Position numbers and translations under genes: made by a program
The notes under the pieces: model-generated
Told to the model about the DNA's origin: nothing
Databases searched by the model: none
What the model saw: the letters and a program-made list of their open reading frames with translations, nothing else
In this document: positions 1-64,000 of the stretch, in pieces
Layout: each line of letters opens with the position of its first letter
Numbering within the stretch: position 1 is the first letter of the stretch
IMG/VR virus record: IMGVR_UViG_3300042332_000965
Coordinates: 2,396-66,395 of that record
Origin: a virus
DNA length: 64,000 nt
Reading direction: 5' to 3' (one strand)

Positions 1-1
1 A

Positions 2-529
2 CTTTCCAAGCAATTTGCTGAGAATGGGCACATGAAAGTTCCCAATTTGGGAACTTTTAACGTGTCAATCACTACCCGGAGCGGCGAAGCACGCCCCTAT
101 TTCAAGTTCGCACCCATAGGAAGGCTCCGCAACTTCCTGAAAACCATGTGTACGGACAAGGAAAACGCTCCATTCTTGGAATACATCCTAGAACGGGACG
201 CCGTGAAGCTGGAGCGGTTCGAAACCCGCAGACTGGAGATGCTGGCCAAGATAAAAGGGTGGCGAATCGAGTCGCAGGACAGAGAACGAACCCGAATTGC
301 CCAGTTTCTAAGCGATAAACTGGGCCAGGATGTAGATAAATCTCTGATCGGGCCGGAGTACCTTACTCCACCCCGCGATCGTAATGCTCGGTTACCCGAT
401 CACCGTATAACTGCGCGTGAGTTGTTAGCCAAGAGCGGAGTGTTGCCCCTCCAGACAGAAGATCCCCATTCGACGCTCGAAGGAAATATCCTTCCTGCGT
501 CACCTCTAGATAGCAATTCTCCGTCTTGA
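2..529 (+). CDS. HU/IHF-like DNA-binding protein with C-terminal extension (5' truncated by window edge)
   Basis: Frame is open to the left edge (LSKQFAENGHMKVPNLGTF...YFKFAPIGRLRNFL), matching the HU/IHF V.i..lGtF...kF.p...Lk pattern. Confidence 0.5.
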   Translation, partial: LSKQFAENGHMKVPNLGTFNVSITTRSGEARPYFKFAPIGRLRNFLKTMCTDKENAPFLEYILERDAVKLERFETRRLEMLAKIKGWRIESQDRERTRIAQFLSDKLGQDVDKSLIGPEYLTPPRDRNARLPDHRITARELLAKSGVLPLQTEDPHSTLEGNILPASPLDSNSPS

Positions 530-833
530 GGCACTTGTCTACCATGTCGAAGACTGGAAAAAGCTCTACCCATTCATTGTCAACTGACACGGCAATATCG
601 ATCATCTTCAGGGCAAGGCTGGCACATGCCCCATACTTGCTAATGTCCAGGATGTTATGGGCCTCTTTTTCCATCGCAGCTATCTCCGCTCTAGTGTATC
701 GTCGTTTTGTCGGTCTAAGGCTGCGTTTCCGCAGCGATGACCGATCGAGAATGTATTTAGCTTGTCTAGCAAGCGTCTGTAAAAAGTCAGGGCTAGGTTG
801 CTCTGCTAACATGATTGTCCTCGCCAATGGCAT
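363..833 (-). CDS. hypothetical protein
   Basis: 156-aa protein-like ORF; overlaps the 3' end of the HU-like ORF convergently; preferred over the antisense 526..861 ORF. Confidence 0.4.
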   Translation of the reverse strand: MPLARTIMLAEQPSPDFLQTLARQAKYILDRSSLRKRSLRPTKRRYTRAEIAAMEKEAHNILDISKYGACASLALKMIDIAVSVDNEWVELFPVFDMVDKCLKTENCYLEVTQEGYFLRASNGDLLSGGATLRSWLTTHAQLYGDRVTEHYDRGVE

Positions 834-889
834 AAGTAAAACTAATATTGGCGGGATATAAGCCTCTATTCTAATCTAAAACGTAAAAA

Positions 890-2323
890 ATGCAAATCGA
901 CTATTACACCGAGTTAGCTAGGCTCTGCCAAGATAACTACCACTCATTCTTGCGGACCTTCTGGAAAATCCTCTGCCCAACGGACAAATTGGTAGACAAT
1001 TGGCATATAAAACTACTGTGCGACGAGTTGCAGGTAGCGGCTGAGCGGGTGTTCGCAGGCGAACCCAAGGAATACGATCTAGTAGTCAACATCAGTCCAG
1101 GTACATCCAAGTCCACAATCTTCTCGATTATGTACCAACCTTGGCTCTGGACTCGGGATCCGAGCATTAGGTTCCTAGGAGTAAGCTGTAATGATGACTT
1201 GGCATGGGATTTCTCGGGAAAAGCCAAGCGGATCGTAGAGAGCCCGCTCTACCAGAAGCTATTCCCCCACGTAAAGCTGCGAAAAGACGTAAATAGTAAG
1301 TCTTTGTGGGCAAATTCCTGTAACGGGGAACGTATGAGCTACGGCTTGGGCTCCAACGTGGTTGGTAAGCACGCCCACATTATCGGGATGGACGACTTGA
1401 TTAACGCCCAGCAAGCACGTTCTCCAGCCGACTTGTTAACTGCGGAGCAGTTCATTCGCGAAATTATCCCCACTCGGAAGACGGACAAGCTCAGAACTTT
1501 CAGCTTTTTGGTCATGCAACGGTTATCCGTTAATGACCCTACTGCTGTTATTCTGCGGGAATGGCCCAAAGTCAAGCTTATCTGTATGCCAGGAGAGGAA
1601 ACCGAGAATATCCAGCCTGAGGGAATCCGGAAGTACTATAAGGATGGCTTATTCGACCCGGTTCGGATGCCGAGGGAAGTATTGGATGACTTCCGCATCA
1701 AGATGCACGAATACGGCTATGCCGGTCAGATACTCCAAGTGCCGATTCCGGCATCTGGAGGTGTTATCAAGGTGGATAGGATCGTACAGCATGAGCTAGG
1801 AGTACCCGATCATATCAAGTTTGTCAAGAAAGTGCGTGCCTGGGATAAGGCAGCACTCGACAAAGCAGGTGACTATACTACGGGAGTTCTGCTGGGAATC
1901 ACGGAAGATAAGCAGATTTGGATACTATCAATCATTCGGGGCCAGTGGAGCACCGACGAACGGGAGCGAATTATCTTGGCTACAGCACATGCAGACGGGA
2001 AAAGCACTAAGGTTACCTTTGAACAGGAAGGCGGCTCAGGCGGTTTGGATTCTGTCCGAGAATCCGTGAAACGGCTTGGCGGCTTTGTTGTCCACGTAGA
2101 GAAGCACACCCAAAAGGGAGGTAAGCTAACCCGAGCGGACGCATTCGCGACCCAAGTTAACTTTGGTAACGTGCATACGGCCCTGCGAGGTAAGATTTGG
2201 GACGAGTTCGTCCGAGAAGCTATGTACTTCCCTGACGTTATGAACGACGACCAGATCGATGCTGTAGCCCTAGCTTACACTGTCCTGACCCGGCAAACTG
2301 TCAAGTTGGGCGTTATCAAGTAA
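890..2323 (+). CDS. terL: terminase large subunit
   Basis: Walker A-like NISPGTSKS, Walker B-like IIGMDD, VMQR coupling motif, C-terminal RNase H-like nuclease (AWDKA...GDYT, EQEGGSGG, NDDQIDA). Confidence 0.93.
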   Translation: MQIDYYTELARLCQDNYHSFLRTFWKILCPTDKLVDNWHIKLLCDELQVAAERVFAGEPKEYDLVVNISPGTSKSTIFSIMYQPWLWTRDPSIRFLGVSCNDDLAWDFSGKAKRIVESPLYQKLFPHVKLRKDVNSKSLWANSCNGERMSYGLGSNVVGKHAHIIGMDDLINAQQARSPADLLTAEQFIREIIPTRKTDKLRTFSFLVMQRLSVNDPTAVILREWPKVKLICMPGEETENIQPEGIRKYYKDGLFDPVRMPREVLDDFRIKMHEYGYAGQILQVPIPASGGVIKVDRIVQHELGVPDHIKFVKKVRAWDKAALDKAGDYTTGVLLGITEDKQIWILSIIRGQWSTDERERIILATAHADGKSTKVTFEQEGGSGGLDSVRESVKRLGGFVVHVEKHTQKGGKLTRADAFATQVNFGNVHTALRGKIWDEFVREAMYFPDVMNDDQIDAVALAYTVLTRQTVKLGVIK

Positions 2324-2533
2324 GAATTCGGTGCTGAATCCCGGATCGTAGTGAATCTCCCCTTCAAGATCGCCGCCATCCCAGGCTAAGTTCTTGGCTA
2401 CACCTACACGGATCCCATTAGCATCCCGAACTTCGATGCTCTCAGGAACTGGAAAAGGGGTATTAGGTGAGTATACGACCTGGATAGTCGTTCGGCAGGA
2501 GTTCGCTAAAGCGATCGGTATTTTCGGAAGCAT
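2270..2533 (-). CDS. hypothetical protein inserted antisense between terminase and portal
   Basis: 87-aa ORF filling the terL-portal gap with upstream GAGG and a TATAGT -10-like hexamer. Confidence 0.4.
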   Translation of the reverse strand: MLPKIPIALANSCRTTIQVVYSPNTPFPVPESIEVRDANGIRVGVAKNLAWDGGDLEGEIHYDPGFSTEFLLDNAQLDSLPGQDSVS

Positions 2534-2632
2534 AGTTTTACCTCTATACCACTATACACCTAAAATCAGGCAGCTACCCACATATCCTGCTAGAATTGCC
2601 CTAATCACTTCCGCTAATAGGGCAATAGGTTA

Positions 2633-4180
2633 ATGGAAAGCGACATTCAGCGAACCATCCAAGGGTTCGAAACTCAGCTAAAATTCGTCAATAACGTCTA
2701 CGATAGAGTTCTGTCCGGGCTTCCGGTCATGGACGGACCTAACGAAGATCGTAATATCGACGAACAATGCGGCTATCCAGATATAATCACGCTTGCTGCG
2801 TACCTATATCTCTACCGAAGAAATGAGATCGGTAATCGGGTTGTCAATATCGAGCCCGATGAATGCTGGAAGGATTTCCCTCTGATCTATGAAACGGAGG
2901 AAGAAAGAGAGACTCCCTTCGAGAAGGCGGTTGACCGCCTAGAGAAGAAAACAAATCTCTACTCGTACCTACACCGCCTGGACCGCATTAGCGGTATCGG
3001 CAGCTTTGGTGTTTTGTTCCTTGGTTTCGATGACGGCGAGGCGTTCGATGAACCGGCTCCCGGTTTCGACGAAGCAGGGCCGACTGACGAGAGAGGGGTA
3101 GCTAACCTACTGTACTACCGAGTATTCAGCGAGGCTAGTGCTACAGTCGCTGAATTCGAGACGGATCCTCAGAATCCACGCCACGGGCAACCTAAATACT
3201 ACAACCTGACCTTCCAGGAATACCCATCCGGACATACAGCTACGGCTTCCTCGACTAGATCCTCGGACCACCGAGTCCATTGGTCGCGAGTCGTCCATGT
3301 CGCAGATAATCGAATTGAGTCGGATTTCTTCGGTTTACCTCGTATGGAGGCGGTTTTCAACCGCTTGCTTGACTTACGTAAAGTGGTCGGCGGCTCCGGA
3401 GAGATGTACTGGAAAGGTGCTTTCCCTGGCCTTTCGTTCGAAGTCGATCCTAAGGCAGGCGAATTCTCCGAGGAAGAACGAGAAGCACTCCGCGAGGATG
3501 TTAGATCCTATGCCGAAGGGCTCCAGCGGTACATCACGATGGTTGGGGTGAAGGTCAATTCGATCGCTCCTCAGGTCGTAGATCCTACAGAGCACACGAA
3601 CAACATCCTGAAGCTGATCGCCATGAATAAAGGCGTTCCCATGCAGACGTTCATGGGATCCCAGCAAGGCCAGCTCGACAGCCCCCAAGACACCATTCTC
3701 TGGCGGGAGCGTATCACGCTCCGAAAAGAGCGACACGTCAGCCCGAACATTATTCGACCTACGATCGATCGTTTGATTCAGACTGGGTGCTTACCAGCAC
3801 CAGAGCCCCAAGCAGACCAACCCCTACCGTACATCGTCCGATGGGAGCCGATGGCTCCGCTTTCGATCATCGAACAAGCTAAGGTTGCCAAAGACATGGC
3901 CGAAGCCTTGTCGCGATACGCGACAGCCGGTGCCGAAGCTCTTATGCCTTTCCCTGAGTTCCTCGGTAAGGTCATGGGATTCAGCGCACAGCAAGTCCAA
4001 GCAATCATGGGTGCTGCTAAGACCGAGCTATCAGTCGTGCTACAGCAACTCAAGGCAGGTATGGAAGCCGGTGGAACCGGCACCACGGGCGGTAACGTAC
4101 CGACCTCTGTACCTAACATGCAGAAGAAAAAAGATCCGTCCAAGACCCCCGCCAACTCAGTTCAACCTAAGAGGAACTAA
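2633..4180 (+). CDS. portal protein (DUF1073-like)
   Basis: Position after terL, 515 aa, motifs YRRNEIGNRVV, RVHWSRVVH, GGSGEMYWKGA typical of DUF1073-type portals. Confidence 0.85.
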   Translation: MESDIQRTIQGFETQLKFVNNVYDRVLSGLPVMDGPNEDRNIDEQCGYPDIITLAAYLYLYRRNEIGNRVVNIEPDECWKDFPLIYETEEERETPFEKAVDRLEKKTNLYSYLHRLDRISGIGSFGVLFLGFDDGEAFDEPAPGFDEAGPTDERGVANLLYYRVFSEASATVAEFETDPQNPRHGQPKYYNLTFQEYPSGHTATASSTRSSDHRVHWSRVVHVADNRIESDFFGLPRMEAVFNRLLDLRKVVGGSGEMYWKGAFPGLSFEVDPKAGEFSEEEREALREDVRSYAEGLQRYITMVGVKVNSIAPQVVDPTEHTNNILKLIAMNKGVPMQTFMGSQQGQLDSPQDTILWRERITLRKERHVSPNIIRPTIDRLIQTGCLPAPEPQADQPLPYIVRWEPMAPLSIIEQAKVAKDMAEALSRYATAGAEALMPFPEFLGKVMGFSAQQVQAIMGAAKTELSVVLQQLKAGMEAGGTGTTGGNVPTSVPNMQKKKDPSKTPANSVQPKRN

Positions 4181-4497
4181 TGCACAACTTCAACCCATTA
4201 GCCGCTCGGCTGCTTTCAGCAGCTTTGCGGGCAGATGACCTGGAAGCTGCAAAGGAATTCGCACTAGACCTAACCGATAGCGAATTCCTGATTCAGCATC
4301 GCTTCGAGCCTGGGAAAACGTATACCACGAAGGAACTCGCAGATCTTATCGACTCGACGCTCCCCCAGATCGAAAGCGGCAAGGTAGATTTGGTTTGGGG
4401 TTTGTACATCCCCACCGTACTCGGTGCCGTATGTGATTGGCTTGCTAACGACGTATTAGGAGAGAATGATGGAAAAGCTGATAGCCAACCTAGCTAG
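4180..4497 (+). CDS. hypothetical protein
   Basis: TAATG-coupled to the portal stop codon. Confidence 0.6.
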   Translation: MHNFNPLAARLLSAALRADDLEAAKEFALDLTDSEFLIQHRFEPGKTYTTKELADLIDSTLPQIESGKVDLVWGLYIPTVLGAVCDWLANDVLGENDGKADSQPS

Positions 4498-5866
4498 TGC
4501 TAAGGTACGGACAGAAACACTCAAAGGTAAGAACTACCTCGTAGCCCCAGTCTCGATGATTAAAGAGGGCGTTTGGCGAGGGATCGGCGGAACTCCGATC
4601 TTGTATACCGAACGAGAGATTGAGAAGTCCGTAATCGCCTGGAATCACAAGCCTATCACCGTCGAGCATCCTACCAACAGCAGAGGCGAGCTTGTCTCAG
4701 GTGCTCTCACTGAGAGCCTGGAGAAGTTCTCGCTGGGTATCATCCTCAACGCAAAATATAACAGACGAACCAAGAAACTGCAAGCAGAAGCTTGGTTTGA
4801 GATCGATCGATTCGATCAAGTCGAAGGTGGCGATAGGATCCACTCAGCGTTGCTAGCCAATCAAAAGCTGGAAGTCAGTACCGGTCTTTTCGTGGATGCT
4901 TCTACGGTTACTGGAACCTTCGACAATAAGGAATATAGCATGACGGCTAGCAATTTCCGCCCTGACCACTTGGCGATCATACTGTCTGGCGAAGGTGCTT
5001 GCTCCGTTAAGGACGGAGCCGGACTGCTGGTCAACAAAGCCGAGATGACGACTGAGGAAGTGTCGGAAGATATTGACAAGTCCCGACCGGAACTGCTCCC
5101 CGTGTTCGTCGGTAACGCAATGGAACTCACGTCGCTTCTCGACAAGGTTCGCACTGCGATCTACCAAGCATACGAAGTTTACCGGGAAAATGAGCCTTCA
5201 ACCTACGCCTACATCGAAGCCATTTACCCCTCGTACTGCATCCTCTGCCTCCAGACTGGAGGAGAATCGACGCACTACAAGCAAAATTATGCAATTGAAA
5301 ATGATTCTGTTACATTATTAGAAGAACTGATACCAGTTACTCGCAAGGTAACGTACCAAGTGAACAATACGAAAGAGAACATGGAAAGAAAAGACCTAAT
5401 TGCAAAGCTAGGCCAAGAACACTCCGAGTTCGTTGCCAACATGAGTGACGAGCAGTTCAAGGCTTTTGAGAAGGCTCTACAGCCTTCCCAAGCTGCTCCC
5501 GCCGCACCAGCGGCTCCCGTAGCAGAGAAAATTGTATGTAACTCCGTTGAGGAATTACTATCTACTTACGCTTCTGATAGCGTGAAGAACATCGTACAGG
5601 ATGCTGTAGCTCTTGCGGTTAAGACCCGTGAAGACCTTATCGAGAAGATCGTTGCTAATAGCAAGGATGTCTGGACTAAGGAAGAACTCGCATCTTTCCA
5701 AACCGCACATTTGACCAAGCTTGCAGCTTCCGTTCAGGCTCCCGCTTCGGCGAAGTCGAACCCAGCCGTTTATGCAGGTGAGGCATTCGTAGGCAACCAA
5801 GGTAAGGTTGACACCTCCAAGGTAGCTCCTCCCCTTCCTATCCCTACTTTCTCTGTTGAGGCTTAA
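4466..5866 (+). CDS. prohead protease/scaffold (DUF2213-like)
   Basis: WNHKPITVEHP, EVSTG, RPDHLAI..GEGACS..DGAGL motifs; helical C-terminal scaffold; upstream of capsid. Confidence 0.85.
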   Translation: MMEKLIANLASAKVRTETLKGKNYLVAPVSMIKEGVWRGIGGTPILYTEREIEKSVIAWNHKPITVEHPTNSRGELVSGALTESLEKFSLGIILNAKYNRRTKKLQAEAWFEIDRFDQVEGGDRIHSALLANQKLEVSTGLFVDASTVTGTFDNKEYSMTASNFRPDHLAIILSGEGACSVKDGAGLLVNKAEMTTEEVSEDIDKSRPELLPVFVGNAMELTSLLDKVRTAIYQAYEVYRENEPSTYAYIEAIYPSYCILCLQTGGESTHYKQNYAIENDSVTLLEELIPVTRKVTYQVNNTKENMERKDLIAKLGQEHSEFVANMSDEQFKAFEKALQPSQAAPAAPAAPVAEKIVCNSVEELLSTYASDSVKNIVQDAVALAVKTREDLIEKIVANSKDVWTKEELASFQTAHLTKLAASVQAPASAKSNPAVYAGEAFVGNQGKVDTSKVAPPLPIPTFSVEA

Positions 5867-5871
5867 TTAGC

Positions 5872-6318
5872 ATGACAACTGCTCTAGCAAACACGATTAT
5901 CAAAGACGGTCACGTCGGTCCTCAGATCGAACGAGTTACCCACTCGGGAACTACGCTCAAGCCCGGTCACTTGGTTGACATCAACTCCAGTAACGCTTTC
6001 GTGCCTGTGGGAACACAAGGTGCGGACTTCCCAACCTGCTTACTTGTCGAAGACAGGTATCAAGGCGATGGTAGCGTTGGTGGTGTAGACCAAGTTTACG
6101 CAGTAGGTGCTCCGGCTGTTGCCGAGTTTCCTCCTGCCGGTGCTTTGCGATATGTTCGCGTACCTAACGGAACCGTTACCGCTCTCGGCTCTAAGTTGAT
6201 TTACAACAACGCTGGCCAACTGATTGTTACTACCGGCTCACCTTTGAAGGTAGTAGCCATCGCTGAAGAAGCTCTGACGGCTTCGGGCGAGCAACTTATC
6301 CTTGTTCGAATCGCTTAA
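5872..6318 (+). CDS. head decoration/cement protein
   Basis: 148-aa beta-rich protein between scaffold and capsid genes. Confidence 0.65.
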   Translation: MTTALANTIIKDGHVGPQIERVTHSGTTLKPGHLVDINSSNAFVPVGTQGADFPTCLLVEDRYQGDGSVGGVDQVYAVGAPAVAEFPPAGALRYVRVPNGTVTALGSKLIYNNAGQLIVTTGSPLKVVAIAEEALTASGEQLILVRIA

Positions 6319-6338
6319 TCCAGGAAAAACAGATCACT

Positions 6339-7463
6339 ATGACTCAAGACGTTGAAGTAGACTTCATGCAACACACCGGCAGCGGCTTCGAAACAAGCGG
6401 CTCGGTGGCAGCGATTATGGCTAACCCCAACGCTGACTATATGTCCAAGCGACCTTTCCTTTCGGACGATCTTCGAGATCCTCGAAGCTACACTCCGGTA
6501 TGGAATGGTAAGTACGATGCTAACGGTAACCGTGAATACACGGTCCAAGTTAGCAACGCTGGAGCAGTGCTCCGAAAGAACGAATGGGAATTTTTGGATC
6601 GCCGATTGGTCGAGATTGCTAAGCCTCGCTTGCAACTCATCAACTCGATGCGTGCTGCTGGTTTGGTTGTAAACTTCCCTGAAGCATACAGCCACTCGAT
6701 CTATCAGTACGAACGAGTAAGCGATATCGACGGAGCATCCGTCAGCATGTCGCCTAAGACCAAGGGAACGAATGATCGTTCGACGGTCGATTTGGTTAGC
6801 GTTCCATTGCCTATCATCCACAAGGAATTCTATCTCGAAGCTCGCGAAATCGCTATCGCCCGTAAAACGGGCCAACGGCTTCCAGTTCACTTGCTCGACC
6901 TTGCAGGTCGCCGAGTAGCTGAAACCGCTGAGCAGATGGCTCTCGGAACTTGGGGTACTTTCACCTACGGTGGAGCAACTCTCCACGGTTTGACGAACTT
7001 CCCCGGTCGAAACACCGGAGCGTTCTTGAACCCCACTGTTGCTGGATGGACTCCAGACATGCTGTACAACAGCATTCTGACCATGATTAAGGCAGCCCAA
7101 GACGACAACCAGTTCGGTCCTTACGATCTGTACTACAGCACCGGTATGATGGTTCCGATGAATCGGATCTTCAGCCAAAACTACGCTGGTGGTTCGGTTC
7201 TCGATAAGATCCGCACAATGAGCTTGATCTCCAATGTACAGCAACTCGATTACCTATCCGGTAACCAATTGCTCTTGGTACAGCGAGATCAGATGACCGC
7301 TTCCTTGCTCATGGGCATGGATATGCGAGTTGTTCAGTGGCAGACTGACGGTGGCGAATCCATCCACTTCCGAGTGATGATGATGATGACCCCGATCTTC
7401 AGAACTGACCAACTTGGTCAAAGTGGTATCGTCCACTTCACTGGTAACAACACCACTGTTTAA
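6339..7463 (+). CDS. major capsid protein (HK97 fold, linocin/encapsulin-like clade)
   Basis: 374 aa, VPLPIIHKEF, GLTNFPGRN, GPYDLY motifs, C-terminal GIVH; canonical position; followed by hairpin. Confidence 0.88.
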   Translation: MTQDVEVDFMQHTGSGFETSGSVAAIMANPNADYMSKRPFLSDDLRDPRSYTPVWNGKYDANGNREYTVQVSNAGAVLRKNEWEFLDRRLVEIAKPRLQLINSMRAAGLVVNFPEAYSHSIYQYERVSDIDGASVSMSPKTKGTNDRSTVDLVSVPLPIIHKEFYLEAREIAIARKTGQRLPVHLLDLAGRRVAETAEQMALGTWGTFTYGGATLHGLTNFPGRNTGAFLNPTVAGWTPDMLYNSILTMIKAAQDDNQFGPYDLYYSTGMMVPMNRIFSQNYAGGSVLDKIRTMSLISNVQQLDYLSGNQLLLVQRDQMTASLLMGMDMRVVQWQTDGGESIHFRVMMMMTPIFRTDQLGQSGIVHFTGNNTTV

Positions 7464-7504
7464 TAAAATCAGCGGCTAGCCGCTGAATATGATCCCCTCC
7501 CGCC

Positions 7505-7544
7505 ATACCGCTCATCCTGCTTCACCTCAGGGTGGGCGGTATTT
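7505..7544 (+). terminator. long hairpin after capsid gene (terminator/stability hairpin)
   Basis: ATACCGCTCATCCTG / CAGGGTGGGCGGTAT stem with G-U pairs, then TT. Confidence 0.5.
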
Positions 7545-7573
7545 CCTTAAATAAGGTGTATTTTGAGAAAATT

Positions 7574-7837
7574 ATGGCAAAAGCTAAAGAATCTGTTGAC
7601 GCTCCCGTGGTTCCCGAAAGCAGCGAATTGGTCGATCCAGCCGTCACCGTTGCCCCGACCGAAGAACCCAAAGTCGAAGTAGCAGTGGTTAAGGCGTCCA
7701 AGCCTAAATACCGAATCCTTCAAGGCAGTCATTCCGTTTCGGAGTTCATCCGAATCAAGAAAGGTGATGTCATCGAATCTGATGACGACCTCGTAAAATT
7801 ACATGGCAAAGAAAAGTTTGAATACGTGGTGGAATAA
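7574..7837 (+). CDS. hypothetical head-associated protein
   Basis: Start MAKAKES chosen; acidic/Pro-rich N-terminus, small C-terminal domain; follows capsid gene. Confidence 0.6.
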   Translation: MAKAKESVDAPVVPESSELVDPAVTVAPTEEPKVEVAVVKASKPKYRILQGSHSVSEFIRIKKGDVIESDDDLVKLHGKEKFEYVVE

Positions 7838-7839
7838 CT

Positions 7840-8121
7840 ATGTTCGGACGAAAAAAGCGTTTATCTCAGCCGCACAAGCGGCTGGCTGTCCAAGTCGCCA
7901 AGGACAAGTTCCCACTTGCTCAAGGCAACAAAGTCGAATTCGAACGACTGGTTAGGGAAGACCGACGCACTAAAGCTATCGACCCGGCGTTGATTGCTTT
8001 GTTCATTCAGGTAATCATGGCTGTCTATACCTACTTTATGAACCGACAGGTTCAAGGTAAGCCACTAACATCGCAAAGCGATGATGAAATTTACTTAGCA
8101 TCTATCCGTTTCGAGGACTAA
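7840..8121 (+). CDS. small membrane protein
   Basis: One hydrophobic helix (IDPALIALFIQVIMAVYTYF). Confidence 0.6.
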   Translation: MFGRKKRLSQPHKRLAVQVAKDKFPLAQGNKVEFERLVREDRRTKAIDPALIALFIQVIMAVYTYFMNRQVQGKPLTSQSDDEIYLASIRFED

Positions 8122-8122
8122 T

Positions 8123-8443
8123 ATGGACCTACAAACAATCGTAACAGTGATCGGAGCCATTGTAGCAGGCTCCGGTAGTATTTGGGCAGTATGGAGAGCT
8201 GTTAAGAGATTTCTCCCTACCGATGTAAATCGGGACGCTTGGATCGAGGAAGCATTTCGACGCATCCATAAACAAACAATGCCGGGACAGGAGAATGCTC
8301 CATCGGTTCCCGATCGTGCAACTGCGTTGCAATACGTCGAAGCAGTTCTTCGCTATATGGAATCGCAAGGTTCCAAGGAAGGCGTAGACGCCTTGATTAA
8401 GGTAATGGCTGAGATCGCAAAGCCGACTGTACCAAAGGAGTAG
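8123..8443 (+). CDS. membrane-anchored protein (possible holin-like)
   Basis: N-terminal hydrophobic helix followed by basic residues. Confidence 0.55.
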   Translation: MDLQTIVTVIGAIVAGSGSIWAVWRAVKRFLPTDVNRDAWIEEAFRRIHKQTMPGQENAPSVPDRATALQYVEAVLRYMESQGSKEGVDALIKVMAEIAKPTVPKE

Positions 8444-8447
8444 TCCT

Positions 8448-8831
8448 ATGGACAGCAAAGCTGGCCCTATAGTGGCCATGATCCTAGGGGGCCTTCTGCT
8501 TATGGCGGGGGCCTTTGTTCGCCCGAGCGAACAGCGGGCCGCAGAATCCTTACAAGGTACTCTGCTGATCTGCGTACATGAGAAGCAACGCCCAAGCGTC
8601 GATGAAGTCATAGCTATCAGAGAAGCCAAAGAATTCGTAACTAAGCACGGATTCAAAGGGCATCTAGTCATTGACCAAGACGACGAAAATGCTCAATCGC
8701 TGCTGAAAGCAGCCGAGAGCAAGAAAGTTACGCCTCCGTTCATAGCCGCAGGCGACGTAGTAGACGGAAAGATAACACAACTACGCAAAGTGGTTCCTTG
8801 GGCTAAGGGACTAGAGGATATTTTGAAATGA
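8448..8831 (+). CDS. exported/membrane-anchored protein
   Basis: N-terminal signal/TM segment (IVAMILGGLLLMAGAFV), AAGGAG RBS. Confidence 0.6.
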   Translation: MDSKAGPIVAMILGGLLLMAGAFVRPSEQRAAESLQGTLLICVHEKQRPSVDEVIAIREAKEFVTKHGFKGHLVIDQDDENAQSLLKAAESKKVTPPFIAAGDVVDGKITQLRKVVPWAKGLEDILK

Positions 8832-9733
8832 GTGAAACAGAAACCTTTCGACTACCAGATGGCGAGGAAGTAGGCACCGGCCTACTCATGCCTACGGCAG
8901 ACGAGATGGAAAACGCTTTGCGTTTCGATGTATACGGTGAAGATCGATTCCTCGATCCTAAGGACATCGAAAGATCTCTCACGGGTGACAAGTATAAGAC
9001 GTTCCGCAGGATCCGCTCCAGGTTAATCATCAACCAAGGAACCATCGGAAAGTGCTGCCCTAGTGCTGTCGTTGGTGGCTTCCACAATCGTCGAGATCTC
9101 GATGGTATGGCGGAAATATTCTTAGCCGATAGTCACCTGTACATGAACATCAATCGCGGACGCGATTCAGGTTCGCAGCTAGTCAACGCAATGGAATACA
9201 GCACCGTTAACGGTATTGCTCCAGTGCTGCTTCAAGTCAACGGCCAAGAGCAGAAGTTCCCGCTGACTCTATTCAACCGTAAGCAAGTCAGCCAAGCGTT
9301 GCTGAAAGCAGCCGACGATACAGCTAAGACGTTCCAATCCTTCGAACCCTACAGGGTTCCGGTCAATGACTACCAGACCTTCAAGATTGCAGTGGCGTCG
9401 GCCCTGGCTAGAGACCATCAAATCATAATTGCCGTCCACGCAGGACGATCGTTTACAACCTTGTCCAGAGGCTATGTACAGCAAGCCAAAGGACCAGGAA
9501 ACCACGCTGTGCTACTGCATAGTGCTAAGTGGGTAGGAGGTGAGGATCTAGTCCATCCTGACATACAAAACTCCTGGGGTCCATCAAAGAACGCTCTCCT
9601 GGGTCGCGTAGGCGGTATGGGATGGGGTGAAGATGGCTTCGGACTAATCACGATGAGCAGCTTGTGGCAATGTGCCAAAAACCATGTTTTCTGGGTACTC
9701 CCAGGCTCTAAAGTGAATCCAGGTGCGATATGA
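8828..9733 (+). CDS. papain-like (C1 family) cysteine peptidase
   Basis: NQGTIGKC (oxyanion Q, catalytic C), GNHAV (His), QNSWG (Asn), WGEDGFG. Confidence 0.85.
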   Translation: MSETETFRLPDGEEVGTGLLMPTADEMENALRFDVYGEDRFLDPKDIERSLTGDKYKTFRRIRSRLIINQGTIGKCCPSAVVGGFHNRRDLDGMAEIFLADSHLYMNINRGRDSGSQLVNAMEYSTVNGIAPVLLQVNGQEQKFPLTLFNRKQVSQALLKAADDTAKTFQSFEPYRVPVNDYQTFKIAVASALARDHQIIIAVHAGRSFTTLSRGYVQQAKGPGNHAVLLHSAKWVGGEDLVHPDIQNSWGPSKNALLGRVGGMGWGEDGFGLITMSSLWQCAKNHVFWVLPGSKVNPGAI

Positions 9734-10173
9734 GAATCTGTCTACTTATCCTAGTTTGTTTATCTCTAGGTTGCAAAGCAACCCTAGAAGTTCCCTCGTT
9801 CCAGCCAGCGGTGCTTGATGCTCCTCTGACTATCGAGAGAGACTTTTCGTCCTCAGGTGAATCCGCAGGGAGCGTAGCTCCCGAGGAAGTTGTGGAGCCT
9901 GAGCAAGCTGCTACACCCGTTGTAGAGCCTGATGAGCCTGTTAAGGCTCCAGTAAAGCGTAACACGCTTATCCAGTATACTATCAAGAACTGCCGCTGGT
10001 GCTTTTATGACCGAGAAAAGGTTATTCCCAACTGGGTCAAGAAAGGCTGGAAGTTCCCAGAGCCTGTTGACGAGTCGGCTAATCCTCGGGGTCAATACCC
10101 TCGCTATGAGATCTACGACGCCAACGGCAATATGACTAAGCACGAAGGCTCCCTAATCAGCTTGAAACCATAA
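9730..10173 (+). CDS. lipoprotein with thioredoxin/glutaredoxin-like CxxC domain
   Basis: Lipobox-like LSLGC; YTIKNCRWC motif and YP cis-Pro-like motif. Confidence 0.55.
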   Translation: MRICLLILVCLSLGCKATLEVPSFQPAVLDAPLTIERDFSSSGESAGSVAPEEVVEPEQAATPVVEPDEPVKAPVKRNTLIQYTIKNCRWCFYDREKVIPNWVKKGWKFPEPVDESANPRGQYPRYEIYDANGNMTKHEGSLISLKP

Positions 10174-10556
10174 TGGCAATCACCGAAGACGACGTAACCC
10201 GAATCATTGCTTTCGATACGGACAGGATTCCAGAAGTCCAGCCGTTTATCGACGATGCTGTATTGATGCTAACGAACATCATCGGCACCGCCTTGGATTC
10301 AGCTACGTTCGATTTGGTTACCCGCTACATGGCAGCCCACTTAATCGCTGTTAGCGATCCTAGGGTTAACATGGAGAAGGTTAAGAGCTTGCAAGTGCGA
10401 TACGACACCAAGCTAGATAGTGGCTTAGGAATCACGCATTTCGGTACGATGGCTATGTCGCTGGATTCCAGTGGCAAGCTGTCCAGATGGAATCGCCAAG
10501 TCACCTCAGGTGAAGGACTCAAGCAGTTCTTCTGGGCAGGAGAGACCGTCGTATAA
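10173..10556 (+). CDS. head-tail connector/adaptor protein
   Basis: FIDDA...RYMAAHL...THFG.MA.SLD pattern; position before neck genes. Confidence 0.7.
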   Translation: MAITEDDVTRIIAFDTDRIPEVQPFIDDAVLMLTNIIGTALDSATFDLVTRYMAAHLIAVSDPRVNMEKVKSLQVRYDTKLDSGLGITHFGTMAMSLDSSGKLSRWNRQVTSGEGLKQFFWAGETVV

Positions 10557-10903
10557 TGCAGATCATCAGCAAGGTACAAAGAGACTACTTGATTTACTGG
10601 GCATACTCCGGAGCTAATCGCTACGGAGAACCTACCTATGCGGCTCCAGTACAGATGAAATGTCGATGGGATGACTGCCGAAAGCAGGTGTTCATGGAAG
10701 ACGGCTCGCCTGTTTTCACCAAGATCGAGCTAATAACAGCGACCGCTCTAGCGGTCAAGGGATTGGTTAAGAAAGGGAGGCTGACAGCCTCCATAGACCA
10801 AGCAGTTCCGAAAAACAATGCGGACGTACACGAAATCGTTCAAGCTGAAATAACGCCAATGTTTACCAACAGAACCGTCTACCTATACGAGGCTTACGCA
10901 TAA
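10556..10903 (+). CDS. head closure/stopper protein
   Basis: NRYGEPTYAAPV...CRW pattern, position after adaptor. Confidence 0.65.
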   Translation: MQIISKVQRDYLIYWAYSGANRYGEPTYAAPVQMKCRWDDCRKQVFMEDGSPVFTKIELITATALAVKGLVKKGRLTASIDQAVPKNNADVHEIVQAEITPMFTNRTVYLYEAYA

Positions 10904-11169
10904 TGACCGACCAAACAATGCAATTCATCCTAAACAACGGCGTAGCCGTTGCTACGCTTGTCGCCGTGGGTTTCGGGCTCTATTTGATATGCAAAGCTGC
11001 TGTCCGGGGCTTGGATAAGCTGTTCGTGCACGTTTTGGTGCCGATAAAAGATGCAGTCCTAAAACACCTAGCCGACGTATCAGAGTATCTCCAAAAAACC
11101 ACCACAGCCATCGATTCGCTCCAATGTACATTGGAGAAGATCGACAAAAAGCTACCTGACGGCAAATGA
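10903..11169 (+). CDS. small membrane protein (holin-like)
   Basis: N-terminal TM helix plus C-terminal coiled coil. Confidence 0.5.
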   Translation: MTDQTMQFILNNGVAVATLVAVGFGLYLICKAAVRGLDKLFVHVLVPIKDAVLKHLADVSEYLQKTTTAIDSLQCTLEKIDKKLPDGK

Positions 11170-11558
11170 AAATCAAGCTCAAGATAGAAGGTATCCCTAA
11201 GCTAGAAAAGGGGATGAGGACACAGAATAAAGCATACGCTAAGGCGTTTGCTGGTATCCTCCCCACAATAGCTAGGGAGATTCTAGCTGAATCCATACCT
11301 ATGGCCCCGATCGACACGGGGGCCTTACGGGCTTCGGGGGATTACTATGTGGAAGGTACCGGCTGGGATGCTGTAGCCGTGGTCGGCTACGGATTTCCAG
11401 TATCAGGGTTTTTCAAGGGTAACGTAGAGCGAAATCCATCAGAATACGCTGTCTATCAGCACGATGAGCCCTACGAACAGAAATATCTGGAATACGCTAT
11501 CGAAAACAAATTCGATGACATCGGCTTTCTATTTTGGCAGGAGATAGCTCGGGCATGA
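11166..11558 (+). CDS. neck/tail completion protein (HK97 gp10-like)
   Basis: APIDTGALRAS, YAVYQHD, KYLE motifs. Confidence 0.75.
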   Translation: MKIKLKIEGIPKLEKGMRTQNKAYAKAFAGILPTIAREILAESIPMAPIDTGALRASGDYYVEGTGWDAVAVVGYGFPVSGFFKGNVERNPSEYAVYQHDEPYEQKYLEYAIENKFDDIGFLFWQEIARA

Positions 11559-11971
11559 CAACCACTACAACCCCTGCGCCAATGCTCAGCACGGCTGACC
11601 TCATGGCGACAGTCATCTACTCCAAAGCTACCCAGCTCGGTTTCACCGTGTATGTAAATCACATGCAGGACCAGCCGGATAAAGCCATTCTAGTCCGAGA
11701 TGTTAAGGGCAAATTAGACGAACGATCGATGCGTGGAACGCATTCTGGCCGCGATGGGGTAGAGATCCAGGTACGTGCTTATTCGCACGCAGAGGCAGGG
11801 AACGTCCTCCCGGTTCTCTGGGAGGACGTTCTGAAGGGCGTAAATGCAACCTCAGTAGCAGGCAAAATCGTGCAATGCGTCACGAAAGCTAATACAATGG
11901 GGTGCATGGGTCAAGAACCACAAACCCGCCGATGGCGGTTCATCCAAAGTTTCCTAGTAACGGTAATTTAG
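11555..11971 (+). CDS. tail terminator/minor capsid-type protein
   Basis: DQPDKAI...VEIQVRA pattern; just upstream of tail tube; ATGA overlap start. Confidence 0.65.
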   Translation: MTTTTTPAPMLSTADLMATVIYSKATQLGFTVYVNHMQDQPDKAILVRDVKGKLDERSMRGTHSGRDGVEIQVRAYSHAEAGNVLPVLWEDVLKGVNATSVAGKIVQCVTKANTMGCMGQEPQTRRWRFIQSFLVTVI

Positions 11972-11972
11972 T

Positions 11973-12428
11973 ATGTCAAATAGAATTCTACAAAATGGGT
12001 TTCGCACCCTTATCGCCATCGCAGGCATCACCGCTCAATTCGAGGAAGTTTCGGTAACCCCGATTGGCTACCAAGCAGACGATGCTGTTGAGCAAACTTC
12101 TATGCGTAACAGCAACTGGAGAACTTTCTCCGGTGGGGCCTTGCTAACGGCCACTGAAGTCAATGTCAAGGTCTTTTATGCTCCTGGAGCCCTGGAGCAG
12201 ATGCGACCTATCCTACGAAGCAATCGATTCATCACTTTGACGATGCCGGACGGTGCTATTATCACTTTCTATGCCATCGTCCAGTCGTTCGTTCCTGACG
12301 AACATACGATCAACGAAAAACCAACCGCCACTTTAGTTTTGATTCCAAGTAACCTGACGACCAGCAATCCGCCTTCGGAAATCGGTCCTGTTTACGCTAC
12401 GGGAACTACCACTACGGTAGCACCGTAA
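11973..12428 (+). CDS. major tail tube protein
   Basis: Position before chaperone and tape measure; TLTMPDGA.ITF.A.V.SF pattern. Confidence 0.75.
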   Translation: MSNRILQNGFRTLIAIAGITAQFEEVSVTPIGYQADDAVEQTSMRNSNWRTFSGGALLTATEVNVKVFYAPGALEQMRPILRSNRFITLTMPDGAIITFYAIVQSFVPDEHTINEKPTATLVLIPSNLTTSNPPSEIGPVYATGTTTTVAP

Positions 12429-12452
12429 TTCTCTTTTTAGTGCGAGAGGTTT

Positions 12453-12812
12453 ATGTTAAAAGTAAGTGTAAAGACCCGTACCCTTGATGTTGTAATCGAG
12501 AACGATAACGGAGATGAAGTCAAGTACAAGCTCCGGCAGATGACCGGAGCAGAGGCTGACGAGTACCGTTCCGTTAAAGCCAGTAAGATCGAAGTAGATA
12601 AGAACGGAGAGTTAGTCCGCATCTTGGACTACACCGGGCAATACATCGATCTACTCACCCGTACTTTAGTGACCGCAGAAGGCAAAGCCGTCCCGGTCAC
12701 TACGATCAACGCTTGGCCAGACGAAGCACTTAAAGAATTATTCCGAGAATCGGCTAAGCTCAATCGGCTTTCCGACACCGAAGACGAGGAACTCGACCCA
12801 AAAAAGTCCTAA
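12453..12812 (+). CDS. tail assembly chaperone (G)
   Basis: Between tube and tape measure; ends at slippery A AAA AAG (12800-12806). Confidence 0.8.
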   Translation: MLKVSVKTRTLDVVIENDNGDEVKYKLRQMTGAEADEYRSVKASKIEVDKNGELVRILDYTGQYIDLLTRTLVTAEGKAVPVTTINAWPDEALKELFRESAKLNRLSDTEDEELDPKKS

Positions 12813-13114
12813 CGGACGAAGAATACCTCTGGTTCCACTTAGCACATGAGCTAGGCTTGCCGTTACAGGTCGTCAAGGCATATACGCCGATCGACGAATT
12901 CGAAAAGTGGCAAGCCTATTTCTTTATGCGAAAGAACAAACGAGAGAAAATAGACTACTACTTAGCGGGTATTTCCCACATCATAGCTTGTAGTATGGGT
13001 GGATCTAAGAGCAAACTCGAAGACCATTTAATCACCTTTACCAACGAACAAAGCTACAATCCAGACGCAAGCAAGAATGCTTGGTTTACTGCCTTAGGAA
13101 TTAACCCACAATGA
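12800..13114 (+). CDS. tail assembly chaperone GT, -1 frameshift extension
   Basis: -1 shift at AAAAAAG gives ...KKVLTDEEYLWFHLAHELGLPLQ..., in frame with ORF 12857..13114, which lacks a good start of its own. Confidence 0.75.
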   Translation, partial: KKVLTDEEYLWFHLAHELGLPLQVVKAYTPIDEFEKWQAYFFMRKNKREKIDYYLAGISHIIACSMGGSKSKLEDHLITFTNEQSYNPDASKNAWFTALGINPQ

Positions 13115-15621
13115 GCGGTCCCCAACGCGAATTACCTGAATTGCATGTGAAGATCACCGGAGATTCCTCCGGTGCTGTTCAGGCTATGAAGGATGTCGCA
13201 GATGCTGCGAAAGCAGCAGATAAGACCATTAAGGCAAGTGGTAAAAAGACCACAAAGTCACAAAAAGAGCAGCTAGATCAACGCCAGCAGGACGTGCTGG
13301 ACTTCTACAAGAATACAGCTAAGCTGGTTGCCAAGGCCGATAAAGATGCCTACAAGCTCATGCCTTTTGCTAAAAAGGCCCAGAGCGAAGTCACCAAATT
13401 CCGAGCTAAAGCTAAGAAAGACCTAGAAGGTCTCAGCAAGGATATGGAAAAGGAATTTCGTAAGCAAGGCAAGCTGTTGCCTTCGTTTATGCGTATAGCT
13501 AAGAAGGGAGTTAATCGCGGGCCTGATCTCAACAGCTTAGTAGCAGACGCAGAGAAGAACCAAAAGCAAATAAACAATAAGGTGTCGCGGGATGTAAATA
13601 CATACCTAGCACACCAAAGACACGTACAAGATACGATTGCCAAGATTCGGGAGGCTAGGGCAAAGTCGGACAGGGAAGATGCTCAGGCTTCGGCTAGGAA
13701 TACAGAGCAAGTACGCAGATCTAGAGAGCGTAGCCGGAGAGATTATGATAAGTACCTTAGCGACATCAAAGCTAGAAACCAGAGAGAGGACGCCGAAGCA
13801 CATAGAGTACGTCGGCGATCAAGACAGCGTACCGCAAGGCAGCTAAGGAATAGACGCGATCAATCACACGCCTTCCAGAATTCTATACGATCTGGTATAG
13901 ATGGTGGGTCTATGATGGGTGCTAGAGCTGATATCTACATGCACCAGGATACCTTAAAGTCGATGGTAGGTATGACTCTAGGTATTCTCCAGCCATTCGC
14001 TCAAGTCGAAAACTACACAGTACAGATGGAAGCCTTCGCCGGATCGGCAGAGAAGGCAGCTTCGGTTGTGGCCGAGCTACAGCAGTTCGCTGTACAGTCG
14101 CCTTACACCCTCTCCGGGGTGCTAGAGGCGTCCACCACCATGATGAAGTATGGTGCTGAGGCCGAGGAAGCAGTTCGCTTAACGAAATTGCTGGGCAACG
14201 TAGCCGCAGGTAATACAGACAAACTGCGTTTGATGGCTCTTGCTGTGGGACAAGCACAAGCTTTAGGTAGGCTACAAGGACAAGAACTCAGGCAGATGGT
14301 CAATGCGGGCTTCAACCCGCTAACTATTGCTGCCCAAGAGCTAGCTGGACCTGGAGCATCAGACGAGGCTATCAAGCACCAGATGCAGATAATGCAGTCC
14401 GCGATGCGGGCAGGTAAGCTAGATTCGGGTATCATTGAAGCTGCCTTACAGGTCGCTACATCTAAGGGTGGAGATTTCGCGGGACTGACTGAGAAGCAAG
14501 CAGGCACTCTTTCTGGATTTGCAACGCAAATCATGGAAACCATAGACTTGCTCAAGATCGAAATAGTCAAACCGTTCGCTGATGACTTACGGGCTTTGCT
14601 AAAAGAGACCAAACGCTATGTGGATGCTTTAATAGCCTGGGCTAAAGCTAACCCAGAAGTTCTGCGGTATTGGGTCAAATTAGCTATTAGTGTAGGTAAG
14701 GCAATTATCTCGTTTAGTGCTTTGGCCCTCAGTATCGCATATATCAAGTGGATCATGGGTTCCATGCTAACTGTTATGGGACCATTGATTGGTACAATTC
14801 GATTACTCACAGCCGCCACGCAGTTGTTTGGAAGGCGAGCCGTACAGGCTTGGTTATCCGCAGTCGGTCCTATAGCTTTGCTAGGGGCAGCCCTAATCGG
14901 ACTGGGCATACTGGTAAAAGGACTGAACCACAAAGATGGTTTTGCTGGTATGTTTGGGGATGCTATGGCAGCAGCAGCTACTTTCGGTGGCTTCATGTGG
15001 AATTTCAAAGAGAACATGGCAAACATATTTACATTCATTGCCGCTAACTGGCGACTAATGATCGTGGATATGATGTCCTCCCTAATACCCTTCCGAAGCT
15101 CCATAGAGAATATGATGCTGCTTGGCGGTCTAGTGACCGGTCAGCAAGATGCAGTACGGGAAAGTATTGATGCTTTCAAGGAAACCGAACGACTTGCTTG
15201 GGGTCAGCTTGGTTATGATACTTCCATGCTCAAACTAGACGGACCTCTATCGGGAGAGGGAGCTAAGGATATGCTAAGCTTCCTAAATCCATTCCTAAAA
15301 GACGATCAACCATCGGTAATCCCGGATAAGCCGGATATAGACTTTAAGAAGTTTATAGGCACAGGGGGAGATTCAGGGATGCTGGGCAAGAATTTTACTG
15401 CTGCCCCGGACCACGCTGTTCGTGGATCATCCGAGCATGCGGTACGCATGTATGAGTATGGTGAGAAAGCAAGAGCATCCCAGATGGCTAGCAAAGAAAC
15501 GCATGAAAAGAAAACCGAGACGTTGCTATCTAAAATCGAAGCTAACACTAGACCGAAGACACCGACAATGAATGGCGGCACACTAGAGGAAGCCGGACTT
15601 AACATCGCAGGTATGCTATAA
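13111..15621 (+). CDS. tape measure protein
   Basis: 836 aa helical; FAVQSPYTL, ALAVGQAQALGRLQGQELRQMVNAG tape-measure domain; hydrophobic C-terminal half. Confidence 0.9.
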   Translation: MSGPQRELPELHVKITGDSSGAVQAMKDVADAAKAADKTIKASGKKTTKSQKEQLDQRQQDVLDFYKNTAKLVAKADKDAYKLMPFAKKAQSEVTKFRAKAKKDLEGLSKDMEKEFRKQGKLLPSFMRIAKKGVNRGPDLNSLVADAEKNQKQINNKVSRDVNTYLAHQRHVQDTIAKIREARAKSDREDAQASARNTEQVRRSRERSRRDYDKYLSDIKARNQREDAEAHRVRRRSRQRTARQLRNRRDQSHAFQNSIRSGIDGGSMMGARADIYMHQDTLKSMVGMTLGILQPFAQVENYTVQMEAFAGSAEKAASVVAELQQFAVQSPYTLSGVLEASTTMMKYGAEAEEAVRLTKLLGNVAAGNTDKLRLMALAVGQAQALGRLQGQELRQMVNAGFNPLTIAAQELAGPGASDEAIKHQMQIMQSAMRAGKLDSGIIEAALQVATSKGGDFAGLTEKQAGTLSGFATQIMETIDLLKIEIVKPFADDLRALLKETKRYVDALIAWAKANPEVLRYWVKLAISVGKAIISFSALALSIAYIKWIMGSMLTVMGPLIGTIRLLTAATQLFGRRAVQAWLSAVGPIALLGAALIGLGILVKGLNHKDGFAGMFGDAMAAAATFGGFMWNFKENMANIFTFIAANWRLMIVDMMSSLIPFRSSIENMMLLGGLVTGQQDAVRESIDAFKETERLAWGQLGYDTSMLKLDGPLSGEGAKDMLSFLNPFLKDDQPSVIPDKPDIDFKKFIGTGGDSGMLGKNFTAAPDHAVRGSSEHAVRMYEYGEKARASQMASKETHEKKTETLLSKIEANTRPKTPTMNGGTLEEAGLNIAGML

Positions 15622-16577
15622 TGACAACACCTAGACTAGTAGGCCCTCTTGCCCATCGATTCCGTAGAGACGAGGAAGGGCACAGATACTATGAAATCGA
15701 CTGGCACGTCGTTACCACTAGCCAGCATCAAAACATAGCACACATCTTAGGTAGCTGGGTGCTACCTGCGGTAGGCACACCCCTACAGTTGGGTTCGTTC
15801 TGGCCTGAATCAGTGGGCGTTGACTTATGGGCGTTTTGTACGCCCGAGCTTAACATCGCCCCACACCGGGATGTTAAAGAATATGCCGGGGTGTTTAACT
15901 GGGTGATAACCCAGTTTTGGTCTACCAAACAATCGTGGCGATGCCAGACGTTCCCGGTCGAGAATCCACTATTGGAACCAGTTCAGATTACTGGGGACTT
16001 CGTGCACGAACAAAGGACAGCCTCTGTCGATAGGTTCGGAAAGCCGCTACGACATCCTAATTTCCAACCTATATCAGGACCAGCAACGGAATACCAGTAT
16101 TCGTATCCGACAATCAACATTACGTTCAACTCGGCTACCTTACCGCTAAGCACCTATGTCAACCTGATTAACAAGCTGAACGATGCTACCCTGTGGGGCT
16201 TACCAGCCCGTAGGATCCGTTTCACGGACGCTAGGTGGGAACGAAAGGTATATGGAAACTGCTTTTTCTACTATACCACCACCTACACGTTCCAGTTCGA
16301 CATTAACGGCTTCGACCGGGAAGTACCAGCAGAAGGCACTAAGGTTTATGCTGGCTCCGGGTCGTTTGACGACCCCAATAGCTATATCCCGGCGAAATCA
16401 GATACCGACGAGAACGAAACCGTTCCGATCGATTACCTAGGCCGAAAGCTAATCTTCCTTGGCTACGACTCCGAAGGTCTGGCAGAATACGCCTATCCAC
16501 AATGGGTATCCAAGCCGGAAGTCCACGATCAAGGTAACTTACTACTTTTAGGAATCCCAACAGATCTAACGATATAA
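15621..16577 (+). CDS. tail tip/distal tail protein
   Basis: Immediately after tape measure, beta-rich, 318 aa. Confidence 0.55.
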   Translation: MTTPRLVGPLAHRFRRDEEGHRYYEIDWHVVTTSQHQNIAHILGSWVLPAVGTPLQLGSFWPESVGVDLWAFCTPELNIAPHRDVKEYAGVFNWVITQFWSTKQSWRCQTFPVENPLLEPVQITGDFVHEQRTASVDRFGKPLRHPNFQPISGPATEYQYSYPTINITFNSATLPLSTYVNLINKLNDATLWGLPARRIRFTDARWERKVYGNCFFYYTTTYTFQFDINGFDREVPAEGTKVYAGSGSFDDPNSYIPAKSDTDENETVPIDYLGRKLIFLGYDSEGLAEYAYPQWVSKPEVHDQGNLLLLGIPTDLTI

Positions 16578-16578
16578 A

Positions 16579-17052
16579 ATGGAAAAAGTATCTCTCAACC
16601 CCCAATCAGTAGTAGTGAATTCCGACCGTTGCACGGTCATTATTCGAGCAACCTACCAAGAATACGATCCAAGTAATTCAACTTCGGCGTATCACGGATT
16701 CGATTTCCTGAATCCGGCAGCGGAATCACCCTATCAAGTATCTATCAAGGTCAACCCTAGCGAGCGGAAACCGCTCCCGATTGGGCACCTGGAATGGGGC
16801 CGAGTTATGCTAATCTTGTCGAACGACAAGCCTAAGACTACTAAAGATACGCCAGAGGACTTGCGGAAAGCGATAGAATCGAATACAATCACTATAACTA
16901 ATGCTGAAGGTGACGTAGTAGGTATTTTACGGCCCCGCCGATCAAGTGTGGTAGAATACCCCTTCCCAGTGTTTGTACAAGCCAGCAACGCTACTGCGTT
17001 GCTAAGCATAACAGCTTTCCCGGTAACCAACGATGAAGAAATACCTGCTTAA
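16579..17052 (+). CDS. hypothetical tail protein
   Basis: Co-oriented ORF in tail module. Confidence 0.55.
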   Translation: MEKVSLNPQSVVVNSDRCTVIIRATYQEYDPSNSTSAYHGFDFLNPAAESPYQVSIKVNPSERKPLPIGHLEWGRVMLILSNDKPKTTKDTPEDLRKAIESNTITITNAEGDVVGILRPRRSSVVEYPFPVFVQASNATALLSITAFPVTNDEEIPA

Positions 17053-20000
17053 CGAATCTGACCGCAGAGAATTAGCTAGGCTTATAACCAAAGACAGGTC
17101 GGGTCCACCTCGACCTCTTATTCCTGAGAGCCAGAAGATCGTTATAGAGGAAGGTGACAGCTACTGGGCGTTACCTCCCTGCGAGACAGGCATACCTGCT
17201 GCGGAACGGGTTAATGGTAAGCTCCACACTGTCGGCATCCAATGCTGCTTATTCCGTCACGCCTGGGGCGCAGACGAAATGGAAGCCTTGCTCGATCCTG
17301 TAGGCAATCCGATCCGGGTAACCGTCTGGAACTACTACGAACGTCGAGAGAACGGCTTAATCCAGGTATACAAGCACAAGGACGGAACTTGGACGAACGA
17401 ACGTCCCGAAGTTATATCCTCAGCAACCAGCACGCAACCCCCAGAAGGTACTACGGTACCCCCACTACGTCCCGATCCTACTTGCCAAGGCGAGTGTTTC
17501 TGGCAAGCTAATGGTGACGCTGTGTGGCAATGGCCCACCGGAGGATGTGCCAACGCGACCACCACATCTACGACTACGACGACATCTAGCACTACGACCA
17601 CTACGACAAGCTCCCCTGGGCTCCCAGGGGGCACACGCTACCCCGAACCGCCACCGGCTACGCTAGCACCATGTACCGCAACAAAATGTACCTTGGTGTG
17701 CGTAGACACATCAACAACCCCAGCCCCAGTCGGCGGGATCGAAGTACCGTATTCACGACTACGCTACCAGCTAAAATCCGGCTCCGTATGCCCCGAGGGA
17801 TGTACTTGCTACGGTTTAGACGACCCGTGCTTCCTGGTAGATGGCGAGCTGGTATCTAGATGTATTGGTCTAGGTCCGACCACGACATCGACCACAACTC
17901 CTAGCCCGGATGCGGCCCCATGCGTACAGGCAGCCTTCATATTCGGTACTGTGCCACCACAAATATACCGAGCCGCAACTGCAAACAACGGTGCAACCGA
18001 TTGGCAGACTTGCGGTACTTGTGCTCCAGGTACTGAGCCCTTATATCCGCTTGGCGGGGAAGTATATCGCAGACACGATTGGCGGAATCTAGGTACAGTC
18101 TACGAGACGCCTTGTGTACAAGGGCCTTGCGGGTTTGCACCCGCCCCAGCCGCAGCAGATAACGCTGTTTTTGTGGCTTGGCCTTGGCAAACGCAAGTAG
18201 ACAAATGGGGATACACTACCGGAGCAACATTCTACGACAGACTCGGCAGTAGACCTAAGTTCCTAGCTAACTGGTTCTACTGCCGTAAATGTGCTGAGAA
18301 TATGCGACCAGATCTACCACCCCCAGTGTGGATCTATGAGGACGAAGCCCTGAATGCTCGGAACGGAGTATTCTTCAATCCAGACAACGGCACGTATGTC
18401 TTCCAGAGTAAGTGCATCTCAGGTTATTCCTGCGACACTTGCGGTCGGGCACCGACCCGTAGAGTTTGGGAATACCAAGGTCCGCCTACCTCAGCTCCAC
18501 CGACAACCACAGGTACCACGACCACAGGAACTACAACTACCGGTACTACGACTACAGGTACAACAACTACTGCTGCCCCTAATTGCGGCTGTATTCGTCC
18601 TGCATTCTGTCCTAGACCTTACGAATGCTTTAGAGGTCCATGCGAACGAGGCGGCGAAGTAGTCAACGGAACACCCAATCCTGCAACTACAGTTAAGCCT
18701 CCAGTACCGTGCTTCCCAGATAGTACAACTACTCTTGGACCGCCACCTACTACCATACCGCCAGGAACTACCAGTCAGCCTTATCAGTGCTATGATTCCT
18801 ATGGCAATCTATGTAACTGTGCCGGTGGCCCCGGCCCTGGAACTACACTCCCACCTACCAACACAACATCACAGCCTTGCGGCGGTACGTGCGGGCCTGG
18901 ATTGATTCTAGTCCAACTCGGTGATAAGTGTTCGGCACCTATTTGTGTGGCTACACTTCCACCACCTGATACAACCAGCCCACCTCCTCTCCCACCTTGT
19001 GGCGGGGGTTGTGTTTGGGAAGCACAAGCAGCCCCAGGCTGTAATGATCCTCCCCCGGTATGGGTATTACTATCCAACTCCTGTGCGGGTGGAAGTATAT
19101 GTAGCTGCGATGCACCGGGAGCCCCTGGAGCTTGTGGAGCTATAAAATTTACCGGATGCACAGAGAGAGATCCACCACAACCACCTCCAACCACATTACC
19201 ACCGCTACCGTGTTCGTGTTGTAGACCTACTACAACTGCTAACCCATGTAATACAGGTAACTGTAGATACGCATCGAACTCCAGTAACGGGTGGACATTG
19301 GTATCCAATACCTGCCGTAATAATTGCCCTTGTCCAGATCCAGGCGGTTTACCGCCCCCTGGCAATACATGCAGTTCATTCAATCTACCTTGCGGTCACG
19401 TACTGCCACCTACTTCACCCCCACCAACGACTACTGGTACCACAACTACTGGTAATCCGATGGGTTGCTGCTCCTTTGCTGCAACAGGTGGTGGATGCTA
19501 CCAATCCTCCAGATCGGCTTGCTTGGCTTCAGGCGGACAACATAGTGTTGATAGGGTTTGTACTCGTTTGGGCGACGGTAATTTATACTGCATACAATCC
19601 ACAACCACGACTACTGGTGCCCCTGGATGCTGTTTGTATAATTTAGGTAGAAATGGTTATCTAGGGTGTGCGGTCGTTACTCGCGATCACTGTATAGCAG
19701 CATACTCCGGTACCTGGACAGCCAACGCTTCCTGCCAAACCATTGACGCACGAACAGGCGAAAAGGCATGTCAAGGAGCAACCACGACAACCGTAGGACC
19801 GCTTCGCGGTGCCTGCTGCTTCCTGTATGCTGGCTCAGGTACTTATAGTTGCATGGAAGGATCCACCGACGCCGGTTGTGCCGGTCTAGGTGGTATATTC
19901 TATGTCAATACAAGCTGCCTAAGTAATCCATGTCCTCCAGGTACATCAACATCCACTAGTACGACAACGACTACGCTCGCACCGTGTCCATGCCCGTATC

Positions 20001-20254
20001 TAGATTGTTCGTGCCCTTCGGCATTAGGGGCAAGCCCTTCCTGTGCTCCTCCTGCCACATGGAATTGCACGATTTGTGGATGTGCAACCACTGTACCACC
20101 TACGACGACTACTGGTGCTCCCCTAGGTAAGTGCTGTGTCGGTACTAGCTGTTCTGACGTAACAGCAGCCGCTTGCTCTGCTGCTGGAGGTACTTGGAGC
20201 GGGGCAGGCACATTCTGCAATCCTATGGATCCATGTGGTCCTGGCGGCCCATAA
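17033..20254 (+). CDS. Cys/Thr/Pro-rich mucin-like putative tail fibre/adhesin
   Basis: 1073 aa; poly-Thr and TTTGT linkers alternate with small Cys-rich modules (GxCxW, G[AKC]CC...C...GGxW...C); tail-fibre position. Confidence 0.65.
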   Translation: MKKYLLNESDRRELARLITKDRSGPPRPLIPESQKIVIEEGDSYWALPPCETGIPAAERVNGKLHTVGIQCCLFRHAWGADEMEALLDPVGNPIRVTVWNYYERRENGLIQVYKHKDGTWTNERPEVISSATSTQPPEGTTVPPLRPDPTCQGECFWQANGDAVWQWPTGGCANATTTSTTTTTSSTTTTTTSSPGLPGGTRYPEPPPATLAPCTATKCTLVCVDTSTTPAPVGGIEVPYSRLRYQLKSGSVCPEGCTCYGLDDPCFLVDGELVSRCIGLGPTTTSTTTPSPDAAPCVQAAFIFGTVPPQIYRAATANNGATDWQTCGTCAPGTEPLYPLGGEVYRRHDWRNLGTVYETPCVQGPCGFAPAPAAADNAVFVAWPWQTQVDKWGYTTGATFYDRLGSRPKFLANWFYCRKCAENMRPDLPPPVWIYEDEALNARNGVFFNPDNGTYVFQSKCISGYSCDTCGRAPTRRVWEYQGPPTSAPPTTTGTTTTGTTTTGTTTTGTTTTAAPNCGCIRPAFCPRPYECFRGPCERGGEVVNGTPNPATTVKPPVPCFPDSTTTLGPPPTTIPPGTTSQPYQCYDSYGNLCNCAGGPGPGTTLPPTNTTSQPCGGTCGPGLILVQLGDKCSAPICVATLPPPDTTSPPPLPPCGGGCVWEAQAAPGCNDPPPVWVLLSNSCAGGSICSCDAPGAPGACGAIKFTGCTERDPPQPPPTTLPPLPCSCCRPTTTANPCNTGNCRYASNSSNGWTLVSNTCRNNCPCPDPGGLPPPGNTCSSFNLPCGHVLPPTSPPPTTTGTTTTGNPMGCCSFAATGGGCYQSSRSACLASGGQHSVDRVCTRLGDGNLYCIQSTTTTTGAPGCCLYNLGRNGYLGCAVVTRDHCIAAYSGTWTANASCQTIDARTGEKACQGATTTTVGPLRGACCFLYAGSGTYSCMEGSTDAGCAGLGGIFYVNTSCLSNPCPPGTSTSTSTTTTTLAPCPCPYLDCSCPSALGASPSCAPPATWNCTICGCATTVPPTTTTGAPLGKCCVGTSCSDVTAAACSAAGGTWSGAGTFCNPMDPCGPGGP

Positions 20255-20261
20255 TAACCTC

Positions 20262-20299
20262 TTGCAAAAAGACGGATATCAGGTATACTGATATCCGTC
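20262..20299 (+). promoter_or_regulatory. sigma70-like promoter embedded in a 12-bp inverted repeat
   Basis: TTGCAA-16-TATACT; GACGGATATCAG/CTGATATCCGTC flanks the -10 box. Confidence 0.55.
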
Positions 20300-20323
20300 C
20301 CTTTCTTATAATAAGGAAAATTT

Positions 20324-22342
20324 ATGGTTAAGTACAGCTTTTGTATGGCTACGTATCAAGATTTCTATGGCGTCGATTCGACGATCATGGGCTTGCTTAT
20401 GTACCAAGATATGACCGATTGTGAAATTATTGTCCTGGACAACGACCCTAAAGGTACGCACGCGAACGACGTGCGTGGGTTGGTTCGCAATGCGGACGAA
20501 AACATCTGCCCTATCCATTACCATGAAATGGAAGGCAATAGCGGAACTTCTGCTACCCGGCATAAACTATTCGAACTTGCCAAGGGCGAGCTAGTAATAG
20601 TTATGGATTGCCACGTATTCTTACAGCAAGGGGCGGTTGCCCGCCTCAAGGCATTCTGGGAGTCTGCGACTCCAGAAATGAAAAAGAATCTGTTCACAGG
20701 TCCGTTGCTTATGGACAGCCTCTCATGGCGACAAACGCACTTTGAGTGCGAGTGGCGTTCTGAGATGTGGGGCACTTGGTCTACAGCATGGCGTAAAGAT
20801 GGCGAATACTTCGTGGCAAGAGAGTCCGAAGATAAGACCCAACTCGAAATGCGTAGGCACATGGGCACCGAGGTAGTCTACCAATTCAAACACGGTTGGC
20901 CTGGACACGAAAGGATCTTGCTACAGAACGGCTTCGTACCTGCTGGCTCAGATCCAGACGAACCGATCTTCGAGATTCCTGCCCAAGGCTTAGGCTTATT
21001 CCTTGGGGCTAAGGAACACTGGTTAGGATTCAATCCTCACCATAAACACTTCGGCGGCGAAGAATGCTACATCCATGAGAAGTACAGGCGAGCAGGTCGT
21101 AAGACCTACTGCCTCCCCTTCATGGGATGGCGGCACCGCTTCGGGCGTCCCGAAGGCCCCCGATACCCTATCTCCCGTGAAGGCAAGATGCGTAATTACG
21201 TACTTGAATTCATGGAGCTAGGTCTAGACCTAGAACCGATCCGCAAGCACTTCATAGATGAAGTCGGTCTGAAACCAGAAGTTTGGGATAAGTGCATTGC
21301 AGATCCAATCAACTTCGACCCATTCCAGCAATGGGCCGCTAACACCCACCCAGAGAATATGAAACCGATACTAAAGAGCAACATGGGCATGGATCTCCCA
21401 GCCAACATGGGTGACCTTGAGATGATGGCAGTAGAAGTCTCGGCTTGGCCGAGGGATCTACACGAACACATAGGCACATTCCTCAAGTATGGACGTAAGA
21501 GCAATTCAGTCCTAGAGATCAGCAAACGTCGAGAATCAACGCTGTTCTGGGCAGCAGGGCTCAATGGCCGAGCTTGCTCCGGTGCTTGTGCTACAAAGCC
21601 ATGCGATTGCAGAAGCCGATTGATAAGCTACCAAGCGGAACAAGATAGCCTGATAGCTATGGTAGTCCAATCCGTGGATCCCGAGAAGGGCCGCTTGGAC
21701 ACTGTTGATGTGTACAACAAGCCCCTGGACGGAGAACTTCCTGAGGTAGAAGGCGAATTCGATACCCTGTACTTCGACGGTCGCCATACAATGGCGTGGG
21801 TCGCTAATACCTTAGAGAAGTACAAGGGACAGATTAACAAGTACATCGTCCTACGAGGTGTTTCAGCATCCAACTCCGGTAATACCAGCGAAGACGAAAG
21901 CAAGCCAGGGACGTTTTTCGCCTTGCGAAACTTCGTCAAGCAGAACCCGGAATGGTTCGTAGTGCATCACTCTGAGAACTGCTACGGCATGACTGTACTA
22001 TCCAAGGTGGCCGCAGAGCGACCTGAGGAGCCAATTAAGCCTTGGCCGCCGATGGACGATGAAGGCAACACCTGCGGTGTAGGTTCCAATATCAAGGCCC
22101 TCCTAAAGACGATGGGTATCGAAGCTTCAGCTAACTGCGGCTGTAATGCACAAGCGGCACGCTTGGATGCTATCGGGCCGGATGCTTGCGAACTTGAGAT
22201 AGAGAGCATTCTAGACTATATGTACGAGCAGGCTAAGGCCCGGAGCTTGGAATCGCTCTTTGTTCGCCCAGCAGTCAGGATAGCAATACAACTGGCTATC
22301 CGACGTGCTAGGAAAAAGATCAAGAAAGGTGAGTGCTTCTAG
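20324..22342 (+). CDS. GT2 glycosyltransferase fused to SAM-methyltransferase-like and Cys-rich domains
   Basis: YSFCMATY, EIIVLDN, VIVMDCH, FGGEE (GT-A); LYFDGRHT (class I MTase-like); C-terminal CGVG...CGC...C. Confidence 0.75.
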   Translation: MVKYSFCMATYQDFYGVDSTIMGLLMYQDMTDCEIIVLDNDPKGTHANDVRGLVRNADENICPIHYHEMEGNSGTSATRHKLFELAKGELVIVMDCHVFLQQGAVARLKAFWESATPEMKKNLFTGPLLMDSLSWRQTHFECEWRSEMWGTWSTAWRKDGEYFVARESEDKTQLEMRRHMGTEVVYQFKHGWPGHERILLQNGFVPAGSDPDEPIFEIPAQGLGLFLGAKEHWLGFNPHHKHFGGEECYIHEKYRRAGRKTYCLPFMGWRHRFGRPEGPRYPISREGKMRNYVLEFMELGLDLEPIRKHFIDEVGLKPEVWDKCIADPINFDPFQQWAANTHPENMKPILKSNMGMDLPANMGDLEMMAVEVSAWPRDLHEHIGTFLKYGRKSNSVLEISKRRESTLFWAAGLNGRACSGACATKPCDCRSRLISYQAEQDSLIAMVVQSVDPEKGRLDTVDVYNKPLDGELPEVEGEFDTLYFDGRHTMAWVANTLEKYKGQINKYIVLRGVSASNSGNTSEDESKPGTFFALRNFVKQNPEWFVVHHSENCYGMTVLSKVAAERPEEPIKPWPPMDDEGNTCGVGSNIKALLKTMGIEASANCGCNAQAARLDAIGPDACELEIESILDYMYEQAKARSLESLFVRPAVRIAIQLAIRRARKKIKKGECF

Positions 22343-22355
22343 CACTCCAAGGACG

Positions 22356-22387
22356 TAAAAATACCCCGCGAGAGCGGGGTATTTTTA
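22356..22387. terminator. bidirectional rho-independent terminator between convergent modules
   Basis: TAAAAATACCCCGC-GAGA-GCGGGGTATTTTTA perfect stem with A/T tracts on both sides. Confidence 0.85.
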
Positions 22388-22391
22388 TTGG

Positions 22392-22991
22392 CTAGCCTTC
22401 CGATAAAAGACTGGTAACGTCAGCCATTTCCCAGTGGACACTGAGCCATGTTTCTTTACCGTCGAAGCTATCGACGCCAAGATTAGCTCGATGTCCCCAG
22501 ACATCGTTCTCGTCTATCCGTGTGATCTTGTAGAGATCCCCTTGATAGTCAAGAACAGTTCCAGGCTTCCATCCGTTGTACCGACAAATCTCTGCGGGGG
22601 AGATACCGTAGGAAAGCCAGATCATCCCAGATGAATTAGGGTGAGTCACGATCACTGGTTTGCGTTGTTCTCGCATACAGTTAATCATGGACTTGGTTCC
22701 CCGCGAATCCCCATCCCAAACGGCTAGCAGCGTATCCGCTGCCCTTGCCATCTCTTTGTTACGGATCGGCCCTGCTGCTTTGCCGTACAGATCCCAGTTC
22801 GCTGTAAACGGAACTACCTCCATGCGGCTAGTGAATATACACTTAGCCGCCGCATCGATACCCTTGGCATCTCCGTGGATGATGGTTGTAGGTGCCGGAA
22901 ATAACTTCAGGTAGGATCTATATGCAGCTTGGACCTGAACCACCGCTTCGCGGTGTGGGGTCGATCTGCTGCCTGCTATGACTAGACGCAT
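22392..22991 (-). CDS. SLOG/YspA-like (DUF2493) protein
   Basis: LVIAGSR, IIHGDAKGID, GKAAGPIRNKEM, WDGDSRGT. Confidence 0.8.
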   Translation of the reverse strand: MRLVIAGSRSTPHREAVVQVQAAYRSYLKLFPAPTTIIHGDAKGIDAAAKCIFTSRMEVVPFTANWDLYGKAAGPIRNKEMARAADTLLAVWDGDSRGTKSMINCMREQRKPVIVTHPNSSGMIWLSYGISPAEICRYNGWKPGTVLDYQGDLYKITRIDENDVWGHRANLGVDSFDGKETWLSVHWEMADVTSLLSEG

Positions 22992-23335
22992 TCTAATTGA
23001 CACTCCCAGTAAGCAAAACCAACATTATGGCTTCCGTACCACACCCGTTTCGTACCTCGGTAGCTATAACCAATCAACTCACCACACGTCCATTCTTGGC
23101 TTTTATGGTCACGAAAGCGAGCTGTTTTGAATGGAAAAGTGATATCCGAAGGCTCGGCATTTCTATACTGCTTTTGCTTACGCAAAACAAGAGCAAAACA
23201 CCCTGTGTGGTCGGAACAGGCTTCTACTACGTCCCCGTACCTGTTTATATAGACATCCCCTTGTCTGGGATATCTATACTCAGCGACCCCATCGTAGCCT
23301 TCGATAGGCTTAACCAAAGTAACTTCTATTGTCAT
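22982..23335 (-). CDS. paralogue family member (EGY/RxPxxG motif)
   Basis: IEGYDGVAEYRYPRQGDVYI...ARFRD...W..GEL; shared with five other ORFs in the window. Confidence 0.65.
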   Translation of the reverse strand: MTIEVTLVKPIEGYDGVAEYRYPRQGDVYINRYGDVVEACSDHTGCFALVLRKQKQYRNAEPSDITFPFKTARFRDHKSQEWTCGELIGYSYRGTKRVWYGSHNVGFAYWECQLECV

Positions 23336-23337
23336 AA

Positions 23338-24099
23338 CTATTTACCTCCAGTGAAGACACGATACATCTCAAGCACATGCTGTGCTTTATCGCAATACTT
23401 AGGCACCAATGGCCCTTGCTGGGCCGTAGGTGGGGTGTTTTGGTACCAGGAATCGTCAGCGGATCCCATGTAACCGCTTGTGTGGTTGTCGAGAGTTATG
23501 TCCCAGTTGTACACGTAGCCTGGACGCTCAGGGCCTGGAACGGTTTCGCCGTACTTGGCCCTCATGCGAGCTAGGAACTGCTGGTCAAAGACAGGTAGCA
23601 CACAATCGCCGTAACCACCGATCGCTTGTAGAGACGAGAGACGGTACGCACTAGAAGCCCAGAAACGCCCGCCCGAGTCTTCTACCTGGAAACGTCCACC
23701 ATAGCTGCTATACACCTTGCTTGGATAGCTCCAAGAATGGTTCTGTAGCACGGCTGCGTGGTCGCTGAGGAAGTGCGGTAAGTAGAGATCGTCATCGTCC
23801 ATGACGCACACGTAGATAGGGTCAAGTAGCCCTTCGAGGTTAGCTTCAACAATACCCTGGTCATACTTGGCCATCAAGAACGGGAACCGTTCCTTGTAGT
23901 TGTAGAGGTGAACATCACGGCCAGTTCCTGGCCCTTTGATGTACTGCGATCCGGGGACAGCTCCGGGTCGATCGTCGAGCAAGTAAAGCTCGGCTTCGCC
24001 GTCGTAGTCCTGATCGATAAACGACTGGATCAAGTTCTCCGTCCACTCTTGCCGGTGATTCCAAACAGCACAGAGACAAATAAATAATGGTTTAGTCAT
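23338..24099 (-). CDS. GT-A fold glycosyltransferase
   Basis: SFIDQDY...LLDD, CVMDDDDLYLP, IGGY, FDQ. Confidence 0.75.
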   Translation of the reverse strand: MTKPLFICLCAVWNHRQEWTENLIQSFIDQDYDGEAELYLLDDRPGAVPGSQYIKGPGTGRDVHLYNYKERFPFLMAKYDQGIVEANLEGLLDPIYVCVMDDDDLYLPHFLSDHAAVLQNHSWSYPSKVYSSYGGRFQVEDSGGRFWASSAYRLSSLQAIGGYGDCVLPVFDQQFLARMRAKYGETVPGPERPGYVYNWDITLDNHTSGYMGSADDSWYQNTPPTAQQGPLVPKYCDKAQHVLEMYRVFTGGK

Positions 24100-24454
24100 C
24101 AAGCACCTCACAAAATAAATAAGAACAACTATCCCGCATACCCCAGCGAGTTCCTTTAGCTTCAGGCCAAACTGTAGCTAGCTCGCCATATAGCCAAGCC
24201 TCCGTAGTCCAATTACGGAACCGAGCTACGATCTTCTCTCCGCGAATAGCCCGAATACCATCTTCGACCGTAGCCGGTCGCCATTTCGGTATGACTGTCA
24301 GGACCAGCACGTCTTTCTCGAAGCTACTATGGTCTTGCTTAGCTACACGAATTGTTTGGGTAAGTCTACTTAGATAGCTCTCGCCTTTTTTAGGTAGGCG
24401 TAATTCAGCGATCTCCTCGTAGCCCTCAATAGGCTCTAACAGCTTTACTTTCAT
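24092..24454 (-). CDS. paralogue family member (EGY/RxPxxG motif)
   Basis: IEGYEEIAELRLPKKGESYL...WRPA...ARFRN...WLYGEL...CEV. Confidence 0.65.
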   Translation of the reverse strand: MKVKLLEPIEGYEEIAELRLPKKGESYLSRLTQTIRVAKQDHSSFEKDVLVLTVIPKWRPATVEDGIRAIRGEKIVARFRNWTTEAWLYGELATVWPEAKGTRWGMRDSCSYLFCEVLDD

Positions 24455-24744
24455 CTTCTCTGTAGATTCCTTAGGATTTCTTTGATGGGATCTACACGGG
24501 GTCTGCCCGCCTTGGACATTAAATCTCCCCCGTGCATATCATTGCGATCGTTAGGATTGAAGATAGGCTGTCGCCTAGCAGCTCGTTCCCGGTAGATCTC
24601 AATACGTTCCAGGCTTCCAGGTAAGCTACCTGTAGGCTCTTGGTAGACCAAAGGATTAGTGCTCCCGAATATAAGAACAGCGTCTTCCTTTGATTGTGCT
24701 GCGAAGCGTTCCGCTTCCGGCAAATAGTCTTGGTTTCTGCCCAC
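24451..24744 (-). CDS. hypothetical protein
   Basis: Coupled ORF; PTGSLPGSLERIEIYRERA motif. Confidence 0.55.
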   Translation of the reverse strand: MGRNQDYLPEAERFAAQSKEDAVLIFGSTNPLVYQEPTGSLPGSLERIEIYRERAARRQPIFNPNDRNDMHGGDLMSKAGRPRVDPIKEILRNLQRR

Positions 24745-25328
24745 TATAACTCTACTACGTTCCCCCGAGCTAGCTCGGGAATATGTGTTACCATAATAAA
24801 CTGAAACCCTAGCTCGCTTGCCAGCGAGTCTAGTAGGGACGCTACACGTTCCCGGTGCTCAGCACTCAGGAACCGGAACGGTTCGTCGAGTATTAGCACT
24901 TGTGCTGGTTTAGGCTTGGATAGAACAATCGTAGCTAGCCGCAAAGCAAATGCTATGATGTCTACCACTCCACCTCCATTAGCTCGTAATGGATCATACT
25001 CGTTACCCTCACCGTCCACAAGTACAAATCTAACTTCGCTCTGGTCTCGCTTTCGCTCATAGACCAAGCGGAATCGGTATCTGTTTTCAGGGAATATGTC
25101 GGCAAGGCATCGGGTAACGAACTGCTCCAAAGTAGCCTTGGCCTGCATTTGACAGTGCATAGCCAGGGCCTTAGTCGCTTCTGCGACGGTGGCCAAGTCG
25201 GCTTTGGTGAACTGTAAGTTCTCGTACTTGGTTACTTCTGCTGCAAGCATTCCGTCTACGATCTCTTTGTCGCGTCTACGCGACAGTTGAGTCAGCAGTT
25301 CTGCTTTGTACCAATCAGATTGACTCAT
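24744..25328 (-). CDS. Rad50/SbcC-like ATPase, C-terminal half
   Basis: Signature-like ANGGG, Walker B ILDEP, H-loop VTH; no Walker A. Confidence 0.8.
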   Translation of the reverse strand: MSQSDWYKAELLTQLSRRRDKEIVDGMLAAEVTKYENLQFTKADLATVAEATKALAMHCQMQAKATLEQFVTRCLADIFPENRYRFRLVYERKRDQSEVRFVLVDGEGNEYDPLRANGGGVVDIIAFALRLATIVLSKPKPAQVLILDEPFRFLSAEHRERVASLLDSLASELGFQFIMVTHIPELARGNVVEL

Positions 25329-25542
25329 ACTCTGCCTTCAGTTTGGTGACTTCGGCTTCCTGCTCAGCCTGCTGAGCCTCAAGCTCCAGGATCTTGTTCT
25401 CGGCTTCCGCTATCGTTGAAACGCCGAATTCCTTCCTTAGTCGCTCTAGAAGCGAATCTCGCTTCCCGATAATCTGGTTCCGCTTGGCTTGTAGGTCTTG
25501 GAGTTGTTTCTGTAACGATTCTAGCGTTGGTTCCTTGGCCAC
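25315..25542 (-). CDS. small coiled-coil protein
   Basis: 75-aa heptad-rich ORF within the Mre11/Rad50 cluster. Confidence 0.6.
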   Translation of the reverse strand: MAKEPTLESLQKQLQDLQAKRNQIIGKRDSLLERLRKEFGVSTIAEAENKILELEAQQAEQEAEVTKLKAEYESI

Positions 25543-25706
25543 AACACGTATCCTTAATTAGAGTACACTTACCGTTGAATTTGAAAGGGCAGTCAGCCAC
25601 TTTTAGCTTTTCCCATATCCTCCAGGGTTGCGGAGGATCTCCAGGTATTGGCACGTTCTCGTTAAATTCCGTATGACGTAACAATACCTCTCCGCATTCG
25701 CGGCAC

Positions 25707-26597
25707 TTAATTTCGTTCGTTGAGGTGTGCGAGGAGTTCATAGTATAGTACCTGTACTTGGTCTTTCGCCTGCTCGGCTTGCATCGTTAGGGTTTCTACG
25801 AAGTCGGCACCGACTATCTGCATCGCTGAAAGCGATTGTATGATCGAGTCAGTTTTTTCTTGCACGGCTTCGCCTTGCCACTGAGGATCGATCTCTGGGA
25901 AGCTTACCGCTTCGTAAGTATTGTCAGAGTAGACGATACCCAGCTTAGCAACATGCCCGACCTGGGCACTTGTCATCGCTAACAGCGATCCGTGGTTGAC
26001 TATGTTCCGCAGCGACCAAGCTATGTGATTATCCCCGATGGCTACGCCATCAAAGGCTCTCATGTGGTCCGTCATGCGGGATAGGTTGGATTCCTCGTCG
26101 GCCCCGACGTAGCAGTTCGCTTGGTGAGTCCACACATACTTGTGGAGTAGGCAGAGCCGGAACATACCCTCGAAGTCCTGCTTAGGTAGATCGTAGTGGC
26201 CCCAAGGCTGTCCATATAACGCTACTGCGTTCCTCATGTTGCCTACGGGCATCCACTGCCCGGCTGGAATATCTTGAATAGCTCCAGCCTTGATTAAGGC
26301 ACCATAGGCCCCTTCGTGGCGGGCATTGTATCGGTGCTGCTGTAGGTCGTGCTGCCCCGGAACTGTGTAGATCTCCATACCTTTGAGTGCTGATATAGCC
26401 CAGGACACAAGGGATGATGGTGGATCCGGACGATCAAATACGTCCCCGGCGATAGCAATAGCTACATCCGGATAGGCAGCTTTTAGCTGCGAGATCCGCT
26501 TCTCCATTACACCGAACCAGGAATTCTCAGCCCGCGAAGCGGGTACTGTAGTTCGCAGGTGCCAGTCGCTTGTAGTTACTAGTATAGGCTTTTTCAT
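25707..26597 (-). CDS. Mre11/SbcD-like nuclease (metallophosphoesterase)
   Basis: SDWH, AGDVFD, PGQHD, LLH, GDNH, NHGS. Confidence 0.85.
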   Translation of the reverse strand: MKKPILVTTSDWHLRTTVPASRAENSWFGVMEKRISQLKAAYPDVAIAIAGDVFDRPDPPSSLVSWAISALKGMEIYTVPGQHDLQQHRYNARHEGAYGALIKAGAIQDIPAGQWMPVGNMRNAVALYGQPWGHYDLPKQDFEGMFRLCLLHKYVWTHQANCYVGADEESNLSRMTDHMRAFDGVAIGDNHIAWSLRNIVNHGSLLAMTSAQVGHVAKLGIVYSDNTYEAVSFPEIDPQWQGEAVQEKTDSIIQSLSAMQIVGADFVETLTMQAEQAKDQVQVLYYELLAHLNERN

Positions 26598-27283
26598 TAC
26601 CAACCTTCCATCGGGAATTCGAGGTAGACTTGTACTTGCTGTCGGATTTCGTTCTTCGGTGACTTGACCGTATCAGAGTTCCGTGTCAAGCGAATGAACC
26701 AACGCCACCCAGAACCGACTGCGGCGGTTCCTTGGTGAAAGGTTTGCCAGTCGAAGTAAATCATCTCCCCGCTTTTAGCGTGGACTTTTTCTAGCTTACC
26801 TTCGGCAAGTAGTCGCATTACTTCGTTATGCCATTCCCGGTAGATCAATTCGCCTTCAGGAATGGCAGGCATTGTGCACTTACCTACAGCAAATTCAGTA
26901 GGGCATACTTCCGCATTAACCAAGCCTAGCAAATGCTCACTGTGGTATTTGGGTGTATCGTAATCCGGCTGTCCCGCAGTTAGAAAATGCTCACCTTCAG
27001 CTACCGGTGGACGTGGAACGTCATCATGGTGGTAGCCAGGGATAGCTGGATACCAGCCATTCATAAGCATGTGGACTCGGCTATCGACGATAGAATCGTC
27101 CCAGCCATCCGGGAGATTGTCAAGAAATGCCTGTGTAACAGGCCCAGCGTGCTGCCGCACAAAGTTGATGTGCGACTTATAGAACATAGGCTCCTTATTC
27201 AGGATGTCCTTGTCCCATTCGCATGGGAACTTCCCAATGACTTTAATCTGCGAATCAAATGTTTTTGGCGTCGATGCACCCAT
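26597..27283 (-). CDS. putative 2OG-Fe(II) oxygenase-like (double-stranded beta-helix) protein
   Basis: PAIPGYHHD (HxD), distal FHQG, WRWFIR; GGAGG RBS before MGASTPK. Confidence 0.55.
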   Translation of the reverse strand: MGASTPKTFDSQIKVIGKFPCEWDKDILNKEPMFYKSHINFVRQHAGPVTQAFLDNLPDGWDDSIVDSRVHMLMNGWYPAIPGYHHDDVPRPPVAEGEHFLTAGQPDYDTPKYHSEHLLGLVNAEVCPTEFAVGKCTMPAIPEGELIYREWHNEVMRLLAEGKLEKVHAKSGEMIYFDWQTFHQGTAAVGSGWRWFIRLTRNSDTVKSPKNEIRQQVQVYLEFPMEGW

Positions 27284-27301
27284 AATTACCTCCAAAAGAA
27301 A

Positions 27302-27377
27302 GGGGACCGGGCGGGAGTCCAACCCGCAACGTCCGCATTACTGCGGCTGACTTGGCTTGATTAAATCGACCGATCCC
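27302..27377 (-). ncRNA. tRNA-like RNA lacking an anticodon loop (GNRA-capped)
   Basis: 8-bp acceptor GGGATCGG/CCGGTCCC, D-like GATTT/AAGTC, CCGCA-GTAA-TGCGG, T arm GCGGG-TTGGACT-CCCGC; fills intergenic gap. Confidence 0.6.
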
Positions 27378-27381
27378 ATGT

Positions 27382-28506
27382 TTAACTAGGTAGCAGTTTC
27401 CCGCAGTGCGGGCATACGTTTCCTAGCTTTTGTATGGCCGTTTCTACGCCCCCGATCTCCTCGCCGATGGTAGTGAACTGCTTCCGCAGTTCCTTCAAAT
27501 CGGTTACCGATTCCTTGAGGGCCGTCACACGGCTTCCTGTTGCAGTCACTATACACACACTGGAGGCGAGGCTCTGTTTAATTTCGGAATAAATTGTCTC
27601 TATTAGGGCAGCTAATGCTGCGTATTCCCAGAGCATGTCCCGTAAGGCAGCGTGCCGCTGCTTGAGCCCAACCTGAGCCTCTACCGCTGCTACCAACGCA
27701 TCCAGTCGCGGGAGCGACTCAGAAGCCTTGTGATCTCCCAGGATGCTTGCTAGGGCCTGTTTTGAGGCTTTGGTAGCCTCTAGCCGTTTCACGGCTTCTA
27801 GGTAGGCTTCGACTAGCTTGGTATCGCAGTCCAGGTGGAATACATCACGGTTGAGTTCTTCAACCTCGATTACAATATCTGAGATTTCAGTAGACTTGGA
27901 GTACAGCAATTCGTTGTTGATCGTAATTGCTTCCACTGCCCGTAGAATCGCAAGGCGATTTTCCAGGTCATCGAAGCCCCGCAACTGAGCAGTATACTGC
28001 TCTATGCGGCCTTGGGATAGTTCGATCTCCATATTGATTCGCATATCCTTGGTCTTGAGCCAAGTAATCGCAGTATCGATCGCATCCAGGGAAACTATCT
28101 TATTGATTTCCTTGGATGCCTGCCCAGGCGTTAGAGTTAGCAGATAGTGGGAATCATGCTGCGATTGGAAGTTGATTTCTGTTAGATTGTGTGCCTGTTT
28201 GATATCGATCGGCTGCTCTTTACCACAGGCTAGATACTCGGTGGAACCGAGACGATAGCCGTATTTCTTCCGATCACGGAAGCGGATTATCGGGGCTTGG
28301 TCGGTTTTGATGCCGACCTTAACCGAAGTCTCGCCGTGGCTAACGATCCCATCCTGAGATTCGTGTAATGCCAGCCATTTAATGGCTCGGATGACCGAGG
28401 ACTTCCCGCTGTCGGTAGGACCGACAAATACGTTCAACCCTGGACACAAAATGAACCTGCGGTCCAAGTGCCTCTGGAAATGTTCGAGTCGAATTTCTTG
28501 GATCAT
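27382..28506 (-). CDS. Rad50/SbcC-like ATPase, N-terminal half ending at zinc hook
   Basis: Walker A GPTDSGKS, Q-loop FQSQHD, coiled coil, terminal CPHCG. Confidence 0.85.
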   Translation of the reverse strand: MIQEIRLEHFQRHLDRRFILCPGLNVFVGPTDSGKSSVIRAIKWLALHESQDGIVSHGETSVKVGIKTDQAPIIRFRDRKKYGYRLGSTEYLACGKEQPIDIKQAHNLTEINFQSQHDSHYLLTLTPGQASKEINKIVSLDAIDTAITWLKTKDMRINMEIELSQGRIEQYTAQLRGFDDLENRLAILRAVEAITINNELLYSKSTEISDIVIEVEELNRDVFHLDCDTKLVEAYLEAVKRLEATKASKQALASILGDHKASESLPRLDALVAAVEAQVGLKQRHAALRDMLWEYAALAALIETIYSEIKQSLASSVCIVTATGSRVTALKESVTDLKELRKQFTTIGEEIGGVETAIQKLGNVCPHCGKLLPS

Positions 28507-28507
28507 A

Positions 28508-28744
28508 CTACACCGTCTGTTTTAGCTGGATTCCTATGACCTGTTCCAGGTCAATGCAAGCGTGGTTCATTCCGTGATGGAATTCCGCATGCCTACAAGC
28601 CGACCCAAAGAGCAGGCACCATAGCTTACCCCAAATACTGCGAGAGAACCGCCATCTCGCTAAGGCATCCTCGTAATGCCCTAAGCTAGATTCGGATACC
28701 GTTACTACACGGTCAGCGTAAATATAAATAAGTTCGGATTTCAT
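28508..28744 (-). CDS. hypothetical protein
   Basis: Tightly packed co-oriented ORF. Confidence 0.55.
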   Translation of the reverse strand: MKSELIYIYADRVVTVSESSLGHYEDALARWRFSRSIWGKLWCLLFGSACRHAEFHHGMNHACIDLEQVIGIQLKQTV

Positions 28745-29365
28745 TTAGTAGCTAACTCCCATGTTGAAGCTATCGGTCATTTTAACTTTCTTGCCGTTAC
28801 AGAATATAACAGCAAAGATATCCCACACCCAAGCTTCCATAAGGAACTGGGTCATCATCTGCCCACCTACGCCTCCAAAGGGGCCTGCGGTGTTGCCGAA
28901 TGTCTGCAACCACCGGACGTACTGCAATTCCTCGGGGTGTTGTATATCATGTACGCGAACGCCTATGTGCTGTAGATACACATTCAAATGCTGTAAGGCC
29001 GCTTCGCGGCCCATAGATGGAGTGAGCTGGGAACCCGCTCTGAGATACTGGGTAACAGATTGGACTGTCCCTCGGTTAAAGTTCTTATCGTTCACCCACT
29101 TTGCATACTCGTCTGCATTCTTTTTAGATGTCGAGTAGTGCACATGCTGCATCGCTTTGGGTTGATCTCCGAAAGGCCGAAGGCTACGGATCTCCCAAAG
29201 TTCATCAGGTTGCTTTGTTTCTGGTTCTTTCATTTGTAGTCCAGCGTTAAGGTGTTTCAAGGGTTCTAAGAATGCTTGGGCCGTTGGCCCCAATGAATCC
29301 CAGAACCTATGGGATTCTTCCATCTGGCGTTTAAGCCAGCCTTCCGGGAGTTCAATAGATTTCAT
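28745..29365 (-). CDS. hypothetical protein
   Basis: 206 aa, WLQTFGNTAGPFGGVGGQMMT motif. Confidence 0.6.
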   Translation of the reverse strand: MKSIELPEGWLKRQMEESHRFWDSLGPTAQAFLEPLKHLNAGLQMKEPETKQPDELWEIRSLRPFGDQPKAMQHVHYSTSKKNADEYAKWVNDKNFNRGTVQSVTQYLRAGSQLTPSMGREAALQHLNVYLQHIGVRVHDIQHPEELQYVRWLQTFGNTAGPFGGVGGQMMTQFLMEAWVWDIFAVIFCNGKKVKMTDSFNMGVSY

Positions 29366-29607
29366 TAGTAATCAATCTCGTTTATAGGAGTTCGCGGAGT
29401 CTTGCGTGTCGGCGACAGTGCATTATCGAAAAACTGTGCTGCAATAGCATTTTCGTGAGCGTCTTTTGCCATAACTGCTAGTTTGTGTCCAGTTTGGTAT
29501 GCTTGCCATAACGCTTCTTTGTACTGCTTTGAATCGTAGTCACATTCGTCGTATATGTATGGGTGTTCTTTTTCGCACCACGCTTCAAACTGCTCTCGTA
29601 AGCTCAT
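29365..29607 (-). CDS. hypothetical protein
   Basis: REQFEAW...WQAYQ small phage protein pattern. Confidence 0.55.
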   Translation of the reverse strand: MSLREQFEAWCEKEHPYIYDECDYDSKQYKEALWQAYQTGHKLAVMAKDAHENAIAAQFFDNALSPTRKTPRTPINEIDY

Positions 29608-30824
29608 GCCCATTCTCCGAATTGATAGTATTTCTTGTCTGGTAAATTATCCGTCCATAGATCCGATCGGATCCCGGACGTATACATTTGTAGTATAGCA
29701 AGATCTAGCTCCGCTAGAGCATCGATCGCGTTATACGTCAGCAAAGCTCGCCTATCGGCGAGATGGATTCGATTATAGCCTTGTTCGTCCTCGGTCTCGA
29801 AGTACCGATCGATCTCATGGGCAAAGTATCTCTGCCCCAGATCTCGGAAAGCCTGGAACTTCAAACCAGCCACACCCTTTTGTGGATCCATCATGTGTCC
29901 GGATATGACAGTATCCCAGGTCCATCGACGGACAGGTACTTTGTACATAACACGGGACCAGCGATCCTCGAATTTGATATTGGCAGCAATCTTGTATGAA
30001 TCGCTAACCAAGTAAGATGCCCATGCTTCCTCTACTTCCTCAGTCATAGGGAAAGCTACGCATTCCGTCTTAGTACCTTCCAGCCAAGCGACTGAAGCAC
30101 TGTAGACTTTGGCTTTGCGTTTCTCAGGCTTTAGGCAATTGGTTTCATAGTCAAAGGAAGTGATAGGCTTCGAGGATGCAAGCTGCAACAACCGGCGGAT
30201 CTCAGCTACGTCCGTAGATGTTCGGACTATATCGTTATAGTTCGGCACTTGGGCGTAAGGACGCCCCTCTTGCCGCAATGCTTGATCTAAGGATCGGTAC
30301 AGATAGATTTGGGCTACTTTGGGATTGACTTGGATGCCTTTCGCCCCGATAGGGAATATCCAGGCATTCAGTTCCCGTGAGGGAATCCTACGCCCATACC
30401 AGTTATCCGGTATCCCGGCAGGTTCACCCCACAGCCACTGTACCACAGAAGCGAGTGCTCGCTTCCCGTAGACTAGAATCTTCTCTGGATTCAGGCGTTT
30501 GATCTCCTGAATCATCAAAGGCTGACAGTGTTGCCAGGGTGTATTCTTGGGCTCGCTCCCGGTTATAGGGCAAGCAGTAGCAGGGATCAGCGTACATTCG
30601 CTAGCCGAGATACCAAATCGCCGCAAGGCGGCGTCTAGTTTTTTCTGGATAGCAATGCCCTTGGCGTGGTCTTCCGTGGGGCCATTGACCACGATGACGA
30701 CTTTACCACCGCGATGCGGTGCTTGTTTACCGTGGGTGCATTTACGCAGTAATCCACAAGCCTGACACTCCGGTAGGAGTGACAAAGGCTTGGATTCTGT
30801 GGCGGTTGAAAAGAATTGGAACAC
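29604..30824 (-). CDS. DNA polymerase N-terminal part: UDG-like domain plus 3'-5' exonuclease
   Basis: CxxCxL..C Fe-S/UDG-like start, EIKRLNPEKILVYG; Exo I FDYET, Exo II NIKFED, Exo III YNAID; GTG start after GAGGTGG. Confidence 0.8.
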   Translation of the reverse strand: MFQFFSTATESKPLSLLPECQACGLLRKCTHGKQAPHRGGKVVIVVNGPTEDHAKGIAIQKKLDAALRRFGISASECTLIPATACPITGSEPKNTPWQHCQPLMIQEIKRLNPEKILVYGKRALASVVQWLWGEPAGIPDNWYGRRIPSRELNAWIFPIGAKGIQVNPKVAQIYLYRSLDQALRQEGRPYAQVPNYNDIVRTSTDVAEIRRLLQLASSKPITSFDYETNCLKPEKRKAKVYSASVAWLEGTKTECVAFPMTEEVEEAWASYLVSDSYKIAANIKFEDRWSRVMYKVPVRRWTWDTVISGHMMDPQKGVAGLKFQAFRDLGQRYFAHEIDRYFETEDEQGYNRIHLADRRALLTYNAIDALAELDLAILQMYTSGIRSDLWTDNLPDKKYYQFGEWA

Positions 30825-30825
30825 G

Positions 30826-31851
30826 TTATAGTCCCACCTCTGCACTAACGACTAGACAATACCCATCACCTTGCGTCCGAAGGGACGAAGGCGTTACCTG
30901 TACCGGACCTCCAGAGCGGAGAAGCTCCGCTAGCGAGGTAGGGTTCACGACAAAGGATACCCTCTGCCCTTCATAGAGCATAGGCTTTTCTTCTGTGAAT
31001 TCCCCCATAGCATTCTTAGCCTCTACAACAAGTAGATTGTCCGCAAGGCGGACGTTGACTACCTTGCCCGTAGCGTTCTCAGCTACGAATGGAATAGCTC
31101 GCTGTACAATGTCAGCCACTGTGCGAGGTAATTCGAACTCCGTAACCATAGGCTCAGCGAAGATCGGTGTCAAGTCAGGATACTCAGAATCTAGGAGTCG
31201 CAAGGCGACTTTAGTGCCTGAGTATGTCTGGAACCAAACGAACTCCTGTCCGTAGCTCGCCTTAGCTAGCCCCAGCCCTGTAATGTTGGAGAGGCTAGAG
31301 CCTCGCACTAGGACAGTACCAGCCGAGCGACCGGTCGCAACCAAGTACCGCAAAGCAGCGTGTTTGTTGGTAGACTGTAACCCTTTCGGAGTAATTGCTA
31401 CGCAATTCAAAGCGAAGTTAGGATCATCCTTGGTTGTCGTAGCTGCTGCAAGCAGCAGAGCCTCACTGAACACTGGGGGCAGGTCTACGAACCCCTCAGG
31501 ACGTTCTACTTCACTAATGTCCAGGATCACGTCTGGTGACATGGTGATACGCTGCTTACGCCCCACGCCTTTGATCGTGATGCACGATTCCTCGGCTCTA
31601 ATGTCGAGTTCCTCGTCCGGTGACTTCCGTAAGGTCTCGACTAGCGGCTTAGCAGGCACTGCTCCATAACACTGGAAGGCTACGCCTTCATCGTTTTGGA
31701 TAGCAGCTTGGCAAAGGATTTCTCCGTTGTACGTGGTTACCATGCCGTCCTGGATAATAAAACAAGAACTCTGCTCCGCAGAGTCTTTGGTGTTTAGTCC
31801 TGCTGAGCAGGACTCTAGGATGCGTAATAGACTTTGGCGGTCAAATTTCAT
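30826..31851 (-). CDS. DNA sliding clamp (beta-clamp-like)
   Basis: ~340 aa from MKFDRQSL; AVPAKPLVETLRK, EYPDL, SFVVNPTSL match the DnaN three-domain pattern. Confidence 0.75.
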   Translation of the reverse strand: MKFDRQSLLRILESCSAGLNTKDSAEQSSCFIIQDGMVTTYNGEILCQAAIQNDEGVAFQCYGAVPAKPLVETLRKSPDEELDIRAEESCITIKGVGRKQRITMSPDVILDISEVERPEGFVDLPPVFSEALLLAAATTTKDDPNFALNCVAITPKGLQSTNKHAALRYLVATGRSAGTVLVRGSSLSNITGLGLAKASYGQEFVWFQTYSGTKVALRLLDSEYPDLTPIFAEPMVTEFELPRTVADIVQRAIPFVAENATGKVVNVRLADNLLVVEAKNAMGEFTEEKPMLYEGQRVSFVVNPTSLAELLRSGGPVQVTPSSLRTQGDGYCLVVSAEVGL

Positions 31852-32362
31852 CGGAATCTGCCTTACTATCTCGGGCAATGCGGTAGGTAAATTTGATACC
31901 GTCTTCGCTTGGAGTATAGCCAGGGAAAGCACCTACCTTGATAGGTAACTGTGCTTTGAATCCGACTGCTCGCAAGAAAAGCTGGGTATCTAGATCTACT
32001 TCGGGAACGACATAGTGTATCCGCTTGTAGTTGCTAGGTAAATCCCCCTTACATCGCAAAAGCAATCTAGTGCCTATTTTTATGCGACGTAGTTCTGGAT
32101 CTACTAACAATCGCTCGATTGCCACGCTACTTTCTGATGTTGCGTGGGTAATCACATAGCCGCAAACTTTATCTTTGCGGCCATAGACAGCTAGATAGAC
32201 TATCCGCTCGGTTTCCTCTAGAGCCAGTAGGGACTTCCATTCCTTCAGCATCATCGGGGTCTTGTGCTGCTTAGCATCGAAGTTCGCTACTTGCCTAGCG
32301 TGTTCAGGCATAGCCTGAATGAAATTGACGTAGTTCTCTAGTGTTTTCTTATCGTTTTTCAT
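31841..32362 (-). CDS. GNAT (RimI-like) acetyltransferase
   Basis: LLVDPELRRIKIGTRLL (motif A), QLFLRAVGF. Confidence 0.75.
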   Translation of the reverse strand: MKNDKKTLENYVNFIQAMPEHARQVANFDAKQHKTPMMLKEWKSLLALEETERIVYLAVYGRKDKVCGYVITHATSESSVAIERLLVDPELRRIKIGTRLLLRCKGDLPSNYKRIHYVVPEVDLDTQLFLRAVGFKAQLPIKVGAFPGYTPSEDGIKFTYRIARDSKADSDEI

Positions 32363-32846
32363 CAGAAAAATGCTCCTGCCATTGCTGCATTAACCACTCC
32401 CGGTTCCGGCAGCATAGGAATTCATCGAGGGATGAAATTATTGGGTAGCTACCGTAGATAGACGATCCCCAAATAATCGGCTCTCGCCGATCTCGTTTGT
32501 GGATTACCGCATACCCTGGAGTACCTGCGAGACTTGCTGCCTTCTCGGCTTGGGCGATAAAGTCGTGGAAGCCACCTTTTTTCTTGTCAAAAAAGTCTGC
32601 AACGCTGATGCTGTTATACCCTCGCTTGAGTTCGAAGGTTATCAGGTCCAGTAGCTTCTGTCCTTCCTTGCCTTGAGCACAAAGATCTCCTGCGGAGTTC
32701 ATTGTGCTTTTGCCTGCCTTGGCTCGCTGGGTGGCTCTGCCACCACTTTGACTGGATCTCCAGAACCAATCGTCAGCCTGCCCCTCGCTCCACCAAAGGG
32801 ATAATCGTCTAGACAAATCCCTTTCGAACTGCTGTCCTTTAGCCAT
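32349..32846 (-). CDS. Holliday junction resolvase (PD-(D/E)xK)
   Basis: KGQQFER, RSSQSGG, GDL, FELKRG. Confidence 0.75.
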   Translation of the reverse strand: MAKGQQFERDLSRRLSLWWSEGQADDWFWRSSQSGGRATQRAKAGKSTMNSAGDLCAQGKEGQKLLDLITFELKRGYNSISVADFFDKKKGGFHDFIAQAEKAASLAGTPGYAVIHKRDRREPIIWGSSIYGSYPIISSLDEFLCCRNREWLMQQWQEHFSDEKR

Positions 32847-33174
32847 TCTGCCCCTCGCTCTCCACCACTCCTAAAGCTTGCAGCTTTGCTTTGACCGCAG
32901 GGCGACTGTTAACCATCGCGGTAACGTCGGCAGCAGTGATACCAGCTTCGTTGTAGATCTTGACCCATCGGTCGCTGAGCGACCCTAGGACCATTTGCAA
33001 CACATGGCGGTCTTTCACTCGCCTGCCTTTCAGCAGCTTAGGTGCTGGACCTAGAGAAGCGAGCTTGGCTCGCTCCAAGGCACGCAAGTTACGTTTCGCC
33101 CGAGCCTTCAGCTTGATGATGTTTTGCTTGCGAATGATTTGTAGTAGTCGTAGTTCTTCTGATCTCTTGCTCAT
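32839..33174 (-). CDS. hypothetical basic protein
   Basis: AAGGA RBS; Lys/Arg-rich. Confidence 0.55.
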   Translation of the reverse strand: MSKRSEELRLLQIIRKQNIIKLKARAKRNLRALERAKLASLGPAPKLLKGRRVKDRHVLQMVLGSLSDRWVKIYNEAGITAADVTAMVNSRPAVKAKLQALGVVESEGQNG

Positions 33175-33198
33175 AGTTAATTTCCTTGAGGTTAATAA

Positions 33199-34083
33199 TT
33201 AAGACTCTAGCACACCGAATGGGCTGAATACGAGTTTGCCGTGAGAATCGACATCGGCGAATCGGTATTCTTGTAGCCCTCTGGCATAGTTTATACCTGT
33301 ACCGCCATGCAACCAAAATGTATTCTCGTTAAATACATTCACTCGGTAGAGTTCTGGATACTTATCGCCGGGAACATTCGTGCAAACAAATCTATCGCGG
33401 TTTGGGAGGAATTCTTCTAGGCTTGCGAATGGTCGGTACTTTGGCTGTGGAGGCTCGAATTCACGAACTAGCCAATTGCTTTTACAGCCAGTGTTTCTCC
33501 CTTCGTCGTCATACCATACCGGAGATATCTTCCACTTAGGTTTGAACTGTAGTATGTTCCCGTGGAATTCGTATTTCTCAACAGGGCCGACAATCGTACC
33601 GTCAATTCTTTGGTACCAAGCACCTTCACGTAGTTGCAACTTAGGCTCCGTCTTACGGAGCACTCCCCAGCAGAAATGATAGCTAGACTTAGCCTCGCTC
33701 CAAGTACTGCCGATACAAGTAGCGACAAGATCTGGGAACTGCTCGCCGTCTTTACGGCGTTTGTTCCAGAAGTTATCGCCTTTCTGTATGACTTCGAAGT
33801 CTTCCAGCCATCTCCAGCCTTCAGGTGCTTCAGGTCGTTTCGGTGGCACCCAATCGAAGCCGGTGCAATTGGGAAGGTGTTCGGTGATATCTCGTGTGTG
33901 TATCTCGTGCTCTCGCCACTTGCCGCTAGGGAAGTAGTTTCGTCTCGAACCATCTCGCAGTTCGAAAATCCATTTATCTTGTTCAGTGTACGGAGATTGC
34001 GATTCGCCTAAACAATAGACAATCTCCTCGTCGCGTCTCTTGTACCACTGACCTGCTTCTAGCTTAATCTGTTCTTTACTCAT
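33199..34083 (-). CDS. modular hypothetical protein with repeated domains
   Basis: Internal repeat (KLEAGQWYKRRD / QLREGAWYQRID), PEAPEGWRWL module, KYRPF module. Confidence 0.65.
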   Translation of the reverse strand: MSKEQIKLEAGQWYKRRDEEIVYCLGESQSPYTEQDKWIFELRDGSRRNYFPSGKWREHEIHTRDITEHLPNCTGFDWVPPKRPEAPEGWRWLEDFEVIQKGDNFWNKRRKDGEQFPDLVATCIGSTWSEAKSSYHFCWGVLRKTEPKLQLREGAWYQRIDGTIVGPVEKYEFHGNILQFKPKWKISPVWYDDEGRNTGCKSNWLVREFEPPQPKYRPFASLEEFLPNRDRFVCTNVPGDKYPELYRVNVFNENTFWLHGGTGINYARGLQEYRFADVDSHGKLVFSPFGVLES

Positions 34084-34918
34084 TAGGCATATCCCATCCA
34101 AAAGTTACCGCCCCAATATGTTCCGCAAGAATGCTCCATTTTATAGGAGTAGCTTGCGGCGTTAGTTTGATTTCATTGGCCCCCTTGAGGGGCAATCGGA
34201 CCAATTCAATGTTCCGAGTATACACTTCGAGGTTCTCGACGAATAGCTTATATTTAGCACTGGTATCTGCTAGTTTACCTCGCAGATACTTAACGGCTGT
34301 CACTGTACCTACTCCAGGTAATCCAGGAACATTGTCAGTAGAGCAGCCAGCCCATGCCTTCACAGAGGCCCACTGTGTGGGCGAGATTTCGTATTCCTTC
34401 CAGAAGTCATCAACCGTATATGGTTGTTTGGTGACTAGATCGTGGATCTGAACCGATGGCGACAGTAGCTGAAGTAGATCTTCGTCGCGGCTGACGACCA
34501 CAAAATCCTCTAGAGGATTGTTGATAACCGTTGAAGCGATAAGATCGTCAGCTTCGTAGCCTGTCTGTCCGTAGATGTTCTGGCATCCCATCTGATGTAG
34601 CAGCTTCGGTAGAGCATTTACTTGCTCGTACATCTGCTTACGCCGTAGCTTCATCTCGTCGGAATCCGACGCCCGTTTAGCGTCCCGATCGGCTTTGTAG
34701 CCTGCGTAGAGTTCCTGACGCTTGCGGTGCCTGCTATCGAAATAGAAAGCGACGTTCCACGTCCCATAGATGCCTTGCAGCTTCTCCGCAGTAGCCCCGA
34801 TTTGGTACAGAACACCTGTAGCCATGTCAGGGTTATCCGGGTGCCGCATCTCGCTCACCGTGTGCATAGCACGGTGAGCGAGGTTGGCTACGTCAAGTAA
34901 CAAGTACTTAGAATTCAT
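34076..34918 (-). CDS. 5'-3' exonuclease/flap endonuclease (RNase H-like)
   Basis: LLLDVANLAHR, YKADR, GYEADD, SRDEDLLQL, DNVPGLPGVG. Confidence 0.9.
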   Translation of the reverse strand: MNSKYLLLDVANLAHRAMHTVSEMRHPDNPDMATGVLYQIGATAEKLQGIYGTWNVAFYFDSRHRKRQELYAGYKADRDAKRASDSDEMKLRRKQMYEQVNALPKLLHQMGCQNIYGQTGYEADDLIASTVINNPLEDFVVVSRDEDLLQLLSPSVQIHDLVTKQPYTVDDFWKEYEISPTQWASVKAWAGCSTDNVPGLPGVGTVTAVKYLRGKLADTSAKYKLFVENLEVYTRNIELVRLPLKGANEIKLTPQATPIKWSILAEHIGAVTFGWDMPNE

Positions 34919-35036
34919 CAGGTGCACCAAAGAGTACTTCCAGGATAGCATAAACGCCGATGTAGGCGAGGAATACTGCGACTCCTCCGAGAATAACACC
35001 GGCAAGGATGTCGCACAAAATAGATAGTACGCCCAT
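34908..35036 (-). CDS. 42-aa membrane peptide (below ORF-track cutoff)
   Basis: MGVLSILCDILAGVILGGVAVFLAYIGVYAILEVLFGAPDEF; TAATG-coupled to upstream gene. Confidence 0.5.
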   Translation of the reverse strand: MGVLSILCDILAGVILGGVAVFLAYIGVYAILEVLFGAPDEF

Positions 35037-35455
35037 TATTCAGGTTCCTGAAGTATCTCAATGAATGTCATAGTGTGCTTCAGCCCTATCGTATCTACTG
35101 CGGTTGGGAAACAAACGCAGTCCATGTCAGACGCCGAGCGGTAGATACCGCTTATGGTTTTCGTCTGGATCTCGCTACTGGCTAACTGTGACTTACGGCG
35201 ATAGGTCACAGGCTTTCGTGCCTTGAATAGCTCGATAGCCTTATCGAGAGTTAGGGGAACCCAAACTTCAATTTTACGTAGGATCGGAAACATCCCATTG
35301 GCGAAGTTATAGGATGCTCTCTGGACTTCCCCTACATCGCCCGCTGATACATACCCGGATAGGTACAGCTCGTCTTTCTTGGGGCAGCGAACTTCACCGG
35401 CCCATTCATACCCTTCAGGGATCGTAACATCAAAACTAATCTTGGTCTTTGTCAT
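35036..35455 (-). CDS. paralogue family member (EGY/RxPxxG motif)
   Basis: IPEGYEWAGEVRCPKKDELYL...FPILRK.EVW..LT; close to 38415..38852. Confidence 0.65.
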   Translation of the reverse strand: MTKTKISFDVTIPEGYEWAGEVRCPKKDELYLSGYVSAGDVGEVQRASYNFANGMFPILRKIEVWVPLTLDKAIELFKARKPVTYRRKSQLASSEIQTKTISGIYRSASDMDCVCFPTAVDTIGLKHTMTFIEILQEPE

Positions 35456-35459
35456 TCGC

Positions 35460-36539
35460 TTACTCGTACTTTCGTTTACGGTTCTGGGAAACATCAAGTT
35501 GTTTCATGTAATCACTATACGCAGATTCCAGCAAACCCAAGAGATCATTTTCTAAATTTTCATCCTGAATCTTCGCAATGAAGTCCTCGATCAAATAACT
35601 GGCTTCGCCAGTAAACGGGGTCGTGTAACGTCCACCTGGGTTCTTTAGGTACTTGTTTTCCTGTAACCAGGAGATAGTGGTGCCTAAGTTATCAATACCG
35701 AATGTTGGGTAGAAGTGCTCGCGGAAGACGAGACGTAGACCGTTGACACGGTTCTTACGTACTGTGACCTGGATCTCCTCCCCGATGCTAACCTTTTTAC
35801 CGTTAACCTCTTTCTTGATCTGCTCGGCGATCGACATCTCCAGCTCCAAGTGGCACCAGAACTTGAGGGCACGCCCTCCAGAAGTCTTGTCCTTGGGGGA
35901 GTAGGGATTAGCCCGTTCGATGTTATCGCGGTGCTGACTGAGCCCGATTAGGATGCTATTGCTCTTGGCTAGCTTCGGCATGAGCTTGCGTAGTCGCTCG
36001 CTGTGGATCTTCCCTTGCTCCATTTTATAGGAGCCTTCGGGATCCTTATCCTTCTCTCGCTTGGCTATATCTTCGTCGATCTTATTCAGAGCTGACATTG
36101 GTAGCCAAGCATCCCACGAGTCTACAATCACTATGACTGGCTTCTCAGCCAGCTTTTCGATGGCATCGTACAAGTGGTCAAGGCTCTTGGCTTCCATAGG
36201 CTCCACTCGCTCTGCCATCTTGCGACCAAAGAACTCCGAGTTATTGAAGTTCGAGCCGAACTCGCCGTCGAATACCACCAGCCGGTGGGAATCGTAGAAC
36301 GGATTGTTGGCGGCTTCCGCCATCAGTAGCTTGGCGTGGAACGACTTCCCGGAACCCGAGTTTCCGTGTAACCAAAGAATCATACCGGGAGACACGGCTT
36401 TGCCGGGAATGCCTGATATGTGAATGTCGGCAAGATCGGAGCCGAGACTTAGATTAGGTGGTGGAAGGGATGCTGTTGATTCCTCTAGGGACAGCATGGC
36501 TTCCTCTAGTTCATCGAGCACTGCTTTTTTCTTTGCCAT
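35460..36539 (-). CDS. recA: RecA/UvsX-like recombinase
   Basis: Walker A GNSGSGKS, FDGE, IIVDS, SQHRD, TSGGRALKF, VRKNR. Confidence 0.85.
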   Translation of the reverse strand: MAKKKAVLDELEEAMLSLEESTASLPPPNLSLGSDLADIHISGIPGKAVSPGMILWLHGNSGSGKSFHAKLLMAEAANNPFYDSHRLVVFDGEFGSNFNNSEFFGRKMAERVEPMEAKSLDHLYDAIEKLAEKPVIVIVDSWDAWLPMSALNKIDEDIAKREKDKDPEGSYKMEQGKIHSERLRKLMPKLAKSNSILIGLSQHRDNIERANPYSPKDKTSGGRALKFWCHLELEMSIAEQIKKEVNGKKVSIGEEIQVTVRKNRVNGLRLVFREHFYPTFGIDNLGTTISWLQENKYLKNPGGRYTTPFTGEASYLIEDFIAKIQDENLENDLLGLLESAYSDYMKQLDVSQNRKRKYE

Positions 36540-36540
36540 T

Positions 36541-37110
36541 CTATTTCCTCTTTGAGTGTAAGCGTAGTTGCATTTGTGTGTATTCCATTCTTCGTTGCAC
36601 GAAGCTGTAGCTGCGGTTCCAGGGCTGAGGGAATGTAATCTTCCAGGTATACTGCCCAGGTCGCTTGCGAGCTACTTCAGCCCATTTTTCCAGCACATGA
36701 TCGCTGTCGTCGATTAGGATAGTTCCTGGCTGGTATGCCAGCCTGTATTTCTGTGCGGTCAGGACGATCTTGTCCCCTTCGATACCCAAGAATTCCTTGA
36801 GCCATAGCATCTTACCTAGGGCCGATGCAGGGCAACGCCCTGGCGAGGTACAGATTACCACCTCATTTGCATATCGGGAGGCAAGTTGGTACAGCTCTTT
36901 GTACCACGGATAAGGCCGCAAAGCGGCCCACCAACCGGGATCGCTAGCAATATCGTCCCAGAATACTTGCTGCGGTAGCCCGTAGAACTCAAACAAATCG
37001 TGTTGATCCAGTGCGATCTGGTCGATCGGGTTCCGTCCGAATGCGGACAATACCCCTCCGACCCAATCAACTAGTACTCCATCCATATCCAGATAAATCG
37101 TTTGTATCAT
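36541..37110 (-). CDS. HAD 5'(3')-deoxyribonucleotidase
   Basis: IYLDMDGVLVD, CTSP, K..WL, ILIDD, PQPWN. Confidence 0.85.
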   Translation of the reverse strand: MIQTIYLDMDGVLVDWVGGVLSAFGRNPIDQIALDQHDLFEFYGLPQQVFWDDIASDPGWWAALRPYPWYKELYQLASRYANEVVICTSPGRCPASALGKMLWLKEFLGIEGDKIVLTAQKYRLAYQPGTILIDDSDHVLEKWAEVARKRPGQYTWKITFPQPWNRSYSFVQRRMEYTQMQLRLHSKRK

Positions 37111-37126
37111 AATACTCCCTGTATAC

Positions 37127-37154
37127 AAAAAATAACCCCGCTTTCGCGGGGCTA
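37127..37154 (-). terminator. rho-independent terminator after SSB
   Basis: Minus strand TAGCCCCGC-GAAA-GCGGGGTTA-TTTTTT. Confidence 0.8.
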
Positions 37155-37175
37155 GATTGTTTAGCTAACTGAGGA

Positions 37176-38000
37176 CTATTCCCAGTTAGCGTCGAAAGCG
37201 GAAGGATCTGTAGCAGCGGCTTGTGCCTTAGCTACAGCATCGTCAGTCGGCTTTGCCGTCTCTTGTGGTGGCTTTGGTGCATCTCCTGCGTCCGGAGCAG
37301 CAAAACCTCCGTCGATGAAGCGAGCCTTCGCATCAGCGTACTCCAGGCGGTTTAAGACCTTATCGAGGTCCACAGCCGCAGCAATGAGTTCCTTGAGCTT
37401 GCCGTCGTGTCCCTTATGGGGAACGAAGTCGAAGTCGGCGGCCTTGTAGAACTTTTTACCGTTGAAGGTATCTTCCTTCCAAGTCCAAGTAACGAAGGAT
37501 CCGTTCGTCGGCGACATGAACACTTTAGCATGTTCTTGTCCTCGACGCTTGGATTTGTTCTCAGCCCCGGTTCGGAGAGATGCTGCAAAGTTGGCGAAGC
37601 TGAAGTCGAGCACGAAGGACTTATTGACTTCCACTCCGTCGATGTCCAATACGAACAGATTGAACAACGCTTTGCGTTGCGGCTTGAGTTCGATGCCTTG
37701 TTCCTTTGCAAAGTCCGCAATCGGACAAGGCAAATTGAACGTCTGACGGCAATCGAAGTATGCCGATTTCTTGTCGGGACCGAGACCTCGGTAGAGGTAG
37801 TATTCCCGCATAAAGAACAATTCGCCCGGCTTGACCCGGTTGGATTGTGTTGTGACGTAAGGAACGATGATCGCGGTGATCGTTTCTTCCTTCTCGACCT
37901 TCAGTCGCTCGCTGCCTTTAGGCAGATCGATCATATAATAGTTACTGCCGCTACCGCGACCTTCGGGAATGTCGTCAAATGACATTTCGTTTTCTGACAT
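37176..38000 (-). CDS. single-stranded DNA-binding protein (T4 gp32-like)
   Basis: C..TFNLPCPI motif, acidic/aromatic C-terminal tail, next to RecA and UvsY-like genes. Confidence 0.65.
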   Translation of the reverse strand: MSENEMSFDDIPEGRGSGSNYYMIDLPKGSERLKVEKEETITAIIVPYVTTQSNRVKPGELFFMREYYLYRGLGPDKKSAYFDCRQTFNLPCPIADFAKEQGIELKPQRKALFNLFVLDIDGVEVNKSFVLDFSFANFAASLRTGAENKSKRRGQEHAKVFMSPTNGSFVTWTWKEDTFNGKKFYKAADFDFVPHKGHDGKLKELIAAAVDLDKVLNRLEYADAKARFIDGGFAAPDAGDAPKPPQETAKPTDDAVAKAQAAATDPSAFDANWE

Positions 38001-38028
38001 AGTATACCTATACCTTCAAGAGAAAATA

Positions 38029-38415
38029 CTAGCCCAGCTTGTTGCTGAGCCATAGTTCGGAAAGATACTTGCAAGCGGAACGCTTGGCATCTAGCGAAGC
38101 ACACACGGCTTTCGCATTACTTACTTCCAGTTTCGCAAGAGCATACGCAGCTTCTGCGTCCTGGACTTCCTGTTGGATTTCGACAATGGCCTTCGCGGTA
38201 TCGTCGGTAACCTTGAGGCCACCAAAGGCCAAAGGGTTTGTTCGAAAGTCGATGGCTGTCTTGGCCCGGATGAAGTTCACCCTTTGTTCGGCAACGTACT
38301 GCTTGTACAGAGCCTCTGCCTGAACCCCTTCCCAATGGCCGATGTCATCGGCAATACGGGACAAGGTTTCTTCGATGTTGTCTCGCGTTACCGTGAGATC
38401 TAGTTTGTCGCTCAT
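38029..38415 (-). CDS. UvsY-like recombination mediator
   Basis: 128-aa helical protein, KVTDD..KA.V pattern, between clamp loader and SSB. Confidence 0.5.
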   Translation of the reverse strand: MSDKLDLTVTRDNIEETLSRIADDIGHWEGVQAEALYKQYVAEQRVNFIRAKTAIDFRTNPLAFGGLKVTDDTAKAIVEIQQEVQDAEAAYALAKLEVSNAKAVCASLDAKRSACKYLSELWLSNKLG

Positions 38416-38852
38416 TATTTGCTTTCTTCGAGATATTCGAGTAGATCGACGTGGGAACTGACAAAGACGTGTATGTACAGTATGCCATAATTATTAGCGT
38501 GTAACGCATCTATGGATACAGTAGCCGTTTCGTTTTCTTTGTTACGAAGCGTATGTCGCAGCGTAATAGGCTTCCGCGACTTCATGTGCTCTAGCACCTT
38601 CTCCGGAGTCAGTTTCTTCCACACCTCCGCTTTGCGGAGAATAGGATACTTCTCCGTGGTGAAATCAAACTGCGCCTCCGATACATGGACATAAGCAGTC
38701 TTAGCCCAATTCGCAAGATAGAATTCACCTTCTCTCGGGCATCGGATTGCTCCTGTCCACTCAAAGCCTGCTGGAATCTCTAAATCAAGTCTAACTTCTA
38801 CTTTTACCATCATTACCTCTAGTTTACTGAACTGATTGACTCGTCTGGTCAC
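38415..38852 (-). CDS. paralogue family member (EGY/RxPxxG motif)
   Basis: IPAGFEWTGAIRCPREGEFYL...YPILRKAEVWKKLT. Confidence 0.65.
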   Translation of the reverse strand: MTRRVNQFSKLEVMMVKVEVRLDLEIPAGFEWTGAIRCPREGEFYLANWAKTAYVHVSEAQFDFTTEKYPILRKAEVWKKLTPEKVLEHMKSRKPITLRHTLRNKENETATVSIDALHANNYGILYIHVFVSSHVDLLEYLEESK

Positions 38853-38865
38853 GCTATTACTATAC

Positions 38866-39789
38866 TCAGGATTTTGACCACACTAAATAGCATTTTGCTA
38901 AAAATCCCGGTTTTTTCGAATCAAAGAATGGCGTAGCCATTCCTTGGATAAGCAGAGCTGATCTTGCTGTGTTCTTAACATCCTTCATGCAGCTAGCTGC
39001 GTACCGCAGCAACATCCATCGCACGGACTCGATTTCATCCTCATCTAAGGCATCTATCAAGGCGTACACCTTGTTCCATTCGTTGGATTTAGGCCACATT
39101 AGCATGGCACATAGAGGAAAAGCGTTGTGCTTCTCGTCTACGTTTTTCCCTAGATCTGCCAGGATAGATGAATCAAATCCGCAGGCTTGCATCTGATTCA
39201 AGTACACCAGGGCGTTCCTTGCGGAACCCGCAGCAGCCTTAGCAATGGCTTTGAATTCAGACTCCCGCACTGTGATGCCTTCATCGCCTGCTACCTTGAC
39301 TAGCAGATTATAGAGATCGCTGGAAGGCACTGCCTTCAGTTCGATCCCTGTAATCCGTGTACGGATCGCTTTGTCGATCTTCTCGGGCTGACTCGTACAT
39401 AGAAAAAAGTAGCTGTGCTTGGGGGTATCTTCGAACAACTTCAGCAGTCCTTGGAAAGCCTGCTTGCTGAGTGAATGTGCTTCATCCAGGATGTAGGCGG
39501 CGTTGCCGCCCCCTAGAGGCCGCATAGCAGCAGAGTCCTGCAAAGCACGGACATCATCTATCCCGTTCTTGACCGCAAGGTTGTGCTCCGTGATCGCCAT
39601 GTCGTTAGCACCGACTGCCTTGGCCATTATGCGAGCTAGCGTAGTCTTCCCGGTCCCTGGGGGACCAAAGAATCCTATGACTTTAGGGACGCTCTTAGCG
39701 TCTAAAAAGCCTTGTAGCTGCTTCACAGCCGAAGGCTGTCCTACGACATCTGCGAGGGTAGTTGGTCTATGTGTTGTATGGTAGCTCAT
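38866..39789 (-). CDS. dnaX: clamp loader AAA+ (DnaX gamma/tau-like)
   Basis: HRPTTLADVVGQ, GPPGTGKTT, GIDDVR, ILDEAH, LLKLFED, IRTR, GSARNA. Confidence 0.9.
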   Translation of the reverse strand: MSYHTTHRPTTLADVVGQPSAVKQLQGFLDAKSVPKVIGFFGPPGTGKTTLARIMAKAVGANDMAITEHNLAVKNGIDDVRALQDSAAMRPLGGGNAAYILDEAHSLSKQAFQGLLKLFEDTPKHSYFFLCTSQPEKIDKAIRTRITGIELKAVPSSDLYNLLVKVAGDEGITVRESEFKAIAKAAAGSARNALVYLNQMQACGFDSSILADLGKNVDEKHNAFPLCAMLMWPKSNEWNKVYALIDALDEDEIESVRWMLLRYAASCMKDVKNTARSALLIQGMATPFFDSKKPGFLAKCYLVWSKS

Positions 39790-40442
39790 TGTTTAGCCCA
39801 AGTCCTGAAGACGCAACCGAGAACTGCAACCAAATCTGCAATAGTTCCGTTGTTGGCTATAACAAAGTCTGCTACATCCTCGACGTTGAACTCCTCAGAT
39901 CGGTGGTTAGTAATCTGTGCTGGTACGTTGTCTTTTTGGATATAGATGATTATACCGCCAGAAGACTTGATGAAATCCACTTCGTTCGGGAACCGAACAT
40001 CTGTGAAGGCTATGTTGTAGCGACCGCAGCTACGTAGAGAATTCGCAACGCGAATCCAACAATCCCTGCCGTGAATATCACGTCCCGCCTCAGTGCCCAT
40101 ACGCTGCATCAACTGTCGTAGATCTTTACTGTTCCGCTTTGCGGAATCCCAGCCAATCTTATCTACGATGGTCTGTAAGCGAGCAAGGATTCCATTGTCC
40201 AGTTCGACCAATGGGTTCAGAGCGTAGAGTGCGGCACGCACTGGATTAGCGAAAGCCGCATGGATATAGCGGTAGTGCTCCGCTAGGAGCTTGCCGCAAG
40301 TGTCTTTTCCTGCTCCTTGGGGTCCGGCGAAGCCGACTACTGGTGGTAGTTTCATGGGTATACCTACTTTCCGTGGGGGTAATGTTGTAGTGGGTGATTT
40401 CAGTCTGGGATCCGAGTCGATGACGTACCAGGAGTCTCGCAT
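39786..40442 (-). CDS. deoxynucleoside monophosphate kinase
   Basis: GFAGPQGAGKDT, FANPVR, RQLMQRMGTE.GR, TDVRFPNE, HRSE; alternative start at 40355. Confidence 0.88.
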   Translation of the reverse strand: MRDSWYVIDSDPRLKSPTTTLPPRKVGIPMKLPPVVGFAGPQGAGKDTCGKLLAEHYRYIHAAFANPVRAALYALNPLVELDNGILARLQTIVDKIGWDSAKRNSKDLRQLMQRMGTEAGRDIHGRDCWIRVANSLRSCGRYNIAFTDVRFPNEVDFIKSSGGIIIYIQKDNVPAQITNHRSEEFNVEDVADFVIANNGTIADLVAVLGCVFRTWAKQ

Positions 40443-41839
40443 CAGCTTTCGGTTCCTGTGTAAGGTTGTTTGTCAGCCCACGACACGGGGCTAACTTCTG
40501 TTTCGGTCTTGAGCCTTAGTATAAGCCAAGGCCACTTTTTACGCAACTTGGTTGTCATAATTTCATTAGCCATAGCCACGTAGTCATGTAATTGACTCCT
40601 GTGGACTATAGCTACGATCGAATCATGGATCTCGCAAACGATCTCCGCATTCATTTTGGTCCGTTCAATTTCTGCCTGGATATCAATGATTGCTTGCAGC
40701 AAACAATGGAAGGCAGAGCCTTGAATAGGACAATTGATTACGAAGTTTCGCTTCTCTACGCCGTACCAAGCGAAGCCGGTAAGCGTATGGAAGAATCCAC
40801 GGGCAAGGTAGTTCGCGAACCAGCTCTTACGCCATTGGTTATAGACCTTGTATCGTACATTCCAGAAGTCATCCTCGATGCTCTTGATGTGGCTAACGAA
40901 GGCGTCTTCCCCTGGAATCTCGATCCATTGTCCTTCTGTGTGGTCGAACTCAAGTCCGAGTCGCTTGATTCCGTTGGTAGCTAAGTGATCTAGCATCCCG
41001 TTGTTCGTAGCAGTCTTCCATAGACGTAAAGTAATGTCTTTGTAGTAGTTGCCATAGAACCACGAAAACACAGCATCCGACTTGGTAGCTTGCCGTAGCA
41101 CCTTAGCTAGCTTTGGATTCTGTTCGATGAAATCGTCCTGGTAGATATAGCACTGCTTGCTGACTGCTCGGTGCATATCATAGTCGTTCTCCAAGTAACC
41201 AATAAGCGTAGGGTCTTTGTTGTAGCAAGCTGCAACGTGGACCTCAAGGCTGGAATAGTCGGATTCGACTATGTAGTAGTCTTTGGGTGGCGATACGCAC
41301 CCCTTGACATACCGTGTCAGTTCGGGCCTACGGCTCGGCAGGTTATTGAGATTAGGGCTATCGGAGCTACCCCGGAACGATTTCACGTTGTGTAGATTGA
41401 AGAATCCACGAAGTCTACCGTCGATCGTATCTCGGGTTAGAGCATTCAGGTACGTGGTTTTTATCTTCTGGAGTTGCATGTACTCTACGTACCAATCCAC
41501 GTACTCGGAATTGATACGTTCCAGAGCCTCAACGTCCATGACATACTTCCCGCTCTTAGCGGATCTTGTAGCCCCTGGGATACGCATGTGGTCGAATAGG
41601 ATCGTCCCCAATTGCTCCCGCGAGCCTATGGAACACTTGGTCCCGTAGATCTTACGCTGTCGTTGGAATATCTCATGGCTCTTTAGCTTGCGGCTTAGCT
41701 CTTGCGTAGCCTTATCTACAGACGCATGGGAAGCTGCAAGCTTCTCCATATCGATCGGTAGCCCCGCCGCTTCTATTTTCGACAAGGCTACCGATCCCTG
41801 CAAGAACAGCCTATGGGCATCCTTACTCGCCGGTTTCAT
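40442..41839 (-). CDS. polA: family A DNA polymerase, polymerase domain only
   Basis: Motif A DYSSLE, motif B RQATKSDAVFSWFYG, NCPIQGSA, motif C IHDS; no exonuclease domain. Confidence 0.9.
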   Translation of the reverse strand: MKPASKDAHRLFLQGSVALSKIEAAGLPIDMEKLAASHASVDKATQELSRKLKSHEIFQRQRKIYGTKCSIGSREQLGTILFDHMRIPGATRSAKSGKYVMDVEALERINSEYVDWYVEYMQLQKIKTTYLNALTRDTIDGRLRGFFNLHNVKSFRGSSDSPNLNNLPSRRPELTRYVKGCVSPPKDYYIVESDYSSLEVHVAACYNKDPTLIGYLENDYDMHRAVSKQCYIYQDDFIEQNPKLAKVLRQATKSDAVFSWFYGNYYKDITLRLWKTATNNGMLDHLATNGIKRLGLEFDHTEGQWIEIPGEDAFVSHIKSIEDDFWNVRYKVYNQWRKSWFANYLARGFFHTLTGFAWYGVEKRNFVINCPIQGSAFHCLLQAIIDIQAEIERTKMNAEIVCEIHDSIVAIVHRSQLHDYVAMANEIMTTKLRKKWPWLILRLKTETEVSPVSWADKQPYTGTES

Positions 41840-42005
41840 CCGTATCCTCCACTCGCGTAGGCGGCCAACCGTGTTTACGGATGTTCATGCCATGTAGGAA
41901 GGTGCTGAGTATCAGATCGAATCCGTTAATCAGCATAGTGATTAGAATTACGCAACCTAGGTAAATCGCTAGGTTGCTGAACATCCACTGTAGGGTTTCT
42001 AGCAT
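41823..42005 (-). CDS. small membrane protein
   Basis: Hydrophobic helix then HGWPP. Confidence 0.5.
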   Translation of the reverse strand: MLETLQWMFSNLAIYLGCVILITMLINGFDLILSTFLHGMNIRKHGWPPTRVEDTDETGE

Positions 42006-42208
42006 TACCGCTTCCTTCCAGTTGGTTTGGTTACAGTACCGGTGATCCTGCCCGCTTTGTCGCGGACAGTGATCTTAGGTCCATTGATAACAACGGACCC
42101 CGAAATACGCCCCGAGCTGTCTCGGAGCGTGTAACGCTCACTGGCATTAGCGACCGTAACGGTCGAAATGCACAGTAACGCGATGAATGTTACGATAGCA
42201 GTTTTCAT
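42005..42208 (-). CDS. small secreted protein
   Basis: Signal peptide then two RDxxGRIxG repeats. Confidence 0.55.
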   Translation of the reverse strand: MKTAIVTFIALLCISTVTVANASERYTLRDSSGRISGSVVINGPKITVRDKAGRITGTVTKPTGRKR

Positions 42209-42209
42209 A

Positions 42210-42740
42210 CTAAGTTTTACTTTCGCGGTTAATATGGTGGCCATGCCTCACTATCCAACTAGGATGAGGAGTTAGGTCATGCCTTTCTTGGAATAGGGGT
42301 ATTGTCACTGTACTAGCGATAATACCTACTATAATATGGCTAACATTAGCTTGCTTTAGTCCTAGCATCCGTGCAATAGCGGAAGATCCGTTAGTTTGCG
42401 ATAGCTCGATTATTCGCACTATCATATCGTCCGTTATGCGGGCGTGTTTTCGGTGATTACCCGCCTTTACTTTATCCATCATATTGTCTTTGGGTGTGCC
42501 TAGGATCAGATGATTGATATTAGTACAGCGGGTGTTGTTACACGTGTGGCGGATTTGCATCCCTTTTGGTATAGGACCATGTACGTGTGTCCACAGCAGA
42601 CGGGTAGCCGGTAGGCCAGCTACCCGTGCATACCCGTCTGTGTCCCTATTGCCTGGAAAAGATTCGTCGCACGCATCGGATTGTTTGTTCACCGATGCGA
42701 GCAGCCAATCTAATAGCGTTTGTTTAGTACCGTTTACCAT
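42210..42740 (-). CDS. HNH endonuclease with C-terminal HTH
   Basis: HGPIPKGMQIRHTCNNTRCTNINHLILGTPKDNMMD. Confidence 0.85.
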   Translation of the reverse strand: MVNGTKQTLLDWLLASVNKQSDACDESFPGNRDTDGYARVAGLPATRLLWTHVHGPIPKGMQIRHTCNNTRCTNINHLILGTPKDNMMDKVKAGNHRKHARITDDMIVRIIELSQTNGSSAIARMLGLKQANVSHIIVGIIASTVTIPLFQERHDLTPHPSWIVRHGHHINRESKT

Positions 42741-44004
42741 GAAGCCCTTTCCGTACTTCCGGCTTATGGTCAGCCCTCTGAGCGTTGTAACGCTCTTTGG
42801 CTTCGATGATTGTACCAAGCTGGATGCCCAGGAAGCCTGCGAGATCGAAAATTCGAATCAAAGCATCGGCTAGCTCAACAGCGACCATATCGTATTGTGG
42901 CAGCTTATCGTCCTTGATACCCTTGCGGTGACCTTCGAGTGCCTCACTGATCTCGCTGTGGATCAGAGCCAACTTCGTTGGCACGACTAATGAGTTGTTT
43001 GCCGCATCCCACCAACCCGCATTTTTGTTGTTGGAGTGGATAGTTTGGCAGAGGTCGTTCAGTTCCGCTACGGCTTTTGCCGTTATGGAACGCTGCTTTT
43101 GGCGTACAACGCCTACCCAGTCCTTTGACCATAGATTTCCAGCTTTGAGCTGCTCGATCGTTTTACCTAGACCTGAAGACACTCTATCTAATTCACCGCC
43201 CTTGTCCATATACTTATCGCCCTGGATAAGCACATCAGTCGCTTTGACGTATTCCCAGCCTTCGGCTGGTTTTGGTAGTGCTGGAGTTGCTAGAAGTGGC
43301 TTATGTGTGGCGTAGAAACCCGTTCCCAATCGCTTACGGTTTTCGCCTACAGTTTTGCGGTGGTTAACTATGTGTGGCTCCATACTAATCCATCCCCCAG
43401 TAAAAGTATTTAGTGGGTACGATTTGGTGTCCCTCTCAAATGCGGTGAAGCGGCAATCAGCATCGACGATTTCATCGTCCCCCATCAATCGCCATTGCTT
43501 TTCTTCTGGTTTGCTTTCAAGTACTTGGACTGTCGGTTGAAGCACAAAGAAAGGGAAATTCCACGTAACATTATCGATACGTAGCCGCACACCAAAATTG
43601 TCTATGTGGTGAACTTCTCCACCTGCGTTTACACAGTCGTCCATACCTTTGTCCCAAATGTCCGGCCAGCCGTTTTCTTCGTGAGTTGCTTTGCGGGTTA
43701 CTGTGAGCTTGGTACCTCGCTTGATTCCGTTCTGCTTTACCCATTCGTCTTGTTCGGCAACGTACTGCTCCAGAGGCGACAAGTGGACTTCGACGAAAGC
43801 GTAGTTCCAGCTAATCCCACTTTCCGTCACGAAAGACATTCTTGCTGACGTTACGACTCTATCTAGGCGTCGATGCACTACTACGTAGCCCTGTTCTCCC
43901 ATTGCCCTCTCGAAACTTTGATCGTCGAAATATGCCATCGAACCCACATCATTGGCTCCAGCTAGTCTGTAGGTTTTGTCTTTGTGTGTATAGTACGTCG
44001 TCAT
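42724..44004 (-). CDS. MazG-like nucleotide pyrophosphohydrolase with long modular N-terminus
   Basis: C-terminal KLALIHSEISEALEG...VELADALIRIFDLAG; N-terminal ~300 aa of unrelated small modules. Confidence 0.75.
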   Translation of the reverse strand: MTTYYTHKDKTYRLAGANDVGSMAYFDDQSFERAMGEQGYVVVHRRLDRVVTSARMSFVTESGISWNYAFVEVHLSPLEQYVAEQDEWVKQNGIKRGTKLTVTRKATHEENGWPDIWDKGMDDCVNAGGEVHHIDNFGVRLRIDNVTWNFPFFVLQPTVQVLESKPEEKQWRLMGDDEIVDADCRFTAFERDTKSYPLNTFTGGWISMEPHIVNHRKTVGENRKRLGTGFYATHKPLLATPALPKPAEGWEYVKATDVLIQGDKYMDKGGELDRVSSGLGKTIEQLKAGNLWSKDWVGVVRQKQRSITAKAVAELNDLCQTIHSNNKNAGWWDAANNSLVVPTKLALIHSEISEALEGHRKGIKDDKLPQYDMVAVELADALIRIFDLAGFLGIQLGTIIEAKERYNAQRADHKPEVRKGLHGKRY

Positions 44005-44006
44005 GC

Positions 44007-45398
44007 TTAAATAAACTCCGAAATTAGGTGGAAACGGCCAATGGCAGGTGTACCTGCGACGGCCAAGTAACTACTAGGTAACCCGCTAAGATACTCTCGC
44101 TCTCTTAGCACAATCCAATTCATCCGTGTGACTTGTTGGTCACGCTCCGTGGCGGTAATGTTCAGTCCTATCGCAGCGTTGCAGTGGCTCCAAATGCCTT
44201 TGCTTCCGCTGAAGTGCGACTGGTTTAACCAGTAACTAGTGCCTTGGTACGCATCTGCGTTCACTTGGCTAGCAGTAAGTACTAGGGCTTTGAACTCCGT
44301 ACTAATCGCTCGCAGGCGAGCCCAAATGTGATCTAAAGCTTCGTGCCTTTTGTCGAGTCCTCGACTAGAGGCAAGCAGTGCTGCATAGTCTAACCCAATA
44401 ATGTCTGCTGTCCAGCCCTGATTAGCCCAGGTCGTCAATGCTGCGTGGATATCTTCTACTGTCAGCGACCCTACAGGCTTAGTGACCATACGCAGGCGAG
44501 ATTCGCCTGAAGGGTCTCGTAGCTTTTGCCAAGCAGCAACTGCCTCGTCTTTACTATACGCAGAACTTGAGGCCCGCTCCTGATAATTTAGAGAAAATTC
44601 CTTATCTTTATATTTCAAGTCGGTTGGAATCTTGTAGTTGCAGGCAAATGCAGGTCGCCCTACGATCGCTGTGCTCCAGCGTTTAAGCATCTGATCCATG
44701 CTCAAATCGCCTAGATTAAAGAATGCGATCCGCTTCCCTTGGACAAGTCCTCTTTGGCATAAGCAGGCTAAATGGCTGGACTTTCCAGCTTTGTCTGCTC
44801 CGCATAGCACAACCAAAGCATCCCTATGGAGCGTAGGTCCGAGCCATCGGGAGATCGCTGTGCCTTCAGGGAACCGTATCAACGGTTCATAGTTTGCTTT
44901 GTCGTAGGCTTCCTCGATCGACGACGTGTCGTTGATCGGATCTATGTAACATTGATCTTGACTTAACTGGGGCGGCTTTGCCGCCTGTACGAGATCCCAC
45001 GCTGCTTGGTGATTTCCGTTGCTTAGGGCAGCTTGACTTTTCTCTATGATCTGCTTAATGGCAGCCTTAGATACTAGCGAGCCTATTAGCTCGACAGCGT
45101 AATCCGTGCTGACTTCTACCGGGCTCAGACCAGCTAGGAACTTACCTACCAAAGCACCAGTAGCTTCGTCCGCCGACTCTGCCCACTGCGAATAGATTGC
45201 TGTGATTGCTACGGCCCCAGGGGCCTCATGGAATTCCTTGAAATGGTTCAGGCACCAGCCAGCTACGGTGTTAGCCCACCTGGAGCTGAAAGCTCCCTGG
45301 GGGATTTTGCCAGCTACCTTTGCCAGCACGGAAGTATCTAGGCATAGGCAAGTGATGGCTAACTGCTCCTCGGCCCCACTGAATTGTTTGATGTGCAT
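44007..45398 (-). CDS. DnaB-like replicative helicase
   Basis: Walker A GADKAGKS, GLDYAALL, LTASQ; adjacent to primase. Confidence 0.8.
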   Translation of the reverse strand: MHIKQFSGAEEQLAITCLCLDTSVLAKVAGKIPQGAFSSRWANTVAGWCLNHFKEFHEAPGAVAITAIYSQWAESADEATGALVGKFLAGLSPVEVSTDYAVELIGSLVSKAAIKQIIEKSQAALSNGNHQAAWDLVQAAKPPQLSQDQCYIDPINDTSSIEEAYDKANYEPLIRFPEGTAISRWLGPTLHRDALVVLCGADKAGKSSHLACLCQRGLVQGKRIAFFNLGDLSMDQMLKRWSTAIVGRPAFACNYKIPTDLKYKDKEFSLNYQERASSSAYSKDEAVAAWQKLRDPSGESRLRMVTKPVGSLTVEDIHAALTTWANQGWTADIIGLDYAALLASSRGLDKRHEALDHIWARLRAISTEFKALVLTASQVNADAYQGTSYWLNQSHFSGSKGIWSHCNAAIGLNITATERDQQVTRMNWIVLREREYLSGLPSSYLAVAGTPAIGRFHLISEFI

Positions 45399-46270
45399 TA
45401 CTTCTCACCGAATACGAATTTTCTTAGTTGTTTGATTTCTCGTTCCGTGGCTTCGCCAGGATCCGCAGAGTCCAGATTGATAGTGTATGTCTCTCCGGGA
45501 AACACCATTAACTGTTCGGCCAGTTTATCGGCCCTTAGCTGTGCTTGGGCACTGTTGTCGAATACAATCACTCGACGCCAAATGCTTGCCAGCCAGTTGA
45601 TTTGTTCTGTAGTGTATCCTAGCCCCAGCGTAGCTACTGTCCCTCGACCTACCTTAATGGCAGACAAAGGCCCCTCGCAGACTATGCACGTATCCCGAAC
45701 GAATTGGTTTCCGAAAAGTATCGATTTCTCCTCGACTATTTTCTCCAGGGGACCAGCATTCTGGTATCTAGGTTCCTGCCCACAAGCCGCTCTCGCAGTC
45801 CAACTGACTGCTCGGCGGCCCTGGTAGATGGGAATAAACGCCCTGAAAGGGAGCGAGGAGAAGGGGCCAGTGGCTTGCAGACCCCAAATCGATTCTAGAT
45901 ACGCTATATTGTAGCCTCTGCTGCGTAGATACGCAGCCACGGCTGGTACAGCCTCAAGGGGCTGGAGCATCGTAGGGGGCTTGTATTGGCCTCTTACGAT
46001 GGTGCCTGTTTCCTTGGGTACGTAGATCCTATCTCCGAGTAGCTGCTTTATCTCCCCATAGGGAGCATTGGTGAGTTCTCGGAGAAGCTTAGATACATTC
46101 CAGCCGCCGCAAGTATAGCAAGCTGCCCTGGACAAGTCATCCTTTATGCCTAGGTGAAAACGCTCATTCCCGCAGCGAGGGCAGGGGCGTGCCTGCGTCC
46201 AACCGTGGCGGGAATGTTTGTCCGAAGTAGACCATTCTACCCCGTATTTATCTAGGAATTCTGTAAGCAT
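45398..46270 (-). CDS. DNA primase (Zn finger plus TOPRIM)
   Basis: CPRCG...CYTCG, YLRSRG, VCEGP, VFDNS, DPGE. Confidence 0.85.
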   Translation of the reverse strand: MLTEFLDKYGVEWSTSDKHSRHGWTQARPCPRCGNERFHLGIKDDLSRAACYTCGGWNVSKLLRELTNAPYGEIKQLLGDRIYVPKETGTIVRGQYKPPTMLQPLEAVPAVAAYLRSRGYNIAYLESIWGLQATGPFSSLPFRAFIPIYQGRRAVSWTARAACGQEPRYQNAGPLEKIVEEKSILFGNQFVRDTCIVCEGPLSAIKVGRGTVATLGLGYTTEQINWLASIWRRVIVFDNSAQAQLRADKLAEQLMVFPGETYTINLDSADPGEATEREIKQLRKFVFGEK

Positions 46271-46443
46271 TGGCGGCTAATCTTTTAAGAAAAAAGGGGG
46301 TGTTTTCATTACAGAATAAAGAGCTTCCGTTAACTTGCTGCTAGGCACGACGGACGCAAGCGTGCAAAGTGTTCTGGGGCCGTGAACGGCCATGTCACGT
46401 TCCTTTGGTCTCGGTAATCCCAAAGCACTTCAGCGTGTTCGAT

Positions 46444-46743
46444 CTACCATCCTCCCTTAAATTTGATTTGGTCTTTAATCTGCTCTAATGCCGCAGTAGC
46501 CACGCCTAGTAGCGGCTCCGGCTTTGGGATCCGATTGTCCCTATTGTTTAGTCTATCCCAGTTACAAGTAATCTGGAATTTGTGGCGTGTGGTTTTACGA
46601 GACAGCTCGCTGTAGGACTCAAGTACAACACCGAGAGATTCGCACCAATAGAAAACGTATCGTTTTCCCTTGAGCCCTAGATTTGTTTGAGTCCAGACGA
46701 TATTGCCGTGCTCGTCTGTGTATACTTCTGCTCTGAGTCCCAT
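46444..46743 (-). CDS. hypothetical protein
   Basis: GGAGG RBS, 99 aa. Confidence 0.6.
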   Translation of the reverse strand: MGLRAEVYTDEHGNIVWTQTNLGLKGKRYVFYWCESLGVVLESYSELSRKTTRHKFQITCNWDRLNNRDNRIPKPEPLLGVATAALEQIKDQIKFKGGW

Positions 46744-46767
46744 AGCTACCTCCAGTTAGAAATTGAG

Positions 46768-46885
46768 TGGGCAGCGGCAAGATTCGAACTTGCATACGAC
46801 AGCAGGCCCTGTTTACAGCAGAACCCGCTCTCGACACCGGTGATTTTATCTACCGGGGAGGCGATCCCTATCCCCCTCGCTGCCC
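46768..46885 (-). ncRNA. atypical tRNA-like RNA with Tyr(GUA)-type loop on an extended arm
   Basis: 8-bp acceptor GGGCAGCG/CGCTGCCC-A, T arm GCAAG-TTCGAAT-CTTGC, extra CCGGT/ACCGG arm, 11-bp stem closing CTGTAAA. Confidence 0.65.
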
Positions 46886-46965
46886 AGACTTCCTGCTTAC
46901 CTACTACAGGGCTACGAGTCTCACGTAGCGGTCTATCCGTTAAGGCGTTTGCATCCCTCAGATCG

Positions 46966-47514
46966 TTACGCACGCTCGCTGGTGCGTCTGATATGCTTCA
47001 CATAGTCTACAAACTTATAGTGCTCCGCATGGAACCTACGGGTTCGTGGGGAGCCGTGTGTGGCCCGCTGTACGAACCACTCATAAACAAAGTCAACCCC
47101 AGGCGGCATGTGCCGGTATACCGGCGTGCCTTCTACTGATTTGAGGTAAGCTCTGTAGCTGTCCAGGGCAGCTTGCACATACTCAGGGTCGATTCCTCGA
47201 CCATCCGATTCGATGCGTTCCCATAGGTCGCGTGCCGCGATACTTACGGGTAGCTTGCAGGCTACAGGGTCTTGCAGTGCTTCCGCGAGGAAGCCCTTGA
47301 AGTTGCGAAGCAGCACTGCGGAGCCGGGAACCGAGCCTGCTCGGTGAGCGGCTAGCCAGTTAGTAACGCACTCGATCTCTTGTTCTGTAAAACCCCGCTG
47401 TAGGAGATCCCGAAAGCACGCAACTTTAGTTTCACTATTCGTTAGTTGGCGATACTTGGTAAATAACCTAACAGCGGGGCTTGATTCTTTGTCTTGGCGG
47501 AGTTCTTGGAACAT
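46966..47514 (-). CDS. hypothetical protein
   Basis: Co-oriented ORF near primase. Confidence 0.55.
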   Translation of the reverse strand: MFQELRQDKESSPAVRLFTKYRQLTNSETKVACFRDLLQRGFTEQEIECVTNWLAAHRAGSVPGSAVLLRNFKGFLAEALQDPVACKLPVSIAARDLWERIESDGRGIDPEYVQAALDSYRAYLKSVEGTPVYRHMPPGVDFVYEWFVQRATHGSPRTRRFHAEHYKFVDYVKHIRRTSERA

Positions 47515-47515
47515 T

Positions 47516-47722
47516 TTACTTTGTGATTTTTTTAATGGATTCTTCGATCTCAATCATCTCTTGTAGGTTCTTGTAATTGGCACATGCAATATAAACCCAA
47601 ACACTAGCGAGACAGAACCACAGCACCATATCAGTAGTTTTCTCCTGATTGACTGCAACGGCTAGGTGTGCTAGGACCGTCGCGACATTCACACCTACAA
47701 GAAATTTCTGTAACTTAATCAT
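47516..47722 (-). CDS. small membrane protein
   Basis: Two hydrophobic segments. Confidence 0.55.
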   Translation of the reverse strand: MIKLQKFLVGVNVATVLAHLAVAVNQEKTTDMVLWFCLASVWVYIACANYKNLQEMIEIEESIKKITK

Positions 47723-48426
47723 TGCGTTTTGCTCTTTCGGGGATAGTCTTTTCCTTTAGGGTGGCGTATCGCCTCCTCTAGAGTCATGCCTGAATCTAGG
47801 CGATCTCGTAGAGTCTCTGGGTGTATATTACATTCTTTTGCCCATGCTGACAATACTTGTGTCCTACCTAATCCGGTAATATTTCTAGAATTCCGCTTAT
47901 TTCTGCTTTGTTCCTCACTAGTCGCCCAGCGACAATTATCTGGAGTATAGTTGCCATTTACATCCACACGATCGATGCTATCGCATTCCAAGGGCCTGCG
48001 GCCCATGTCCTCCAAGAAATTGTTGTAGCCATTCGTAGGGTCATTCCATCGATCACAGATACGGATTCCACGCCCTCCATAGTCTGGATACGATCGATTC
48101 TTTGTGTTGTAGCAACGGCTTTTTATGTTTACCCAAGTCCTATACTCGGTACTTTCAACATCCCCATGCCTAGTGAATGTGTCTATTAGCCAGTCCGTTA
48201 GTAGGCAGCCGCAGCTTTTAGTTCTAGCTGCCTCTAGATTAGACGTAGCATACACCCCTACACTACCACACATACAAACGCAAACTTGGTGGGCTCTGTG
48301 GCTTCCGTCGCTGTTCCGGAGCATGAACTTAGGTCCAATGGTCGTTAGACGACCGAAGGTCTCGGGAACAAAATTTTCGTAGTTCTTGTCAATTCGGATA
48401 CCATTGTGTACAATGTACTTAGCCAT
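47719..48426 (-). CDS. HNH-type homing endonuclease-like protein
   Basis: FGRLT, CVCMCG, KSCGC, YGGRGIRICDRW, SIDRVDVNGNYTPDNCRWAT..Q..N. Confidence 0.85.
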   Translation of the reverse strand: MAKYIVHNGIRIDKNYENFVPETFGRLTTIGPKFMLRNSDGSHRAHQVCVCMCGSVGVYATSNLEAARTKSCGCLLTDWLIDTFTRHGDVESTEYRTWVNIKSRCYNTKNRSYPDYGGRGIRICDRWNDPTNGYNNFLEDMGRRPLECDSIDRVDVNGNYTPDNCRWATSEEQSRNKRNSRNITGLGRTQVLSAWAKECNIHPETLRDRLDSGMTLEEAIRHPKGKDYPRKSKTQ

Positions 48427-48454
48427 GATGACTCCTATTAGTCGTTGGTGGTTA

Positions 48455-48519
48455 GAAAAGCCGAGTGGTTCCAGCCGCTCGGCTTTTCGCATTGTAGCAT
48501 AAACTAACAGTTTGTGCAA
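48455..48519 (-). promoter_or_regulatory. promoter and leader hairpin of HNH gene
   Basis: Minus strand TTGCAC-17-TACAAT, then GAAAAGCCGAG/CTCGGCTTTTC hairpin. Confidence 0.6.
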
Positions 48520-48527
48520 ATATCGGG

Positions 48528-49217
48528 TCACTTCTGCGTTTTAGCCCATTCTAATATCTCTTTAAGTCTGCGTGCCGAGCCCGCTCTAGCGGGCCAAGTC
48601 ACGCTTCGCTCTACGTCTTCTATGGGTGTATACCAAGCAGAACCCCCAGAAACCACCCCAACGATTTCATCGTTTAGCAGCACAGGTCCGCCGCTTTGAC
48701 CTGGAGAAACAACCGAGTCGCTGTGGATATAGTTCTCGTAAGCGAAGCTGACAATCCCAGAAGTTTTTAGCCAAGCTCCGTTGGCAAAGCCGAAAAAGTT
48801 AATCTGTAGTCCACTTGGTCGATACGAGAATCCTACCTTATCTACCTTGCTGTTCCGTTCCACGGAACCTAAGGGCATAGGTTTGAACTGCCTCTTGGTG
48901 CTGCAAAGCAGCACAGCTAGATCGGCTTTCTTGTCTACGGCTACTACCTTGGCATTCGGCATGTCCTTCACCGTATCGTTCTCCAGCGTGTAGACGCTGC
49001 CCTGAAACATATTGCCGCTGTCGGTTAAGACGACGTGGGCAGCGGTTCCAAGGTACGTCTTGTCGCCTACCTGTTCGAGCACGAAAGCCGTGCCCTGTGC
49101 TTGCTCCGGCGTTCGGATACGGAACACTCCGTTCTTGTCCGGATCGATCCCGAAAACGAGATTCCCCAGTAGGACTATGAAAAGTATAAATGCAGCTACA
49201 ACGAATAGTCGGTTCAT
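48528..49217 (-). CDS. secreted trypsin-like (S1) serine protease
   Basis: Signal peptide MNRLFVVAAF...; GTAAHV (His), DLAVL (Asp), GQSGGP (Ser). Confidence 0.88.
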   Translation of the reverse strand: MNRLFVVAAFILFIVLLGNLVFGIDPDKNGVFRIRTPEQAQGTAFVLEQVGDKTYLGTAAHVVLTDSGNMFQGSVYTLENDTVKDMPNAKVVAVDKKADLAVLLCSTKRQFKPMPLGSVERNSKVDKVGFSYRPSGLQINFFGFANGAWLKTSGIVSFAYENYIHSDSVVSPGQSGGPVLLNDEIVGVVSGGSAWYTPIEDVERSVTWPARAGSARRLKEILEWAKTQK

Positions 49218-49480
49218 TATTTCTTCTCTCCTGTTACTATTTCCGATATTTCCGATTCCACCGTATTCAGTAGGGTATTCCACCGCTGCCGGGCTTCTAG
49301 TGTGGTGTTATGAAATTGCCAATTCTCCCAAGTCTGCTGTACTCCTAGAAAACATAGGCCGGACATGGTAAACCCTATCATAGCCCATTCCCAAGTGCTA
49401 GCGAACAAACCAGCACCTATCCAAACCCCTGCCCCTATGAATCCACAGATCATCTGTGTCTTGTACATTTTGTCGTTCAT
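49217..49480 (-). CDS. small membrane protein
   Basis: Two TM-like segments; TAATG coupled to protease. Confidence 0.55.
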   Translation of the reverse strand: MNDKMYKTQMICGFIGAGVWIGAGLFASTWEWAMIGFTMSGLCFLGVQQTWENWQFHNTTLEARQRWNTLLNTVESEISEIVTGEKK

Positions 49481-49679
49481 GCCTAGTACCCCATATCTCC
49501 CAATTCTTGAAGTATATCCGTCTTTCGTTTCTTCCGAAAACGGTAAAGTCTTTCAGCCAAATCACCATGCTGTCGCATGGCATACATCATCAAATATGAT
49601 ATCAGAACATCTTCCGGCCAGTCGTAAGTTTTTGCGTACTGGCTGAAAGATTTTCGTATTTTTTCGTGAAACTCGTCAC

Positions 49680-51017
49680 TTAATCGTTGATTGCGTTCTC
49701 TAACAGAGTCATTAGCTTCAGGTTCGTGACTCGCTTCCCGTCCAGAATCGCTGCCTGGATCAGACCTTTCTCCTGGATCGCTTTGCATAGTTTCTCCTCG
49801 ATCGTATCTTTGGTTAGCAGGTATATGACTTCGTTCTCGCGAGTCTGCGAGATTCGGTCGGTACGACCGCTTAGCTGCTCGCAATCCCTTGGCGTCCAGG
49901 GTAGCTGTGCTACCACCGTCGTCTTAGCTGCTGTGAGCGTGATGCCTGCTCCCCCAGCTTTGATGTTGATGATAGCTAGCCGGACCTTCGGATCCGTCTG
50001 GAATGCCTCTACGTTAGCATCCCGCTTTTTGGCTGGAGTGCTGCCGTCGATTACCACTGACTCATGGGGCTCCGCAGCTCTGCGACGTACAACGTCGATG
50101 AACTGCTTATTGATCGCAAAGACGATCAGCTTCTCGCCGGGATTCTCCGCAAGGAATTTCCGAATCCACATGACTGTCCCTCTCGCTTTACAGCGAGCAC
50201 ACAGCATCATTAGATTAGATAATAGTTGGAGTTTGTCAATACCTTTCCGGCGAAACGCTGGGGGCGTTCTTACGGTCCCCACATACTGCTTGTGGAGAAT
50301 GTTATAGGTTTCGCGATTCTCCATATCCACGAATTCCATGCGAACGGTCTGCTTCGGTAGATTCAAGATGGATTTAGGGCGGCGAATCATAAACGGTTTA
50401 ATGCGTTCATGGAGTTCCTGGAGCTTAGTAGCTCCCTTGAACTGCCATCCAAATCGCTCATGGAATTCAGGCTGGCAATATCGCCATAGATATTCCCGCT
50501 CGTCCCCGAACATATCCGGACGGATCATGTTGAGTATGGGGTAGAAATCTGCTGGCATATTTGCGATGGGTGTCCCAGATAGTCCCATGACTCTGGGGCA
50601 GTGCTTCGCCAGAACCATAGCCGCCTGAGTCCACTTCGTGGCTTTGTTGGCCAGTTTATCACATTCATCGAATACGATGCACTTGTACTGATGCTCCAGG
50701 AGCCAAGGCTTCTGTGCATCCAGAATATCGTAGTTAAGGATCACCATGTCATGGTGCAAATCACCTTCGCACAAGGCTTCCCCTCGAATAATGACCGCCT
50801 TGCGGTCAGGTAGCTGCTGCTCGAATTCCTTTTTCCAGTGCCCCAGGACCGCTGGCGGACATACCACAAGGCAAGGCCACTGGTTTAGGTGCTCTAGGTA
50901 GAGAACAGTGGAGAGCGTTTTTCCGACCCCAGGAGGGTCAGCAACTAAGACTCTACCATCGTTCTTAATGAGAAAATCCCGAGCTTCTATTTGGTGGGGT
51001 TTGGGATCCTTACGCAT
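49680..51017 (-). CDS. SNF2/SMARCAL1-like helicase
   Basis: ADPPGVGKT, FDECD, LSGTP, RR.K, AGGAGITLT, WTP...Q..GR.DRI.Q. Confidence 0.9.
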   Translation of the reverse strand: MRKDPKPHQIEARDFLIKNDGRVLVADPPGVGKTLSTVLYLEHLNQWPCLVVCPPAVLGHWKKEFEQQLPDRKAVIIRGEALCEGDLHHDMVILNYDILDAQKPWLLEHQYKCIVFDECDKLANKATKWTQAAMVLAKHCPRVMGLSGTPIANMPADFYPILNMIRPDMFGDEREYLWRYCQPEFHERFGWQFKGATKLQELHERIKPFMIRRPKSILNLPKQTVRMEFVDMENRETYNILHKQYVGTVRTPPAFRRKGIDKLQLLSNLMMLCARCKARGTVMWIRKFLAENPGEKLIVFAINKQFIDVVRRRAAEPHESVVIDGSTPAKKRDANVEAFQTDPKVRLAIINIKAGGAGITLTAAKTTVVAQLPWTPRDCEQLSGRTDRISQTRENEVIYLLTKDTIEEKLCKAIQEKGLIQAAILDGKRVTNLKLMTLLENAIND

Positions 51018-51393
51018 TATCTTGCACCTGACAGAAAATGCTCCATTGCTCTAACTTACCGTCAGCTCTACTTATACCGAATCTAAAAGGATCCTTTGCC
51101 ATATAGGCGCAGAGATATCCTGTCTGCCATTCCTCCTTCTCCGTGTCTCTGCACCTACATCTAACCGGACCATTCTCAAGGTCGCTGGGGCGGGCGTCTC
51201 GCCATGTAGGTACCGGTCGCATCACTACGTATAGAAACTTAGATGTATAGGTCTTAGTCCACTTAGCGACTTCGGGCTGGAATACATCCAGGTCTAGGTA
51301 GTGATCGCCTTGCGATAACTCACGCACTTCTCCCGTGTACTCGAACCCTTCGAATTCCGGTAATGTCACTGTGGCCTTAACTGTCTTGTTCAT
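51010..51393 (-). CDS. paralogue family member (EGY/RxPxxG motif)
   Basis: FEGFEYTGEVRELSQGDHYL...WRDARPSD...CRCRD...WQTGYL...CQV. Confidence 0.65.
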   Translation of the reverse strand: MNKTVKATVTLPEFEGFEYTGEVRELSQGDHYLDLDVFQPEVAKWTKTYTSKFLYVVMRPVPTWRDARPSDLENGPVRCRCRDTEKEEWQTGYLCAYMAKDPFRFGISRADGKLEQWSIFCQVQDNA

Positions 51394-51721
51394 TAGTTTG
51401 TACCTCACATTGTCTATAGAATCGACCCTTAGCTGTTTTCCAGCCTGCTCCAGGTCGGTAACCGACCACTGTATCGTAGTCCCAACAATCGTATTGCGTC
51501 TGACGTAGCCTCGCTAAGCGAGGTTTATCGTCCCATTTACCGGGAGTCATCTTACGCCAAGATGCGGCTAGCCGCACGATGGCGACTGGTTGTGCCGTTG
51601 AGGTATATTCTCGACCTGTCCACTCGTGAACTGTGTTGGTGTCATGTAAGTACAGCTCCCCTGCGGTAGGATAGCCAATACGAACTAGATCATATTCCTC
51701 TGGAATTCCGGGGACATTCAT
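51377..51721 (-). CDS. paralogue family member (EGY/RxPxxG motif)
   Basis: IPEEYDLVRIGYPTAGELYL...WRK...ARLRQ...W...CEV. Confidence 0.6.
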   Translation of the reverse strand: MNVPGIPEEYDLVRIGYPTAGELYLHDTNTVHEWTGREYTSTAQPVAIVRLAASWRKMTPGKWDDKPRLARLRQTQYDCWDYDTVVGYRPGAGWKTAKGRFYRQCEVQTNEQDS

Positions 51722-51954
51722 TTACGTACTTCCTTCAGCATCTCCTCGATCGTATCACGAACAAGGTCGGCACCTGTCCCTGTAATTTGCTGCGTGGATA
51801 CGGTGCGGATTGCCGATAAGTTTAGGCTAGTGGTGTCCGACAGCGGACTCGTAGTAGCCAGTATAGCAATCTCCACGCCTACAGCATCGTCTGTTTTCGT
51901 GAAGGAAACGCTCTCGCCGTCCTTCAATTGCCTTAGTAGTTCTTTCAGTTGCAT
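51718..51954 (-). CDS. hypothetical protein
   Basis: GGAG RBS, tightly packed. Confidence 0.55.
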   Translation of the reverse strand: MQLKELLRQLKDGESVSFTKTDDAVGVEIAILATTSPLSDTTSLNLSAIRTVSTQQITGTGADLVRDTIEEMLKEVRK

Positions 51955-51957
51955 GTG

Positions 51958-52227
51958 TTACTCCGCTGTGCTTACTACGTGGTGAATGGTGTGGGTTTGG
52001 CCTTTGCCGTGGTGGACGATCTCTGGCCACTGCGTGTTCCCTCGGGCGTCTGTGTAGTAGACCCGAGTACCTTGATGACGGAAAGAGTAGACTTTCACCC
52101 CATCATGTTCGAATAGAAGCTCTACTTCGTAACTTGGGTTACTAGTGTATTGGATTGCTTGGGGTCGTGGTAGGTCACAACCTACGAGGACCAAGAGTAG
52201 TGCGGCTAGAATTACTGTTCTTTTCAT
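51958..52227 (-). CDS. phage lipoprotein
   Basis: Lipobox LVGC; YEVELLFEHDGVKVYSF motif. Confidence 0.7.
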   Translation of the reverse strand: MKRTVILAALLLVLVGCDLPRPQAIQYTSNPSYEVELLFEHDGVKVYSFRHQGTRVYYTDARGNTQWPEIVHHGKGQTHTIHHVVSTAE

Positions 52228-52701
52228 TTAGTTACCTACTAGTACGATTTTGTTTCTTTTGTGATACACTTTTTGGCGAATAGATTCAATGTCTTCCTGG
52301 ACTGCGGCGACTGGCCGCTTGACTCGCTTTGCGAGTGTTTTGATGGTAATCTTGTTTTGGCTCTGAATACTGTTAACCAGTTCAGTTTCGTCCCGGTCCA
52401 ACGTGAGGCGGCTTTGCTCGACGATGTTGATGTCTTTTTGTAGCAAAGCTGGGTGACGACCCAGCCTTCGACGTAGGCTAAACAGAAACGATCGCACCAT
52501 CCAGTAGGTGAATCTAGTGCGAGACGAACGGCTCGGATCGAACTTATGTCGGTGTTTTACGTAATAAAAGTAGAATTCTTGCATTAAATCTTCTGGTTCT
52601 AGACCTAAAACTGTGTTAATCCTGGCGGATTTGTGTAGAATTCCATAGATGAACTTGGCTTGTCCGTCAAAAGCATGGTCGATTTCAGCGGTGATTTGCA
52701 T
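52228..52701 (-). CDS. phage sigma70-family factor-like protein
   Basis: Region 2-like EPEDLMQE...KFDPSRS...FTYWMVR plus C-terminal HTH. Confidence 0.65.
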   Translation of the reverse strand: MQITAEIDHAFDGQAKFIYGILHKSARINTVLGLEPEDLMQEFYFYYVKHRHKFDPSRSSRTRFTYWMVRSFLFSLRRRLGRHPALLQKDINIVEQSRLTLDRDETELVNSIQSQNKITIKTLAKRVKRPVAAVQEDIESIRQKVYHKRNKIVLVGN

Positions 52702-52734
52702 AGCTTGCTCCGTTAAGTGATTTGTTACAGGAGT

Positions 52735-52763
52735 ATCTTACAGGATACTACACAAGCTGACAA
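52735..52763 (-). promoter_or_regulatory. promoter for leftward replication operon
   Basis: Minus strand TTGTCA-17-TAAGAT upstream of the sigma-like gene. Confidence 0.55.
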
Positions 52764-52793
52764 GTCCCTACAGCCGAAAAGGAAAAGTTTTCT

Positions 52794-53468
52794 ATGAGTA
52801 GAGTTCTTGTTTGCTCTTGTACGCATTGTCCAGCAATGCTTTCTCGGTTTCCTAAGTTCCTAGAGAAGGTTTGGAACGAGTACCGGTGTAACCGGTTTGT
52901 TCATTTGGGTGATTTGGTAGATAATGCTGCGATTAGTTACCATGAGAAGCACCCAGGGCTTTCAAGTGCCCCTGAAGAATACAAAGCAGCTAAAAAACAA
53001 ATCAAAGAAATCACAAGCCGCTTTCCCAAAGCGGATCTAATCCTAGGCAATCACGATGCCTTATCTACTAGACAAGCCGAAACGATTGGCTTACTCCCTG
53101 AATGGCTAAAAGATTTCAAGGAAATCTGGGAACTACCTAAAGCCTGGAAAGTACATGCTCGCTTCAGCGAGCTGGTTATCGACGATGTTCTCTACCTCCA
53201 CGGCGATAGCGGTAAAGGTGGGCAATTTGGGGCCGTTAAAACAGCCATGATGAAGTTCCAGTCTGTAGCGATGGGACATTTACACTCTGAATTCGGTACT
53301 TGGTACTTCGCTAACAGCGAACGAAAGATCTTTGGTACCAACGTAGGCTGTGGCGCGGACCACCACGCCCTTGCCTTCGAGTACGGACGTAAGTTTCAAA
53401 AGAAACCTATTGTCGGTTGTGCTGTTATACTAGATGGGTTCCCCATCAACATACCAATGGATCTCTAA
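52794..53468 (+). CDS. calcineurin-like metallophosphoesterase
   Basis: SCTH (variant DxH), HLGDLVD, GNHD, LHGD, GHLH. Confidence 0.8.
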   Translation: MSRVLVCSCTHCPAMLSRFPKFLEKVWNEYRCNRFVHLGDLVDNAAISYHEKHPGLSSAPEEYKAAKKQIKEITSRFPKADLILGNHDALSTRQAETIGLLPEWLKDFKEIWELPKAWKVHARFSELVIDDVLYLHGDSGKGGQFGAVKTAMMKFQSVAMGHLHSEFGTWYFANSERKIFGTNVGCGADHHALAFEYGRKFQKKPIVGCAVILDGFPINIPMDL

Positions 53469-53469
53469 T

Positions 53470-53775
53470 ATGCCTGTAAATGTGCTGTCTCGCCTAGCTG
53501 CTTACTATAGGCGTCGGTTTCCCGACCTGAAGTTTCGTATTGTACGGGCTAAGCTAGTCGAAGATTTCGCAACTACTCACGCAGACAACGGTAGATTCAT
53601 AATCACTCTCGATCGTAAGCTCCCGCAAGATGTGGCCTGCTTTATCCTAAGCCATGAATTGGCTCATGGGCTCTCTTGGCACATGGATACGGAAGAACAC
53701 GGGCCTGCATTTTGGGCAGCTTACCAAAAGACCTACGACGAATATCTGAAATTCCTGGCCACTCTGATACAATAG
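53470..53775 (+). CDS. small zincin (HExxH) metallopeptidase-like protein
   Basis: ILSHELAH...EHGPAFW. Confidence 0.7.
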   Translation: MPVNVLSRLAAYYRRRFPDLKFRIVRAKLVEDFATTHADNGRFIITLDRKLPQDVACFILSHELAHGLSWHMDTEEHGPAFWAAYQKTYDEYLKFLATLIQ

Positions 53776-53799
53776 CATTGTCCCCAACAGAAAGCATTT

Positions 53800-54456
53800 A
53801 TGGCACGCAAACGAAAAACTCCAGTGTCGCAAAACGAAACTACTTCGTTTCACGAAGCTCCTCGCAGGTTAAAGCTTAACGAAAGCCAACAAAGCCTATG
53901 GTATCTCGCAGATACACTACCTCTAGCTGTAGGCGTCGGACCCGCAGGAACGGGTAAGACGTATGCTGCTTTGGCTTGGGCTAAGGCTGCCTTGGATGCG
54001 AAACGCATCGAGCAGATCTGCTATATTCGCAGCCCTTTGGAGATGGGTCGATCGAAGCTTGGGTTTATCCCAGGATCTGCCCAAGAAAAGATGCAGCCGT
54101 ATTTGGCTCCGCTACATGCTATAGCCAAGGAACTCGGGATTCATCCGGATTGCCTCAACACGTTTCCATTGCCTTATATCCAAGGCATGACGTTCTCCAA
54201 GGCTTGTGTGATCTTAGACGAAGCCCAGAACCTCTGTATTGAGGAGTTCCGAGCTTTAGTGACTCGGCTAGGCCGAGATAGCTCGCTGATTATCCTAGGT
54301 GACCCGGAACAAGATACCAGAGGGATGGGCGGCCTGCCGGTCTTCCTGAGGGCCGTAAACGGCCTTCCTAGCGTAGGCATCCAAGTGTTTGACGCTAAGG
54401 ACAACATGCGTCACCCTGTGATTATAGAGGTGCTTACAGCACTCAGAGGGCTTTAG
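53800..54456 (+). CDS. phoH: PhoH-like ATPase
   Basis: GPAGTGKT, LGFIPG, QGMTF, ILDEAQN, TRLG, GDPEQ, RHP. Confidence 0.92.
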   Translation: MARKRKTPVSQNETTSFHEAPRRLKLNESQQSLWYLADTLPLAVGVGPAGTGKTYAALAWAKAALDAKRIEQICYIRSPLEMGRSKLGFIPGSAQEKMQPYLAPLHAIAKELGIHPDCLNTFPLPYIQGMTFSKACVILDEAQNLCIEEFRALVTRLGRDSSLIILGDPEQDTRGMGGLPVFLRAVNGLPSVGIQVFDAKDNMRHPVIIEVLTALRGL

Positions 54457-54809
54457 GCTGGCGGAATATCCTCCCATCGGGGTTCGCCGATCAATTTGAC
54501 GGTTATACCGTCCTCTGCCCACTCCGTAATCACAACATCCTGTACATAGCGTCGGTCCCCGACGACCACGCTAACGGACGAAAAGCCGTGCCACCCTTTA
54601 CTGATTGACATAAACAGATCCGGCTGCGGCACATACTTCACCGTAGCTGTAGCCTCTATAACATCGGGCATGTATGTTTTCCAGGGGCGATTAGCCCACA
54701 CCGGGCCGTTGGCTTCTGTAGGTTTGTGGGCTACTTCAACATTGGAACAAGTTACGTTCTGGATCTCGTAACTCTTACCATTACCTAGACGGATAGTGGC
54801 TCTACTCAT
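54453..54809 (-). CDS. hypothetical protein
   Basis: AAGGA RBS before MSRATI. Confidence 0.55.
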   Translation of the reverse strand: MSRATIRLGNGKSYEIQNVTCSNVEVAHKPTEANGPVWANRPWKTYMPDVIEATATVKYVPQPDLFMSISKGWHGFSSVSVVVGDRRYVQDVVITEWAEDGITVKLIGEPRWEDIPPA

Positions 54810-54810
54810 T

Positions 54811-55197
54811 TCAATTTCCTTTAGGTAATAGTAATCTAAACTTAGGATCGAGAACCTTTTGATCTCGTCTTTCAGGATCATACGTTGTTTCTGTCTCGCG
54901 GTAAAGATCCGAATAGACCTTTATCTGCCCTTTTCTATTTGGAAGCACTGCTTCCCACTGACCGCCTGCGGTCTTATATGGAATGCCGATCGAATTCATA
55001 TCGGTAAGCATGTACCATTCACGGACAATAAACTTGTTCTCGGCTGGGAGCTTTTCCCACAGGATCACCTGCGAGAACTTAGGCTTCCCATCCTTTGCGT
55101 CGTAAACGACGTTGTGCTCGATCATATCCACTGGGGTCCGTTTCGGACCCAATGTCAGCGGAACGCTGGCCAGGAGTAGTATAGCTAGGAATTTCAT
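54811..55197 (-). CDS. secreted hypothetical protein
   Basis: Signal peptide; VDMIEHN, QVILW, ETTYDPE. Confidence 0.6.
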   Translation of the reverse strand: MKFLAILLLASVPLTLGPKRTPVDMIEHNVVYDAKDGKPKFSQVILWEKLPAENKFIVREWYMLTDMNSIGIPYKTAGGQWEAVLPNRKGQIKVYSDLYRETETTYDPERRDQKVLDPKFRLLLPKGN

Positions 55198-55658
55198 TCT
55201 TTCTTTCCCTTAGTTCTCGCCTCTCGGCGAGCTTTGATTTGTTGTTCGGTTAGGCCCTGGAACAGGGCAATGCTGTTTCCTAGCACCTTGATGAACTGGG
55301 CTAGATCTCCGTAGCCTACAATCCGTAATACTGGGAGCCCCGTAGGGCTCAGTAGATACCACTCCTCGACCAAGGTTCGCTTAGAAATCATAAGGGCTTG
55401 CAGCCCTGTAGATTGTTCGATCTCTTGGATGAACTTAGGCTTATGTCTGCTTGGGGCCGGAGGGCGGCCATTAGGTAGAGGTTTCCGATAGTTCCGCAAA
55501 GCTTCTCGAATCAAAGGCAGGCTGTAACCTGTAAGCTCCCGGACCTTTTCGTAGGTCATGTCGGTACCTAAGGAACTAGCTGCTGCCTTGATTTCTTGTT
55601 TAGCTTTCTTGCTGGGAAGCAAGCTAGCTTTGACTCTCGGTTTCGGATTCCCCGGCAT
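55194..55658 (-). CDS. HTH-containing protein
   Basis: MTYEKVRELTGYSLPLIREAL helix-turn-helix pattern. Confidence 0.55.
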   Translation of the reverse strand: MPGNPKPRVKASLLPSKKAKQEIKAAASSLGTDMTYEKVRELTGYSLPLIREALRNYRKPLPNGRPPAPSRHKPKFIQEIEQSTGLQALMISKRTLVEEWYLLSPTGLPVLRIVGYGDLAQFIKVLGNSIALFQGLTEQQIKARREARTKGKKE

Positions 55659-55896
55659 CTGGAACTTGTCCTGCTACGTGTACAACCAATTGATGGATCG
55701 GCTCGCCCCATTCAGTCAAAGGGAGATTCCTGTCGGACTGCTCCGTAAATGGACGGCAATCTTCATTGCAGTGCGGACAACCTACGCTCGAAGGGCTGAG
55801 GTAGTCTCGGGTGGTTTCTTCCCACTGGCAACCACAGTTGTCGCAGTGGAACTCTTGCCAACCGTGTCGTTCTGTATTTGGCTTTGGCCTTGACAT
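55624..55896 (-). CDS. zinc-ribbon protein
   Basis: CDNCG...CPHC. Confidence 0.6.
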   Translation of the reverse strand: MSRPKPNTERHGWQEFHCDNCGCQWEETTRDYLSPSSVGCPHCNEDCRPFTEQSDRNLPLTEWGEPIHQLVVHVAGQVPDAGESETESQS

Positions 55897-55897
55897 T

Positions 55898-56734
55898 CTA
55901 AACTCCTACCCATGACGAGGGCATCATACCGGGGGGACTGTAATCGCGGAACCAACGCTTAGGGAACACCGTATTGGTGTTATTGTAGCTCATAGCCCGC
56001 AGTCGCCCTAACCAGCTAAAGCTGGAATTGGCGATAGCGAAGTAGGGCTGGAATGCCATACTATACAACTGGGCCGCATCACCGTCAACATAGTCTTCAG
56101 CATAAATCACATTATCTAGTCCCAGCTTGGGAACCAGCTCTGTCGAACACCAAATGGTGTCGTCACTGTAGACGACCAGTTGGGTATCGTCTTTTTGAAG
56201 CACGTTACGGCTCATTAGGAGCGATATTGCTTCCTGGTAGTATTCCACACCCAGTACGCCGTGGAACGCTAGAGCGTTGGGGTTAAGGTAGTCCGATCGA
56301 CGGATGTGGATGCCGATGTTATGTTCGTATTTATCCATAGCACCCAGTAGATGCCCGATCGGATTGTTACCGACGCTTGTAGGCAGCATAAAGATGTGTC
56401 GAAGCTCCCAGAAATCAGGTAAGGCTGAAAGCCTTTGGAAGTAGCCTTGGATTCTGTAGTCTTTACCGTCGTTGGGTACGGAATCTACTTCGCCGGAGAG
56501 GGGTGTAACCCCTGCTGGCGTTTCGTCTACCGTCTCTGCTGGATGCAGGAGCAAGGTATTCAGGGTGAACTGCCTCGGTGTGATACCGGAATTAGGATCT
56601 TGGTGGGCATTGAGAAAGCTGAGATCGCATACAACTCTTGCTATATTCGGCTTAGCTAGCTTGATAGCTGCTGCATATTGGCAGGCTTGGTTGGCTAGGC
56701 CGCCCATAAGCGTGACGTAGATGGTTTGTCTCAC
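55898..56734 (-). CDS. GT11 alpha-1,2-fucosyltransferase-like protein
   Basis: GGLANQ, GYFQ, IHIRRSDY, YSDD, ANSSFSW, PKRW; GTG start overlapping upstream stop. Confidence 0.85.
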   Translation of the reverse strand: MRQTIYVTLMGGLANQACQYAAAIKLAKPNIARVVCDLSFLNAHQDPNSGITPRQFTLNTLLLHPAETVDETPAGVTPLSGEVDSVPNDGKDYRIQGYFQRLSALPDFWELRHIFMLPTSVGNNPIGHLLGAMDKYEHNIGIHIRRSDYLNPNALAFHGVLGVEYYQEAISLLMSRNVLQKDDTQLVVYSDDTIWCSTELVPKLGLDNVIYAEDYVDGDAAQLYSMAFQPYFAIANSSFSWLGRLRAMSYNNTNTVFPKRWFRDYSPPGMMPSSWVGV

Positions 56735-57135
56735 TTTGTTACCTCTGCAATCTTCTCTAGGATCACTACCCTCGGTGCAACCGAGACTTTGATTAGGTCT
56801 TTGCCACTTACGCAGGTAAGTGAAAGACCTAGCACACAAAAGAAAACAGCCCATAGGAAAGAGAAGACCATAGCGTGAATCCACCCACTTTCGCTGTTGT
56901 GCTTCTCTTTTTCTAGCTCCTTAGCAGAGTAGTGGCAAGCTTTTAGTAGCAAAACCCCTATCCCGAAGATAAACATCCAGAAAATTACAGCTATCATACT
57001 GTTCCACCAGTACCAACTAAGGTACTCCGTGACTACTAAGGGTATCTCAGCCTCTACAAATGCAGCTCCCCGCTCTAAGCGATCAGCACCGGCTTCCAAA
57101 TACTTTAGCAGCAGTTCTTTTGTTTTTTCGTCCAT
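56731..57135 (-). CDS. membrane protein
   Basis: Start MDEKTK after GAGGA; two TM helices. Confidence 0.65.
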   Translation of the reverse strand: MDEKTKELLLKYLEAGADRLERGAAFVEAEIPLVVTEYLSWYWWNSMIAVIFWMFIFGIGVLLLKACHYSAKELEKEKHNSESGWIHAMVFSFLWAVFFCVLGLSLTCVSGKDLIKVSVAPRVVILEKIAEVTK

Positions 57136-57160
57136 TGGATCCTCTAGAAAGTTAAAGATA

Positions 57161-57223
57161 GCCCCCAACCACACATAAATCCTGGAACTTGCACCTTACT
57201 GGGATTAGCTGTGGGTTGGGGGC
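57161..57223 (-). ncRNA. 63-nt intergenic hairpin RNA candidate
   Basis: GCCCCCAACC/GGTTGGGGGC terminal stem with further inner pairing; directly 3' of tRNA-like element. Confidence 0.4.
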
Positions 57224-57225
57224 AG

Positions 57226-57328
57226 TGGATAGGGCGGGTACCGCCCCCGCAAGTCACATGATCCGTCGCTGTATCGGACCTTTTGCACTAATGCCGTGTA
57301 ACCGGCCCTGGCTTTCGCCGCCTATCCA
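57226..57328 (-). ncRNA. tRNA-like RNA with branched central arm
   Basis: Acceptor TGGATAGG/CCTATCCA, GGC-GAAA-GCC, GTTACA/TGTGAC arm enclosing two hairpins, T-like arm GCGGG-GGCGGTA-CCCGC. Confidence 0.5.
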
Positions 57329-57335
57329 GGGTCGG

Positions 57336-57842
57336 TTAGCCGACTACTTCGTAAGCTGCGTTAGGCTTGAAGCTACCGTTGTGGTCAACGATGTTTTGCA
57401 TGATCGCAAGCAAGCGATCTTCTGCGTCTAGGATCTGACGAAGCCAGGAATCTTGGCTAACGCCGCAAAGTTCGAAGGCGTCTTCGATAAGATTCAATTG
57501 TTCTTCTGAGAAAGCATCTTTGAGAGCATCGGTGGTGGACGCACAGCTTATTCCCCAGCCTTTTTCGAACTCGTAGTGGTTGTACTTGGAAACTTTACAG
57601 AGCATCATCGCTCCGCGAGCACAGACGGTGCATTCTTCCTTGAGTTTCTCGGCTACTTTGGTAGCCTTACCTTCGGTTTCTATTACCCCAGTTAGTTCGT
57701 CCCATCCTTTATCGTGGACGACATAGCCGTAGGATGACTTCACCTTCAGTCTTTTTGCCTGGATGTGCTTAATCACATCCTTAGCGATGGCTACCCTTCG
57801 CTCTGCCCTTGTCATTTTGTCGTAGGCGGTACTCATATCCAA
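57336..57842 (-). CDS. hypothetical protein
   Basis: GGAGA RBS; RVAIAKDVI, CTVCARG, RLLAIMQNIV. Confidence 0.65.
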   Translation of the reverse strand: MDMSTAYDKMTRAERRVAIAKDVIKHIQAKRLKVKSSYGYVVHDKGWDELTGVIETEGKATKVAEKLKEECTVCARGAMMLCKVSKYNHYEFEKGWGISCASTTDALKDAFSEEQLNLIEDAFELCGVSQDSWLRQILDAEDRLLAIMQNIVDHNGSFKPNAAYEVVG

Positions 57843-57860
57843 ATCTCCCGAAAACTAAAA

Positions 57861-57891
57861 TTATAAAACTCAGAGCCTTCGCGACTCTGAG
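57861..57891 (-). terminator. terminator after tRNA-Glu
   Basis: Minus strand CTCAGAG...CTCTGAG hairpin then TTTTATAA. Confidence 0.55.
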
Positions 57892-57894
57892 GAG

Positions 57895-57967
57895 TGCTTC
57901 GTATGAGAATTGAACTCATGTTACGTCCTTGAAAGGGACGTGTGATAGGCCACTACACTAACGAAGC
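57895..57967 (-). tRNA. tRNA-Glu(TTC)
   Basis: GCTTCGT/ACGAAGC acceptor, D loop TAGTGGCCTAT, CGTCC-CTTTCAA-GGACG, ATGAG-TTCAATT-CTCAT; CCA not encoded. Confidence 0.9.
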
Positions 57968-58086
57968 AGATTACCGTGGATTACCCGCCACGGTGTCGGG
58001 AGCTTTGACAAACCAGATCAGAAGTAACCTACGTTCCTTCCTCGGCTCGCGAGACTTGTACTCTCGCTTTGCCTAGTTCACTATCA

Positions 58087-59376
58087 CTATACGCAGTTTT
58101 CTTCGTGCTCAGTGATGAATCTGAAAACATTTTCAGAAAAACCGGTGATACTTACTATATCACCGTAGGTAATAGTAGGCTGGTAAGCAGCTACGTTGAT
58201 AACGTACATGCTCTTGCAGCCTGCTGGCTTGACTACGCGATCGTGGGACTGTTCGTCAGTGATGACGATTACCCGATCGTACTGCTTAGGTAAAGCCTGT
58301 AGGGCTTGGCCTAAGTAGGTTCCGCTGTGGTGCTGTGACCTCAGGATCTCGTCGATCGCTGGTAGTCCACCGAAAGTTTGCACTTTCACTAGACTGTTCG
58401 AGAAACTGAATACATCACAGTTCCCAGGGTAACAAGCAGCCAAAGCTGCTGCGGCATCGGCTCGCGACATATCGGACTTCGCCGATACTTTCGGCCCGAA
58501 CATGCTACCTGAAACATCCACCAGTACAGCCGTGCTGCCCTTCAGCTTAGGCAAGTTGTTGACTGCTCGCAGCAACATCTTGTTAAGCATGTTCATGTGC
58601 TCAGGCGAAGCTCGATAGGCAGCCACGTACCGGAAAGGGAATACCTTAGAAGCGTCACACGCTTCCATAGCTTCCTCAATCAAGTCACGGCTAACACCGA
58701 CAGCTTCCATGTTCCGCAAGTTGCGGATCAAGGCTAGTGCTCCCAGCTTTCGTTCGCTTAGGAGTCGTTCCCACGACGCACGGTTGTTACCGTTGGCCGA
58801 GATCTCGACTTCCCAAGTATCTGGCGTAGCCAGTTGCTTGTTAGCGATACGTGCGAACAAAGCCTTCTCGGCTTCGTCCCTAGGCTTAGGGTGCGTCAGG
58901 AACATTACGTCGCGTAGCGAGAACTTAGCATTGTCCCCTCGGTACTTGGCGAACTGGTACTCGCTGAACTTATGAAAGCAGTCAGCTAAGCCTCGCTTTA
59001 CGCGAGACGGTAGCTTCCGTCCATAAAGAGACACGAATTCTCCCATTTCGTCAGGTCGCGAAATCACCTTTCGGCAAGCATCGCGGAAGTAAGGCCCTGG
59101 TACATCAGCTAGGTGCTTCAGTAGCAGCAATGGTGCATGTCGGATACCCATAACAAATCGAGCGTTTACCGCAACTTCGGCCACTTGGGCCGGAGCGATT
59201 TGGCTCGCTAATTGGGTAATCCGACTTGCGATCGATACGCCGTTTTCGTAAAAGCCGTCTTCCCATAGGAAGCAAGCACAGATAGCCCTGTTAAGTTCAA
59301 TGATCGCATACTGTCGGCGTGCAACGCCGCCTTCGTACGTGGTCAGCTTAGACTTTTCCCTTACGTTGGTCTTCAT
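58087..59376 (-). CDS. rsr: TROVE + vWA protein (Ro60/Rsr orthologue)
   Basis: TYEGG, LWEDGFYE, FSEYQFAKY, LRDVMFLTHPKP, PDTWE, ALIRNLRN, VFPFR; MIDAS VDVSGSM and ITDEQ. Confidence 0.92.
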   Translation of the reverse strand: MKTNVREKSKLTTYEGGVARRQYAIIELNRAICACFLWEDGFYENGVSIASRITQLASQIAPAQVAEVAVNARFVMGIRHAPLLLLKHLADVPGPYFRDACRKVISRPDEMGEFVSLYGRKLPSRVKRGLADCFHKFSEYQFAKYRGDNAKFSLRDVMFLTHPKPRDEAEKALFARIANKQLATPDTWEVEISANGNNRASWERLLSERKLGALALIRNLRNMEAVGVSRDLIEEAMEACDASKVFPFRYVAAYRASPEHMNMLNKMLLRAVNNLPKLKGSTAVLVDVSGSMFGPKVSAKSDMSRADAAAALAACYPGNCDVFSFSNSLVKVQTFGGLPAIDEILRSQHHSGTYLGQALQALPKQYDRVIVITDEQSHDRVVKPAGCKSMYVINVAAYQPTITYGDIVSITGFSENVFRFITEHEENCV

Positions 59377-59407
59377 AATTCCTCCCGAGAAATGCTTCGA
59401 AAAAAAA

Positions 59408-59549
59408 AACGCAGACGAGAAAAAGCGATACGGAAATTGTCGTGCTCTACCATTGAGCTACAGGCCGGTATTAACCGGCCCAGAGGGACTCGAACCCCCA
59501 ACCACGTCATTAAAAGTGAAGTAACCGTATCAATCGCATCGTCTGCGTT
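59408..59549 (-). ncRNA. yrlA: YrlA-type Y RNA with permuted tRNA-like domain
   Basis: Closing stem AACGCAGACGA/TCGTCTGCGTT; GATGCGA-N7-GGTTACTTC; T arm GGGGG-TTCGAGT-CCCTC, loop-closed acceptor GGCCGGT/ACCGGCC, D arm GCTC-AATGGTA-GAGC; U-tract after; adjacent to Ro gene. Confidence 0.88.
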
Positions 59550-59556
59550 GGTTTTA

Positions 59557-59620
59557 GCCTTTGAGTACAGGCAACAGGGTTCTATTTATGCGAAGTAACC
59601 CTGTTTATCGCTTCAAAGGC
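59557..59620 (-). ncRNA. short Y RNA-like hairpin 2 (putative Ro-binding stem only)
   Basis: GCCTTTGA/TCAAAGGC; GAAGCGA-N7-GGTTACTTC; AACAGGGTT/AACCCTGTT. Confidence 0.75.
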
Positions 59621-59627
59621 AGTTTAT

Positions 59628-59693
59628 ACTGCGAGATCAAATTCTGACGGTATTTTTCTAAACCTGAAGTAACCGTCAAAGTCGCTTCGCAGT
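59628..59693 (-). ncRNA. short Y RNA-like hairpin 3 (putative Ro-binding stem only)
   Basis: ACTGCGA/TCGCAGT; GAAGCGA-N7-GGTTACTTC; TTTGACGGT/ACCGTCAGA. Confidence 0.75.
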
Positions 59694-59810
59694 GTTTTGT
59701 GGACCGGTCTAACCGGTCGTTTGTCTTACACTACCAATATACGCAGACTTCCGGGAACCGGAAGCTAAAATCTCCAAGAATCTAGGAAATTATTCCGCAG
59801 CCTTAGTATA

Positions 59811-59838
59811 TTGCAGGATTTTGTATTTCTGGTATCAT
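59811..59838 (+). promoter_or_regulatory. promoter candidate for large structured RNA
   Basis: TTGCAG-16-TATCAT with TG extended -10. Confidence 0.5.
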
Positions 59839-59844
59839 GGTGGC

Positions 59845-60341
59845 TATTCCGTAGGGATGCCTGGAAAGCTACCTACGGTTTGGTGTCGGACCCGCAAAGG
59901 CGGGTAATGGATTCACAGATGGGACGATCGCTTGGGCGGATACAATCCGTTTGACAATGTAAGTTGCCTGGGGTTTCCACTACTTAGCCTTGCTGGGTCC
60001 AGCGGACTGGCTCTATAGTCAGTACGGTTAGTGTCAGGTACCAAATAGCCTAGGGCGTGATTCACGCCATTAGCTACCCTGACGCAAGAGGGCCATAGCC
60101 CTCGGGCTGGAGCGGGACTGACTATCCCGCTGCGGTAGATAGACGGTAAAATCCAATCCAGGCAATGCCTACCCAGCAACCTGGACAGCCATACTGCGAA
60201 AGCAGCTACCGTCCGGCTACCGGACCTAGGGAATCAACATACTCCCTACGCCACGCACCAAGGAATCCAAAGCTACCCCGAAAGCATAGGCACCAAGGCT
60301 TATGGCTGGATAAGGGAAGTCCTCTGGACTTCCCGCATTTT
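59845..60341 (+). ncRNA. candidate large structured non-coding RNA (~490 nt)
   Basis: No credible ORF; more than ten hairpins, several 6-9 nt long-range complements; promoter upstream and GGGAAGTCC/GGACTTCCC-GCATTTT hairpin at the end. Confidence 0.55.
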
Positions 60342-60363
60342 ATAAGAAAATTAGAGAAAATAC

Positions 60364-60468
60364 TTGACTGATAGCTAAGTTTCGTTAGAATGAAGCACTG
60401 GCAGATCCAATTGCCTTCCGATAGCCGGTTTACCTTTTGGCGGGGGTAAACCGGCTCTTTTCGTTTTT
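60364..60468 (+). ncRNA. small promoter-terminator unit (~65-nt sRNA or attenuator)
   Basis: TTGACT-16-TAGAAT; GGCA/TGCC mini-hairpin; AGCCGGTTTACC/GGTAAACCGGCT then CTTTTCGTTTTT. Confidence 0.5.
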
Positions 60469-60504
60469 GTGCGGGTTTTACCCGCCTGTGGTACACTTAG
60501 TCCT

Positions 60505-60885
60505 ATGCCAGACTTTATACCCCCACAATACAATAAAACGCTTTGGGTCGGGAACCATAATCCTTGGGCCTTTGGCTTTTTCACGAACGGAACTACCACC
60601 ACGACCGAGTACCCGTTAACGGGTATTAGGGTCAATGTGACGGTCTACAAAGGGGATGAGAGGCTGGTTGGCAAATCCACAGCCGCTACGCCTACCCCTA
60701 CAGTCACGGTAACCGGCAGTCGTATCGACACTGAGTTTACGCCCGACGATACGAGAGTTATTGCCGCTGCCGTGACAGATGGGGTGAAACCCCGCTATGA
60801 AGTTGAATTTTGGGATGGAACGCGAGAAACCACCTGGGTATGGGGTAATATTACTCTGAAGGGTGGAGCCAACGACGATGAGTAG
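60505..60885 (+). CDS. virion protein (baseplate upper/fibre-adaptor-like)
   Basis: Start MPDFIPP; YEVEFWDG...TWVWGNITL pattern; precedes fibre-like genes. Confidence 0.55.
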   Translation: MPDFIPPQYNKTLWVGNHNPWAFGFFTNGTTTTTEYPLTGIRVNVTVYKGDERLVGKSTAATPTPTVTVTGSRIDTEFTPDDTRVIAAAVTDGVKPRYEVEFWDGTRETTWVWGNITLKGGANDDE

Positions 60886-62611
60886 CCCTGAAATAATCGA
60901 AGTCTATGGACCGTCTGGCGGTCCTGATATAGTAGAAGTCATCTCCCAAGGCCCTCCAGGCCCTCCAGGGACCGGTGGCGGCTTGGAACCTATTGCGGCT
61001 AACACCGCATTGGGTAATTTTACTGGATCGTCTGCGATCCCTATCGCACAGAACCAAGCAGCCTGGAAAACATGGCTACACAATTCCAACACCCCGTTAC
61101 CTACTCTTTGGGTCTGGGACAACGGCGATGGCGAGATCTATGTCCGAATGCCTTTCAATTCGACGTTGGATCTCGTTTGTAACATGCGTCGCAACGCTAA
61201 CACGACTGTCCCTAGTTTTATCTTTGACGAACTGGGTACTGTCAGCAATACAAGTGAATACGGTGGAACGCCTACGATCACCTCGATTGCATCTTTCCAG
61301 GACGAGACGATGGGCTACTTGACTGCTGGCAACGGCAGAGCGGGTGGAGCGCATTCGCTGGAAATCGTTTCTGTCACTAAAGCGGGACACGGACTAACGA
61401 CTGCGGACATCGGAAAACGATTCCAAGGTTCTGATAGTCGGATGTACGTCATCACTAACATTATCAGCTCGTCAGTCTTTTGGCTTGCCCAGCAACCAAT
61501 TACGTTGATTGGTGACAGCGGTTTTACTCGATACTTACCTGCTGGTGGCTCTACGCTCACTGGCATGGACGGATTGGCTAACCAAACAGGCTGGACTGCT
61601 GCTTATACCGATTCGTTCTTCGGCCCTACAGCTTGTGCTGACTTACGGCAAGAGTTTCTGATCGACGGAGAACCCCTCGTTCCAGGTCGATTGGTTAATG
61701 GAACACGACTCGACATCATCGAATACACGCGAGTACCCGATCTCCGCAACGCTTATACCTATTTCACTACAACGGGAAGTTCTGCTAGATGGACTGATTC
61801 AGCTTTAGGAAGTATGTGGACGAGGACCGTCCAGTATACTTGGTTCCCATGGTGTCAACTGAGCATCGAAGATAACGCAAGACTGCTTGTCAGTGGTCTA
61901 CGGATGAATGATGCAGGAAACATCCAATACAATCCACTGCTTGGTTTAGTTGGTTCGCAAAACTTACACGTATGGGTTCCTGGTATAGCCCCGATTACGT
62001 TCACCGGAACAACGGTCAATGGTGTAGCAAATCCGACGATCGATTACAACGCACCACAGCCGTTAACAACGGCAAGCGGCACCGACATGACGATGGAAAA
62101 TGCTACTCTCATTGCAGGTACGATCCCTGACCACGTTATTCAGTTTGCTGCTCCTGGTACTGGTTCGATTAGCGGCTGGACTTCAGCTCATTTAGCAGCT
62201 TTCGATCCTACCTTCGGAGATCTTGTTCCAGCTACAAGAACGAGTCACTGCAAAGAGTTTTTGCGAATAGCTCCATCATCTAGGAAGTTCTACCCAATGA
62301 ACTTCTCGATTGATTCAGCACTATCACAATTTCGTACTTTCAAGATGCGCAGTCATAGGCGTTGGACACCACCTGTTAGCGGAATAGACTTCTGGACGTT
62401 TGTTCGTTCCGAGGATTCTTGGCTGGTTTACTTCGCTTGGACAACTGCTACTGGCAACGTGTCAGTAACATTGCCAGATTACTTGGCAGATCTAACAGCA
62501 ACAGCGGTTCGGGCATTCCGAGGGTCGCTTGTCTCGACCGATACGACCAACAAGACGTTGCAGATCAATACAGCTTCGAATAACGGCCACATGATTGTGA
62601 GGCTAGCATGA
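60878..62611 (+). CDS. tail fibre/receptor-binding-like protein
   Basis: IVEVISQGPPGPPG collagen-like start; Thr/Gly/Ser-rich beta body. Confidence 0.6.
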   Translation: MSSPEIIEVYGPSGGPDIVEVISQGPPGPPGTGGGLEPIAANTALGNFTGSSAIPIAQNQAAWKTWLHNSNTPLPTLWVWDNGDGEIYVRMPFNSTLDLVCNMRRNANTTVPSFIFDELGTVSNTSEYGGTPTITSIASFQDETMGYLTAGNGRAGGAHSLEIVSVTKAGHGLTTADIGKRFQGSDSRMYVITNIISSSVFWLAQQPITLIGDSGFTRYLPAGGSTLTGMDGLANQTGWTAAYTDSFFGPTACADLRQEFLIDGEPLVPGRLVNGTRLDIIEYTRVPDLRNAYTYFTTTGSSARWTDSALGSMWTRTVQYTWFPWCQLSIEDNARLLVSGLRMNDAGNIQYNPLLGLVGSQNLHVWVPGIAPITFTGTTVNGVANPTIDYNAPQPLTTASGTDMTMENATLIAGTIPDHVIQFAAPGTGSISGWTSAHLAAFDPTFGDLVPATRTSHCKEFLRIAPSSRKFYPMNFSIDSALSQFRTFKMRSHRRWTPPVSGIDFWTFVRSEDSWLVYFAWTTATGNVSVTLPDYLADLTATAVRAFRGSLVSTDTTNKTLQINTASNNGHMIVRLA

Positions 62612-63306
62612 TCGAGTACCAGATAGTCTCCCAGGATGCCGCAGGCATCGTCACCCGTACTTGGCCTGCTCGTACACCAGAGGCTCATACTCACGTAGCG
62701 TCGGAAATAACGTCAGGGGAGCTTGCTATTGCTCGCATCCCGACTGGAGCTACTTCGAGTACTGTTTGTATCGGAAACGATTCGCGATTAAGTGATGCTA
62801 GAACGCCGACTTCTCACGTTCACGGTAATATATCAAATGTGGGAGCGATAGGCTCAACTGCTGATTTAATAGTCGGTACTGGTGCTTCTGGTATTCTCGA
62901 AACAAAGACAGCTTCGCAGTCGCGTATAGCAATTGGTGTGAACACCGCAGCGGTCAACTGTATTGTCGATGGCAACGACGCAGTTATCGCAGTCGGAGCC
63001 GTTAAGGGGCATGTTTACATTCCATTCGATTGCACAATTACTGGATGGGAGATTGTCGCTAGCGAGTCTGGCGACATGGTTGTCGATATCTGGAAAGACA
63101 CCTTCGCAAATTATCCACCGCTTAACGTATCTGACTCGATCACAGGAACCGCAAAGCCAACGCTCACGGCAAGTGACAAAGCGACAAGCACAACACTTAC
63201 AGACTGGGTAACATCGCTGAATGAAGGTGACTATCTCAAAGTGGAAGTCGAATCCAATTCAGCGATTACTTGGTTCACGCTTGTTTTGAGAGTAACGAGG
63301 GCATAA
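62608..63306 (+). CDS. tail fibre-like protein
   Basis: HTHVASEI, GNDSRLSDARTPTSHVH fibre repeats; C-terminal SGDMVVDIWKD...PP domain. Confidence 0.7.
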   Translation: MIEYQIVSQDAAGIVTRTWPARTPEAHTHVASEITSGELAIARIPTGATSSTVCIGNDSRLSDARTPTSHVHGNISNVGAIGSTADLIVGTGASGILETKTASQSRIAIGVNTAAVNCIVDGNDAVIAVGAVKGHVYIPFDCTITGWEIVASESGDMVVDIWKDTFANYPPLNVSDSITGTAKPTLTASDKATSTTLTDWVTSLNEGDYLKVEVESNSAITWFTLVLRVTRA

Positions 63307-64000
63307 TGGCTTGGAATAGATCACCCAATCAAGTACTCTCATTAGGTGGTGGCGGTTTTACGTCAGGATCTAGGTCTAACGTGTCGTTGAATAGTGCGTA
63401 TGTCCACTTAACAAGTGGTGCGGGATACGGCTTTAGGTTTAGAGCACAAAGTACAGGCGACCTGCAAGAGTTCTACACTTTCCTAGACGCCACAACTGGA
63501 ACGAGAGCTAATGTATCACTTCAATGTAGGCTGTACGAAGGTAATCAAGGAACAAACATAACTAGGCCAGGAGGAACGCTTTTAGCGACTGCAACTAATG
63601 CGTCATTACCAGCAAGTGATGACAGGTGGATACGATGGGAGTTCCCATCGCCAGCTACGATAACGGAAAACAATGTCTACTGGCTTGTAATTGATAACTT
63701 AGCGGCAGTTCCAGCAACAGATTTCCCAGGAATAATTAACGGGTTGAATTTCAGGCATTCAAATAGAATGTCAAGCGACATACCAATCGCGTCATGGTAT
63801 TCCACCACCAATGGGTTTAGCACGGCTGGTAATTCCGGAGGTATAGTTGGAGTTTACGTTGTTGACAGTATTGCTTACGGAAACCCTTTCACGTTAGCAG
63901 TATCGAGCCCATACACTAGCAACACTCTTAGACACGGTGCTTTATTTGCAAATGAGCTTTCGAAGTTTAAGTATTGGGGAGTAAGTATCGACTCTGTAGC
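63306..64000 (+). CDS. virion protein, 3' truncated by window edge
   Basis: TAATG-coupled ATG at 63306; frame MAWNRSPNQVLSLGGGG... open to the end of the window. Confidence 0.65.
   Translation, partial: MAWNRSPNQVLSLGGGGFTSGSRSNVSLNSAYVHLTSGAGYGFRFRAQSTGDLQEFYTFLDATTGTRANVSLQCRLYEGNQGTNITRPGGTLLATATNASLPASDDRWIRWEFPSPATITENNVYWLVIDNLAAVPATDFPGIINGLNFRHSNRMSSDIPIASWYSTTNGFSTAGNSGGIVGVYVVDSIAYGNPFTLAVSSPYTSNTLRHGALFANELSKFKYWGVSIDSV

What the first reader, a model, noticed from the sequence alone, without database searches (positions are those of the whole stretch)
59811..60345. ~490-nt highly structured candidate ncRNA, divergent from the Ro/Y locus, with crossing long-range pairings
Seen: the largest gene-free stretch in the window, bounded by a promoter-like site and a terminator-like hairpin. 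It is packed with hairpins (CCGTAGG/CCTACGG, ACCCGC/GCGGGT, GGCGTG/CACGCC, GAGGGC/GCCCTC, AGCGGGA/TCCCGCT, CTGC-GAAA-GCAG). Distant perfect complements: 59850-57/60243-50, 59880-85/60256-61, 59908-14/60263-69, 59964-71/60158-65, 59990-98/60171-79, 60015-23/60117-25. Several occur in parallel rather than nested order, implying pseudoknots, kissing contacts or alternative folds. It did not match RNase P, tmRNA or intron hallmarks by eye. Established: phages carry large ornate RNAs near tRNA genes (GOLLD, ROOL). Inference: a possibly new large RNA class, perhaps linked to Ro.
Basis: partly seen in the sequence, partly recalled or inferred. Interest (0 to 1): 0.8.

Follow-up and report, generated by a model that had tools for sequence, protein, structure and literature searches.

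The report
Orphan structured RNA candidate in lake phage
A roughly 525-base stretch of a lake-water phage that encodes no protein looks like a self-contained gene for a large folded RNA of no known family, but it has no relatives in any collection searched, so its fold and function remain unproven.

Summary
The sequence features are all present at the stated coordinates. The stretch lies in the largest gene-free gap of the window (59377-60468). It has stops in all six frames and no protein relatives. It ends in a strong terminator-like hairpin on the + strand. It holds 2-6 times more perfect complementary arms than shuffles.

In one natural strain variant the body carries 2 differences in 502 covered bases, against 12 in 92 in the spacers beside it. 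No Rfam family matches at E <= 10.

Three points temper the finding.
- The folding z-score (-4.6) is not unusual for this genome: 7 of 31 control windows fold as well.
- The promoter is weak.
- No homologue turned up in any collection, so covariation cannot be tested and the proposed pseudoknots are unsupported. In a nested ensemble those pairings have probability near 0.

The link to Ro is not supported. The closest Ro phage (78% identical Ro) keeps both flanks but carries an unrelated 384-aa ORF in this slot.

Best reading (confidence about 0.5): a self-contained, horizontally acquired cassette encoding a trans-acting structured RNA of an undescribed family, similar in kind to GOLLD and ROOL but not a member of either.

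The parts
59747..60360 (.). Variable cassette slot between two flanks that are conserved in the closest relative L015
   Evidence: The pairwise alignments with L015 lose homology at about 59746 on the left and regain it at about 60360 on the right. L015 has about 1.4 kb with a 384-aa ORF here instead.
59783..59812 (+). Putative weak promoter, TAGGAA-18-TATATT (inference only)
   Evidence: Read. The consensus scan does not flag it. In the run X4 variant, A59784T gives TTGGAA, which is closer to the -35 consensus.
59816..60343 (+). Candidate RNA, about 525 nt. The 5' end is inferred from the -10 element and the 3' end from the terminator.
   Evidence: Stops in all six frames. No Rfam match. 2 differences in 502 covered bases against 12 in 92 in the spacers. 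Excess of complementary arms.
59816..59833 (+). 5' strand of the predicted closing helix P1; pairs with 60257-60277
   Evidence: Pair probabilities are 0.83-0.89 for the three main segments of the helix. This is a prediction only.
60257..60277 (+). 3' strand of the predicted closing helix P1
59888..60000 (+). Long imperfect hairpin arm (Hb), 113 nt
   Evidence: Pair probabilities of its helix segments are 0.58-1.00, mostly 0.7-1.0. More stable on + (-44.4 kcal/mol) than on - (-39.1 kcal/mol).
60031..60085 (+). Hairpin Hd; holds the second AGCUACC copy
   Evidence: Pair probability 0.98-0.99 for the outer and inner stems.
60088..60103 (+). Hairpin He, GAGGGC-CAUA-GCCCUC
   Evidence: Pair probability 1.00.
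60106..60136 (+). Hairpin Hf. Its 7-nt loop CUGACUA is complementary to 60016-60022.
   Evidence: Pair probability 0.98.
60194..60205 (+). CUGC-GAAA-GCAG hairpin with a GNRA-type tetraloop
   Evidence: Pair probability 0.98.
59867..59873 (+). AGCTACC copy 1 of 4. The others are at 60072-78, 60204-10 and 60271-77; GCTACC also occurs at 60216.
   Evidence: There are 4 copies in 535 nt against 12 in the other 63.5 kb.
60314..60343 (+). Intrinsic-terminator-like hairpin (9 bp, 6 G-C, loop of 3) with its T-run
   Evidence: In the X4 variant the tail changes (60335, 60336, 60342, 60343) but keeps a T-run.

Best explanation
The stretch is a self-contained accessory cassette of a lake-water siphovirus-like phage, built like a phage 'moron' (recalled term). 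It would consist of a weak promoter near 59783-59812, a non-coding transcript of about 525 nt on the + strand (about 59816-60343) and an intrinsic terminator.

The cassette sits in a variable slot at the point where leftward transcription (Y RNAs, Ro, tRNA-Glu, replication genes) and rightward transcription (tail and structural genes) diverge.

The predicted fold has the 5' end paired to a segment just before the terminator. That closes a multi-hairpin body of at least six well-predicted hairpins.

Inferred mechanism: a stable, trans-acting folded RNA that works as a scaffold or decoy. Possible recognition elements are its repeated words (AGCUACC four times, CUGGA five times) or its loops. It does not act as an mRNA, as a leader of the neighbouring genes, or as a partner specific to Ro.

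Shown: non-coding, bounded by a terminator-like hairpin, conserved against its spacers, self-complementary beyond chance, member of no Rfam family. Inferred: transcription, strand, ends, fold and function.
For: Non-coding:
- 5-11 stops of mixed type in each of the six frames.
- The longest spurious frames have no relatives in 5.8 billion proteins (88 aa) or 1.84 billion proteins (68 aa).
- Both in-body variant sites would be non-synonymous in the 68-aa frame (worked out by hand).

Bounds:
- The terminator-like hairpin 60314-34 with its T-run exists on the + strand only.

Constraint:
- In the run X4 contigs the body has 2 listed differences in 502 covered bases. The spacers 59747-59799 and 60335-60373 have 12 in 92. 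Fisher p = 7e-9.
- The conserved block starts right after 59799 and stops at the foot of the terminator stem.

Structure:
- Complementary arms number 15/7/3 against 7.1/1.8/0.46 in shuffles. 2, 2 and 4 of 111 other windows reach the three counts.
- Lowest MFE of the 32 windows sampled.
- Local G+C of 0.55-0.56 against 0.42-0.49 in the flanks.
- Closing helix and hairpins with pair probabilities of 0.83-1.0.

Cassette nature:
- L015 keeps both flanks and has different content in the slot.

Occurrence:
- One copy in the 66.4-kb record.
- Near-identical DNA in lake and freshwater runs: 19 runs from 15 studies are listed, and 4 hold at least half of the sampled words.
Against: - No homologue anywhere, so no covariation.
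- The z-score is ordinary for this genome: 7 of 31 control windows are as low.
- The promoter fails the consensus scan.
- Folding energy does not pick a strand: -212.8 on + against -213.5 on -. Five local domains favour +, three favour - and two are equal.
- The conservation contrast rests on one variant at contig depth 2-4.4, where single differences may be errors.
- The four AGCUACC copies share no common structural context in the predicted fold. The word is also over-represented genome-wide, 12 copies outside the stretch against about 3.9 expected.
- The closest relative does without the element.
Confidence: 0.5

Rival explanations
1. It is a DNA-level cis element at the divergent switch, such as a replication origin, a partition or packaging site, or a protein-binding control region. 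The AGCTACC words would be binding sites.
For: - It lies at the strand switch between the two transcription directions.
- It has four same-orientation AGCTACC copies.
- Conservation of the body against the spacers fits any functional element.
- Folding energy does not distinguish the strands.
Against: - There are no iteron-like direct repeats. The longest direct repeat is 18 nt at 72% identity, and the AGCTACC spacings of 205, 132 and 67 are irregular.
- The stretch is richer in G+C than its flanks rather than A+T-rich.
- It is far from the terminase gene (890-2323) and from the replication genes.
- The closest relative lacks it, which an essential origin or packaging site would not allow.
- It ends in a directional terminator-like hairpin.
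Confidence: 0.13
2. It is a cis-acting transcript: a long leader, attenuator or insulator that controls read-through into the rightward tail/structural operon.
For: - Same strand as, and directly upstream of, the rightward promoter (60364-60391) and leader hairpin (60423-60456).
- Two terminator-like hairpins stand in series before the first rightward gene.
Against: - The rightward unit has its own near-consensus promoter (TTGACT-16-TAGAAT, 10 of 12) downstream of the stretch.
- That promoter and leader are conserved in L015, which lacks the stretch. The leader stem there even carries a compensatory T/A to A/T swap.
- So the operon does not depend on the stretch.
Confidence: 0.12
3. It is a non-functional filler or decayed remnant. 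Its apparent conservation would reflect recent shared ancestry or recombination, and its structure would reflect the generally structure-prone composition of this genome.
For: - It is an orphan with no homologue in any search.
- The relative lacks it.
- z-scores as low are common in this genome.
- The variant data come from a single low-depth set of contigs.
Against: - A decaying remnant should vary like the spacers. The spacers show 12 differences in 92 bases and the body 2 in 502, although both lie inside the same slot.
- There is no similarity to the 384-aa ORF of the relative.
- The excess of complementary arms is in the top 2-4% of windows.
Confidence: 0.13
4. It encodes one or more small proteins, for example the 47-aa + frame with a hydrophobic start or the 68-aa + frame.
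For: Open frames of 47 aa and 68 aa on + and 88 aa on - exist.
Against: - By eye there is no Shine-Dalgarno-like sequence before their starts.
- The 47-aa frame starts inside the putative -10 element.
- No relatives were found for the two frames searched, the 88-aa and the 68-aa. The exact look-up found none of the four frames inside the stretch. The 47-aa frame was not searched for relatives.
- Both in-body variant sites are non-synonymous in the 68-aa frame. There are no synonymous differences, although the spacers differ by 13%.
Confidence: 0.04
5. It is a very divergent member of a known large RNA family (GOLLD, ROOL or another) that lies beyond the reach of the covariance models.
For: - The kind of host and habitat match: a lake phage with tRNA and Y-RNA genes within 2 kb.
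- GOLLD and ROOL are phage or prophage RNAs that often lie near tRNA islands (PMC12286853, passages seen).
Against: No match to any of 4227 Rfam models at E <= 10 with lax filters on the 551-nt stretch. In the 1301-nt search the only overlap is a 20-bit match at the terminator.
Confidence: 0.05

Closest known systems
GOLLD and ROOL large ornate RNAs of phages and prophages
   Same: - A large non-coding stretch of several hundred nt, rich in hairpins, in a phage genome.
- tRNA and tRNA-like (Y RNA) genes lie within 2 kb, and the DNA comes from lake metagenomes.
- GOLLD and ROOL are described as phage or prophage RNAs of unknown function, often near tRNA islands, with pseudoknots and kissing loops (PMC12286853; abstract start and passages seen).
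   Different: - No match to their Rfam models or to any other.
- About 525 nt, against more than 800 nt for many GOLLD members.
- No family and no covariation: a single lineage only.
- Multimer formation and pseudoknots are untested here.
Phage 'moron' cassettes (promoter, gene, terminator inserted between conserved genes); the concept is recalled, not taken from a call
   Same: - A self-contained unit with its own terminator and a possible promoter.
- It sits between flanks that are conserved in the closest relative, which carries different content in the slot.
   Different: The cargo is non-coding, whereas classic morons encode proteins.
Bacterial and phage Y RNAs (YrlA-like) bound by Ro
   Same: It lies about 270 nt from a YrlA-like RNA (59419-59540, 38.7 bits) and about 435 nt from a TROVE/Ro gene.
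   Different: - No YrlA match inside the stretch.
- Opposite strand and four to five times longer.
- Absent from all 28 other Ro loci fetched. 8 of the 13 loci scanned with Rfam do show YrlA-like matches next to Ro.
Multi-site protein-sponge RNAs such as CsrB/RsmZ or CrcZ (recalled, not from a call)
   Same: A stand-alone terminated RNA of a few hundred nt that carries a short word several times: AGCUACC four times, CUGGA five times against 0.5 expected, GGA 17 times against 9.6.
   Different: - The words are not presented in hairpin loops in the predicted fold.
- The ANGGA-type core is not enriched: AGGA occurs 2 times against 2.4 expected.
- No binding protein is known.

Membership tests
GOLLD RNA | Match to the Rfam covariance model, including its conserved 3' domain | tested here: not met
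   No match at the gathering threshold or at E <= 10.
ROOL RNA | Match to the Rfam covariance model | tested here: not met
   no match.
Y RNA (YrlA-like) | Match to the YrlA model (Ro-binding stem plus tRNA-like module) | tested here: not met
   The only YrlA match is at 59419-59540 on the - strand, outside the stretch. There is none in 59800-60350.
Y RNA (YrlA-like) | Conserved linkage to a Ro gene | tested here: not met
   Absent from L015 (Ro 78% identical) and from the other 27 Ro loci fetched.
RNase P RNA, tmRNA, group I and group II introns, riboswitches and the other Rfam families | Match to the family's covariance model | tested here: not met
   0 matches among 4227 families at E <= 10 on 59800-60350. 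ARAGORN finds no tmRNA.
Independent bacterial-type ncRNA gene | Intrinsic terminator at the 3' end | tested here: met
   60314-60334, 9 bp, followed by GCATTTTATA on the + strand.
Independent bacterial-type ncRNA gene | Promoter at the 5' end | tested here: inconclusive
   The consensus scan does not flag one. By eye there is TAGGAA-18-TATATT. The phage also encodes a sigma-factor-like protein, so non-consensus promoters are possible.
Independent bacterial-type ncRNA gene | A discrete transcript | not testable with these tools
   No RNA run is listed among the 19 holders.
Structured RNA family (evolutionary definition) | Compensatory base changes across homologues | not testable with these tools
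   No homologue was found. The one strain variant has only two in-body changes, 60243 T>C and 60255 G>A.
MITE or other multi-copy mobile element | Several copies; terminal inverted repeats with a target duplication | tested here: not met
   One copy in the phage record. No copy in the viral or genome collections by the scans run. The only flanking repeat is a 9-mer matching at 8 of 9 positions (D8).

The most novel reading that the evidence does not exclude
The stretch is the first seen member of a new class of large ornate phage RNA. It would be expressed from its own cassette at the head of the early/late switch. Its many mutually exclusive or crossing complementary segments (A-F, the loop CUGACUA with 60016-22, the AGCU-containing repeats) would be real tertiary or intermolecular contacts. 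They would build a pseudoknotted or multimeric particle, as found for GOLLD and ROOL, possibly serving as an anti-defence decoy or RNA/protein container during infection.
Probability: 0.15. Interest if true: 0.8.

Novelty: new variant of a known kind. Interest (0 to 1): 0.5.

Why it matters
Large folded RNAs of phages (GOLLD, ROOL) are among the least understood RNAs. They were recently shown to form RNA-only cages, and their function is still unknown.

A further unrelated example would show that phages carry more such RNAs than the few catalogued families. This one is short enough for structure probing and cryo-EM. It is conserved almost base for base in lake populations, and it sits in a swappable cassette.

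The case is also a caution. In this genome a folding z-score of -4.6 is background, and short crossing complements arise from hairpins with similar arms. Such evidence alone should not be read as pseudoknots.

Tried and rejected
Homologue searches, all empty:
- blastn (distant mode) against 50,697 phage records.
- nhmmer and blastn against 6 IMG/VR Ro loci, 22 metagenome Ro loci, and the whole records of 5 and then 2 related viruses. In one search, three loci were not held and so were not searched.
- A spaced AGCTACC pattern in viral contigs gave 119 or more stretches. None was related by nhmmer or blastn.
- An exact 21-mer in viral contigs gave 0. An exact 22-mer in genome contigs gave 0.
- A pattern of loops and junctions only gave 1 stretch, which by reading looks like a chance match in coding-looking sequence.
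- Two spurious frames used as degenerate probes gave nothing: viral contigs 39 and 17 stretches, genome contigs 600 and 244 stretches, none confirmed.
- Protein collections, probed with spurious ORFs, gave nothing.
- The earlier findings of this scan held nothing.

Limits of these searches:
- All collection scans need exact words. Homologues below roughly 85-90% identity could have been missed.

Expression: no RNA holder was listed among the 19 runs.

Other ideas tested and dropped:
- A pseudogene of the relative's 384-aa ORF: tblastn gave nothing, best E 5.4, and that hit lies elsewhere in the window.
- Stop-codon recoding: the stops in every frame are of mixed type.
- Pairing with the Y RNAs, tRNA-Glu or the downstream leader: duplex energies lie within the shuffled controls, with 30-84% of controls at least as low.
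- A recurring phage promoter word: 3 matches against 4.4 expected.
- Calling the strand from energy: undecided.
- Naming the host through the glycosyltransferase gene: no close relative in genome contigs.
- The L008 relative (tail gene 96% identical): it is not syntenic upstream and has no Rfam matches.

Literature:
- The searches listed nothing on a large RNA linked to Ro, or on this element, in phages.
- This rests on listings and abstract starts, plus passages of PMC12286853.
- Supplementary files could not be seen.
Full report
**Where it lies**

The window is bases 2396-66395 of a 66,395-base IMG/VR virus record judged 94% complete. The record encodes:
- a large terminase, a portal, a head protein and a tape-measure protein;
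- family-A DNA polymerase, a DnaB-like helicase, a clamp-loader-like ATPase, a RecA-like protein, a sigma-factor-like protein and PhoH.

It is therefore a tailed phage. Near-identical DNA is held by 19 listed sequencing runs from 15 studies, mostly labelled lake water or freshwater. 4 of these runs hold at least half of the sampled words, and one may be the source sample.

Genes from 22392 to 59376 run leftward and genes from 60469 onward run rightward. The finding therefore lies at the divergent switch.

To its left, all on the - strand:
- a TROVE/Ro gene at 58087-59376 (Pfam E 1e-18);
- a YrlA-like RNA at 59419-59540 (38.7 bits, below the gathering score of 69, E 1.1e-6);
- tRNA-Glu at 57894-57967.

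To its right, on the + strand:
- a near-consensus promoter, TTGACT-16-TAGAAT, at 60364-60391;
- a 15-bp terminator-like hairpin at 60423-60456;
- the first rightward ORF.

**Check of the observation**

The distant ones do lie in parallel order. With ORFs of 100 aa or more as the measure, 59377-60468 (1092 nt) is the largest uncovered stretch of the window. The next is 506 nt.

The stretch 59811-60345 has 5-11 stops of mixed type in each of the six frames.

Two controls gave different answers.
- Complementary arms exceed chance. Perfect arms of at least 7, 8 and 9 nt number 15, 7 and 3. Dinucleotide shuffles give 7.1, 1.8 and 0.46. 2, 1 and 2 of 300 shuffles reach the observed values, and 2, 2 and 4 of 111 other 535-nt windows of the phage do so.
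- The folding z-score does not stand out. The values are -4.62 on + and -5.59 on -, with 0 of 100 shuffles folding as well. But 7 of 31 other + strand windows of 535 nt reach z <= -4.6 (20 shuffles each; only starts 1-48001 were reached before the time limit).
- The absolute MFE of -214.6 kcal/mol is the lowest of the 32 windows. The stretch is also richer in G+C (0.55-0.56) than its flanks (0.42-0.49).

The terminator-like hairpin at 60314-60334, followed by GCATTTTATA, is the second best in 18 kb. By eye it is TAGGAA-18-TATATT (59783-59812), 8 of 12 matches.

**Not a known family, not coding**

- At gathering thresholds the only Rfam match in the window is the tRNA.
- At E <= 10 on 59300-60600, the only match overlapping the stretch is a 20-bit hit to a Brucella sRNA model. 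Its gathering score is 114, and the hit covers just the terminator hairpin.
- On 59800-60350 alone, with laxer filters, there are 0 matches among 4227 families. This excludes detectable membership in RNase P RNA, tmRNA, group I or II introns, riboswitches, GOLLD, ROOL, OLE, HEARO and Y RNA.
- The exact sequences of six ORFs in or beside the stretch are not in the 15-billion-protein collection.
- The 88-aa frame has no relative among 5.8 billion proteins. The 68-aa frame has none among 1.84 billion representatives.

**Evidence of constraint**

Contigs of four runs were laid on 59700-60500. Three runs (X5, X8, X11) match without differences wherever their contigs are at least 99% alike. X8 and X11 each also have one short unlike contig, which runs on into unrelated G+C-rich sequence.

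Run X4 holds a variant. Its listed differences are:
- six at 59755-59799;
- six at 60335-60373;
- only two in the body, 60243 T>C and 60255 G>A.

The covered body is 59800-60124 plus 60158-60334, which is 502 bases. Against 12 differences in 92 spacer bases (59747-59799 and 60335-60373) this gives Fisher p = 7e-9. If the one unlisted difference of the record covering 60158-60319 is also counted, p = 3e-8.

The conserved block begins right after 59799 and ends at the foot of the terminator stem. The tail changes but keeps a T-run. 60374-60466 (the leader hairpin) and 59724-59754 (the Y-like RNA) are also unchanged.

So three blocks are conserved and two short spacers vary by about 13%. The simplest reading is purifying selection on the body.

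Caveats: this is one variant at contig depth 2-4.4, and the tool warns that single differences at such depth may be errors.

Both body changes would be non-synonymous in the 68-aa frame (worked out by hand from the frame). No synonymous-type variation is seen, which argues against coding.

Two sites cannot decide any structure.

**Relatives and the slot**

- Ro was used to fetch 6 loci from viral contigs (39-43% identity) and 22 from metagenome contigs. Only L015 (78%) and the fragment L017 (79%) are close.
- nhmmer and blastn with window 59380-60520 find L015 matching window 59380-59762 and 60354-60502 and nothing between.
- The pairwise alignments place the loss of homology at about 59746 and its return at about 60360.
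- In L015 the slot is about 1.4 kb. It holds a 384-aa ORF pointing leftward, with no Pfam family and only a PHROG match at E 0.0037. It has no similarity to the window.
- The stretch is therefore a swappable cassette, not a conserved companion of Ro. None of the other Ro loci has a homologue.
- 8 of the 13 loci scanned with Rfam show YrlA-like matches beside Ro (L022, L035; L007, L027, L016, L028). L002 and L034 were matched to the window's Y region only by blastn/nhmmer.
- The phage's closest tail-gene relative (L008, 96% aa identity) is not syntenic upstream.
- Two terminase relatives are short fragments without the stretch.

**Homologue hunt**

Every further search was empty:
- phage GenBank records;
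- whole related virus records;
- three DNA patterns in viral contigs;
- one DNA pattern in genome contigs;
- two spurious frames used as degenerate six-word probes in both collections.

The record has one copy. Relatives below about 85-90% identity could therefore exist unseen. As things stand, the element is known from one phage lineage only, and covariation cannot be tested.

**Predicted anatomy (prediction only)**

Taking 59816-60343 as the transcript, the nested ensemble gives:
- a closing helix 59816-33/60257-77, with pair probability 0.83-0.89 for its main segments;
- a long arm 59888-60000 (segments 0.58-1.00, mostly 0.7-1.0);
- hairpins 60006-23 (0.94), 60031-85 (0.98), 60088-103 (1.00), 60106-36 (0.98), 60194-205 with a GAAA loop (0.98), 60227-48 (0.95) and 60285-304 (0.94);
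- the terminator (1.00).

The 5' strand of the closing helix begins just where a -10 element at 59807-12 would place the start, which is coherent with a stable RNA.

Enforcing any one of them costs 2.7-8.9 kcal/mol. They compete with local helices.

Several of them can be traced to hairpins or loops with similar sequences:
- CGUAGGGA at 59850 and CCUAGGGA at 60225;
- UGCCUGG at 59858 and 59965;
- the arm ACUGGCU at 60006 and the loop CUGACUA at 60118.

They could be alternative folds, tertiary contacts or coincidence. Nothing here tells which.

Energy does not pick the strand: -212.8 on + against -213.5 on -. Five local domains favour +, three favour - and two are equal. The + call therefore rests on the terminator's T-run and the -10 element.

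**Repeated words**

- AGCTACC occurs four times in the stretch (59867, 60072, 60204, 60271), plus GCTACC at 60216. There are 12 copies in the other 63.5 kb, which is itself about three times the expectation.
- CTGGA occurs 5 times against 0.5 expected, and GGA 17 times against 9.6.
- In the predicted fold the AGCUACC copies lie on 3' strands of different helices rather than in loops. A protein-site reading is therefore only a lead.
- No special complementarity to the Y RNAs, tRNA-Glu or the downstream leader was found.

**Explanation and rivals**

The best-supported reading is a self-contained cassette for a trans-acting folded RNA of an undescribed family (confidence 0.5). The steps shown and the steps inferred are set out under Best explanation.

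The rivals are:
- a DNA-level element (0.13);
- a cis-acting leader or insulator (0.12);
- non-functional filler (0.13);
- small proteins (0.04);
- a known family diverged beyond detection (0.05).

**Comparison with the known**

In kind it resembles GOLLD and ROOL. These are large phage or prophage RNAs of unknown function, often near tRNA islands, with pseudoknots and kissing loops that build multimers (PMC12286853: abstract start, passages). It fails their membership test, which is a match to the Rfam model.

Its cassette build resembles phage morons (recalled concept), but with non-coding cargo.

Papers on bacterial and phage Ro/Y RNAs were seen only as listings and abstract starts (PMC4201824, PMC12135203). 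Nothing in those listings mentions a large RNA beside Ro. Supplementary files could not be consulted.

**Verdict**

This is a real and unusual non-coding block with good signs of constraint and of a terminator-bounded gene. It is an orphan, with no test of transcription and no covariation. Interest 0.5.

Noticed in passing
window 59419-59735, - strand: There appear to be three tandem Y-like RNAs upstream of Ro, not one.
- The first is the YrlA-like match with a tRNA-like module at 59419-59540.
- Two further stem-loops each repeat the word GAAGTAACC...ATCGC (near 59513, 59590 and 59664 on the + strand).
- The middle one (about 59551-59621) is a 71-nt insertion absent from the relative L015.
   Followed up: partly
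window 60364-60470, + strand; L015 1600-1760, - strand: A near-consensus promoter (TTGACT-16-TAGAAT) is followed by a 15-bp terminator-like hairpin ahead of the rightward genes. Both are conserved in L015. The hairpin stem carries a compensatory T/A to A/T swap (GGTTTACC...GGTAAACC against GGTATACC...GGTATACC). This fits a real attenuator, leader or small RNA.
   Followed up: partly
L015 2016-3170, + strand: The closest relative fills the same slot with a 384-aa ORF. It has no Pfam family and only a marginal PHROG match (E 0.0037), so it is an orphan accessory gene in a swappable position at the head of the leftward genes.
   Followed up: partly
window, whole; e.g. 12801-13335, 48001-48535, 6401-6935: Many coding windows of this phage fold far better than their dinucleotide shuffles, with z down to -7.3. 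7 of 31 windows are at or below -4.6. Folding z-scores are therefore a poor ncRNA signal in this genome.
   Followed up: no
window 51722-52227: This is the second largest stretch without an ORF of 100 aa or more (506 nt). It lies just downstream of the sigma-factor-like gene on the - strand (52228-52701). It has no Rfam match at gathering thresholds.
   Followed up: no
window 59749-59765: A perfect 7-bp hairpin, CTTCCGG-GAA-CCGGAAG, lies inside the left spacer of the cassette, between the Y-like RNA and the putative promoter. Its role is unknown.
   Followed up: no
L022 2071-2241, L035 2465-3013, L027 230-401 and 1780-1860 (upstream of Ro); L003 5315-5560 and L027 3996-4460 (downstream of Ro): Other phage or metagenome Ro loci carry tRNA genes next to Ro, and those with a YrlA-like match have it just upstream of Ro. 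Several also have gene-free gaps of 500-840 nt just upstream of Ro that are only partly explained by the Y-RNA matches.
   Followed up: partly
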